A stretch of 64,000 nt of DNA. It comes from Mobula hypostoma (lineage: Eukaryota). The DNA is taken from contig NC_086108.1 in the NCBI RefSeq assembly GCF_963921235.1, forward strand, positions 46,068,001 to 46,132,000, given 5' to 3'. Each line of letters starts with the position of its first letter. The first letter of the stretch is position 1. Below the pieces are notes generated by a model. It saw only the letters and a list, made by a program, of their open reading frames with translations. It was not told the DNA's origin and made no database searches. Positions 1-64,000 of this stretch are shown here, piece after piece. Made by a program: the position numbers and the translations under genes.

Positions 1-645
1 GAGTCTACATGGCCCCCAATCAGGTGACCAAAGCACAGATTTGATGTTTCTTTAGCAAGATGGTACCGAAACAATGCTTTGAAATATTGAGAGAAAGAAA
101 GAGAATGAGTCAATAAGGGGAAAACAAAAAGGGAAGGAGCAAAGCTGTCAGTGAGGCCTACATGTGGAGAATTAATGACCAACTTAAGGTCTCCTATGAC
201 TGAAAACAATCGCTTTTGATAGCTGAAAATATCATTTAATGATTTAATGAAGTTGTTTGATCAGTAATGTCATTCCCATCATTTGTAATATGTAACAGAT
301 TATGAAAAGTTAAAAATCAATATGATGGTTGCTACACCTAATTGCTGACTCAAGATCTAGCCATGCAAATTTAGGGTATTCTACAGAAGGTAATCAACAA
401 CTTCATTATTTCTTACTATCATTACAAACAGTGACGGTAATATATTTAAGACTCAGTGTTAGCTGGTGTTAAATAGTGCATCAGGACTCTGGGCATATTT
501 TATAACACTACTGCAATATTAACAAGATTAATCTCAGGCAAAGCCAACAAAGCCCAAAATAGCATAACAGTGTAGTTACTGTCAAAACCAGCTTATTCTA
601 GGTTAATGGCAGTAAGTTCACAACCACAGTCACTTTTCTTATCAT

Positions 646-862
646 AAACAAGAGAAAATCTGCAGATGCTGGAAATCCAAGCAACACACACAAAATGCAG
701 GAGGAACTCAGCAGGCGAGGCAGCACCCATGGAGAAGAGTACAAGCAATGTTTTGGGCCGAGACCCTTCAGCAGGACTTCTCTCGGCCTGAAACGCCGAC
801 TGTACTCTTTTCCATAGATGCTGCCTGGCCTGCTGAGTTCCTCCAGCATTTTGTGTGTGTTG
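646..862. mobile_element. Penelope-like terminal fragment pair in inverted orientation, probably in or near the KANK4 3' UTR
   Basis: The two halves are near reverse complements (gcaacacacacaaaatg...ggaggaactcagcagg / cctgctgagttcctccagcattttgtgtgtgttgc). 13-bp TSD cttttc(t/c)tatcat at 633-645 and 863-875. Related to the end of the GIY-YIG element at 39.8-41.1 kb. Confidence 0.8.
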
Positions 863-1417
863 CTTTTCCTATCATGTTTTGTAATGGAAATGAATCTGAA
901 GATATTGCAAGTATATCAATCTTAAAGCAAAAGATTTTTTTTGGTCCTACAGCGACAGCTGTACTCAATTACTTTTATCAGAATTGAGATGAATGGGATT
1001 TGCATCATCTGATATGCAAATTTTCTTTATAAGGTTCTCCACTATAATGGCACTGAAAGGTACAGCATTAACTTGTAACATACATGCACTCCAGAATTAA
1101 TGTCCTTTCTCTGTGAAGCAGCGTTACAGAAATATTGCATAAAACAGCTTCAGGATTTAGTGTCTGTAAGAGTCAGTCAGGTACACTTTTTGACAGTATC
1201 TTTCTATAGCATTAACAACTTCTGAATATGTGATCTCTGAGGACAAGCTAAGGCGTGATTCTCAATACCAGGATAACTTGCATAATTCGAAGAGCTGAAA
1301 GACTTCTCCAGTGAGTGATTTGTAGCTGTGAGGAAGCAGTGTCTAGCTGTTAATAAGTGTCATTACTGTTTTTTATCCTGATTGTGAAGTAATTAAGGAA
1401 GTGGCAGTGAATGCAAA

Positions 1418-1519
1418 TCAAAGAGTGGAAGAGATGTCTCTATTCCTGTGGATGCTCAACAGCTCAGTGATATCCTTCTGACCAGCTTGCAGAGCAATGT
1501 TCACAGCAGTGCTGCCGTT
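1418..1519 (-). CDS. KANK4: KANK4-like terminal coding exon (NGSTAVNIALQAGQKDITELLSIHRNRDISSTL*)
   Basis: Last ankyrin half-repeat (GSTAxxIALxxGxxDIxxLL). Acceptor tctctctcattttcccaacag, stop TGA at 1420-1418. Confidence 0.92.
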   Translation of the reverse strand, partial: NGSTAVNIALQAGQKDITELLSIHRNRDISSTL

Positions 1520-3619
1520 CTGTTGGGAAAATGAGAGAGACAAGCAGGGTATGAAACACTGAACATGTGGTAAGTAAATCATTTAGCATTTTGTCAAAGG
1601 TCAAAGTCCCTGCCAGCATTACGCTCCAGCACTGCTCTTAGAAATGTCACAACACAGAGAACAGGTTCATTTCCTCACCTACCACTCGCCCTACGTGTGA
1701 AGTTCATGCCTTCAAATCAAACTGTAGCAGCCAATTATTAAGTGATGCTGAAGCTTATTCCCCAAGGAAGAAAAAAATACAACTGAGGGACCAGTGCTTT
1801 TACTACATAGTTTAATTCATATTTAATATAATCCTTCCATTTTGATTCATAAAAATTAAGATCTTCTTTCTCAATGCCTTTATTTGCCTCTCTGGGCAGT
1901 TCATTTTTCAAAGAGAAAAGGGAATAATCCTGGTTTGGTCACAGGGTGTGACAAAACAGGTCTGCAGGCACCACAGCAAAGGATGAGGCAGATGGTACTA
2001 GGCTCCTCCTCAATCCTGGGAACGTTATCAGAGTCCCATTGTATGGCACTGACAGCCATCTCAGAATTAACAGAGATGCTTGCAATAATCCCTATAATTA
2101 GTTTAGACAGCTGGTAACAATCATAACAATCCTCCCCTGGAATAATCTTTCAGTGGCAATTAACATGTTACATTAGAACATTATAAATTATTGCACCTAA
2201 TTTAGATTCATGAACAATAAAGTCACTTTAAAAAACTACTAATCATCTCTATTCAACAAAGATCTATTTAATGCATTCAAAAGTCTCTAGCAAGTATACC
2301 AAAAGGTGAACGATATGTGAAATGTGCTTATGGTGACTTTCTGTACTAATCAAGTTGAGAATGGCAACAGAATATGTTTCTGTTTCAGGCATTATCAAGT
2401 ACTCTCAGGTCAATGTACCTAAGCACAGTAAAGCCTCTTTTAGTTTGCCTCAGTAACGTCATTCAACACAAACTTTCGACTCACAATTCATTTACCAGCA
2501 TTTCCCAAGATCCCACACCAGATGTTCCTGTGGCCTTTTTGAAGCGACCAGATTGTGTCATGTTGTACATAATCAGGGGCTGCATGCCTCGACTATGACA
2601 GGTGTGGAAACAGGCAATGGGAAAAAATTGTTGAAGAGTGCTCTTCAGGGTCCACAGAATCTTAAGTATGCACTTTGAAGTGAAGTCACTTCTGTGACTT
2701 AGATAAGCTGGCTGAGGGGTGAGAGCATGATGGGGATGAGATAGAGAGGCAAAGACTGGAGCACCAGAAGTTCTGTGTTACCCTTGTGAGGCTAGTGGTA
2801 AAGCCTTTGGTTTCCTGAATGCAGAAGAGACTACAGCACGAGTATAGAATGCAGTTTGCCACATTGGAAGAAATACAAATAAGTTACTGATTCACCAGGG
2901 GCCCAGGACAGGAAAAGGGATGAAACAAAAAGGCAGGTAAACATCTCCAAAGCAGAGAAATGGGCATTGCTGATGACAGAAGAACAAGTCTGTTTGGAGT
3001 GAAGAAATGGGGAGGACGGCGCGTTGTGCCTGGTTGATGTTATCAGTAGCATTCTGCTGATAATGCTTGACTAATGCTTGTTTGAGATCGGGACATGCAT
3101 CATATAGGTGCGATGTCCTAGCAATGAACTAGTTAATGGTGGAAGGCAGCACCCCAAGTCTTTACCTCAGGAGCAGACTGTCTTGTATTCGAGCACTGGG
3201 ACATTTGGAGTGACAAGAGGACATTACCATCAAAGAACCACATTTAGTGAAAGTGTGTAATAATGTGCCTGAAGAACTCTAACCTATATGGAGTTGGTTG
3301 TAGGAAATAACTTTGTGGAGTACTGCAGGTGAGAATCTACAGACTTGTTGAGTTACGGTTGCATGATAGTGGAAACTGAAACTCTTGGAATAGTTTAAAT
3401 ATTGGAAACAGGGCAGACAGCTTTCATGGAACACACACACACAGAGCAGCATCTGCTGTATTTTAATTGTCCTGTATATCCATTATCAAAATGACAAAGA
3501 ATAATTATTGTTATAGAATCACATCAGAAGAAAATAAGCCTTTCAGCCCGCCAAGTCCACGCATTTACACAATTTTCATTCTACTCTTCCCACATTTCCA
3601 TCAATTCTCCCAATTCTAC

Positions 3620-3820
3620 TACTCACCTACGGACTAGGGGTAAAGTTCAGTAGCAAATTAACCTATCAATCTGCACGTCTTTAGGATGTGGGAGGCAACC
3701 AGAGTACCCACTTCATATGAGGGTAGCCAAATTCCATGCAAACAGCACCAGAGGTCAGGATTGAGCCCAGGTGGCAGGATCTGCCAGGCAGAAGCACTTA
3801 TTAGTTATACAGTGTTCCTT
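3620..3820 (-). mobile_element. tRNA-derived V-SINE-like element (decayed)
   Basis: V-domain-like ctggttgcctcccacatcctaaagacgtgc on the minus strand, plus a B-box-like gggctcaatcc. Confidence 0.55.
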
Positions 3821-5840
3821 TAATGTAATCACCCCAAGTTGGAATAAAGTTTTGCAGAAAGTTCCAAAAACACACACTTTATTTGAGCTCCTTAAGGGTA
3901 AAATCTTTATATTCTATATATAATGTTCGAGTACACAAATCCACTTGCTCAAACATTACGTGCAAAATATAAAAAGTACAGGATCAGTGTGTTCTTGATG
4001 GTTGCTGCCATCTCAGTGGGCTAAAGGTCCTGTTTTGTGCTGTATGACTTTGGCACCACCACTAATAAAAGTGAAATGTTGTGAGTATAGAAACATAGAA
4101 AACCTACAGCACAATACAGGCCCTTCAGCCCACAAAGCTGTGCTGAACATGTCCCTACCTTAGCACGACCTAGGCTTTACCCATAGCCCTCTATTTTTCT
4201 AAGCTCCATGTACCCATCCAGGAGTCTCTTAAAAGACCCTATTGTTTCTGCCTCCACGGCCGCTGCTGTCAGCCCATCCCACGCACTCACCACTCTGCTT
4301 AAAAAACTTACCCCTGACATCTCCTCTGTACCTACTTCCAAGCACCTTAAAACTATGCCCTTTTGTGCTAGCCATTTCAGCCCTGGGGAAAAGCCTCTGA
4401 CTATCCACACGATCAATGCCTCTCATCATCTTATACACCTCTATCAGGTCACCTCTCATCCTCCGTCGCTCCAAGGAGAAAAGGCCGAGTTCACTCAACC
4501 TATTCTCATAAGGCATTCTCCCCAATCCAGACAACATCCTTGTAAATCTCCTCTGCACCCTTTCTATGGTTTCCACGTCCTTCCTATAGTGAGGCGACCA
4601 GAATTGAGCACAGTACTCCAGGTGGGGTCTGACCAGGGTCCTATATAGCTGCAACGTTACCTCTCAGCTCTTAAACTCAATCACATGATTGATGGCCAAT
4701 GCACCATATGCCTTCTTAACCACAGAGTCAACCTGCATAGCAGCTTTGAGTGTCCTATGGACTCAAACCCCAAGATCCCTCTGATCCTCCACACTGCCAA
4801 GTGTCTTACCATTAATGCTATATTCTGCCATCATATTTGACCTACCAAAATGAACCACCTCACACTTAGCTGGGTTGAACTTCATCTTCCACTTCTCAGC
4901 CCAGTTTTGCATCCTATCAATGTCCCCTTGTAACCTTTGACAGCCCTCCAAACTATCCACAACAACCCCCACCTTTGTGTCATCAACAAATTTACTAACC
5001 CATCCCTCCACTTCCTCATCCATGTAATTTATAAAAATCACAAAATGTAGGGGTCCCAGAACAGATCCCTGAGACACACCACTGGTCACCGGCCTCCATG
5101 CAGAATATGACCCGTCTACAACCACTCTTTGCCTTCTGTGGGCATGCCAGTTCTGGATCCACAAAGCAATGTCCCCTTGGATCCCATGCCTCCTTACTTT
5201 CTCAATAAACCTTGCATGGGGTACCTTGTCAAGTACCTTGCTGAAATTCATATACACTACATTTACTGCTCTACCTTCATCAATGTGTTAAGTCACATCC
5301 TCAACAAATTCAATCAGGCTCGTAAGGCATGACCTGCCTTTGACAAAAGCCATGCTGACTATTCCTAATCATACTATGCCTCTCCAAATATTCATAAATC
5401 TTGCCTCTCAGGATCTTCTCCATCAACTTACCAACCACTGAAGTAAGACTCACTGGTCTATAATTTCCTGGGCTATCTCTACTCCCTTTCTTGAATAAAG
5501 GAACAACATCCACAACCTTCCAATCCTCTGGAACCTCTTCCGTCCCCATTGATGATGCAAAGATCATTGCCAGAGGCTCAGGAATCTCCTCCCTCACTTC
5601 CCACAGTAGCCTGGGGTACATCCCGTCCAGTCCCGGTGACTTATCCAACTTAATGCTTTCCAAAAGCTCCAGCACATCCTTTTTCTTAATATCTACATTC
5701 TCAAAGCTTTTCAGTACACTGCAAGTCATCCCTACAATCATTAAACAACAGGAATTCTGCAGATGCTGGAAATTCAAGCAACATACATCAAAGTTGCTGG
5801 TGAACGCAGCAGGCCAGGCAGCATCTGTAGGAAGAGGTGC

Positions 5841-5875
5841 AGTCGACGTTTCAGGCCGAGACCCTTCGTCAGGAG
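5841..5875 (-). ncRNA. Minimal type-I hammerhead ribozyme-like motif (mirror copy)
   Basis: Minus strand CTC-CTGACGA-AGG-gtctcgg-CCT-GAAAC-GTC-GACT. The 5' arm of stem I is truncated by the inversion junction. Confidence 0.55.
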
Positions 5876-5909
5876 TCCTGACGAAGGGTGTCGGCCTGAA
5901 ACGTCAACT
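5874..5909 (+). ncRNA. Minimal type-I hammerhead ribozyme-like motif
   Basis: AGTC-CTGACGA-AGG-gtgtcgg-CCT-GAAAC-GTC-AACT: core CUGAnGA, 3-bp stem II, GAAAC, GUC triplet. Stem I has one mismatch. Confidence 0.6.
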
Positions 5910-7029
5910 GCACCTCTTCCTATAGATGCTGCCTGGCCTGCTGCGTTCACCAGCAACTTTGATGTGTGTTCCTACAATCATTAAGATCCTTTTCCATAGT
6001 GAATACTGAAGCAAAGTATTTATTAAGTACCTCCGCTATTTCCTGCGGTTCCATACACACTTTTCCACTGTCACACTTGACTCTCATTCTCTCATGTCTT
6101 ATCCTCTTGCTCTTCATATACTTGTAGAATGCCTTGGGGTTTTCCTTGATCCTGTCCGCCAAGGCCTTCTCATGGCCCCTTCTGAATTTCCTAATTTCAT
6201 TCTTAAGCTCCTTCCTTCTAGCCTTATAATATTCTAGATTCAAATCATTACCTAGTTTTTTGAAACTTTTGTAAGCTCTTCTTTTCTTTTTGACTAGATT
6301 TACAACAGCCTTTGTGCACCATGGATCTTGTACCCTACCATCCTTTTCATGTCTCATTGGAATGTACCTACTCAGAACCCCACGCAAATATCCCCTGAAC
6401 ATTTGCCACCTTTCTTCGGTACGTTTCCCTAAGAATATCTGTTTCCAATTTATGCTTTTCCAAGTTCCTGCCTGATAGCCTCATAGTTCCCCTTACTCCA
6501 ATTAAACGCTTCCCTAACTTGTCTGTTCCTATCCCTCTCCAATGCTGTAGTAAATGAGTTAGAATTGTGATCACTATCTCCAAAATGCTCTCCTACTGGG
6601 AGACCTGACACCTGACCAGGTACATTTCCCAATACCAGATCAAGTACAGCATCTCCTCTTGTAGGCTTATCTACATATTGTGTCAAGAAACCTTCCTGAA
6701 CACACGTAACAAACTCCACCCCACCTAAAGCCCTCACTCCAGGGAGATGCCAATCAATATTTGGGAAATTAAAATCTCCCACCACAACAACCCTGTTATT
6801 ATTACTCCTTTCCAGAATCTGTCTCCCTATTTGCTCCTCGATGTCCCTGTCACTATTGGGTGGTCTATAAAAACACCCAGTAGAGTTATTGACCCCTCCT
6901 TATTCCTAACTTCCACTCACAAAGACTCCGTAGACAACCCCTTTGTGACTTTCTCCTTTTCTGCAGCCGTGACACTATCCCTGATCAACAGTTCCAAGCC
7001 CCCACCTCTTTTGCCTCCCTCCCTTCCTA

Positions 7030-7443
<414 letters not shown>

Positions 7444-8831
7444 CTACACTACACTAGTGCTTAAGGCCAGATGACAAATATCCCTTGACAAATCTATTCA
7501 GTCTCACCTTGGGTCAACAATGTAAATCATGGAACCAAATCCACCTACCCAGGAATGAGAGTAACATAAATTGCTCAGCAATACAGTCTTTCATTAAAAT
7601 GGCCAATTTAATACAATTCTCTGAATGCAAGGTTACTTTCTTATCAGTGCACCAGACCAGTTTATTTTAATCTCTATCATGATCAGAAGAATTCTGACAC
7701 ATCTTTGTCTCCTGGACAGTTTTTGTATGCAGAAGGAGTTGAGGATGCTGTGGTTTGCATGAGGAGGGAAGTGGCAGTCAGGGATTTATTAAATCTTTTG
7801 TCTTTTCCGGAGTTCTTTACTACTTGTTGGCCTGGATTTCTGCCAGATTTTTTCTAACTACCCCAACAAACTATGCAATAGAAGAGGGGAAGGAATGAAG
7901 CTAAACTAGTTAATATGCAAGATCTGAGTATGGGCAGGTTTGATAGACTAACTCATTTTTTCACAACTGTCACTTCTATATTCTTGTTTTTTTTATCTTA
8001 CAGCTAAAGCTAGAGCTTTAAGATGAAGTTCTTCTCATCAGTAACTGTTACCAGTTCTACTGAGTTCCCAACTTGCCAGCAGCCCATGCTTACCATAGCA
8101 ACAAACTTAGTTTTCTTAAGTCAAAGAATGACAGTGACAGAGTTGCTTCAGGACGTGAGGGAAACAACAGACCCTTGGTGGGTAGTCTGTAAACGTACGC
8201 TCAGTGTGAACCAACTAATCTGATTAACTGGTTTTAAGATTTGTGCAACTGAGGAGCAGCATTCAGAAGTTACAAGATAATTCAATACATGTTGTCAGCT
8301 GGATACTTTTAAGACTTTTTCCAAACTTTAAAGGTTGAAAGAAAATTCCTTCAGGCTTTTACAAGTCCTATTTGGATGTATGATAAAGATATGGGTGAGT
8401 CTGTGAAGGAATCCCACCTGATTCCTGTTCCTTCCCTGTGGGCTACTTATCACTCTACCGACACCTTTCTGCAGCTGAGATTTGGGATTCTGAAGTGTGA
8501 AACATCAGACACATGGCCCAAGATTTAGCATGAATCATGCACATTTAAAACCGAGAAGTCAAGGAAATGGGGACTACAAACCACAGGGACTGATTTCACA
8601 CATGTTTGAGTCCCGGCATCCCCTTTGTAAGAAACAGAGATTTAGCGACATGCTGCAAGATAAAGTTACACCTTATCTCTTGGCAAAAGATTGTACAGAG
8701 GATGCCAGAAATAGTTAATTTTCCAGCCTTGAAACAGGATAATTATTCTTTATGAAAGAGGAATTGCCACAATTCTGGTAGCAAATTCACTGCCACCTGG
8801 GAAATATCCCTGAAGCCATAAGGTGTGATGC

Positions 8832-8980
8832 CTACATTACTGTGTAGGAGCTAGAAAATTATAAGACGTAACTTGTAAACTACATTACTATGTAGGAGCT
8901 AGAAAATTATAAGACATAACTTGTAAACTACACTACTGTGTAGGAGCTAGAAAGTTATAAGACATAACTTGTAAACTACT
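8832..8980. repeat. Tandem minisatellite, 3 copies of a ~48-bp unit
   Basis: ctacattactgtgtaggagctagaaaattataagacgtaacttgtaaa repeated head-to-tail three times with few differences. Confidence 0.95.
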
Positions 8981-9214
8981 TGCACATAAACAGACGGTGC
9001 AGGAAATACTCAGCAGGTCAGGCAGCATCAGTGGAGCAAACAGCAGTGCTAAGGTTTCAAGTCAATGACCTTTCATCACGACTGAATATTGTACTTTACT
9101 TTGTTCTACTCTGTAAACTTCTGCAGATGTAGTGGTTGAAACAAAACCAAAAGAATCTCTAATAAAGTTTGTACGTCAGACTCATATGCTTAACCCTATT
9201 ATAAATCAGCCTCC

Positions 9215-10005
9215 CGGGAGGGTAGGATTGCAGAATTCTGTAAAGTCACTACAGTTATTGAGCTTTTGGGCCAACTGGTCCATGCCAAACAAAATTCCCT
9301 TCAAAACTCATCCAATTTGTTCCTTAATCCTCTAAACATTTCCTATCCAGGTACAGTATCTGTCCAAGTATCTTTCAAATGTTATTTATGTATTTGCTTT
9401 AACCACTACCTTTAGCACCTTATTTGATATACTGACCACCATTTTGGTGAAAAAGTTGCACTTTTGGGTTCTTATTTAATTTCTCCCTTCTCCCTTTCAA
9501 TCTTTAGTTCTTGATTCACAAACCATGAGGAAAAAGACCCTGTGTATGCCCCTCTTGATTTTATATACTGTATTTCTATAAGATCACCCCTCATTCTTCT
9601 ATACTTCAAAAAAAGCAGTCCCAGCCTGCCCAACCTCTTTCCATATGTCAGTCCATCGAGTCCCAGCAACTTGCTCGTAAATCTCTACACTCTTTCCAGC
9701 GTAATGGCATCTTTCTTATAGCAAAATGCCTTAAACTGAACCTAATGCTCCAAGTATGGCCTCACCAACAGCTTGTACAACTTTAACATAACATCTAACT
9801 TCTAACTCAATGCCCTGACTGATGGAGACCAACATGCCAAAGGCCTTCTTCTCTACCTGTGACACTACTCTCAGGAAACCATATACCTGTTTTCTTAGAT
9901 CTCTCTGTTTTACAACATTCCCCAAGGCATTACCTTCAACTGTGAATGTCCAACCCTGATTTTTCTTCTCAAAATGCATCACCTCACATGTATCCAAAGT
10001 TACAC
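9215..10005 (-). mobile_element. CR1 LINE 3' fragment (decayed)
   Basis: ORFs MLGLDGLTYGKRLGRLGL...RRMRGDLIE and CEVMHFEKKNQ match the CR1 ORF2 C-terminus. Confidence 0.8.
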
Positions 10006-11382
10006 CCCAGAAAGGAGCACTTATTCCTAATCTGCCTCTCTTATACTCTTTGAAATAATGTATGAGTAGTATTTGGGTGCTCTGGGCCTGCACTTGCTGA
10101 AGTTTAGAAGGATGAGTGGGCATCAGCAATGGTCAATTAACCAGCTGTTTGGAATCAAATGACCTTGCCTGGTGCCTCAGGGCTGGATGTGTCTGCAGCT
10201 GCGACACCCCCCCACCCCGGCACTCCTCTCTGCCACCTGTCCCACACTCCTCCCACGCTGCTCCACATCCTTTGCTCCCACCAGAGTTACCCAAACTTGC
10301 TCCATGTTGATAAATAATGTACTGTGCAAAAATCTTAGGCATCCCAACTATATATATGTGCCTATGAGGTTTGCACTGTTCTGTATGAGTTGCCACTTTC
10401 TGGGAACAATGGACTCAAACACCAAAATCCCTCTGTTCAACAACATTCCTTAGTGCCTTTCCATTTACTGTATGTCTTACACCTTGACTTGTCAAAATGC
10501 ATCACTTCACACTAGTCAGATTAATTCCATCTTCTATCATTCCACCTGATTTTCCGTCTAATTTAGGTCCATCCTTACTCTCCACAACACCATCTACCTT
10601 TGTGTCATCCATTGATTGAGTCTTTGATGATGAAAAAAAGAGGCTGAGAAGTGAAAAATTTATAGACTAGATCTTAGATGCGAAAGACTGGACATCTCAA
10701 GGAATGGCTGGAATAATGAGAATCAAGAGTGTGGAAGAGTGCAGTTACCTCAGCAGGTTGTAAAACTGGGTGGACAATTTTGAAAACGGTGTGGTTGTAT
10801 GATGGATGAACCTGTTGTGAGTTTGGACATTGGCAGTTGGCACACTGGGTAACCTTCAGTTACTGTGTGTTGGGATAATCAAGTCTACTGGTAATGTAAC
10901 CATTGAAAGGGGGTTCCAGGGAATGGGTGACCAGGATCGAGATGGATTACATTGCAGAGATGAACATAAGAGGGAGTGTGTCCTTGGAAGCTCACGTTAT
11001 AAACAAAAATATATAAAGGTAAAGTTGGTCTGATTCATTCTCAGTGACCAGGGAATAAAGTTTGAGGATGGGACAAAACAATGCATTTGATCATCCCAGT
11101 ATTTAATCGGAGCAACATTTCAGCTCTTCTAGTACTGGATACCGTAGAAACATAGAAAACCTATAGCACAATACAGGCCTTTTGGCCCACAAAGCTGTGC
11201 CGAATATGTCCTTACCTTAGAAATTACCTAGGGTTACCCATATACCCATGAAGTTGTCATGTAGTTTAGAAAGAGCAGAGGGATTAAATGAGGTGGGGTA
11301 TTGAGGTGAAACTTGCATTGTGCTTTCAGATAATGTGGCTGAAGAGTTGGAAGTAGATCAGAAAAAGGAGAAATTAGCAACA

Positions 11383-11740
11383 GAATAAACTCTTCTTCGG
11401 CTTCCAACCGGGTCCATGTATCGATTTTAACTGATGTTTCGACGACAAACTCTATCATCAGGGACGATGCCCAGGCACGTCTAGCCCTGTGGTATTTATA
11501 CACTCGTCGTCCATCTCTCCTGATTGATTAGTCCTCATCCAATTGGTTTCCACTGACCCACCTGCTTGGATGACTAGCCATTCAGGAGGGGTCGATGACG
11601 AGGGTATAAATACCACTGGACTAGACATGCCCAGGCATAATTCCTGATGATGATTGCAGGGTTTGCCATCGAAACAATCAATATCTATGTCTGACTGGAA
11701 GCCCGAGAAGAGTTTATTCGTCATATACACCAGGAAAGAA
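11383..11740. mobile_element. Second Penelope-like family: inverted terminal pair with hammerhead-like cores
   Basis: Inverted arms gaataaactcttct..ggcttcca / tggaagcc..agaagagtttattc and ggtatttatac / gtataaatacc. CTGATGA...GAAAC occurs on both strands (11644-11675 plus; 11436-11461 minus). Confidence 0.65.
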
Positions 11741-13199
11741 CTATATCCTTTTTTAGAATCAGAAGTTGGTAGAATAATAAAGGCTGTGCTGGCTTTCACC
11801 AAAAGCATTTGATATACCAAAATTCAGAGCAATTTAGGATGATTCTTTGAAAGGAAACTAAATGAATTCCCTGGCACTGATATTAGAGAGCAGCATGAGA
11901 AATTTCTTCTGCTTAATCAGAAGATAGCTATTAATTAAAGCAGAATTCCAGCTCTTTGCACATTGTCTATATGGAACAGAAATTTAAGGTATTGTCCCAA
12001 AACTGGATCCATATTCTATAATTATGATTAACTGACAATATCAAAGGTTGTACATTATTAAATGTCTCTGCACTTTACATCTAAATACTGGAATGCATGT
12101 TTAACTCTCTACCATTTGTTAAATGTTATTTAGAAATCATAGTTCATTCTGGCAGTGTGGACATTGCTAACATTTATATTGATCAACCTTGGTTGGATTT
12201 GTTCAAGTGATAGGCCATCATACTGCAGTCCAAATTGTTAGGCAAATATAATGAAGACAACTGCGATATTTGACCAATAATGTTCAAAGTGTAATGATAT
12301 ACTGTAACTGTGCTACCCAGTGAACCTGGAGCTGATAACTTTCTGTACATCCAGCCAGTGGAGGTCACTCTTTTGGCTTGTGCTGTCAAACCCGAAAGCT
12401 TTGGTAACATACCGCAGGGTAGACTATAGATATTACATTTTGCAGCCTAAATAGTCCTCAGCATGGAGAGTAGATGTTTAGTCTATGGGAAAAATTGTGG
12501 TTAAAATAGCGCTGCAACATGAATTTTGCTCTAAGTAATGCCAACAGCCAAGAATATTATTCATCCTCTGAGACTCATGGGTGGTAAAGAGAGTTTGATC
12601 TCTCATCCTTCATGAACCCACAAGTCATTCTGCTCCACTTTTGTTTTTAAATTTTATTAATAGATCCACGTTCTGGCGTCTGGGGGCACAGGTCACTTTG
12701 TATGAACATCATTTCCTATATGCAAGCTGTGTTTTATATAATTTCTCGCATGGGTAAGTTGATTTGATTTGAAGCTTATGGTGGAAAGACATCCATCTCC
12801 ATCCCCTCTTTATTTGCTCTTGAAGTAGCAAGATCGATGAGTTTGAAGTTTTTGGTAATATTGGCAAACATTTAATAAGTATATTTTGAAGGAAGTATGT
12901 TGATGATTTATTGCTACTAAGTCATTGTTGTGCCACAGTTTACTCTTGTTTACACGGCATAGTTATGGAGTGTTGCGTGTGTATATTACCTTGGTTAACA
13001 CCAATAATCAACAGTATTAGTATATTCAACCACGTAGCAATTCTGTGTTGAATTTAATATGTATTTTACATAGCTTTCTGCAGCTTCACAAGTAAATTCT
13101 GATTAAAAATTCTGAAGAAAGCTTTCATCATGGGTGATTTTAGAGAAGGTGTTTCACTCGCTGCATGCACTGTGAGGGCAGTAGAATATACTTACTTAG

Positions 13200-13572
13200 T
13201 AGGCAGCTGTCAATCCCAGGGGATCATGGGTTTGCACCTCTGTTGGACTGTGTCCCCTCCGGGGCGCAAGCCTGGGCAGGAAGATCTGAAGAACCGGCTG
13301 TTGCCCATGCAGCGGGTTCCCCGTCTCCACGTCACTGATGTAGTCCAAGGGAAGGGTAAGCACCAGCGTTGTCGCAGAGATTGCCAGTGTGAAGTTGCCA
13401 ACGACAACATACTACCTTAGGGACCCGGCTCCAGATTTCTTCCTCTGGGTTTACTTCCGAAGCCTTTCCCAAGGGTGGGTATGACCGAAAGGCAGTGAAG
13501 GTTTAAAATCAAAGTTACCTTTCTCCTAGGCAGGCAGGTATCCAAGGTTGACGAGCTCCACCTGCCTGAAGT
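13200..13572. mobile_element. Interspersed repeat (probably RTE-associated or SINE-like), with a second copy at about 60680-61140
   Basis: Shared blocks between the two loci (ttgcccatgcagc..ttcccc.tctccacg; ttagggac.c..gctc..gattt; cttctcctagg). Confidence 0.55.
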
Positions 13573-14067
13573 ACTTACTTATTCCTCTCAAATATATATC
13601 ACATTTCTTCATGTTATCATATGCTACCCATGTATCTAACCAATATAATAATCTGTCAGCTTTTTCCTGATGACTTGTCTGGCCTTGAGAGGATAGCCTT
13701 AATAGAAGCCGACCATGAATCACAGGTGCAAAGTCAATTGTTCCTCCTAAGCATGCAACACTTGCCACACATCACATATAATGTTACTCATATATTCTGT
13801 GACAAAATACTAGTTTTCTTTTAAAAAAACATCGAGTCTGCTTTTGAATTAACATAATTTGCTTCACTGTCTGGATAAGAAACCCATTTCGTAGTGTTAA
13901 AGCTGGTTGTGTTTGTGACAAGGCTTCTGACAATTAATTTTGAATTTACCTCTTTTCAGGGTCTAGATAAATTGAAACATCATCGTGATCTATATTTCAT
14001 GGTTCCTTAAGAATCCCCTAGATCAATAATCTTTTCCCTCTACTTCCCTTTCAATAAAACCTGCCCT

Positions 14068-14180
14068 ATTTGATGTAAGTGCTTGGCTGAGGAGCCAGTA
14101 GCGAGAAGCTACCATCCGTGGAATTATGACTGAATGCCTCTAAGTCAGAATCCCACCTAAATGCAGTGATCCCTAGTACC
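14068..14180 (+). pseudogene. 28S rRNA 3'-region fragment (about 110 bp, diverged)
   Basis: gtgcttggctgaggagcca...gaagctaccatc.gtgg.attatgactgaa.gcctctaagtcagaatccc matches a conserved segment near the 3' end of eukaryotic LSU rRNA. No flanking rDNA. Confidence 0.88.
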
Positions 14181-14418
14181 AGGAATCACTGGCTGGCCTT
14201 TACAATCAATATCTGCATCTCCTTGATTCTTCCTAACCATTCTCCAGTATCTCCTCCAGTGGTCCGCACATTCTTGTAATGGCAAGTTGACCAGATTTTG
14301 CATAGATGATTCCAACTGTGTCTGCACTACTGGTGAATAAAATATAATTATCTTTCTTCAATCTGTGCCCTTTAATACATCTCATGAAATGATCTCATTC
14401 ACTGAGGACTGTTGTAAT

Positions 14419-14721
14419 TTTAAGTTAAAGTCTGTCCCAAGCCTTTGTGGCCCATCAGGCAGGTGCCTATGCCGGTTTCTGTGGCGTGAAGTGACTGAGA
14501 GTACGAGACTCCCCCCCCCCACCCCCGCCCCCGCCAGATAGGACGCCAGTCTATCGCGAGGTTAACCCCCAGCATTTTGCTGGTACCCCATTTTCAGCTG
14601 GGTGGACTGGAGCAGTGTGTGGTTAAGTGCGTTGCTCAAAGATACAACACACTGCCTTGGCCTAGACTTGAACCCACGACCTTCAGATCGTGAGCCCAAC
14701 GCCCTAACCACTTGGCCACAC
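14419..14721 (-). mobile_element. Full-length tRNA-derived SINE with TSD
   Basis: Minus strand A-box TGGCCAAGTGG and B-box GGTTCAAGTC, central ttgagcaacgcacttaacc...cacccagctgaaaatggggtacc, tail ending gactttaacttaa. 12-bp TSD gactgttgtaat at 14407-14418 and 14722-14733. Confidence 0.85.
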
Positions 14722-14774
14722 GACTGTTGTAATGGCTGCAACATATTCTCCATCAAAACCCTTCATGCTAATTA

Positions 14775-15005
<231 letters not shown>

Positions 15006-15632
15006 TCAACAACAAGAAATTTCAAGATAACATCAATATGTTCATCAGAAAGTAAAGCAAGCTCCTCTTCTCATCCTCTTAAAAGAGTGCAAACTCGCAC
15101 AAAATCTGAGGGTTTATTCACAGTGACTGGGTGGCAAAATACACAATATGGTGCTGAATAAGGAGAATGCCTAGTGCCTTTCCTCAGTTTTACTGAACTA
15201 ATTGGTCTCATTTGGGGCTTACTAGATGACTATTTGAACTACAGGTTTTGTATTGTTCTTGTGGACATCCTATTATTCTCATTTGCACTGCGTCTTTTAT
15301 ATAAAAGGTGAGAATGAGGTCCTTGATTGATTCAATTGTTGGACCAAAGTATTTAAATTACAGCGTTAGCAATATTAATGGGCTTTTAGGTCTCTGTGCC
15401 CATTGGCTTTTCAAGGTTGATCTTAACTCCACTTACCTACTCCCTTTTTTCCAAACCTATCAAGGATCTGTTGATCTCAGTTCTGAAGTTTTTCTCGGAC
15501 CTCACCTCAACAGCATTTTGGGGGGAAAAGTGTCCCAAATTTCTCCTACTCTCTCGAGGGGAATTATTTTTTTTCCTGCAGATGAAACTGCTTCTATACT
15601 TCAGCCCTTCAAGATCAAACATCTCTTTGTAC

Positions 15633-15852
15633 CTGTGTCCAGTAGGAGCTTCACGATGTGGAAGTTGGAGTGGGAGATACTGTAATGCAGAGCAGTGTTC
15701 AGATTGTCATCTGTTAAGTTCACAATAAAGTGAAGTAGATCTGGTGACATTTCTTGAAGTTCCTGGAGAAAGCATTGAACTCTGTCAGGAGCTGCAGATT
15801 TTTGACTGGAAATCTGGAACCATTCCCACTGAACTGTTCTCAAGTTCTGCCT
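15633..15852 (-). CDS. KANK4: KANK4-like ankyrin-domain exon (RQNLRTVQWEWFQISSQK...NTALHYSISHSNFHIVKLLLDT)
   Basis: KANK-conserved EWFxxSS and NTALHYSxSHSNF motifs. Acceptor ttctatttccccag, donor G|GTACAA, phase 0 to 1. Confidence 0.96.
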
Positions 15853-17921
15853 CTGGGGAAATAGAACATTGAACAAAACATATTATAACAACAAAATGTT
15901 TTCAGTATTATCAAACACTGACCTTTGCAGATTCCTCCCCTTCTCTCCTGAAGGATTTGAAAATGTGGCTCTCTAGAAAGCAATATAAAGACCACATCTT
16001 TCAGTAAGGGGTGTTTTTGCCCTTGAAATGGAAGGTTTTATGTTCATGTCCTGCTAACATGAGGGAATGCTAATGCTGGTGATTGACTTTTTGAAGTAGC
16101 ATTAAAGTGAGAGCCTGTGTGCTCTTCAGAACTTTCAAGAAATTCCATGACACAATTTGGAAAAAGGCAAGATCTTAGTCAACACTTTATCTGCCAATCA
16201 GAAGATTTACAGGCCATTTATATCACTGCTGATTGTGAGGTTTAGTTATGGCAAATAAACTGCCAAATTTACTTTCCTTATGACTCAAAACTACACCACG
16301 GACATTACAGATCAAATTCATATTTTGTATTCATTCTTAGGATGCAGCTAAAACATACAAGGTCATACTTCTTGAAAATCATGGCAGTTGCAAGATGGTG
16401 ATCTAAGAAAACTTCAGAGCATTTTAATAGTCTGCATGTATTTAAGTGACTAGCAAATCAGTCACTTGCCTTCGATAGTCACACTTGCCTGTAACTTAGC
16501 AAAATCTTACAATGCAGAATTGGCTCCATACAGACTGGAGCGGGCCAGCGTAAGACAATGCCTTAATGATTAAAATTGACAAATTCTACCCTCAGCATTA
16601 GCTTGAGAGATCACACTCAGTTACCACCCCAAACTTACTAAACAACTCCGGAAAAGTAAAAATAATAGCATTTATAATTTATTATAAAATTTGTGAAAAT
16701 ACTTACAAAAAATAAGTTCATTTTAATTGCTTAGAAACAGTAAATGCTGGGGTTTGTGCTCCTTGACTGAATTGCATGCAAAGTACCATCGCAGGCCAGT
16801 TCTGAGTGTAACCATCAACTTCTTGTAAATTTGAAATTCAGTCAACACTCTGTGGTTCCAAAGAAGTTGGGGTGGGAAGGGGGAGCAATATCAGAGTTCT
16901 AAGCGGAATTTCTGGCTGTTCAATAGGAAATTACAGTTGCCATATTTGGTCAGAGTCACATGTTGTACACATGACTATCTTGTCCATTAAAACAGTTGAA
17001 ATTCTGCAATAATCCAGCAACACTCATTTTTAAACTGTCATCCAAGTACCATCAAGACTTACTCTATTAGCTTTGCAAGCTACGGTGGGTTTTTTTGATG
17101 CCTCAGTATCTGGGCCAATACCACACTGCCAACTAAGAGTTCCACATATATTGTAGCTCCAGGATTTCCATCACACACAAAAAAATATGCTGAACCATTA
17201 AGGGGGTCATAAAGAAGGCCTTGGTCAGAAGGGTAGATTTTAGGAGGTGTCCCAAAAGAGAAGGGCAAGGTGGTTTTCAGGGGATGAAATGAATCAGCCA
17301 AGGTAATAGTAATACTCAGGTTTAAAGATGTCAAAGGCACTTAACAGTTAGCAATGTCACAGCTCAGCCTAATCCCGTTGTCCTTCAAAATTTACTATTT
17401 ATATTCTGGATTACTGAGTGGCAAGCAGGAACTGTGAATCCTCTTTCTCCTCCTCATTAATCTCAACACATTAAGTCTGATTTTTATGACATTCCTGCTT
17501 GATTATAACTTAGAAACAATCACTTTACACACTTTTGCATTTGTCTTGAGAGAGCTGTCTGTGCCTCAAGTTTCTCCCAGTTGGTTCTTCTGGGGCTAGT
17601 GGCAATGGCAAAATAAGTTTGTTGGCCACCAACAGATGAATTCAGCAGATTTATCTCATTTGACAGGGTCTGAATGGATTTGTCACACATAATGTGCATG
17701 TCAGGGACTAATGTCATTCAGACCTCTTCAAAATCCAGTACAAAGGTAATAACAACCCAAAATAGGGGTTAAACCTTGAACCTTTGTGGGCCTTATTACC
17801 ACAGTAGATAATTAACCACAGACTCATCATTTTCAACAGCAATGTTTAATCATTAGTTAAATATTTAATGCATTCTGCTTTGACTCGAGCAATTAAACAT
17901 AAAGCAGGAAAAATATCGTAC

Positions 17922-18009
17922 CACGCCTTTGTCTTCTGTGGTTCCCAACTCGCTGAGGTGATGCTGCAGGTTTTGACAAGCCAAGTATAAGCTTGGTTTT
18001 GATTCATGC
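17922..18009 (-). CDS. KANK4: KANK4-like exon (RHESKPSLYLACQNLQHHLSELGTTEDKGV)
   Basis: Resembles the helical segment preceding the ankyrin domain in KANK4. Acceptor ttgctcctttcag, donor GTG|GTACGA, phase 2 to 0. Confidence 0.88.
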
Positions 18010-20647
18010 CTGAAAGGAGCAAGACAAACTAAACTGCGTTAGTTATAGTGGAATGGGCACAGGATCTGATAACTTTACCCAATCAAACCAGTGTTATGGT
18101 CATATATTTGATGTACAGTATGTATACTTACAAGCCTATCTTATTACACATTGGTCAATGTGGGTTACACGTGGGCTAGAATTGGACAGTCTGTAATGGA
18201 CTCACATACCATAAATTTCCAAAAAGGGATCAGGACCAGAATCATCTGGTTATGATATCAGCATTTTCAAAACATTTTCTGAACATGGGACACCCTCCAT
18301 TTGAGAATCCTCAATATTTCTCTTTCCCAGGTAAAGGTATTGGGTGGGGCAAATGAAGGTATGTCACCATTCTGCATAAGAGGTTGGTGCAAGTGAGTCA
18401 GAAGGATGTTGTCTCTGAAATGTGTAATGTGTTCATGTGACAGTGCATCTGAGGATGCATTCACTCGCTGTGAAGTCATCAAATGTTGAGCAACATTGTA
18501 TACAGCTCTTTAGGACCTTTCTCCTGACAATGATGTCCTCAACTAGCTCTTTCCAGGACCAGCTCTGGTGTGAAATGACGGGGGACTTTGTATTCAGTGA
18601 GTAAAAGGTTTCATTCTATCTCCAGTGCTCTGCTAGAACGTCAGCTTTTCTGTTCTTGTGCATGCCCTGTCATCTCTTGCAGCAAATGCAAGGACCTCTG
18701 GGAACGATTCCAAGGCCAACTCAATGAACAGCAGGCAATTTCATCCATATTAGAACTGTTAGGATCTCTTCTTGCAGACCCTTATTTTCTACAGCATGAT
18801 TTGGACCGCACATTACTCTGTACCCTGTTTTGAAACCTTGTAAGCATATTCTTTAACCTTTCAGTTCTTCAGAAGTAGGCTGGGTGATAATCCTGCATTG
18901 CCTAATCCTGTTGTCCTTCAAAATACTGAAGTGCTGGTGGCTTGATGGGTTGTATCTGTAAGTTATAACCCAGCTTACCTTTTAAACAACCCTCTTCCCC
19001 CGCTGGGCCCAGACAGATCTCTCTGTTATCAGCAATGCTGTTGGCCTTTTCTGAATCCCTCATCATCATCCAGCCACTCATGGGGCCCCAATCCAAATGA
19101 GCAAAGAACATTTTTAAAAAGTTTGACAGGAAAAGAGCGAGAGAAATAGTGAAGTGAAAGAGAACCAATAGGAACAGAAAGAAATGAACCTGTCAGACAG
19201 AAAATGTGGGATAGCACAATACTGTGCAAAGATATATATATAGTACTGTAGTAAATTTATGTATTGCACTGTACTTTTGTCACAAAAAGAAAAACAAATT
19301 TCATGGCATATGTGAGTGATCTGATTCTGATATGGGTCTCTATTGCGGACTGGGAAGGGGACAGGGAGAGTGGAATCATGGTTAGGAAAATGGGAAGGGA
19401 GAGGGGAAGGAGCAGGACACTAGTGAGACATTTCGTAATGGTCAAAAACCAATTTGTCTGAAATCAAATGACCTTGCCTGGTGTCTCAGGGCTGGTTGTT
19501 TCTGCACCTGCGCTATCCCCCCACCCCTGGCACTTCTTCTCTGTCACCTGTTCCTCACCCCTCCTGCGGTGCTCCACCCCCGTCGGTCCCAACATCTTTT
19601 GCTCCTGCCAGATTTCCAAATTTGCTCTCTGCTCTGCATTGACAAATGCAGTACCGTGCAGAAGTCTTAGGCACTCTAGCCATAAATATGTGCCTCAGAG
19701 GACTGCATATAAGGAGAGGAAATGTCTATCAAGCCCCTCGACTATGTTAGCATTCCATAAGCGCATGACTGATCTGTATCCATTCCACCTCTCTTCATGG
19801 CTGTGGCAAATGGAAGAATTAGTTGATCTTAATCTAAGATGTCAGTTATACCAACTCTGCAGCTTTTGGGGAAAGGAATTTATGTCTGATGCACACTCTT
19901 TCCCATTTTTCAGGTTCCCCATAACTCATCACTGGCCACTTTCTGGGCAGGACTTAATCACTGGTTCAGTGTTATCCTTTTCTCATGGTTAAAACCGATC
20001 TAATCGACCATTTTAACTTGCTCATGGCATGGCTGCCAATGGTGAGCTTGCACTTAGGACCAAGTGGTTGTTCCAGGAACAGTCATGTTTGTACAACAAC
20101 CTACGGCAGATACCATTTATACCCTGCCCAGATTGCTTCGATTTAGAAATGTACTGCAAATTATCCATGTTTCCAAGTGGGGAAGGAAAGAATCCAGTGA
20201 AACAGGTGGAGGAACAAAATTTGCAGGTTGTTTGCATGATCTGAACAATTTATGTGCAGATTGTTCTATTACTCAATCTGTAATGCTTCAATAATGTAAT
20301 ATCGGCATGTTATAGGAGTTAACATGCAGGATCAGAACCAGACTGATTCTATTATTGGTCTTTATTCAGCTTCTCCACATCCATCCAGGAAATTGCCTTT
20401 CATTCTGATTTTCTCCTGTCGAGAATGCACACCCGCTCACCATTAATTGTGTAACTTGTGCCCCACCCTCTGATCATTTGAATTAATGCTTGGAAACTGA
20501 GATTGATTAGCATTTCACACATACATCAGGTAGAACTGAAGTGTGGTAACTCTCTGGGGTTCTGGTTCTATGTCATCCATTTGATCGTAGTGCTTGATAG
20601 TTTTGAATCAAATTTCATCATCATAAATGTCAGAACAATTACTGTAC

Positions 20648-20857
20648 CTTTTAGTGCAATGCTGCGTAATAGTGACTGCAGCATGTCTTGCTGATGGCTG
20701 GACCTCGTCACATCTCGTTCCCTCTGCATCTTTTGATAATTCTGCTTTCTTGTCAGTATCGTGGATTTGATTTCCTTTCTTGATACCTTCCTTTTCCAAG
20801 TCACTGTCTGACCCTCCTTCTGATGAGTTGGAATCTTCGCTTGATGTGGTTTCATAA
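20648..20857 (-). CDS. KANK4: KANK4-like exon (YETTSSEDSNSSEGGSDSDLEK...CTKR)
   Basis: Completes the conserved GYETTSSE motif. Acceptor ttttgctttcaag, donor AG|GTACAG, phase 2-2. Confidence 0.9.
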
Positions 20858-20947
20858 CTTGAAAGCAAAAATCCTTGTTCAAGAATTTTTGCATATCACA
20901 GGTCTTGAATGACCAGAAAACATTATTTAACATTATTAAATGCTCAC

Positions 20948-21059
20948 CCGCCATTTACCCCAATAAACTGAAGATATTTTTTGGCTGAAGAACCACTTGA
21001 TTTGATATTTCCACTGTTCTTTTTCATAATAGATTTAAGAGATGCAGATGGAATCGCAG
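20948..21059 (-). CDS. KANK4: KANK4-like exon (AAIPSASLKSIMKKNSGNIKSSGSSAKKYLQFIGVNG)
   Basis: Conserved KANK motif LKSIMKK...KKxLQFxGVNGG. Acceptor tttttttcttatctatag, donor GG|GTGAGC, phase 1 to 2. Confidence 0.93.
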
Positions 21060-21149
21060 CTATAGATAAGAAAAAAACATTGCTTGGTTATGGCTGTAGT
21101 TGTTTCACAACCAAATTAATAATTTTACTTGGCTGTAAAGGGATCAGAC

Positions 21150-21248
21150 CTGTATCACTGATGCACATTTCCAGCTGGAGGTCAGCCCTGAAGTCCAAAG
21201 ATTCGGAGGATGATGACACTGGCTCTGCATGATGCACGGTTTTGATTT
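21150..21248 (-). CDS. KANK4: KANK4-like putative 99-nt symmetric exon (EIKTVHHAEPVSSSSESLDFRADLQLEMCISDT)
   Basis: Acceptor attgtatttcag, open frame in phase 1, weak donor ACAG|GTCTGA, 90-nt intron to the next exon. Read-through hits a TAA. No recognisable homology. Confidence 0.5.
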
Positions 21249-21624
21249 CTGAAATACAATACAACTACTTCAAGAGAAATTCAAGGATCAAAAACCTTTG
21301 ATGAGCACTGGTCACATTCATGAACTGCAGTCTGACTTGTAAAAACATATGTTAGGATGTGAAGAGGTTTTTTTTTATATCTCCGCCTCTTCACCTCTCT
21401 CCTTCTTCACTTCCCCACTCCTCAGATCTCTCTCATGGTTAATTCAGCCAACTAAATGTGCTGGATTAAAATACTATAATTTTTAATCAACACATATCCC
21501 GAGGGAAAAAAAAGAGCAATCTTTAGAGGCACCAAGTTCAATACCCCATTTCTGCTGAATTATTTACCCTATTTAGGGTGGCAGTTAAGGTATTTAACTT
21601 TAGTTTTTAACACTCAGCGCATGT

Positions 21625-22145
21625 AGAAACTTGTCACTTGTATAAGACGTTGCTAATACCTCATTTGGAGCACTGTGTGCATTTCTGGTCACCATGCTAT
21701 AGGAAAGATAGGCAAGGATGATGCCAGGACTAGGTGGTTTGAGTTATAAGGAGAATCTAGATAGGTTGCGGCTGCTTTCCCTGGAGAGAAGGAGAACAAT
21801 GGGTGACCTAAAACAGGTTTATAAAACCACGAGGGGCATGGATAAGGTGGATAGCAGAATAGCTGAGTCTAAAACTAGAGAGCGTAGCTATAAGGTGAGA
21901 TGGGAAAGATCTCAAGCAATGAGGGGCAATTTTTTTCCACAAAGAGGGTGGTGAGTAGATGGAATGAGCTAGCTGTAAAAATGGTAATGGAAGGTAAAAT
22001 TATAACATTTAAAAGACATTTGGACAGGTTCCTGGGTAGGAAAGGTTCAGATGGATAGGGACCAAATAGTACGAACTGAGCTAGATTCCTAGGCTGGCAA
22101 AGATGAGCTAAGTTGAAGCGTCTGTATCCATGCTATATCACTCCA
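21625..22145 (+). mobile_element. CR1 LINE 3' fragment
   Basis: MMPGLGGLSYKENLDRLRLLSLERRRTMGDL matches the CR1 ORF2 C-terminus. Confidence 0.8.
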
Positions 22146-22439
22146 ACACTTGAGTTTTCCATTTCCAAATGCTACATTGAGAATGAGGAAAAGACTTAGT
22201 TATGATGTCCATTTTTCTTTAAAGAACACATCCATATTTCTTTCTTTTCAGGTGATTAATTTTCCAGTTTTATGTTTGTCCTTCTCAAAACAAAGCTTCC
22301 CAGCTCAGCAGAAAGGCCCCTGACCTAAAATGTTGACTCAGTTTCATTCTCCACAGATACTAACCCAGAAAGTCTTTCCAGTATTTTCTGTTTTCAGTTG
22401 AGATGTTTCAAAGATAGGATTAGAACTACAAGGCACTTA

Positions 22440-23340
22440 TAACCATATAACCATTACAGCACGGAAACAGGCCATCTCGGCCCTTCTAGTCCGTGCTGAA
22501 CTCTTACTCTCATCTAGTCCCACCGACCTGCACTCAACCCATAACCCTCCATTTCTTTCCTGTCCATATATCTATCCAATTTAACTTTAAATGACAACAT
22601 TGAACCTGCCTCAACCACTTCTGCTGGAAGCTCACTCCACACAGCTACCACTCTCTGAGTGAAGAAGTTCCCCCTCAGGTTACCCCTAAACTTTTGCTCT
22701 CTCAACTCATGTCCTCTTGTTTGAATCTCCCCCACTCTCAATGGAAAAAGCCTATCCACGTCAACTCTATCTATCCCCCCTCATAATTTTAAATACCTCT
22801 ATCAAGTCCCCCCTCAACCTTCTACATTCCAAAGAATAAAGACCCAACTTGTTCAACCTTTCTCTGTAACTTAGGAGATGAAACCCAGGTAACATTCTAG
22901 TAAATCTCCTTTGTACCCTCTCAATTTTATTGACATCTTTCCTATAATTCGGTGAACAGAACTGTACACAATACTCCAAACTGGCCTCACCAATGCCTTA
23001 TACAATTTCAATATTACATCCCAACTCCTATACTCAATGCTCTGATTTATAAAGGCCAGCATACCAAAAGCTTTCTTCACCACCCTATCCACATGAGATT
23101 CCACCTTCAGGGAACTATGCACCATTATTCCTAGATCCCTCTGTTCTACTGCATTCTTCAATGCCCTACCATTTACCATGTATGTCCTATTTTGATTAGT
23201 CCTACCAAAATGTAGCACCTCACATTTATCAGCATTAAACTCCATCTGCCATCTTTCAGCCCACTCTTCTAACTGGCCTAAATCTGTCTGCAAGCTTTGA
23301 AAACCGACTTCATTATCCACAACTCCACCTATCTTAGTAT
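22440..23340 (-). mobile_element. CR1 LINE 3' fragment (relatively young)
   Basis: ORFs WAERWQMEFNADKCEVLHFGR, EYCVQFCSPNYRKD and FFTQRVVAVWSELP. The tail reads taaccatataaccat on the plus strand. Confidence 0.92.
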
Positions 23341-23342
23341 AG

Positions 23343-23820
23343 TCAGTGGCCGCTTTATTAATTACCTTCCATACCTAATAAAGTAGGCACTGAGTGCACT
23401 TCTGTGGTCTTCTGCTGCTGTAGCCCAACCACTTCAAGGTCCGACATGTTGTGCATTCAGAGATGCTCTTCTGCGCAGCACCGTTGAAATGCATGGTTAT
23501 GTGGATTACTGTTGCTTTCCTATCAGCTTGAACCAGTCAGGCTATTCTCCTCCAACTTCTCTTATTAATAAGGCATTTTCACCCACAGAATTGCCATTCA
23601 CTGGATTTTTTTTTTGCATTGTTCTCTGTAAGCTCTAGAGATTGCTGTGTGTGGAAATCCCAGGGGATCAGTCGATTCTAAGATACCCAAACCACCCCGC
23701 TTGGCTCCAACAATCATTCCACGGTCAAAGTCAGTTAGATCACATTTCTTCCTAATTCTGTTGTTTGGCCTGGATGACAACTGAACCTCTTGACAATGTC
23801 TGCATGCTTTAAGGCATTTT
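23343..23820 (-). mobile_element. Tc1-like DNA transposon remnant
   Basis: ORF KKCDLTDFDRGMIVGAKRGGLGILESTDPLGFPHTAISRAYRE resembles the N-terminal HTH of fish Tc1 transposases. Short inverted repeat cagtggccgctttatta...taataaagtaggcactg at the left end. Confidence 0.8.
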
Positions 23821-25199
23821 CAAATATCAGGATGTCTACTTTAATGACAGTCAAAAACACATGTTTTCTCTCACATAGCCTACATATAAACACATATAAA
23901 TTGACAAGATTGATTTCATGCTGGATAGTCAAATGATAAGAGTTCTCAATCTCAGCAAGTATTGAAAAATTTTGGCTGTTTCCATCGAAAGATAATTATG
24001 ATTCATTTGTGAGAGGTGTGTAGAATTATGAGAAGACAACAGACAGAGTTCTTGCATTAATGGATATACACTGATACACAGTTATCTCCAAGATATTTAG
24101 AGCAGAGAGCAGGAGAAATAAGATATACAATGAGATATGGATTAAGTCAGTTGGAATTTTTGAATGCAGCAGAACATGTATAAATACTTTAATATCTTCG
24201 AAACTTTTCCTTCATCCACGTCTCTGAGGGAAAATGAGTACTGGGTACAAATACTTATGATGTGATGTTAAATCAGCGGGCTGTTTCTACCCAGCGCCTC
24301 TGCTCACAAGAAATAAATCCATAGACTGGTTCTGTTCCAGCGTTATGATTTCTACATCATTTCATTTAATCTAGCCTGAATTTAAGTCATGTTTTCACAG
24401 GTAGAAAGTCATTATGCTAATCCATCTGTGCCCCAGCTGGTAGCAGGTCTGCACTCCTTCACTTTTTCCAGATTCTTTGCCATAACAAATCATTTTGACA
24501 GTTTAATTGTCAGCAAGGATACCAGATTGTCAAACTTAAAATAACTAAAGCATGATAAATAGATGCCTTGCTGAAACACAATTCATCTATTTTTCTCCCT
24601 GGCTCTGCAAAAATGCAATTTTTGTTAATATTTTCCAAAGTTCAAATTAAATTTTTGTATCAAAGTACATATACGTCACCATATACCATCACGAGATTCA
24701 TTTTCTTCTGGGCATACACACAGGATAGCAAGTTGCTACAATATACGTAATATCTTTGGTGGCAAAAAGAGCAAAAAAGACTGCAGTTGTTGGAAAAGTT
24801 TTAACTGCAACAACAAGTGCTGCAGACACTCATCGGGTCAGGCAGCATCAATGTAGAGAAAAACAGGATCAGCGTTTCAGATTGATAACATCTCATCAGA
24901 ACGAGGTGATCCTCAGTGACAATCTCTTCTGTTAGATAACATCCTCTCAATACTTCCTTTCCTCATTTGTGTCTGAGATGCATTGTGCCTTGACGTTCTT
25001 ATGATATTACAAATTAAACAATATACCACAGCAATCTGACATTGCAATTGGATGTCACTAAGTGGAGTAATGACATGAAAACTGGAAGCCTATTTAATAC
25101 TGAAGAAGGATTTGAGCTGTGAATGAACTGAACTTGGACAATCTTCTCTGTATAAGGTCAGCTCTAGGTGGAGTAAGAATGTGAGGAGAGGTTTCCTTG

Positions 25200-25730
25200 A
25201 ATTGTGGAGGATCAGCCGGAACATAGATGATTCACAGCCCAGTGCTAAACAGGTAAAGCCTCCCAACCACTGAGCACATCTACATGAAACACTGTCGCAG
25301 AAAAGCAGCATCCACTTTCAAAGATTCTCACCACCCAGGCCATGCTCCTTTCTTGCTGCTGCCATCAGGCAGAAGGTACAAGTACCTCAGGATCTGCACC
25401 ACCAGGTTCAAGAACAGTTGCTACCCCTCAATCACCAGGCTCTTGAACAAAAGAAGATAATTACATTCATCGATTGAAATGTTACCACAACCAATGATCT
25501 CACTTTAAGGATTCTTTATCTTGTTATTTCATGCTCTTGTTATTTATTGCTATCTATTTATAATTCCAGTTCAACAGTTTGTTGTCTTCTGTGCTCTTGC
25601 TCTTTCATATCGATCCTGTTTACAGTTACTGTTCTATAGATTTGTTGAGTATGCCTGCTGTAGAAAGAATCTCTGGGTTGTATGTGGTGACATCTATGTA
25701 TTCTAATAATAAATTTTACTTTGAACTTTG
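25200..25730 (+). mobile_element. Rex1-like LINE 3' fragment
   Basis: Similar to the C-terminal HPGH.LF.LLPSGRRY.SL...TTRF.NS motif of the 33.1-34.0 kb element, with a tail ending aataaattttactttgaactttg. Confidence 0.65.
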
Positions 25731-27652
25731 TTATTCTTTGAATATTCCACAATTACATCACTGTCCAAAAATATATTGATTTTAGCCTTGACTATCCAAT
25801 CTCAGTTGTGCATATGATTAATGAACATGATAATACCAGGAGTCGGAAAAACGGCACCTATCCAGAAATTCAACTTCGGTCACCAGCGTTGACACATTAT
25901 AATGCAGTAGGAGTCAATAGAACTGAATTTCAAAGGGAGAGAAGAATACATGACGTTTCCATGTTGGAGAAGGGCATAAAGTGCTTTGCAGAGATGGGGT
26001 GAATTATAATGACTTTTTAAGAAAAGAAAACCTGCAGGAATTTCTTCTTTGAAATGTTTAATTTACAGTTGTTAAACTGAGAGATGTTAGTGCTGTGGAA
26101 CGGAATCTATTCCACTGTGAACAAATATTAGCTATATGTAAGTCCTATCAGAACTATAGATAACAAAGTTTGATCTACATTGATGAACAATGGTTCCCTT
26201 TGTTCATAGCACAGAGATAAGATAATTTCTTCCCATTATTCTATCCTTGGGATTGCAGCATTTTTACTGGACCAACAGTCTGGACCATTGAGCTGGAGAT
26301 GAGAGCTTGATCCTTGCCAGAGCATTGGTGGGGAGGGACGAATTTAAAAAAAGTTTTAATAATGAGAACCATGAAACTATAAAACAGATCTCACTTTGTT
26401 CAAAATAGAAAGAAACAACCACCATACGAGAAACTGAGATGACACGGGGAGGTAATCACCCCTATGTTACAGGAGGCAGGTAAATGGGTGACTGTCAAGA
26501 GAGGGAAATGAAATGGGGGCAGGTAGTACAGAGTACCCCTGTGCTGTTTTCCCCAATATTAAATATACCATTTTGGATACTGTTGAGAGGGACAACATAC
26601 CAAGGGGTAGCTGTGGCGAATGGGTCACTGGCACTTTGACTAGTGCTGTGGCTCAGAAGGGAAGGGGTGGAAGAAGGGGACTGCATTAGTGATAGGGGTT
26701 CCATAGTTAGAGGAGTAGGCATGAGGTTCTGTGCATGCGATTGAGGTCACCTAGATGGTATGTTACCTTCCAGGTGCCAGGATTAAGGAAATCTCAGATC
26801 GGATCCGCGACATTCTAAAGAGGGAGGATGAGTAGCCAGGAGTCTAGGTACATACTGGCACCGAAGACATAGGTAGGAAAATTGAGGTGGTTCTGGAGAG
26901 AGAATTTCAGGGAGCTAGGTACTGTATAAAGCTGAAAAGCAGGACCTCCAGGGTAGCAATCAAGGTGGGCCAGTGAAGGTAGGAATGGAATGACTTGGCA
27001 GATGAATGCATGGGTGAGAAACTGGTGCAGGGGGCAGGGTTTCAGATTTCTGGATCACTTCTGGCGAAGGCATGACCCATGCAAAAGGGGCAGGTTACAC
27101 CTGAACCTGAGAAGAATCAATATCCATGTGGTTAGGTTTATTAGAGCTGTTGCGGAGGGTTGAAGCTAATTTGGCAGGGGGATAGGATCTGGAGTGATAG
27201 GACTGTTGGATTACAAGCAGAGGCAGTGTGCCATGAGATTGTCTGGAAGGACAGGCAGCAGATGATGGGACAAAATTTCAGTCAGTAGGAAACTGCAGTG
27301 TAAAGGGGAGACAAAATTTAAAAACACTGACTGATACAGGACTGAAGGTGTTTATTTGAATGCATGCAGTATATGGAATAAGGCAGATGATCTTGCAGCA
27401 CAGTTAGACATTGACAGGCACGATGTTGTTGGCATCACTGAGTTGTGGCTGAAAGAAGATCATAATTGGGAGCTTAACATCCAAGGGCACACATTGTATC
27501 GAAAGGACAGGCAGGTAGATAGAGGGGGTGGGGTGGCTGTGTCAGTAAAACATGAAATCAAATCCTCAGAAAGAGGTATCATATGAAAATGTAGAATCCC
27601 AGTAGGTAGAGTTGAGAAATGGTAAGGGTGAAAAGACCCTGATGGGAGTTAA

Positions 27653-27786
27653 GCAACACACACAAAATGCTGGAGGAACTCAGCAGGCCAGGCAGCAGAA
27701 ATGGAAAAGAGTACAGACTGCTGAGTTCCTCCAGCATCATATGTGTGTTGCTTGGATTTCTAGCATCTGCAGATTTTCTCTAGTTT
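27653..27786. mobile_element. Short inverted Penelope-like terminal pair
   Basis: gcaacacacacaaaatgctggaggaactcagcag / ctgctgagttcctccagcat...tgtgtgttgc. Exact 14-bp TSD ctgatgggagttaa at 27639-27652 and 27787-27800. Confidence 0.85.
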
Positions 27787-28074
27787 CTGATGGGAGTTAA
27801 ACACAGACGTCTGAACAGTAGCCAGGGTGTGGGCTACAAATTACAATGGGAGATAGAAAAGGGATGTCAAAAGGGCAATGGTATGATATCATAGGAGATT
27901 TCACTATGCAGGTACATTGGGAAAAAGGAAACTGGAGCTGTATGTGGATCCTAAGAGAGAAACAATTTGTAGAATGCCTATGAATTGACATTTTAGAGCA
28001 GCTTGTGGTTGAGCCCACTAGGGCAAAGGCTATTCTGTAATGGGTGTTGTACATGAAATGGATTTCATTAGGCA

Positions 28075-28860
28075 CATAGAACATAGAAATCTACAGCACA
28101 TAACAGACCCTTTGGCCCACAATGTTGTGCCGACCATGTAACCTACTCTAGAAACTGCCTAGAATTTCCCTACCACATTGTCCTCAATTTTTCTAAGCTC
28201 CATGTACCTATCTAAGAATATCTTAAAAGACCCTATTGTATCCGTCTCTGCCACCGTCACTGGCAGTGGATTCCATGTACTCACCACTCTCTGTGAAAAA
28301 CTTACCCCTGACATCTCCCTTGTACCTACTTCCAAGCACCTTAAAACTATGTTCCCTCATGTTAGCCACTTCAGCTCTGGGAAAAAGTCTCTGGCTATCC
28401 ACACGACCAATGCCTCTCATCATCTTGTACACTCTATCAGGTCACCTCTCATCTTCTGTCGCTCCAAGGAAAAAAGGCCAAGTTCACTCAACCCATTCTC
28501 ATAAGTCAGGTGCTCCAATCTAGGCAACATCTTATAAATCTCCTCTGCACGCTTTCCACAGTATCTACATCCTTCCTGCAGTGAGGTGACCAGAACTGAA
28601 CACAGTACTCCAAGTGGAATCTAACTATGGTCGTATATAGCTGTAACATTACCTCAGGGCTCTTGAACTCAATGCCGCAGTTGATGATGGCCAACACACC
28701 ATATGCCTTCTTAACAACACTGTCAACCTGAGCAGCAGCTTTGAGTGTTCTGTGGACACGAACCCCAAGATCTCACTGATCCTCCACACTGCCAAGAGTC
28801 TTACATTAATATTATATTCTGTCTTCAAATTTTACCTACTGAAATTAACGACGTCACACT
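28075..28860 (-). mobile_element. CR1 3' fragment nested antisense in the long CR1
   Basis: ORFs HLEYCVQFWSPH and RVDSQRLFPRAE. Same family as 4088-4860. Confidence 0.9.
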
Positions 28861-30629
28861 TAAGACAGATTAGGTGAATGGGCAAGAAAGTGGCAAATGA
28901 AATACAATGTTGGAAAATGCATAGTTATGGACTTTGGTAGTAGAAATAAATGTGCAGACTATTTTCTAAACGGGAAGAAAATCCAAAAATCTTTATTGTT
29001 TATAAGTATCTATCCACCCTAATAAAGAGCTTGCCATAGAGTTATAGAGAAAAACAGCTCAACAGAGGAAAAACAGCTGGAGTTTCTGGGAGTAATTCAG
29101 AAGGCACAGGGTAGGTACATTTCCAAGAAGAAGTAGTATTCTAAAGTCAGGCTGATGCAACCGTGGCTGACAAGGGAAGTCAAAACCAACATAAAAGCAA
29201 AAGAGAGGGCAGAAAAATAGAGCAAAAGTTAATTGGAAGTTAGAGGATTGGGAAACTTTTAAAATGCAACAGAAGGCAACTAAAAAGGTCATGGGGTGGA
29301 GGGAAAATTAAAAATGAAGGTAAGCTAGCCAAAATTATCAAAGAGGTTCCACAAAGATTTTTCAGATACATAAAGAGTAAAAGAGAGGTGAGAGTAGATA
29401 TTAGACTGCTGGAGAGGTAGAAATGAGGGATAATGAAATGGCAGATGAACTGAATAAGTATTTTACATCAGTCCGTACTATGGAAGACACTAGCAGTATG
29501 CTGGAAGTTCAAGAGTGTTGGGGGCAGAAATGAGTGCAGTTGTTATCAGTGGGGATGAGGTGCTTGGGAAGCCTGAACAGTCTGACTAAGTCACCTGGAG
29601 CAGATGGACTACACCCAAATTTCTGAAAGAAATAGCTGAAGAGACTGTAGAGGCATTAGTAATGATTTTTCATGAGTTAACAGCTTCTTGAAAATTTCCA
29701 GTCCTCCAGAACAATGCTAGTGTCACTTCACTCTTCAAGAAGGGAGGGAGGAAACTATAGGTCAGTTAGCCTGACCTCAGTGGTTGGGAAGATGCTGGAG
29801 TCGATTGTTAAGGATGTGGTTTTGGGTACCTAGAGACACATGTAAAATAAGCCACATCAGCATAGTTTCCTTAAGGGAAAATATTGCCTGACAAATCTGT
29901 TGGAATTCTTTGAATAAATAACAAGCAGAATAGACAAAAAAAATTGATGGATGTTGTGTACTTGGATTTTCAGAAGACCGTTGACAATGTGCCATGTATG
30001 AAGCTGCTTAACATTGCAGGAGCCCATGGTATTACAGGAGAGATACTAGCATGGATAGAGCATTGGCTGATTGGCAGTAGTCAGAGAGTGGGAATAAAGG
30101 GAGCCTTCTCTGATTGGCAGCTGGTGAGTAGTGGTATTCCACAGGAGTTGGTGTTGGGACCACTTCTTTTTACATTGTACAGTTCGTCAATAATTTAGAT
30201 GTTGGAATTGATGGTATTATGGCCAAGTTTGCTGATGATAGGAAGGTAGGTGGAGGAGCAGGTAACTTTGATGAAGCAGGGACTTAGACAGACTAGGAGA
30301 GTGGATATGGAATACAGTGCCAGGAAGTGTATGGTCATGCAATTTGATAGTGGGAATAAAGGCCTAGACTATTTTCTAAGCGTGGAGAAAATTGAAAAAA
30401 AAATGAGGCACAGAGGGACTTGAGAATCATTGTGCAGAATTTCCTAATGATAATTTGCAGTTTGAGTCAGTGGTGAGGAAGGCAAATGCAATGTTAGCAT
30501 TTATTTTGAGAGGACTAGAATACAAAAATAAGGGTTTAGTGTTGAGGCTTTATAAAGCACTGGTGAGGCCTCACTTGGAGTATTGTGAGCAGTTTTGGGC
30601 CCCTTATTTAAGAAAGGTTGCGCTGACAC

Positions 30630-32510
30630 CTTTTTGGATCAGTAATAGGGATTCTTTCTATTTGATCACATTCCTGGTTTAACCATTCTTCTTTGGCTTT
30701 TTGACATAAGCTTTTAACTTTTTTATCTAAGGACTTATATTCGACAGGATTTGCTTTCTTCCGTCTCCTTTCTTCCATTAGATTTTTGATTTAATCTGTC
30801 ATCCATTTATTCTTCAAGAATATCACTGGTAAAAAGCTCCTCTGTTCTTCAGGTGGATGTTTGAAAGCAAAAGACGGTACCATTATCATGGAAAAAGATG
30901 AGATTATGAACAGATGGACTGAGTATATACAGGAATTGTTTGAAGATGATAGAGGCGAAAAACCAGAAATTAAGAAAAACATTGAAGGTCCAAGTATTTT
31001 AAAACCTGAAGTTCGTAATGCAATAAATAAGATGAAGGAAAGGCAAGGCAGCAGTTCCTGATGAATTAGTAATAGAACAAATTATCACCCTTGAAGATTA
31101 TGGAATTGAAAAACTTTATTGATTTAATCAATGACATTTATGAGACTGGAATTATACCAGAAGAGATGAAAAAAATCAGTATTTATCACTCTTCCTAAGA
31201 AACCTGGAGCAATAAAATGTGAATTACATAGGACCATAAGTTTATTAAGTCATATCACCAAGATACTTCTAAGAATTTTGATGACAAGAGCTAAAAGTAA
31301 GATACAAGCTGAAATAGGTAAAGAACAATGTGGTTTTGTGAAAGACAAAGGTACAAGAAACACAATATTAATGTTAAGGATACTATCAGAACGAGCTATT
31401 CAAAAGTGAAAAGGTTTGTTTTGTTTGTTTTATTGACTACACAAAAGCATTTGATAAAGTGAAGCACAATAAGTTATTTGAAATACTACAGAAAACTCTA
31501 GATCTAGATTCGGAAGACCTCCGCCTAATCAGAAATCTGTACTGGGAACAAACTGCCACTGTAAGAATAGATGGAGAAGTGAGTCAGTTTACGAAAATCA
31601 AGAGAGGTGTTAGACAAGGGTGTGTTTTCTCCCCTGATTTATTTAATGTGCACAGTGAAACAATATTACAAAAAATAAGAGATATCTTAGGAATCAAAAT
31701 TGGCGGTGAAAAATATCAATAATTTCAGATATGCAGATGAGACTGTGTAAATTGCAAATACGAAGGAAGAACTACAAAACTTAATTGATATAGTTGTTGA
31801 AAAAAGTGCAAAAATAAGTCTATCTATCAAGTGCAAAAAGACAGAATGTATGGTGATATCCATAAAGAAGGAGAATCCTATTTGCAGGCTGAGAATAAAC
31901 GGGGAAGACATAAAACAAGTACAGAACTTTTGCTACTTGGGAAGCTGGGTGACATCAGATGGCAGATGCTACATGGACATCAAAAGAAGAATAGGGATGG
32001 CAAAAGACACCTTTACGAGAATGAAGAGTATACTGACCAACACTAAACTAGGCATGACAACCCGCCTCAGAGTACTGAAACGTTACGTTTATCCAGTTAT
32101 GTTATATGGCTCAGAATGTTGGACAATATCTACTAACATGAGGAAATGAATAGAAACAGCAGAGATGTGGTTTTTGAGGAGGATGCAAAGAATATCATGG
32201 ATGAAACAAATATCTAACGAGGATGTCATGAACAGAGCAAACACAAAAAGAGAAATAATGTATGAGATCATGAAAAGGCAATGTAACTTCATTGGACTTG
32301 TGATTAGGAAAGAGGAGTTAGAATGCACGGTAATTACGGGAAAGATTGAAGGGAAGAAAGCAAGAGGAAGACAAAGACAAATGATGATGGAGACAGCAGC
32401 CAGAGAACTGGAAATGAATACCAATGAATTGATCCACTTGACCCGAAACAGGAGTATGTGGGCCATGGCAGTCAAAGCTCAAACTGGGCACAGCACCTGA
32501 TGATGATGAT
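30630..32510 (+). mobile_element. RTE-clade LINE, 5'-truncated, with inverted 5' segment (30630 to about 30813)
   Basis: ORF2 motifs GVRQGCVFSPDLFN, RYADET, FCYLGSWVTSDG and WFLRRMQRISW; (TGA)n tail. 13-bp TSD g(t/a)tg(c/t)gctgacac at 30617-30629 and 32511-32523. Confidence 0.92.
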
Positions 32511-33109
32511 GATGTGCTGACACTGGAGAAGGTTCACGAGAATGAGAAAGGTTTATTGTATGAGGAGCGATTGATGGCACTGGGCCTGTACTCGCTGAAA
32601 TTTAGAGGAATGAGGGTGCGGGATCTCACTGAAACGTATTGACTATTGAAGTGCCTAGTTAGTGTAGATGTGGAGAAGATGTGTCCTATTGTGGGGGAAT
32701 CTAGGACCAGTGGGCACAAATTCAAAATAGAGGGACGTCCATTTAGAACAGAAATGAGAAAGAATTTATTGTGTAAGAGAGTGGTGAATCTGTGGAATAC
32801 TTTGCCACAGGTAGCTATGGAGGCCAGGTTACTGGGTGTATTTAAGGTGGAAGTTGATAGGTTCTTGATTAGACAGGGCAAGAAAGGTTACGGGGAGAAG
32901 GTAGGAGAATGGGGTTGAGAGGGCAATGGATCAGCCATAATGAAATAGTGGAGCAATGTGATGGGCTGAATGGCCTAACTCTTCTCCTATAATCTTATGT
33001 CTTATTCTCCAAAATGGCTGACATATGACTCAAAACCTGTCATTTTGGTGACTCCAGGGATAAATAGGGAGGGATAATGAATTTTGTTGTTCTCATTCTG
33101 TGTGTTATG

Positions 33110-34055
33110 CTTACTTTGTTCCCATGACTACATGGCTAGGCATAGCTCAAATACCATCTACAAATTTGCTGATGATACGACCATTGTTGGTAGAATCTCA
33201 GCAGGTGACGAGAGGGCGTACTGGAAAAAGATATGCCAACTAGTGGAGTGGTGTCGCAGCAACAACCTGGCACTCAACATTGGCAAGACGAAAGTGGTGA
33301 TTGTGGACTTCAGCAACGGTAAGTTGAAGGAACACATACCAATCCTCATAGAGGGATCAGAAGTGGAGAGAGTGAGCAATTTCAAGTTCCTGGGTGTCAA
33401 GATCTCGGAGGACCTAACTTAGGCCCAACATATCGATGCAGTTATAAAGAAAGCAAGACAGTGGCTATACTTCATTCGGACTTTGAAGAGATTTGGTATG
33501 TCAACAAATACACTCAAAAACTTCTATAGATGTACCATGGAGAGTATTCTGACAGGCTGCATTACTGTCTGGTATTGGGGGGTGGGGGGGGGGTGCTACT
33601 GCACAGGACCGAAAGAAGCTGCAGAGGTTTGTAAATTTAGTCGGCTCCATCTTGGGACTAGCCTTCAAAGTACCCAGGACATCTTCAAGGAGCGGTGTCT
33701 CAGAAAGACAGTGTCCATTATTAAGAACCTCCAGCACCGAGGGTATGCCCTTTTCTCACTGTTACCACCAGGTAGGAGATACAGAAGCCTGAAGGCACAC
33801 ACTCAACGATTCAGGAACAGCTTCTTCCCCTCTGCCATCCGATTTCTAAATGGCCATTGAATCCTTGGACACTACCTCACTTTTAAAAGATATATTATTT
33901 CTGTTTTTGCATGATTTTTAATCTATTCAATGTACATATATTGCAATTGATTTACTTATTATTTTTTTCTATATTATGTATTGCATTGAACTTCTGCTGC
34001 TTAGTTAACAAATTTCACGACTCATGCTAGTGATAATAAATTCTGATTCTGATTC
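33110..34055 (+). mobile_element. Rex1/Babar-like LINE 3' fragment
   Basis: ORFs IYKFADDTTIVGRIS, WCRSNNLALNIGKTK, ESILTGCITVWY and LFSLLPPGRRYRSLK; tail ttctgattctgatt. Confidence 0.85.
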
Positions 34056-36074
34056 CATGAATGACCAGATTTCTCTTGTGCTGGCAATTTATAGTTTGAT
34101 TAACTTCACAACCTGCATGTATGTAATATCGGGGGAAACTGGAGCACTCAGGACTACAGAGAGAAGGTGCAAATTCTGCACAAACTGTATTGGAAGTCAG
34201 AACTAAGCCAAGACTGTTGAGAGAATACCTCTAATAGCACTACCCCTATGTTCCCCACAGTCTTACTGGCAGTTTAATGATTACCTTTCTTCCTGCAAAG
34301 TTGTCTCTGATTTTGCTGTCTCCAGAAAATCTTGTTCGGAATCTGGAAATGCACTACACAAGGCGTCCATATTGTGCTCTTTAAATAAATATACACTTCT
34401 TGATTTGTGCCAGGAGGGTGATGATATTCTTGGACTTTTTCCAAAATGTTTTACATAACAGGCTTGTATTAAAGACTACAGCACATGGATTCAGGGGTAG
34501 ATTAGCTTTGCTGATAATAAATCACCTAAGAGACATTGAAAAGCAGGGAACAGTCATGAAGAGTGGCTACTCAGATTGGAGAAAGAGGAGATGCCATGTT
34601 TCACAAGAAAATAGTACTGAATAGTATTACGCACTTATAATTTTATGCTAATAATTTAGGCAAACAATGGTGCCACATCATCTAACTGCAAGGAGTAGCT
34701 AACACTGAGAAAGCAAGTAATATTGGGTAATTTAAACTGAGCAACTACACAGCAAATGAATTTAATTTTAATAAATATGGCATGATACTATTGGAAGGAA
34801 AAAAAACGTTCATCTACACTTCTGAAGTAAACTGAATGTTTATAAGTGCAGAGTATTCCAGGGAAACAGAATTATGAAAAGCAGCAGCATAGGATGGCAG
34901 AACGAATGAAAACAAAACATCTCTATTTATTCTACGGATATACACGAGAAATCAGAAAAATATATTTGCATGGAATCCAAGTCAAGTTTAATGTCAAGTG
35001 CGGTGAGGTACAAAACAAGGATAAACATGCTTGCAGCAGCATCATGGGAATATACTGTGCAGTAGATTCAGACAACACACAGATCATAAATTATACTGCA
35101 CGTTACACTGATTTGGTCTCAATGTTTTCATAAAGGGTATAAAAACATTGGAAGATATTCAAAGCGCAAGATGATTTATGAGAGCAATTGTGTAAAAGAT
35201 AATACAGTCTGTGATATTTTCCTTTAGGATAGGGAAGATCGAGAGGCTATGAACAGACTGAATATGGCAGATGTAGAGTGAACGTGACTTCAGGTAACAT
35301 ACACAAAATGCTGGAGGAACTCGTCATGTCAGGCAGCATCCATGGAAATGAACAGGAAACAAAACAAATGGCCATAAATACAATGTTAGTAACAAATTAG
35401 CAAGATAGGGAGAGATTTCTTTTCTTAAAGTGAGAGCAATAATGAAGTTGCTATCAAACAACAGTTGTTGAGGCGAAAAGCTGGATGTTTTCTAAAGGAA
35501 ACCAGATAAGCAACTGAGAAGAAATTAAAGGATATCCAAGAAAGGCTGAGCTGTGTACAACAACAAAAAATACCTAGACGAATGGCCCTTACTATAATAA
35601 AACGGGTATATGCATTGTTACATGCCAATGACATTTCACCAGATGCAGTTCTGATTAACGGACATCAGCCTAAAATATTAATTGTTTCTATCATCTCCCT
35701 TCAGATTCTGCTGGACTTTGCAACAATTATAACAACAATTATAGTATTTGCAACAATTTCTGTTGATTTTTATATTTCAGATACCTAGCAACTGCAGAAT
35801 TTGCCATACCATGTCTATTTCTGTTGTATAATTAGAGAACAGCAAAATTAGCCAGACAATAGACATCGATCACATGCAAAATTTCTCTTCCAAACTGTTG
35901 TTTACAAACTTGAGTGAATGATAAGTGTACAAAATGTAAAGCATGCAAAATTGACAAGTTTCCACCCCAACCAAGGAACAGAGCGCCAGAAAAACCATCT
36001 AATAATCTGTTCTTTCAGGTATAATACAGTCTGGTAGCGTGGGAGGAGGGGGGAGGATATTGGCACAGAAGCGG

Positions 36075-36436
36075 AAGGGTGGTATGGTAGCTGAGGGATT
36101 AGCCTAACGCTTTATAGTGAGAGTGAAAGGGTTTAATTCCTACTGATTTCTGTAAGGAGTTGGTATGTTCTCACCTGATGATGATGATGATGATTTCTGT
36201 AAGGAGTTGGTATGTTCTTACCAGAACCACGAGTTTCCCCTGGCTGCCCTGATTACCCCCGACATTCCAAGGATGCACGGGCGAGTAAATTGTGGGCATT
36301 CTATGTTGCTGCTGGAACATGGCAACACTTGCAGGCTACCCTCAGCACATCCACAGTCTGTGTTGGTTGTCGATGCAAACAACACATTTCACTCTTTGTT
36401 TCAATTTAGATGTGTCAAATAAGGCTAATCTTTATC
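36075..36436 (+). mobile_element. V-SINE-like tRNA-derived SINE containing a micro-insertion
   Basis: A-box-like tggtagctgaggg, B-box-like gggtttaattcc, V-domain-like tgtaaggagttggtatgttct. Its 3' part is shared with 54945-55200. Confidence 0.7.
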
Positions 36437-36960
36437 TCATGCTTCTTCAAACCTGGTATTACACATGAGCCTTTTAATTTTTGAATAATCTCCACTGTTT
36501 TTACAGGTTGGCTGAAATTTTGCTGAAATTATTTCAGTTTCATTTTAATTGCCTTACCTTAATTTTAGTCGTCTTATTTTAGGTTAACCAACTTATTTTA
36601 TTTTAACTGGGTTACAGTTTATTGTTACTTATGCAGTATTTTCCATCACTTTATGTCGACCTGCTTGTTGGGATGCTTATTTAGTAGGCTTAGGTTAAAC
36701 AACTGCGATGGGACTTACTGGGAGTGGTGAAATCCAGAGCGAATGCTTTATGATGACTCACCAGGCAGAGTATTAGAGATCCCTCCTGGGATCAAGCAAT
36801 CTGGCAACATACAGCAACAAAGTTCACTCATTAGGAATGGTCAATTGGCAATCATGAACAGGCTCCCATGGAACTAGACCTCATTAAGGAAAGAAGGGCA
36901 CTGAAAGAGACAACTAGAGCATTTACTTGAACAGTTGATTTGGATGAAAATCTATTATTA

Positions 36961-39216
<2,256 letters not shown>

Positions 39217-39885
39217 TTAAGAAAACATCTAAATACCAAAAATTTTAAACTTCATATTACGAGCGTGCAAATCCAACTAATTCATTCCATAATGTCAAGT
39301 GACAACCTTGAGATAAGCTACCAAAGCAGAATTATGCTCAATTATGCCCTGTCCTCTACAACAGCTGTTTTTCACTAATATTAGTGAAGACAAATGAATT
39401 GATAGACCAAGACCATAATGCATAGGAGCAGAATTGGGCCATTTGGCCCATCAAGTCTTCTCTGCCATTCCATCATGGCTGATTTATTACCTCTCTCAAC
39501 CCCATTCTTCTGCTTCCTACACGTAACCTTTGACACCCTGACTAATCAAGAACCTATCAACCTCCTGTCCTGAAGTCCACAATCATTTCCCTGGTCTTAT
39601 TGAATTGGGTGAGAGGTTGTTGTTATTACACCACTCAGCCCAGTTTTCAATCTCCCTCCTGTACGCTGATTCATCACCCCATTTGATACAGCCCACACAG
39701 TGGTGTCATCAACAAAACTGTATATAGTGTTGGAGCTGTACTTAGCCACACAGTCATAGCAAGTAGAGCAGGGGGCTAAGTACACATCCCTGCGATACCC
39801 CTGTGCTGATGGAGATTGTAGAGGAACACACATAAAAGTTGCTGGTGAACGCAGCAGGCCAGGCAGCATCTCTAGGAAGAGGTGC

Positions 39886-39921
39886 AGTTGACGTTTCAGG
39901 CCGAGACCCTTCGTCAGGACT
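39886..39921 (-). ncRNA. Minimal type-I hammerhead ribozyme-like motif in the PLE terminus
   Basis: Minus strand AGTC-CTGACGA-AGG-gtctcgg-CCT-GAAAC-GTC-AACT. Confidence 0.6.
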
Positions 39922-40820
39922 AACTGAAGGAAGAGTGAGTAAGGGATTTGAAAGTTGGAGGGGGAGGGGGAGATCCAAAATGATAGGAGAAGACAGGAGG
40001 GGGAGGGATGGAGCCAAGAGCTGGACAGGTGATAGGCAAAAGGGATATGAGAGGATCATGGGACAGGAGGTCCGGGAAGAAAGACGGGGGGGGGGGAACC
40101 CAGAGGATGGGCAAGGGGTATATTCAGAGGGACAGAGGGAGAAAAAGGAGAGTGAGAGAAAGAATGTGTGCATAAAAATAAGTAACAGATGGGGTACAAG
40201 GGGGAGGTGGGGCATTAGCGGAAGTTAGAGAAGTCGATGTTCATGCCATCAGGTTGGAGGCTACCCAGACGGAATATAAGGTGTTGTTCGTCCAACCTGA
40301 GTGTGGCTTCATCTTTACAGTAGAGGAGGCCGTGGATAGACATGTCAGAATGGGAATGGCATGTGGAATTAAAAGGTGTGGCCACTGGGAGATCCTGCTT
40401 TCTCTGGCGGACAGAGCATAGGTGTTCAGCAAAGCGGTCTCCCAGTCTGTGTCGGGTCTCGCCAATATATAAAAGGCCACATTGGGAGCACCGGACGCAG
40501 TATATCACCCCAGCTGACTCACAGGTGAAGTGTTGCCTCACCTGGAAGGACTGTTTGGGGCCCTGAATGGTGGTAAGGGAGGAAGTGTAAGGGCATGTGT
40601 AGCACTTGTTCCGCTTACACGGATAAGTGCCAGGAGGAAGATCAGTGGGGAGGGATGGGGGGGACGAATGGACAAGGGAGTTGCGTAGGGAGCGATCCCT
40701 GCGGAATGCAGAGAGGAGGGGGAGGGAAAGATGTGCTTAGTGGTGGGATCCCGTTGGAGGTGGCAGAAGTTACGGAGAATAATATGTTGGACCCGGAGGC
40801 TGGTGGGGTGGTAGGTGATT

Positions 40821-40959
40821 TCCTCACCTACCACCCCACCAGCTTCCGGGTCCAACATATTATTCCTCACCTACCACCCCACCAGCCTCCAGGTCCAACA
40901 TATTATTCCTCACCTACCACTCCGCCAGCCTCCGGGTCCAACATATTATACCTCACCTA
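40821..40959 (+). repeat. About 3.2 tandem copies of a 43-bp PLE-internal unit, inverted relative to 40778-40818
   Basis: tcctcacctaccaccccaccagc(t/c)tcc(g/a)ggtccaacatattat repeated from 40821, 40864 and 40907. Confidence 0.92.
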
Positions 40960-40986
40960 ATCCCTTACTCACTCTTCTTTCAGTTT

Positions 40987-41020
40987 GTCCTGATGAAGGG
41001 TCTCGGCCTGAAACGTTGAC
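40987..41020 (+). ncRNA. Minimal type-I hammerhead ribozyme-like motif with canonical CUGAUGA core
   Basis: GTC-CTGATGA-AGG-gtctcgg-CCT-GAAAC-GTT-GAC: stem I GTC/GAC, stem II AGG/CCT, GUU triplet. Confidence 0.65.
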
Positions 41021-41544
41021 TGCACCTCTTCCTAGAGATGTTACCTGGCCTGCTGCGTTCACCAGCAACTTTTATGTGTGTTGCTTGAATTTCCAGTATC
41101 TGCAGAATTCCTGTTGTTTGCGTTTTGAGATTGTAGAGGAGATGTTTTTGCCAACCGGAACTGACTGGAATCTACAAGTGAGGAAAGCCGGGATCCAATT
41201 GCACAAGGGGGTAGCTTCTTCCCCTCTGCTATGAATATCTCCTCAGTCCTGTCTTTTTGCATTACTATTGAATATTTTTAATAAATACTACTTATTGTAA
41301 TTTAAATTTTATAATACTATATATTACAATGAACTGCTGCTGCAAAACAATGAATTTGACAATGTACGTTGGTGATATTAAACCTGATTCTGAAGAGATG
41401 CTTCACTGCTGCTCCCATTCTCTGGCATCCAAATCCCCTCTGGACTCTCAGTGGTAGAGGCAGATACATTGGACGTGGGTGCCAGGGCCGTCCTCTCCCA
41501 GCGAGGACCAGGTGGGATGACTCACCCTTGTGCCTTCTTACAGT

Positions 41545-44460
41545 CATAGAAAACTACAGCACAGAAACACGCCCTTTGGCCCATCGAGTCAATGCTGAAC
41601 CATTTAAACTGCGTGGTCCCACTGACTTGCAACCGGACCATAACCCTCACTACCACTCCCATCCACGTACCTATCTAAACGTCTCTTAACTGTTGAAATT
41701 AAAATCCCATCCACGACTTGCACTGGTTGCTTGTTCTACACTCTCACCACTCTCTGAGTGAAGTTTCCCCTCATATTCCCCTTAAACATCTCATCTTTCA
41801 CCTTTAACCCATGACTTCTAGTTGTAGTCTCACCCAGCCTCAGTAGAAACAGACTGCCTGCATTTACCCTATCTTTTCCCCTCATAATTTTGTATACCTC
41901 TATCAAATCTCACCCAGCCTTCTGTGTTCTGGGGAATTAAGTCCTAAACTGTTCAATCTTCCCTATTAACTAAGGTTCTCCAATCTCTATACTCTTTCAG
42001 TATTAATTATATCTTTCCTGTAGGTCGGTAGCCAAAACTGCACACAATACTCTAAATTAGGCCTCACTAATGTCTTATACAACTTCAACACAACATCCCA
42101 ACTCATGTACTCAATACTTTGATCTATGAAAGCCAATGTGCCAAAGCTTCCTTTATGACCCTATCTACTTGTGACACCACTTTCAATGAATTTTGGACCT
42201 GTTTTCCCAGATCCCTTTGTTCTGCCGTACTCTTCAATGCCCTACAGCTCACTGTGTAGAATCTACCCTGGTTAGTCCTCCCAAAGTGCAAGACCTCATT
42301 CTTGTCTGCATTAAATTCTATCTGTCATTTTTCAGCCAACTTTTCCATCTGGTCCAGATCGTGCTGTAAGGTTTGAAAGTATTCCTCACTGTCCACTACA
42401 CTGACAATCTTGGTATCATATGCAGATTTGCTGATCCAGTTAACCATGTTATCATCTGGATCATTGATATAGATGACAAGCAACAACAGACACAGCACCG
42501 ATCCCTGTGGTACTCCACTAGTCACAGGCCTCCAGTCAGTGAGGCAACCATCGATTACCATTCTCATCCAATTTACTACCTCATCTTGAATGCCAAGTGA
42601 CTGAACCTTATTGTGCAACCTCCCATGTGGGACCTTACAAATGCCTTCATGAAGTCCATGTAGATAACATCCACAGACTTGCCTTTATCAATATTCCTGG
42701 TAACCTCCCAAAACACTCTAAGGTTGGTTAAATATGACCTTCCATGCACAAAGCCTGCTGACTATCCCTAATTGAATTCTGTCTATCTAACTACTCATAT
42801 CTGGTCCTTTAGAATACCTTCCAGAAACGTTCCCACTACAGGTGTCAGGCTCAATGACCTATAATTTCCTGGTTTATTCTTAGAGCCTTTCTTAAACAAT
42901 AAAACAACATTAGCTATCCTCCAATCCTCTGGTACCTCACCTGTTGCTAAGGATGATTTAAATATCTCTGCTAGGGCCACTGAAATTTCTGCACTGGCCT
43001 CCCACAGGGTCTGAGGGAACACCTTGTCAGGCTCTGGGGATTTATCCACCCAGATTTTCCTCAAGACAGCAAACCCCTCCTCCTCTGTAACCTGTGTAGG
43101 GTCCATGACCTTACTGCTGCTTTGCTTCACTTCCATTGACACTGACCGTCTCCCAAGTAAACACAGATGCAAAATTTTAAAAAAATCCATTTAAAATCTC
43201 CCCCATCTATTTTGGGTCTGGTACTCTAGTTCCCATATCGTTCAGCTCCAGGGGCAGCATGGTAGCATAGTGGTTAGCACAACATTTTATAATACGTTGC
43301 TACCACTGCCAGTCTGGAGTTTGTATGTTGTCCCCATGACCACGTGGGCTTTCCTCTGGGTGCACCAGTTTCCTCCCACAGGCCAAAGATGTACCAGTTG
43401 GTAGGTTGATTGGTCATTGCAAATTTTCCCATGACTAAGCTAGGGGTAAATCAGGGGTTACTGGGCAACATGGTTAGAAGGGAAGAAGGGCCTGTACAAC
43501 ACTGTATCTCAATTTTTAAAAATGCCTCCATGCAGAATGAGCAAACCTTACCACTAGGATATTTGTCCCCTCCAGTTTAGGAGCAAACTTTCTCTTCTGC
43601 ACAGATTCCACCTTCCCTGGGAGAAAGTACAAGGATCCAAAAATTTGAGGCCTTCCCTCCTGCACCAACTCCTTGGCCATGTGTTAAACTGCATGATCTT
43701 CATATTTCTGGCCTCACTAGCACGTGACAATCCTGAGTCCTGTCCTTCAACTTAGCACCAAACTCCCTGAATATTTTGCAGAACCTCACTCCTCTTTTTA
43801 TCTATGTCATTGGTATCTATATGGACCATCACCTCCGGCTGCTCGCCCTCACCCTTAAGAATGCTGCGGACTTAATCCAAGATGTCACGGTCGCTGGCAC
43901 CCAGGAGACAACATACCATTTGGGAATCTTGTTCTTGTCCATAGAACCTCCTTTAGTTCCCCTAACTAATGAATCCCCTATCACGACAGTTCACCTCTTC
44001 TCCCTCCATCCCTCCTGAGCCGCAGAGACAGACTCAGTGCCAGAGACTGAATGCTGTGACTTTTCTCCGCGAAGTCACCCCCCAACAGTATCCAAAGTGA
44101 TATAGCTGTTGTGAGGGGGATAGCCACAGGGGTGCTCTGCACTAGCTGTTTAACCCCTTTTACCCTTCTGTTCGTCACCCAGTTTTCTGTGTCTTGTACC
44201 TTGGGTGTAACTACCTCTTCATATGTTCTACCTATCACCCCTCAACCTCCCGAGTGACCCAGAGGTCATCCAGTTCCAGCTCCAGCTCCTTAACATGGAG
44301 TGTTAGAAGCTGCAGCTGGATGCACTTCTTGCAGGTAAAGCTGTCAGGGACACCGAAAGTCTCCCTGCCATCTCACAACCTGCAAGAGGAGCATTCAGCT
44401 ATTCTGCCTGGCTTCCCTACTGCTCTATCTGTGCAATTATAAAGAAGGAAACAATAAATA
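41545..44460 (-). mobile_element. Decayed CR1 LINE (ORF1 and ORF2 pieces) with a nested SINE
   Basis: ORFs WRPVTSGVPQGSVL and EVPEDWRIANVVLLFKKGSKNKPGNYRSLSLT; ORF1-like segment at 43.6-44.4 kb. Confidence 0.85.
43251..43520 (+). mobile_element. V-SINE (tRNA-derived)
   Basis: ggggcagcatggtagcatagtggttagcac head and V domain ggagtttgtatgttgtcccc...cagtttcctcccacaggccaaagatg. Confidence 0.8.
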
Positions 44461-44610
44461 AACTGAAAAGATCTACCACAGCTTTGCGCCTTTTCTCACT
44501 CAAGCCTCCAAGAGCTAAAGCCTCAAATCCCCATTCTAACACTGTCCACTCCAACAAAGACCACTCCACTTACCTCTGCCTTAGTTTTATTTGCCCTTGC
44601 TAATGAATCA

Positions 44611-46492
44611 CGCATGTTCAACTCTACACAATGCCATTATCAAGTAAGAGACAGGAAGTTACTCACCATTAAATGGAGACATTGTCGGATGCGAAACACC
44701 AAGCCCTTTCTGGTCTGTACTGACCACCAGAACCTCGTATTCATACAAAAGATCAGCCAACTCAACCCACATCAGGCTCGTGGGCCCGCTTCTTCCAGCA
44801 ATTTAATTTCACCATCTCCTAATGACCCAGTTCCAAGAAAACACTAAGGTGGATGCCCTGTCATGACGGTTTGAGCTGAAATTGAGATCAACCCATCATT
44901 CCATCCCTGCAAATCCTCGCCTCAATTGTCTAGGATCTTGAGAACCAGATCTTCCAGGCCCTACTGCACGAGGCTACTGCAGCCAACACACCTGACAACT
45001 GCAGGTATGTGCCAATGGCAATGGGACCACTCCTCACCCATCTGGCCATCCAGGCACAAGGTGGTCTCTGGATTTTCTGCATTGCCAGTTCTGATGGCCC
45101 ACCATGTTCGCAGATGAATGTCAGTTTGTCACTGCCTACCCTCAATGTGCACAGCCCATCTCCTCCAACAAGGAATCCTCTGGTCTCCCGCGACCCCTGT
45201 CAGCCCCTCATCACCTGTGGTCACACATTGCCTTGGATTTCTTCTTGGGTTTGCCACCCTCCACTGGGGCCATGGTGATCATGATGGTGATGGACCAGTT
45301 CTCCAAGGCAACCCACTTCTTTGCTCTCCCCAAGCTTCCATCAGCCGCTGATTCACCTGACCTGGTTCTGCATCATGCAGTTCGCCTCCACGGCTCACAA
45401 TTTTCCAAGGACAGGTGGGCAGCCTTCTGCTCCCTCCTCTTCAGCTCAGTGAGCTTGTCCTCTGGCCATCATCCACAGACCAATGGACAGTTAGAGCCAA
45501 TCAGCGAGTAGAAAAGCTTCTGCAATGCCTCACCTCCTCAAGTCTTTCCATGTGGAAGAAGCATATGCTCTGGTCCGAACTGTCCCACAATCTACACGCC
45601 TCCTCCATCATGGGTATGGCACTCTTTGAAGTACTTCATGGCTACCAACCCCAGTTGCTACCCCCACCCCCTGGAGGAGCCAATGGTGGAGGATCTGTCC
45701 ACCAAGCTCTGCTTCACTGCTGCCAGAATGCTTGGATGACGATAAGGAAGACTATCCTAGCTGTGAACCGCGCCTATAGCCACTGGTGCTCAGCCAGACT
45801 ACTCCAACCGAGGGCTGTCCACCCAAGATCTGTCCCTGTGCACTGACTCCTGGAAGCTCTCACCCTGATTCATTGGGGCCTTTAAGACTGCTCATCACAT
45901 CAACCCAGACACTTACTGTCTCCAGCTGCCACAGTCCTTCAGGATCACACCTATCTTCCACGTGTCCTGCCCCAAGCCTGTTGTCCATGGACCACTCAAC
46001 CCATATAGGCCTGAACCTCTGGAACCAAAGATGGCGGATGGTGGTCTGGTGTACTTGATACACCAGTTGATGGATTCACACTATCATGGGCAGGGTGTGC
46101 AGTCCCTGGTCAGCTGGGAGGGATGGAGCCAAGAGGAGAGATTATGGGTTGCTGGGGCCAGCTGTTTGGGGTGGAGGGCTTCCTGTCAGGCCTTCACATG
46201 CAGGCTCCTCCTGGTCTCCACCCAGACAACAGGAACCACCTGCCACTCATTTCCAACTCACTACCTGCAGCCTATTTAAACCCTACTCTCAGCCACAATC
46301 CTTGTTCGCTCAGCCTCAACCAGTTGCACCTAGCCTCCAGTTAGCTTGCTGCCTTGCCATGTTAAATATCTGATTTCTCTTGCTTTGTGGCCCATTGTAG
46401 CATGTTATTTTGCAGTTTATTAAAGTTATCGCCTACTGATAAAATAATCTCTGTTCTGCACGTGGATCAAGCCTTCTCTATGCTTCATGACA
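44611..46492 (+). mobile_element. Ty3/Gypsy (chromovirus-type) LTR retrotransposon remnant: RNase H, integrase, chromodomain, PPT and 3' LTR
   Basis: CTDHQNL (RNase H), WSHIALDFFLGLPPS...VMDQFSKATHF and SGHHPQTNGQ (integrase), VQSLVSWEGWSQEERLWV (chromodomain), purine-rich ggggtggaggg, then an LTR from TGTCA (46184) to TGACA (46492). Confidence 0.9.
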
Positions 46493-46675
46493 CCAGCTTC
46501 AGGAAGGGAGTGATGGAATGGAAAGGAAATCAGCGGAAAGATTAAACTGACGGTCACCTTCCATTCCCATCCCTCTGTATGGTTTGTGAGATTTGTGCAT
46601 TTATTTACCCTGACACCAGTGACACCACTGAAATTAATTTGCATCAAATATTGAAAAATAAATGTTCTGACTTAC

Positions 46676-46709
46676 CTGGATGATCTGGGGATTGTAAAAC
46701 TTCTGACAT
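46676..46709 (-). CDS. KANK4: KANK4-like coding exon 1 (MSEVLQSPDHP + G; whole exon 46676-46757 including 5' UTR)
   Basis: Minus strand: pyrimidine tract and CAG acceptor (46758-46760), in-frame TAA 9 nt upstream of the ATG, A at -3, donor CAG|GTAAGT at 46676/46675. The phase-1 end joins exon 2 in frame (G+CC = Ala). Confidence 0.75.
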
Positions 46710-47579
46710 TCTGTCTTAGCAGAACGTGGCTTGATTAATTCAGTGAAACTGACTGAGCTGCAAGCAAAAGTAGGCAAACAAAATTAACCTCTTAAATTTT
46801 AAAGTATTGGTCTATTTAACTTAGGAAGCCATTGCTTGATATTTTGTACTTCACCAATAACACATCAATGATTCATTGCAAAGTAGTTTTTCACATGTAG
46901 TATTCCAGCTGCCTCTTACTCTTTCCCAGTTCAAAAGAAGGATCTTTGACCTAAAATATTAATTCTGCTTCACTTTCCACGGATGCTGACTGACCTGGTG
47001 AGTATTTCCAGCACGGCTAATTTTATTTCAGATCTCCAACATTTGCAGTTTGTTGATCTTCACTGTTTGGTATCAGTCTCGGCACAGGAACTAAAGGCGG
47101 CCTATATATTATCCATTAATCTTTGTATTAGTGTATCATTTAACATAAGGAAATAGAAACTTGACAGTTATCACTACATGTTTTATTGAAGCAATCCTAA
47201 AGACATAAGAGTATCGAATCTCTGAAAGTTTTAATGACTATAATTTGATTCACAGCTCCAAATTCAACAAAATTTGGGTATAACAGAAAAGGATTATGTT
47301 ATGACAGGGTTACCCAAGCTAAGAGGCAAGGAGAAAGAAATATTATCAAAAGCACTGTCATATAATTATTGTAATAACAATTTAAACGTTCTATGTTGTC
47401 CGACCTCTGGGAAGCAAACTCCTAATACTAACAGGCCAGCAAAGGAAAATCAAAATGTCTTCTATGATAGAAATCCAAAACACAAATAAGATGTCTTTTG
47501 GGGGGGAAAAATCACTCTACATTTCAGTCTCTAATCTCATGTGAAGGCTGCAGAGGCAAATTTAGCTATTGCAGCCTCT

Positions 47580-48497
47580 TTTCCATTGACCAAGAACTGA
47601 TAGATGAAGAGCTGATGCAATTGGAAGAGGAAAGGATAACAATCGAAACTAAATGCAGTAGCGAATGGACCGAACGTAAAGCAACTACATGAGATTTTTG
47701 CTGCAATGATTCCAGAAAAGTACGACTTTAATTTTGAAAGGGTATGTAGGTTTAGGGCATATTTGCAGGATGGTTTGAGTGCTTACAAAGAACTGTATGA
47801 TAGAAAAATGCGCGAGGCTAAGCAGTCAAGCATACTGTCGTTTTTCAAGCCTTCCATGTCAGCCACAGCAGACGACGAACCTCGACCTTTGACATCGAGG
47901 CAGGCAGACATAGAAGAAGATGACCTGCCTGCCCTGATGGAAACAGATGATGATGAGATGACACCACAGTGACCCACCACCCAAACCTCCGACGACTCAG
48001 CCTAACACACCATCATCAGTGTGCTCGCTGTCTTCCCGATTCCAGTAAGTGATACTACACTGTACATACATTATTTCTACATTATATAGGCTGTGTATTT
48101 TTATGTGTTATTTGGTATGATTTGGCAACTCCATAGCTTGAAGGTTACTGGAGAGAGTGTTTCTGCCAAGAGCATTTGCGCCAAGTGTTTCTGCCAAGAG
48201 TGCTTGCGTGAGATTTTCGTTACGATGGACAGTGCAATGATTGCAGAGAAGTATTTCTACTTTATATAGGCTGTGTATTTATCATATCATTCCTACTTTT
48301 ACTATATGTTACTGTTATTTTAAGTTTTAAGTTTTATGTGTTATTTGGCATGATTTGGTAGGTTATTTTTTAGGTCTGCAAACGCTCTCAAATTTTTCCC
48401 ATATAAATAAATGGCAATTGCTTCTTCACTTTATGACATTCTGGCTTACGAACCGTTTCATTGGAATGCTCTACCTACGGATGGTGGGGAAAACCTG
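47580..48497 (+). mobile_element. Tigger/pogo-like transposon 3' remnant
   Basis: EELMQLEEE and YDFNFERVCRFRAYLQDGLSAYKELYDRK...QSSILSFFKP resemble the Tigger transposase C-terminus; the end ...ggggaaaacctg is TIR-like. Confidence 0.7.
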
Positions 48498-51009
48498 GTT
48501 TTGGGGAGGAACTCAGCACGCCATCTAGTGGTGGGGGTGGTGGGGGGGGTGTGGAATGGAATTGTTGAAATCTTTCCTGTGATTTGCTTATGTCTACTGA
48601 ATAGGTTGAGAAAGCAGTGAGTTTTCTCAAGGAGCTCAAGAAACATTCTCTCTCATTGGATAAGGTCAGTAGAAAATAAGGCTTTGGTAAAAAAAAATTG
48701 CTAATAATCAGCTTTAATATTAATCAAATGTGGTCACAGGGAGAAAGGAAGGAACATGTGAGCAAGCTGAAAAAAAGTTTCATTTACTAAAGTTGAACCT
48801 TGTTGTCTCTACAACCGTGAATCCTGAGCATTCATCCCTACTTACTCCTTCTTAGCTCGTTCTCTCTGTTCAGCTCATGACTGCTTTCTGTCCTCTACAA
48901 GATTTGACAAGATTTACTAAAATGCTACAAAAATAAATTAATGCAATTTATCTGCTGTGACTTTTATGCAACCTTAGAAACCTTGGTTAAGTATATAGCT
49001 GTTGCACATTTCCATCAACAGATAAATAAACTGTCTCTGCAGTTTTAGCAAATGGTTTGGAGTCCAGATTTTCAACCATACTGGAAAAAGCTGATCACGG
49101 ACCATCAGAAATGTGGGCACTTTAAAACTGCTTGTGGTACATTAACCACGATGGAACTTACAAGTCTTACTGTGCATTTGGTGAGTTGGTTGCAGTGACA
49201 ACTAAATTCAGCTTAATTAAAGGACCAACAGTGTACAACAGAATATACTTCTGGCCCTGTTTATCCATGAATAATTCTGTGCAATTTCTGCTTGTGATTA
49301 TATTAATCAACACTCAAAGATTAAAAATAAGTGGCAATATTTAAACACAAGGTGGAGTCTTGGTTTCTGATTCAGCTAACAGCATTCACTATGAAGCAGG
49401 GTAACTCGAAGCCCACGTGAGCTATAATGATCAGCAGTGATTGTGGGCAGGACATACTGCAGGAAGAACTGGTGGAATATAGGAGCTCAGCTGAAAGAAA
49501 ACTAAAATAGATTTAGTCTAAAGACGGAGAAGACCAGTGTTAAGAGGTGGAATTTGGGTACTTCTGGTTCTAGAATACTGGGATTGAAAGCTCGGTCTGA
49601 AGCTGAATATGCAATGATCTGAACAGCCTTATGCAGTGAGATATGGCAGTAACTGTCAGTTTCAGAATGAAGTTTGTGGCAGGGTTCATAAAAGTTGAGG
49701 CAACGGTCAATTCAGTGTTCAGTTGCAAAGTGACAGCTTATCTAAAATTGCACACCAGACATGTATTTTTTCCAGCAGAGCAGCAACAAAGGGTGGAGGT
49801 GTTATCAGCCTTTGGTGATCCCATGTCGGAAGATGACATTACCAAGAAATCAGATGGGGAGGAATGAGTCAAGGATAAACGCTGAGAGGTTTCAATGCAC
49901 AGGTAAAAGCTTTGACTAAGACTTCAGTCATTGCAATTTTCCAAAATACCATAAATACATGTTTGACCTTTGCAACATTTGGTATTTCCAGTCAGCTATT
50001 TTCAGCCTCAGATCAGACCACACAGCATGGACACAGGCCGTTAAACACACTGGGACTTCCTTCTTCAGTTGCATTTCTAAGAAAGGAGTGAATAGCATAT
50101 AGCACAAAACCAGAGAAGATTATGCATGGCTATATAATACAACTGTTCCCATTGTTCTGACAGAATAAGATTGTTTAGTCAGACCAGTTCCTATTATTAC
50201 CACCATCTTAGTATTAAAACAATTCAGCACATGTTCCAAACCAAAACCATAGAACCAAATGTGGGATCACTTGCCTAAAGAGATAGGAAAATGAGACGAT
50301 TTGCATTCACTAACCTCTTGGAAGTATCTGTTCAGAAGGAAAACTGTGCAGTCTCTTTCTTAATCCAAGAATTAAGAATCCAAGGACTACAGACCCAACT
50401 GTTTTGCCTCTCTTGATAGAGCAACCCCTGCTCCCAATCGCAGAATTAAACCAAGCAGAAATGATTTAGAACATAGAACTTTACAGCTGAAGAACAGGCC
50501 ACTCGGCCTACCATGTCTGTGCTGACCATGATGCCAATACAAGCTCATCACATCTGGCCTGCACGTGATTTCTATCCCCCCATACTCTGCGTGTCCATGT
50601 GCCTATATAAATGCCCTAAAGTGCCACGATAGAGTCTGCTTTCTTGGCAGTACATTCCATGCACCTACTATGTGTGGAAAAGAAACTTACCCTACACATC
50701 TCCTTCAAACTTTTCCCCTCTTAACTTAAAGCTATGTCCTCTGGTGTTTGACGTTTCTAATCTGGTAGAAGAAAAGGCTTCTACTTATGTCTCTCAATTT
50801 TATAAACCTCTGCCAGGTGTCCTTTTGGCATCTGAAGCTCCACAGAGAACAGTTCAATTTGCCCAATCTCTCCTCAGAGCTATTATTCTCTAACCTTGGC
50901 AGCATCTTGTAAATGTCTTCTACATTCACTCCAAAGCCTTCACATGCTACCTGCAATTGGAACTAAGAACTGCACACAATTCTCCAATGCAGCCTAACCA
51001 AAGACTTAT

Positions 51010-51880
51010 GCACAAGAGAGTCTGCAGTTGCTGGAAGTCTTGAGCAACACACTCCCCACTTTCTATAGGGATCTCTCTATACACGATTCTCTTGTCCGCT
51101 CATCCCTCCCCATTGATCTCCCTCCTGGCACATCCCGGCAAGAGGGGCAAGTGCCGCACCTGCTCCCTTACCGCCTTTCAGGGCCCCAAACAGTCCTTCC
51201 AGGTGAGGTGATCTGGGAGTCTGTTGGGGTGACCTACTGTGTCCAGTGCTCCCAGTGAGGCCTGCTCTACATCAGCGAGACCATTTTGTCAAGGACCTTC
51301 ACTCCATCCACCACAATAGGTGGATCTCCTGCTTCAACTTCTCATTCCAACGTGTCCGTCCATGGCCTCCTCTACTGCCACTCAGGTTAGAAGAGCAACA
51401 CCTCATATTACATCTGGGTAGCCTTCCACCTGATGGCATAAACATAAATTTCTTTAATCCAGTAATTTCTTTCTCCTTCCACCTCTCTTTTTTCATTCTC
51501 CATTCTGGTTATCCTCTCACCACTTCTCTTCTCCTCAGCTGTCCATCACCTTCCCCTGGTGTGCCTCCTCCTTTTCTCTCTTCAATGGTCCACTGTCCTC
51601 CCCTATCACATTCCTCTTCAACCCTTCTCCTTTTCCACCTATCACCTCCCAGCTTACTTCATAAAACTCTCCCCTTCGCCTATCATCCATCAACGTGCAC
51701 TCCCTACCCCCCCTCCAGTCCTCTTATTCTGACTTCTGCCCCTTCCTGTCCAGCCACAAATGGGGTCTTGGCCTGAAACATCGACTGTTCATCCCTCCTC
51801 CGTAGTTACTGCCCAACTTGCTGAGTTCCTCCAGCATTCTGTGTGTGTTGTCAAAGATTTCTGCAGCTGCAGCATCACTT
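51010..51880 (+). mobile_element. Decayed Penelope-like element nested in an antisense CR1 fragment (about 50470-52040)
   Basis: WESVGVTYCVQCSQ and LRLEEQHLILHLGSLPPDGIN are homologous to the 40215-40541 GIY-YIG ORF. Terminus ggcctgaaacatcgact...ctgagttcctccagcatt. Confidence 0.85.
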
Positions 51881-52619
51881 CCTGACTCTTACTCTGGGTG
51901 CCTTAATCAACAAAAGGCAAGCATGCCATATGCTTTCTTTACTATGTTGTCTACTTACAGTACGTTGCCACTTGCAAGGAGATATGGACTTGAATTTCAA
52001 GATTCCACTGTACGTCAATATTTCTAAGGGCCCTGCCATTTATTTGAATTATTTTATTTAAATGCAGTTAAGCCAATTTCAGTTTAATTGTGGTCCATTA
52101 ACACTGATATTATAGATTCATTATTGAGAATTACGTTCATTCTAATGACATGTTTCTCTTGTAACTCAGTCTTGCTGTAGAGTATAAGTGTCATTATTTG
52201 GTTATATGAATGCTGTGGGTAAGACACTGTAGTTAGTAAGAACATTTCTCACTGTTACTACAAATTGTAGAACATTATGGTTAAAAATTAGATCACATAG
52301 CTCAATTTTTGGGTACCAAAAGTAAACTTCGTTCCCAAAAGTATGCAAAGAACTTTTACAAAAAGGAAACAGAGCAGGCAGATCATAATATCAATCACTG
52401 CAACACTGCATCTAATACCAGTTCTGTCATTTTAGAGCTCAGTGCTGACTAACAATGTATTTTAATCTCCTACAGTGAACATGCGGAATATTGATTTAGT
52501 TTGGTTACGGGCCAATTCCTTCTGGTAGTTACTATGAATCTGTAACAGATGTTTAAAGACTTCTTGTTGACTTGTCATCAGCACCAGCTGATTGATTTAT
52601 GAGAAGGTGTATTCATGCA

Positions 52620-53545
52620 CAGTTGGCCCTCCTTATCCGCGAGTTCCGCATGCGCGAATTCAACCAACTGCGAATCGAGAAAACCCGGAAGTGCTCTTCC
52701 AGCACTTGTTGTTCGAACATGTACAGACATTTTTTTCTTGTCATTATTCCCTAAACAATTCAGTATAACAACTATTTTACATAGCATTTACATTGTATTA
52801 GGTATTACAAGTAATCTAGAGATGATTTAAAGTATACGGGAGGATGTGCGTAGTTTATCGTGGATCGGGATGAAAAAAAACCAGTAAGTTCTCTTACTAA
52901 GTCAGATGGAACAGGTCCATCTGGTATTATTTAGCGTCAGTTAGTCGAACATTTGTCTTAGTATATAGTATATATTTTACCTTTCTATGCATATAAAACA
53001 CTTAAGAAACATATGTTTCAGCGCCGGGCTCGGGAACAGAAATTCCCGAGTTCGATCCAGTGACAGACCGCTCCCGAGCGCACTCTCCATCCTTGCCAGG
53101 TTGATGTGAAGGATCAAAAATCCAAAACCCCAAAACCCAATAATTAAACCACTGGGTTGCTTAGTAATAATTGTAGCTTTCATCAGAGCAGGGCCTTTCT
53201 CACTTTATCCTTTAAAATTGTTCTGATTGTTGACCGACTGTAGCCTAACGCTTTTCCAATGACCGATGGCATTTCACCTCTTTCCGATCGCTTTATTATT
53301 TCCACTTTATTTTCAATTGTGATCATGATTATTTTTGTGAACAGAAACACTGTGGATTCAGAGCTCCACTGCCAGGTCCTAATGTCCACTGCACTGAGAC
53401 AGGTTAAATAAGGTCTGGGGTTCCACTGGGTCCTAAGGTCCACTGTATTGAGACAGGTTGAATAACGGACTTGAGCATCTGCGTTTTTTGGTATCCTCGA
53501 GGGGTCCCGGAACCAATCCCTCACAGATGAGGAGGGCTGATAGTA
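52620..53545 (-). mobile_element. Internally deleted Tigger-like DNA transposon
   Basis: Imperfect TIRs cagttggccctccttatccgcgag / ctcacagatgaggagggctgatag. ORF ITIENKVEIIKRSERGEMPSVIGKALGYSRSTIRTILKDK is a CENP-B/psq-type HTH. Confidence 0.85.
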
Positions 53546-54944
53546 CACTTCCTTTTAGGAATGGCATTCCTGGGAAAATGAACAGGACTGCGGGCAGAGG
53601 GGAGACAAGAAGCAAGACCTACACAAAGCTCTCAGGGAGTTTTCTTATCTGATCCTCAGCAGGAAACAATAAGTGGGATGTCTATGTAGCGAAAGGGCAT
53701 GTTTGCCAGAATTTGCCACTTGTAGCCGTCACAGCAATCCAGACCAAAATAGAGGGATGACTTTCCAGAGGCTGTCAAGATGAACACGTGTCTGCCCTTG
53801 GCTCCTTTTGAGTTGGAATTGAGAGACATCTGCAGCATCACACTGATAGGTTACTGCTTAAAGCAAACCACCATAGTTCCTACTGGAAACACTCGGCAGG
53901 TTATCTATGTAAAAGACAGAGTTAATGTTTCAAGTTGAAGTCCTTTCATCAGGAGAGACTAAATATTTCTCCCTGAACAAGTGTTGCCTGACCCAATCAC
54001 TTCCTGCATTTTTAGGTCTCAGCCTGAAACGTCATCCATCCAGTTGCCTCTGTAGATGCTGCCTGACCTGCTGTGTTCTACTAGCATGTTACGTGTGTTG
54101 CTTCAGACTTCCAGCCTCTGGGTTTCCTTTCTTCATTTCAGACTTCCAATAACTGCAGTATTTTTCATTTCCTTCCATCCTGAGACAGGATGGTGGTGTG
54201 GTGTTGAAATATGGGAATTTATGGAACAATTCTGGAGATTGGTGTTAAAGATACTTTCTTACTTTCTCCTTTAAAGATACTTTCCACATGGAGCCAAATG
54301 GTGTGGCACCACAGATGGAGAAAGACAAGCTACATGAAAGCTTGAGTCGGTGTTCTGGTACAAACAGCCCTTGGCTCAATATGTTACGATTAGACACTTT
54401 TAACAGACTATCATCACTTAGACTATATAGGCAGATGAATTCACACGCTCTTGTGGTTGGGAAGGAAAATTAAATAAAAATAGAAAATGTTGGAAACACT
54501 CAGGGGGCTGGACAGCATCTGTGGAAAGAGAAATAGTTAAAACATCCTGAAGCTTCATCAGAGCAGCAAGTTAGGAATGTTGTTGCTCGCTTCTACTGTC
54601 TGCATGCTGTGGTTTTTCCCATTCCTCTGTGCATAAGGTGTTGGTCTTTTTAATTGTTTGTTTAATTTGGTTCTTTCAGATTTCTTACTGTGTGACTGCT
54701 TGTAAACAAACTTATCTCAAGGTTGTGTAATATATACATTTTTTTGATAATAAATATATTTTGAACTTTGAATTGGTCAAACATTGCTTGCTGTCCACAG
54801 ACTGCAGGTCAGTAACATGATAATCTATTAAGTATGGTCACCCAACTCTGCAAAATGTTCAATAAATTGACTCCAATATTAGTGTTTCATCAGGTTTTAA
54901 GCACTACTTAAAAGGAGCAAAGTATCAATTTTGGAATCTTCTTT

Positions 54945-55200
54945 GAGTTCAATTCCTGCTTCTCTCTGTAAGGAACTTTTACGTTCTCCCTGTGGCCGTG
55001 TGGGTTTCCTCCTTGTGCTCCAGTTTCCTCCCACATTCCAGAGATGTATGGTTAGGGTTAGCTAGTTGTGAGTGTGCTATGTCAGTGCCAGAAGCAAGGT
55101 GACACTTGCACATCTTGGACAGTGCTGGTCATTGACATAAACAACAAATTTCACTGTATGTTTCGATGTTTATGGGACAAATAAAGCTAAGATTAATCTT
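54945..55200 (+). mobile_element. V-SINE
   Basis: gagttcaattcc B-box and V domain gttctccctgtggccgtgtgggtttcctcc..gtgctccagtttcctcccacattcca. Confidence 0.8.
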
Positions 55201-55831
55201 ATAAATTTGCCATCTTGAGATAAACTGCTTTGTCATAGCTTCCCTTTGTTCTGTATATGGGTTCTTCATACCTCTTTTATATGAATTGATTCCTGAACAA
55301 TTCGTACCTAGTCTCTGATTTATCTTAACCCTTCTCCATTCAATGTTTTGACTCATACTTCAGAGCTTTGCTCTGAAAACCCAAACCACCTCCCCACCCA
55401 AGTTCTTCACCCCGTGCTGAAGAACGGTCACTGACTCGAAATGGTAACTGGTGTCTCTTTCCACAGGTGCTGCTTGACTTGCTGAGTTCCTTCAGTAATT
55501 CCATTTCTGTGTCGGATTCCTGCAACTGCGATTTTATTTGTTTTCCCAACTCATGCTACCCCACCACCGCAGCTGGTAAAACTGGCAAGTCTGTCCACAT
55601 TCACAATCAACACTATTTAAATATGACATCAAGTTTGGGTTATTGAACACATAGATCAATGTGAAAAGGTTAATGTTGTCGTCAACACCACCTCTAGTTG
55701 CAATGTTTTTACCTTTACTATTGCAATCTGTGAAAAGACCATCAGCAAATTGACCCATATTTCTGGCAATTTCAAAGTAGCCTTGAAGTAAAAAATCCAG
55801 GAGTTCTTTATTACATATTGTGACTTTATTA

Positions 55832-56195
55832 ATCATCATGTGCCCTGTTGTATAACTGGTCGATCATGGTCTTGGCCATGATTGTTCTTGGCAAATCTTA
55901 CTACAGCAGTGGTTCACCATTGCCTTCTTCTGGGCAGTGTTTTTACAAGACAGGTGACCACAGTCATTATCAATACACTACAGAGACTGACTGCCTGGCG
56001 TCAGTAGCTGCATAACCAGGACGCGGTATGCACTAGCTGCTCATACGACCATCTACCACCTGTTTCCATGGCTTCATGTCACCCTGATGGGCGGGGTGGG
56101 GTGCTACACCTTGCCCAAGGGTAACCTGTAGGCTAGCGGAGGAAAGGAATGCCATATACCTTCTTTGGTAAAGACATATCTCCACCCAACACCCT
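55832..56195 (-). mobile_element. RTE-tailed SINE-like repeat
   Basis: (ATC)n end and gtggttcaccattgccttcttc, which resembles RTE/BovB-type 3' tails. Confidence 0.5.
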
Positions 56196-57809
56196 TTCAT
56201 TATATATGTAACTTCATTACATTCAGTGAGTGTTTTTAATAGTTTACTCAGTTATATTTACTGCTTTGCCTTTCTTCTGCTAATCCTAAAAAATAGTACA
56301 TGGATTGAAATTTTTGAGAACACAAAACTAGGAGTATAAGTATCTCTACCATCTAATAAATTCATGTCATTTGACTGAAAATTCCTCTGTAAAAAATATG
56401 AGGTGCTCTCAGTATTTCATCTCCCCAAGTTACCAGTGAATAATTAAGAGTATTTATTTCCTAGTGCATTTCTAGATAAGTGAAAAATTTCACAATGTTT
56501 CAGCCTTGTGCTTTCAGCTTATTACCATCAGTAAAAGTCCACAGCACCAGAAAAATCTACAAACCTCACAGCACTTGAAAGTTTATTCTAAAGGTATTCC
56601 TCTCATGGCTCTGGAATCAAGAGACTTTTTTCTTCATCGTAACTAAATCAGAATCCTTCACTTATAGATAAACCTATTCCTTCACTATGTTCTCCTATTT
56701 ATCTACTAGTCAACCTATTACTGAGCCTGACATTATTTCCAATCCTTAAACAGAGCCAACCAGTATATCAGAACAAACAGCTATTTTCCAGCCTTATTCC
56801 CACATTTCCTGATTCCATAGTATTTGTTAATCTATTCTGAACAAACACAGTAACTGAGCATCCATAGCCTTCTCGGTAGAGACGTCCAAAGATTCACCAC
56901 TCTTTGTGTGAGGAGATTTCTCATCTCTGTCCTAAATGGTTTCTCTCCTTTTTGGAGACTCCAACCCTTTGTTTAGCCAAGAGAAAACGTCGTCCTTCCT
57001 GTATTCGACCTGTTGAGCCCTGTCACAGTTTTCAGTAAGATCTCTCATTTTACTAAACTTCAAAGAAGACTTTGTTCACTCAGTCGCTCCTCATTTCAAA
57101 AACTAAACATCCATTCGACTGATTTATTAATTATGTATTTGGGAATACTTTGAAAGCTCGCATTCATGCAATGAGAAAAAAACCCTAAAAACAAAGAGAT
57201 TATATTCAATCACTCTTTCAAAGCTAATTAGTCTATGCACTGACCAGGAGAGCAGATGGAGCTGTAGAATCAGCTCCTGTGAATCCTCTCTCGCCCTCCA
57301 ACCATGTCAGCAGTGCTGAAGAAACTGGGGAGAATGGAATCAGTGTGGATCTGTGATACATAGCTTACCACATAGTGACCCATGCTGAAGGGTGCATGGG
57401 TCATGTGAAGCTGTGGTGCCCTTTATTATCACTAGACTTGCAATGTGACTCATAGCCACTGGGTCAGTTGATGCCTCTGCAGAGAAGTCTCCCTTTATAG
57501 AGTCAACCTCTGGATAGCAGTGAAAAAACTTTTATTGGAGGAGATACAATGAGGGTAAATGATCAACTGAAATTAACTACGGTTTGTTTAACAGTTCAAC
57601 AACCTTCTTTCCATCCTTGATCTCACCTTTCAGATAAAGTCTCTCAGCCTGTTTTCACAGATAACTTATCAACTCTGCTTGCACTAGACATCAGTGCTGT
57701 CATTCACTCTTCACAGGCAATGCCTGTTCTCCTTTCAATCCTACTTCCTACTGTGTCCAACCCTGAAACAATTTTCTTCTATTTCGTTGACGAAAGCACT
57801 TCCAAAATC

Positions 57810-58610
57810 TCACCACAGTCTGTGTGGACTGGTGATAACATATCCTACTCGTTAACAATCAACACTGGCGCACCTCAGAGGTGTGTGCTTAGCCCACTGC
57901 TATACTCTCTACATACACATGACTGTGTGGCTAGGTATAGCTCAAATGCCATCTATAAATTTGCTGATGATACAACCATTGTTGGTAGAATCTCAGGTGG
58001 TGACAAGAGGGCGTACAGGAGTGAGATATGCCAACTAGCGGAATGGCATATCCCACAGCAACAACCTGGCACTCAACATCAGTAAGACGAAAGAGCTGAT
58101 TGTGGACTTCAGGAAGCGTAAGATGAAGGAACACATACCAATCCTCATAGAAGGATCATAAGTGGAGAGAGTGAGCAGTTTCAAGTTCCTGGGTGTCAAG
58201 ATCTCTGAGGATCTAACCTGGTCCCAACATATCGATGTAGTTATAAAGAAGGCAATACAGTGGCTGTACTTCATTAGGCGTTTGAAGAGATTTGGCATGT
58301 CAACAAATACACTCAAAAACTTCTATAGTTGTACTGGGAACAGCTTCTTCCCCTCTGCTATCCGATTCCTAAATAGACATTGAAGCTTTGGACATGACCT
58401 CACTTTTTTTAATATACAGTGTTTCTGTTTTTGCATGCTTTTTTAATCTATTCAATATATGTAATTGATTTACTTGCTTATTTATTGTTTTGTTTTATTT
58501 ATTTATGTATTTATTTTTCTCTCCGCTTGATTATGTATTGCATTGAACTGCCGCTGCTAAGTTAACAAATTTCATGTCACATGCCTGTGATAATGAACCT
58601 GATTCTGATT
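57810..58610 (+). mobile_element. Rex1-like LINE 3' fragment (internally deleted), same family as 33.1-34.0 kb
   Basis: TINTGAPQRCVLSPLLYSLHTHDC...KFADDTTIVG and ERVSSFKFLGVKISEDLTWS. Confidence 0.88.
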
Positions 58611-59159
58611 TGGTTACCACTTAGTCCAACTTTCCCCATAGCTGCTCATCTGTGCCGTCTCACACATCCTGATCATCCTTTTGGAATAGATTCCATCTGC
58701 ATTCCTACACATCAGGAGTGATGACTTGAAATCAAACTGTGGTTCTTCATGGGGGATGAGTTCTGGCTCCCAGAGCTCATCGTTTAGCCGTCTGTTGATA
58801 CCCCCAGGAAGGTGCTTGGAAGATGAACACCTTCAGGGTGTGGCTCTGCAGCCCGCTGGACAAACTGATTCCATGCCAGTGTCGCCGAATGAGACATCAC
58901 AAAAGCAAATGTGGCTGTCGGAGGTCTCTGCACTTGGGCAATTGCACTCCCTCACTCTTTCCCTCAATGGTGGGGAAGAGTTTGTGCCATTTCTTGAGTC
59001 AGAGAAACTCAGAATAAAAGCAACACGGTAGGCTGTAATATCGTCAGCGTGAGCCCTTTGTTATTGATCCCCTCTCTTGCTGTGGAAGGGGGCAACATCT
59101 TTCTGGTGAGAGCGAGAGAGCGAGAGAGTGAGAGAGCGACAAAAAAGGGGGGGGGGGGA

Positions 59160-62152
59160 AAGAGAGGATGAAATAAAGATAAGCTAGCCAATAATATCAA
59201 AGAGAACACCAAGAAAGGATTTTTCAGATATATAAAGGGTAAAAGAGAGCCAGGAGTGGATATTGGATTGCTGGAAAATGATGCTGGAGATGTAGTCATT
59301 GGGGACAATAAAACAGCGTATGAACCAAAGTATTTTGAATCAGTCTTCACTGTGGAAGGCACTCGTAGTATGCTAGAAATTCAAGAGTGTCAGATGGCAG
59401 AATTGAGTGTAGTTGCTACTACTAAAGTGATGGTGCTTTGGAAACTGAAAGGACTGAAGGCAGAGAAGTCACCTGGACCAGATGGACTACACTTCAGGTT
59501 CTGAAAGAGGTAGCTGAAGAGATTATGGAGGCATTAATAGTGATCTTTCAAGAACCACGAGATACTGGAAAATTGCTAATGTCACTCCACTCTAAGAAAG
59601 GAAGGAAGCAGAAGGAAGGAAATTATAGGCCAGTCAGCCTGACTTCAGTGGTTGGGAAAATGTTCGAGTCCATTATTAAGGATGAGGTTTCAAGGTATTT
59701 GGAGGTGCATGATAAAGTAGGCCAAAGTCAACATGGCTTCCTTAAGGGGAAATCTTGCCTGACAAATCTGTTGGAATTCTTTAAGGAAATACCAGTCAGG
59801 ATAGACAAAGGAGAGTCAATGGATATTGTTTATTTGGATTTTCAGAAGGCCTTTAACAAGGTGCTGCATATGAGGCTGCTTGACAAGATAAGAGTCCACA
59901 GTATTATTGGAAAGGTACCAGCATGGATAGAAGATTGGCTGACTGTCACTCAAAACAAATGGGGCCTATGGTTGGCTGCTGGTGACTAGTGGTGTTCCAC
60001 AGGAGTCAGCATTGGGACCACTTCTTTTCACATTATGTATCAATGTGAAATGATACATTGATACATGTATTAATGGTTGATGGAATTAATGGCTTAGTGG
60101 CCAAGTTTGCAGATGATACAAAGATAAGTGGTGGGGGGGGGGCCAGGTAGTGTTGCAGCAGCAGAGAGGCTGCAGAAGGACTTAGATAGACTGAGCAGAT
60201 GAGTGAAGAAGTGACAGATGGGATATGGCGTATGGTCATGCACTTTGGTAGAAGGAATAAAGGCGAAGACTGTTTTCTAAATGGCGAGAAAGTTCAAAAA
60301 TCAGAGGTAAAAGGGGCTTGGGAGTCATAGAAACATAGAAAACCTACAGCACAATACAGGCCCTTTGGCCTATGAAGTTGTGCCGAACATGTCCTTACCT
60401 GAGAAATTACCTAGGGTTGCCCATAGCCCTCTATTTTTCTGAGCTTCATATACCTGTCCGGGAGTCTCTTAAAAGATCCTATCGTATCCGCCTTCACCAC
60501 TGTCGCCAGCAGCCCACTCCACGCACTTACCAGTCTCTGTGTAAAAAACTCATCCCTGATATCTCCTAGTATTCTTGTGCAGGATTTCCTAAAGTTTAAT
60601 TTGCAGGTTGAGATGGTGGTAAGGAAGGTTAATGCAATGTTAGCATTCATTTCGAGAGGACTAGAATATCTGGAGGCCCTCTGTTGGTCAGGGTTCACCA
60701 TGGATGCCGTGTTCCAGCTGCAGAATGATGTGGAGAGCAGGCTGTTACCTATGTAGCAGCTTTCCCCTCTCCACGCAGCTGATGAATCCAAAGGAATGGC
60801 AGAGACTGATATGGTTTGATACCAGCAGCGTCGCCATTCAGTGTTGAACAACGTAGGGCTGCGTTAGGGACTCCAGCTCTGGATTTTTCCCTCAGGATCT
60901 ACTCCCAAACCCTTCTCCATGAGTGGATATAGCCACAAGGCAGCGGAGCTTTGATTTCAGAGTTTTCCTTCTCCTAGGTGAGCTGCCAACGACAGCTGAC
61001 ATCTGCTCGAAGCGACTGGCTTTAAGGTGCCAGTAACCCACTCTTGCCCCTTCTCCTGTCAGTAGAAACAGCTCTGGCAGGCTTAGCAGGCCAGGAGCTG
61101 AACTTGGTTTTCAGAAGCTATTTGAGACTCACACCATGGGAGCATTTACTAGAATATAAGAGCAAGATACAATGCTGAAGCTAATAAGGCATTGGTCAGA
61201 CCACACTTGGAGTCAGCTCTTAGGGCTTGTGCGGGAAGCTGGAGAGCATTGGGCTCTGGGTTTTTTAGAGCTCCTGAATTGGTTACTTGTTGTTTAATGA
61301 CAGTTTTAATTGTTTAGAATTCCTTATGTGTTTTCTTAAGTGACTCACTCTTTGTAATGCAGTCTCCTGGTGCTTTCTGTTTAAACTCGTTAAGTTTATT
61401 TTGATAGGCTCCGGGATTCCATATTACTTGTATTATTTAAGTGGATACCCAAATAGTGCTAATCATGGGGTTCTAGTTTTGAGAATGTTATGTCTTGTGG
61501 AGTCGCTCAATCAAGTCACTGATGTTCTGTTGGAATTATGAGTTGCCGTCTCTACAATAAAATCTGTCTTTCCTCCACACTTCGGTTCCAACGTTGCCAG
61601 CGCACATCATGACATTAGGAACAGTTTGAGCCTCCAATCTGAGAAAAGATGTGTTGTCATTGGAGAGGGTCCAGATGTGGTCCACAAGAATGATTCTGTG
61701 AAAGAAAGGGTTAAAGTATGAGGAGCTTTTGATGGCTCTGGGCCTATACTCACTGGAGTTTAGAAGGATCGGGGGTGGTCTCATTGAAATCTATTGAATA
61801 TTGAAAGGCCTAGACAGAGTGGACATGGAGAGCATGTTTCCTATAGTGGGTAAGTCTAAGACTAGAGGGCACAGACTCCAAATAGAAGGACATCCATTTA
61901 AAACAGAGATGAGAAGGAATTTCTTGAGCCAGAGGGTGTCGAATAGGTGGAATTCATTGCCAAAGATGGCTGTGGAGGTCAAGTGACTGGGTATATTTAA
62001 AGCCGAGGTTGGTAGGTTTGTCGGGGCATCAAAGGTTGTGGGGAGGAGGCAGAAGAATGGGGTTGAAGGGAATAATAGATCAGCCATGATGGAATAGCAA
62101 AGTAGATTTGATGGGCCCAGTGGCCTAATTCTGCTCCTATGTCTTATGGTCC
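59160..62152 (+). mobile_element. Decayed CR1 LINE with nested antisense CR1 tail (about 60327-60567) and repeat at 60680-61140
   Basis: NYRPVSLTSVVGK...QHGFLKGKSCLTNLLEFF...DIVYLDFQKAFNKV, and MFPIVGKSKTRGH at the C-terminus. Confidence 0.9.
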
Positions 62153-64000
62153 TGGCCCATCTCCGTTATGTACCCAATAGCTGAACACACCAATTCCCTT
62201 CCTGACCCCCACATTAGCTGACGTTGCTGCTGTTTCACTCATCTCAGGTGCTTCTGATTTCCTTCAGATTTGCCACCATCTCCCTCTTTTTCAAAAAAAC
62301 CAACACCCTTGACCATGCTTGATTGGTCATCTGCCCTAATACTGCATGATGTGGACAATGTCAGTAAACAAAAATATCCTAAGGAAAGTTAAAGTATAAG
62401 TTGCATTCCTTCCACCTGATCCACAGATGTAAACGGGGACTCATTGAACAACGGTGATTTTTTTGTACTGCAGATGGAAACAAACAGCTGCCTTGCAAAG
62501 TGACAGATGATTAAACAAAGAACAGTATGAACTACTTAACCTACTCTACAATCAATCTAACCTTTCCCTCCTACATAACCCAAAACACTCCTCTCTTTCG
62601 TCCATGGGTCTATCCAAGAATCTCTTAAATATCAGGCGCTACGACAACACAGGCAGTGCACCCCAGGCATCCACCACTCTGAGTAAAAGAAGAGCCTCAC
62701 CAATATCTCCCCTAACTTTTGGCCACTCAGCTGAGATGACCTCTGGTATCAGCCACTACCACCCTGGGAAAATGGGACTGGCTGTATCTGTCTGTGCCTC
62801 TTATAAATACTGGCCATGTAATGGAAGGAGAAAGATGGAGTGCAAGGTGATTGTCAGTCACCACTTCATGCGATGACTGATGGGGTATTCTGTCACGAAG
62901 AACGTGCGGTTACCACTTTGGTTGCAAAACCAGCGTATGACTTAAACTGTGTGAGATGACTAACTCTGCAAAATCTGAGTGAACTTAACTAAGCAGAGAA
63001 AGATAGCTGGAGTAGTGAGCAATTAGGAAGGCAAATAAATTGTCATAAAGGGAATGGAGCCTGTAGCTTTGTTACCACTGAACACAAGTCTTGAGAAAGC
63101 ATTGATAGCATTTAGTGTACAGTTTTGATTTTCTGATTTTGCAAGCAGCCACCACTTGCCTTGGAAGGTGTTTCTGCAAAAGTTCGTTAAATAGATTCTT
63201 GGGAAAAGATTCTTGGATATCCTTTTGAAGAACTAGAGTAGAATGAATAATTTCAGTGGTTTAAAAGAATGAGAGGTGATCACACTAAATCATGAGAAAC
63301 CAAAAGGATGTGACAGAGTGGATGGCATACCCCCTGGTGGCAGATGTCTAGAAGAAATGGAGGATCATGAATCTTTGGAATTCTTCACTTCCATGGAAGA
63401 TTATGATTTAACTATAAAATTATATTACAACTATAGCTATATATGAACTAATATATTATATTCTAACTATAAAAGGACCTGCAGTGCTATGACGCAAGTG
63501 CTGGAAGGTGAGATTAGATTAAGTGGCTGCTGTTTTGACCAGGATGAATGTGATAGATGAAGTAATCCTTTCAGCGTTGTACCTTTCCATTAGATTCCAC
63601 AACGTTTAATTCAGTTCTGTTATAACCTTATTGAATGGTGGAGTAAAATCTCAATTTTTATGTCTGTTTGATATTAATTCTGCATTTAAATTGTGTGTCA
63701 AATGGTTGCTTTGATGCATCTAGTGTGGTTGTAGAAGAATTGAGTACTGGATTCAGTTCGCCATTGGTAACATCAAATAGTGGGAAAGGTTTCAGAGATC
63801 AGATGGTCAACCCTGCTCTATTTTATTGTGTTTTATTGTCTCACCATCACTGGTGAAGAGCAGGTCCACCTTCATGTTGAGGTCAGAAAGTAGGCACTTG
63901 TAGCCAAATTCGCAATCAGATTGTTGCATGTAAATGAAAAATCATCCAAATTTCTACCACATCCCTGAATTAAATATGTAATCAAAGCAAGTGCGTGCCA

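Follow-up and report, generated by a model that had tools for sequence, protein, structure and literature searches.

What are hammerhead ribozyme cores doing in the introns of a gene, and on which RNA, if any, would they act? The question is raised by the 64-kb stretch of DNA analysed here (the window), in which the pattern CTGANGA-N8-30-GAAAC matches eight times against 1.4 expected, a number reached in none of 100 shuffles. We consider it probable that the copies at the four sites described below are minimal type-I hammerheads of the terminal repeat (pLTR) of a very abundant Penelope-like element (PLE), a retrotransposon, that they were left in two introns of a KANK gene by two truncated, inverted insertions, and that the ribozyme acts on element RNA only, its intronic copies being inert.

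Hammerhead copies of a PLE in the KANK gene

Positions in the element are counted here from C3 of the hammerhead core (position 0), with predicted cleavage between +27 and +28. The only intact window copy, 40987-41020 on the plus strand, is a minimal type-I hammerhead by sequence, folding and comparison with the published consensus (PMC4209133), and reads GTC CTGATGA A GGGT CTCG GCCT GAAAC GTT GAC. Stem I (40987-40989 and 41018-41020) encloses CUGAUGA (40990-40996), an unpaired A (40997), stem II (40998-41001 and 41006-41009), GAAAC (41010-41014) and the GUU triplet, with the predicted cut after 41017. The sequence-only reading had placed the full GTC...GT(C/T)-GAC pattern at four sites; the core is present at all four, and the full pattern at 40987 only. 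The three remaining cores are 5848-5872 (minus strand), 5878-5902 (plus) and 39893-39917 (minus). The copies at 39886-39921 (minus) and 5874-5909 (plus) read GTC-AAC; here G1.1 is changed to A (at 39889 and 5906, respectively), with loss of the first stem I pair, and the second of them also has a loop II change. In the copy at 5841-5875 (minus), the 5' strand of stem I is cut off by the inversion junction and C replaces G at -3.

Stem II had been drawn as AGG/CCU with a 7-nt loop, which is the wrong register: an unpaired A followed by GGGU/GCCU with a 4-nt loop fits better. Folded in a -8 to +40 context, four of five family-A copies give GGGU/GCCU a pair probability of 0.52-0.97, against 0.00-0.05 for AGG/CCU, and the copy at 5841(-) forms neither register. 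C occupies position 11.1 in the older families and in 18 of 197 copies, which fits the GGG register only and thus favours the GGGU/GCCU parse. The 10.1-11.1 pair is accordingly G-C in these, and G-U in the young subfamily; the published alignment includes rows with U at 11.1 (PMC4209133). Folding and the C/U at 11.1 also back the unpaired nucleotide between A9 and 10.1 (A at 40997). Other proposed features were confirmed, all four window copies having a loopless helix III, GAAAC adjoining GUH and the palindromic ACGU. Helix I is short and open, with 4 bp in the family and in the full element L064 (see below), 3 bp at 40987 and a broken helix in the other three window copies. The proposed identity as a PLE pLTR minimal type-I hammerhead agrees with the consensus of PMC4209133 in core boxes, one unpaired base, G-opened helix II, GAAA, palindromic CG and UH. 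Of the 24 matches given by an Rfam scan (E up to 5), none was to a hammerhead family, the miRNA hits being inverted repeats below the gathering score, and the MFE of five 46-48-mers folded alone (z-scores -0.6 to +1.1) gave no stability support.

Described earlier as repeated across the introns, the four copies are all present and represent two head-to-head insertion events. One, 39822-41125, has a 14-bp target duplication at 39812-39825 and 41127-41140. Its minus arm is 5'-truncated and comprises linker, GIY-YIG, pLTR, hammerhead and short end; beyond it come a rearrangement at the junction, near 40820-40940, and a pLTR end on the plus strand, inverted and carrying the long tail. The arm includes a PLE endonuclease remnant (40215-40736, minus; GIY-YIG PF01541, E 3e-4, 21.3 bits against a cut-off of 22.6) with a CX4CxxC linker, for which 95% identical copies exist. 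The other insertion, 5743-5973, consists of head-to-head pLTR stubs of ~130 and ~100 bp within an older LINE fragment; here the 14-bp target duplication occupies 5731-5744 and 5971-5984.

Several side observations concern these and related insertions. The target duplications at 5731-5744 and 39812-39825, both in LINE remnants, have the 7-bp word TACAATC in common on opposite strands, a possible target preference (n = 2). Repeated template slippage is suggested by the inversion junction at 40757-40940, where an almost perfect palindrome (centre near 40821) and some three tandem repeats of a ~43-bp stretch from the element ORF precede the pLTR end. Older stubs of the PLE terminus, 70-86% identical, lie at 646-865, 27651-27786, 51763-51850 and 53927-54120, with at least two inverted pairs and cores mostly decayed. 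A further inverted pair at 11383-11719 has a different hammerhead-like core (11436-11461 minus, 11644-11675 plus) with a longer stem II and, together with a similar pair in locus L195, probably represents a second, unrelated PLE family.

The full element, L064, was reached via copies found with the GIY-YIG remnant of the window minus arm (39822-40775). Its hammerhead cores at 3988 and 7502, 3,514 nt apart, flank an RT + GIY-YIG frame, one in each pLTR, and 29 copies of the element were traced to the 3' ribozyme. RVT_1 is weak in L064 (E 0.005, below the cut-off), GIY-YIG has E 1e-4, and there are two frameshifts. A programmed RT/EN frameshift was rejected, since poly-C slippage and query selection explain the pattern and the frame continues across the RT-EN junction in 27 of 38 copies, taken from loci that were chosen independently of that query. 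The poly-C run between RT and EN (window 40717-40727) spans 11-18 nt among copies, many of which are out of frame, as is the window copy. The CX4CxxC linker seen in the translations falls within the CX2-5CxxC pattern given for Neptune and Nematis (PMC8557442), and the linker motif appears Neptune-like, an assignment by linker alone with a pattern common to Nematis. The element shows a partial tandem pLTR, an inverted 5' copy, a tail and a target duplication. Copies end 3' at two places, +90-95 and +125-135 (~90 and ~130 nt after the core), which is an optional PLE tail. Two tandems were seen besides: L323 (G000:C2:157228300-157238299), a near-complete two-unit tandem, is a candidate source of read-through RNA, and L324 (G000:C2:157812700-157819799) with three 310-bp units of ribozyme, tail and the beginning of the ORF in tandem, looks like an incipient non-LTR retrozyme array and might allow dimers to form in cis.

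The suggested genome-wide spread of the motif is borne out by pattern counts. The 3.48-Gb genome contains 40,538 instances (20,230 + 20,308) of the exact 34-mer, two bases of which are variable, against none of the reversed control, and a core-only pattern gives 102,839 core-intact motifs against 1,243 controls, one per ~34 kb. Published counts are about 4,000 in coelacanth and 9,000 in Xenopus, with different descriptors (PMC4209133). This is a real, very abundant PLE family within the known hammerhead class.

The host gene belongs to the KANK family and lies on the minus strand, as identified by domain searches and translation (KN motif exon and C-terminal ankyrin repeats). The large exon with the KN motif spans 36990-39197 (PF12075, E 3e-21; KANK1 peptide match; contigs), and the GT-AG intron that holds the 39822-41125 insertion spans 39198-46675. 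The joint 39197-46676 is present in contigs of runs X1, X2 and X5 (three of four runs; putative RNA); these are assembled contigs, presumed to be RNA, in which depth over repeats does not equal expression. An upstream KANK exon, 46676-46757 (minus), contains an in-phase ATG and is joined to the KN exon in RNA-like contigs. The 5743-5973 insertion lies between an ankyrin exon at ~7200-7400 and the last coding exon at ~1420-1519, in an intron defined by translation only. Because KANK is on the minus strand, the copy at 39886(-) is a sense intronic copy and that at 40987(+) is antisense. The claim that sense-strand copies lie in the host pre-mRNA thus stands for 39886(-) and 5841(-), and fails for the headline copy at 40987(+); the copy at 5874-5909 is antisense as well.

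Copy starts and the templates they suggest

An anchor downstream of the core, with 85,845 exact matches (12,224 in the case of a younger variant), served to gather copies, and those analysed all came from contig C1. The discovery set held 114 young copies, 30 of 144 having been dropped for <86% identity; L208-L210, chosen by core match, were kept outside the counts, and L148, which overlaps L147, outside the replicate. Seventy of the 114 copies start at -65 to +60, and 36 of these 70 at -13 to +10. In a replicate of 100 copies, with this bin fixed beforehand, the proportion was 38 of 63 (binomial p 6e-13, with inverted partners not independent). The bin around the predicted cut site, +25 to +31, held 3 of 70 and 5 of 63 starts against 3.9 and 3.5 expected. 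Copy starts thus pile up at the ribozyme 5' edge and not at the cut site, which argues that most templates were uncut. Uncut RNA is also the main substrate in vitro for the anole element (PMC11167929). In the replicate, four of the 63 copies have their first base exactly at +28, immediately past the predicted cut, and a minor cleaved-template class could exist beside the uncut majority. When a +28 peak was sought among 100 of the 2,288 copies truncated at +12 to +46, no clear peak was found: two of the first 30, scored by script, start at +27/+28, and among all 100, scored by eye, ~5-7 start at +28 against ~4-9 at +13, +14, +15, +18, +24, +25 and +34.

In the scheme that we favour, the element protein nicks the target on both strands and initiates reverse transcription at the tail, two activities described in vitro for the anole PLE (PMC11167929). 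Uncut RNA beginning just upstream of the ribozyme, a start judged from DNA junctions alone, would then give stubs of 100-150 bp tipped by the ribozyme, often as head-to-head pairs, and a template without a 5' end there (a read-through tandem, a circle or an RNA-to-RNA jump) would give long and more-than-unit copies. For cleavage, a second copy would be required, with helix III formed via the ACGU palindrome, or else the element protein, and most insertions would do without cleavage. Inserted copies would decay neutrally.

The pile-up could instead arise from structure, with reverse transcriptase stalling early in elongation, or cDNA folding back, at a -19 to +11 hairpin whose inverted repeat would also provide microhomology to the head-to-head joins. 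We regard this explanation as possible, if doubtful. The predicted hairpin covers the hotspot almost exactly, an inverted partner accompanies 54 of the 74 hotspot copies, and palindromic PLE junctions have been taken as self-priming (PMC3846280). However, the hairpin barely beats shuffles (p 0.025 in family A, 0.23 in family B), the other 20 hotspot copies have no inverted partner, and long copies cross the same sequence with a single stop in 30.

This last point comes from a sample gathered at the ORF start (94 of 559 exact matches, at 90 loci). Among its 40 long copies, 29 of them traced to the 3' ribozyme and 11 reaching the locus edge, 29 pass -23 (27 beyond -132, up to -3376), one stops at -23 to +10 and 10 stop downstream. 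The 41 short copies, which end by +435, behave differently: 16 stop at -23 to +10 (three of these being one tandem), eight run further, none past -132, and 17 stop downstream. Thirteen intermediate copies divide 4, 5 and 4 over those three outcomes. Counting only copies that reach +10, 1 of 30 long and 16 of 24 short ORF-side copies stop at -23 to +10 (Fisher p 5e-7), and none of these 24 short copies passes -132, as 27 of the 30 long ones do. The limit of -23 was chosen once the first 30 loci had been seen; restricted to the 60 loci that followed, the contrast is 1 of 22 against 11 of 14 (hand count). Stalling dictated by sequence would be expected in both classes alike; an RNA 5' end is therefore favoured for the short copies and a template without a 5' end for the long ones. 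The contrast between short and long copies suggests two template classes. As a separate observation, many ORF-side copies in L241-L330 end at +170 to +350, and four exactly at +1016, possibly marking extra starts of reverse transcription or RNA 3' ends.

Similarity between the two pLTR copies of a long locus exceeds the between-locus average in 18 of 19 cases; in eight loci they are mutual nearest, and 14 private variants are common to both pLTRs in five. Such similarity within a locus fits reuse of one RNA segment, by circle or by jump. At subfamily sites, the pLTRs of a few long loci differ from each other, a pattern compatible with conversion or with jumps from one RNA to another; tandem sources may contribute to long copies. 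We put forward, tentatively and as a reading that is at present rather unlikely, that the PLE uses two particular templates: linear uncut RNA from just before the hammerhead, giving tens of thousands of stubs, and ribozyme-cut, re-ligated circular RNA, giving long or more-than-unit copies and rebuilding the pLTR promoter.

Conservation and prospects of cleavage

Excess conservation of core and paired positions over the flanks, which had been named as a test of the motif, is absent from 197 long copies, where rare variants number 15 in the core against 18.0 expected and 29 in the stems against 32.1 (base-matched flanks), a result that is not decisive for dead copies. An earlier sample of 81 copies had 3 core variants against 9.7 (p 0.013) or 5.5 (p 0.20), depending on the filter, and the larger set did not repeat this deficit. 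The motif is intact in 157 of the 197 copies. Subfamily variants fall in 0 of 11 core columns and 13 of 114 flank columns, too few for significance alone. Between the majority sequences of families the core is kept, with changes at N7, 11.1, H17 and loop II; the two older families were collected by downstream sequence alone, and their assignment is rough and overlapping. A core kept across families together with decay within copies points to selection on source elements only and neutral decay once inserted.

Selection of this kind could also preserve a motif that has lost cleavage altogether and serves source elements as a signal, structural or protein-binding, close to where reverse transcription starts. 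Consistent with this are the lack of a clear cut-site footprint at insertion junctions, the lack of effect of catalytic mutants on anole insertion in vitro (PMC11167929) and the Naiad PLEs, which thrive without a hammerhead (PMC8557442). We nevertheless judge it improbable, given that the between-family changes sit at positions that catalysis tolerates and that the core is free of the subfamily variants seen in the flanks, the latter count again being not significant by itself.

Folding models, which leave out tertiary contacts and proteins, predict a stem I pairing of 0.0 in a -30 to +100 context for all four window copies and L064. A pyrimidine-rich pLTR segment at -19 to -7 (40971-40983, plus strand, in the copy at 40987) is predicted to base-pair with CUGAYGAAGGGU, with p 0.98 in that copy, and so to keep the hammerhead from folding; the range across L064, 40987 and 39886 is 0.73-0.98, and in 39886(-) the upstream pLTR is predicted to pair with the CUGACGA box with p 0.73. 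In the 5841/5875 pair the inverted partner supplies the blocking strand, and 5841(-) is predicted to lie in a -63 kcal/mol fold. The predicted active double-hammerhead has -9.5 kcal/mol for L064, -8.1 for 40987, -2.9 for 39886 and +2.9 for 5841, and the best predicted dimer folds of these four have -21 to -28 kcal/mol (-26.7 for 39886, -25.3 for 5841). Published min-HHRs showed no monomer cleavage and low dimer cleavage (PMC4209133), and the anole PLE ribozyme did not cleave without the element's protein (PMC11167929).

Splicing might both set the hotspot and remove the blocking strand, if a spliceosomal intron ended at the helix I 5' edge as in D. virilis Penelope. Besides this Drosophila precedent, families A, B and C all have a pyrimidine tract and AG ahead of stem I, and the predicted stem I pairing of L064 rises from 0.0 to 0.57 if the RNA starts at -6. 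Yet none of 90 copies starting at -22 to +12 has an upstream element segment joined as exon and the pLTR shows no good donor by eye, so that we consider such an intron very unlikely.

We find no support for the copies in KANK being likely self-cleavers: the headline copy is antisense, both sense copies have a broken stem I and predicted competing hairpins, and the intron with the 39886 copy is joined out in contigs of three of four runs. On these models, they are likely inert passengers, inactive in host RNA. Least probable of all, and very unlikely, is that dispersed sense copies, dimerising in cis or trans given their abundance, cut host pre-mRNAs and affect genes such as KANK; the number of core-intact motifs (~100,000), the proportion of intact long copies, by which many intact sense copies must lie elsewhere, and the low dimer cleavage known for the class (PMC4209133) speak for it, but the broken stems I and unfavourable active dimers of both sense copies, the loss of predicted stem I pairing with upstream pLTR, the spliced contigs spanning the KANK intron, the lack of conservation after insertion in 197 copies and the need of the anole ribozyme for the element's protein (PMC11167929) speak against it.

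Relation to known elements

The min-HHR of metazoan PLEs (Cervera and de la Pena 2014, PMC4209133) has in common with the present motif the boxes, the unpaired base after A9, the loopless palindromic C-G at 15.2/16.2, the short open helix I, the pLTR location, many lone copies and opposite-strand pairs. Here, by contrast, helix II is shorter (4 bp), and the youngest subfamily has G10.1-U11.1. No cartilaginous fish was found among the rows and terms checked in that paper. Poseidon of Anolis carolinensis (Frangieh et al. 2024, PMC11167929) is alike in its two 3' ends defining a tail and in uncut RNA as main substrate, and its both-strand extension fits the head-to-head pairs seen here. It differs in that the ribozyme of the present element lies upstream of the first ATG seen in L064 instead of overlapping it, and in the Neptune-like linker; the comparison is between biochemistry there and sequence here. 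Endonuclease-positive PLEs of the Neptune type (PMC8557442, PMC3846280) are alike in 5' truncation, partial tandems, inverted 5' copy, a 30-40 bp tail, target duplication and the CX2-5CxxC linker; a 5' hotspot at the ribozyme edge, or its absence in long copies, is not reported in the parts of those two papers compared here.

Vertebrate non-LTR retrozymes (bioRxiv 10.64898/2026.07.22.740005) are likewise pLTR-derived, hammerhead-bearing, non-autonomous sequences, and are described as mostly inactive in vitro, with one of nine dimers cleaved. They form tandem arrays, whereas the copies described here are dispersed single or inverted stubs with one three-unit tandem (L324). The retrozymes catalogued in that preprint include a chondrichthyan set, to which the present motif may belong. 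In the literature on Penelope hammerheads covered, in which subscription journals are thinly represented, we found no report of this PLE family or of the contrast between short and long copies; a similar survey, equally thin for subscription journals, gave no match for intronic co-transcriptional cleavage by such motifs.

The scale of the family, with ~100,000 motifs, is more than ten times the vertebrate counts of PMC4209133, obtained with a different descriptor; otherwise the biology is as described before. This family is young and abundant enough for junction statistics to bear on the role of the PLE hammerhead and the origin of partial pLTR tandems, and they offer a modest, testable clue to PLE replication. 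If true, the two-template reading would support, from genomic data, the circle model put forward for PLE replication in PMC4209133 and would assign a function to the minimal hammerhead.
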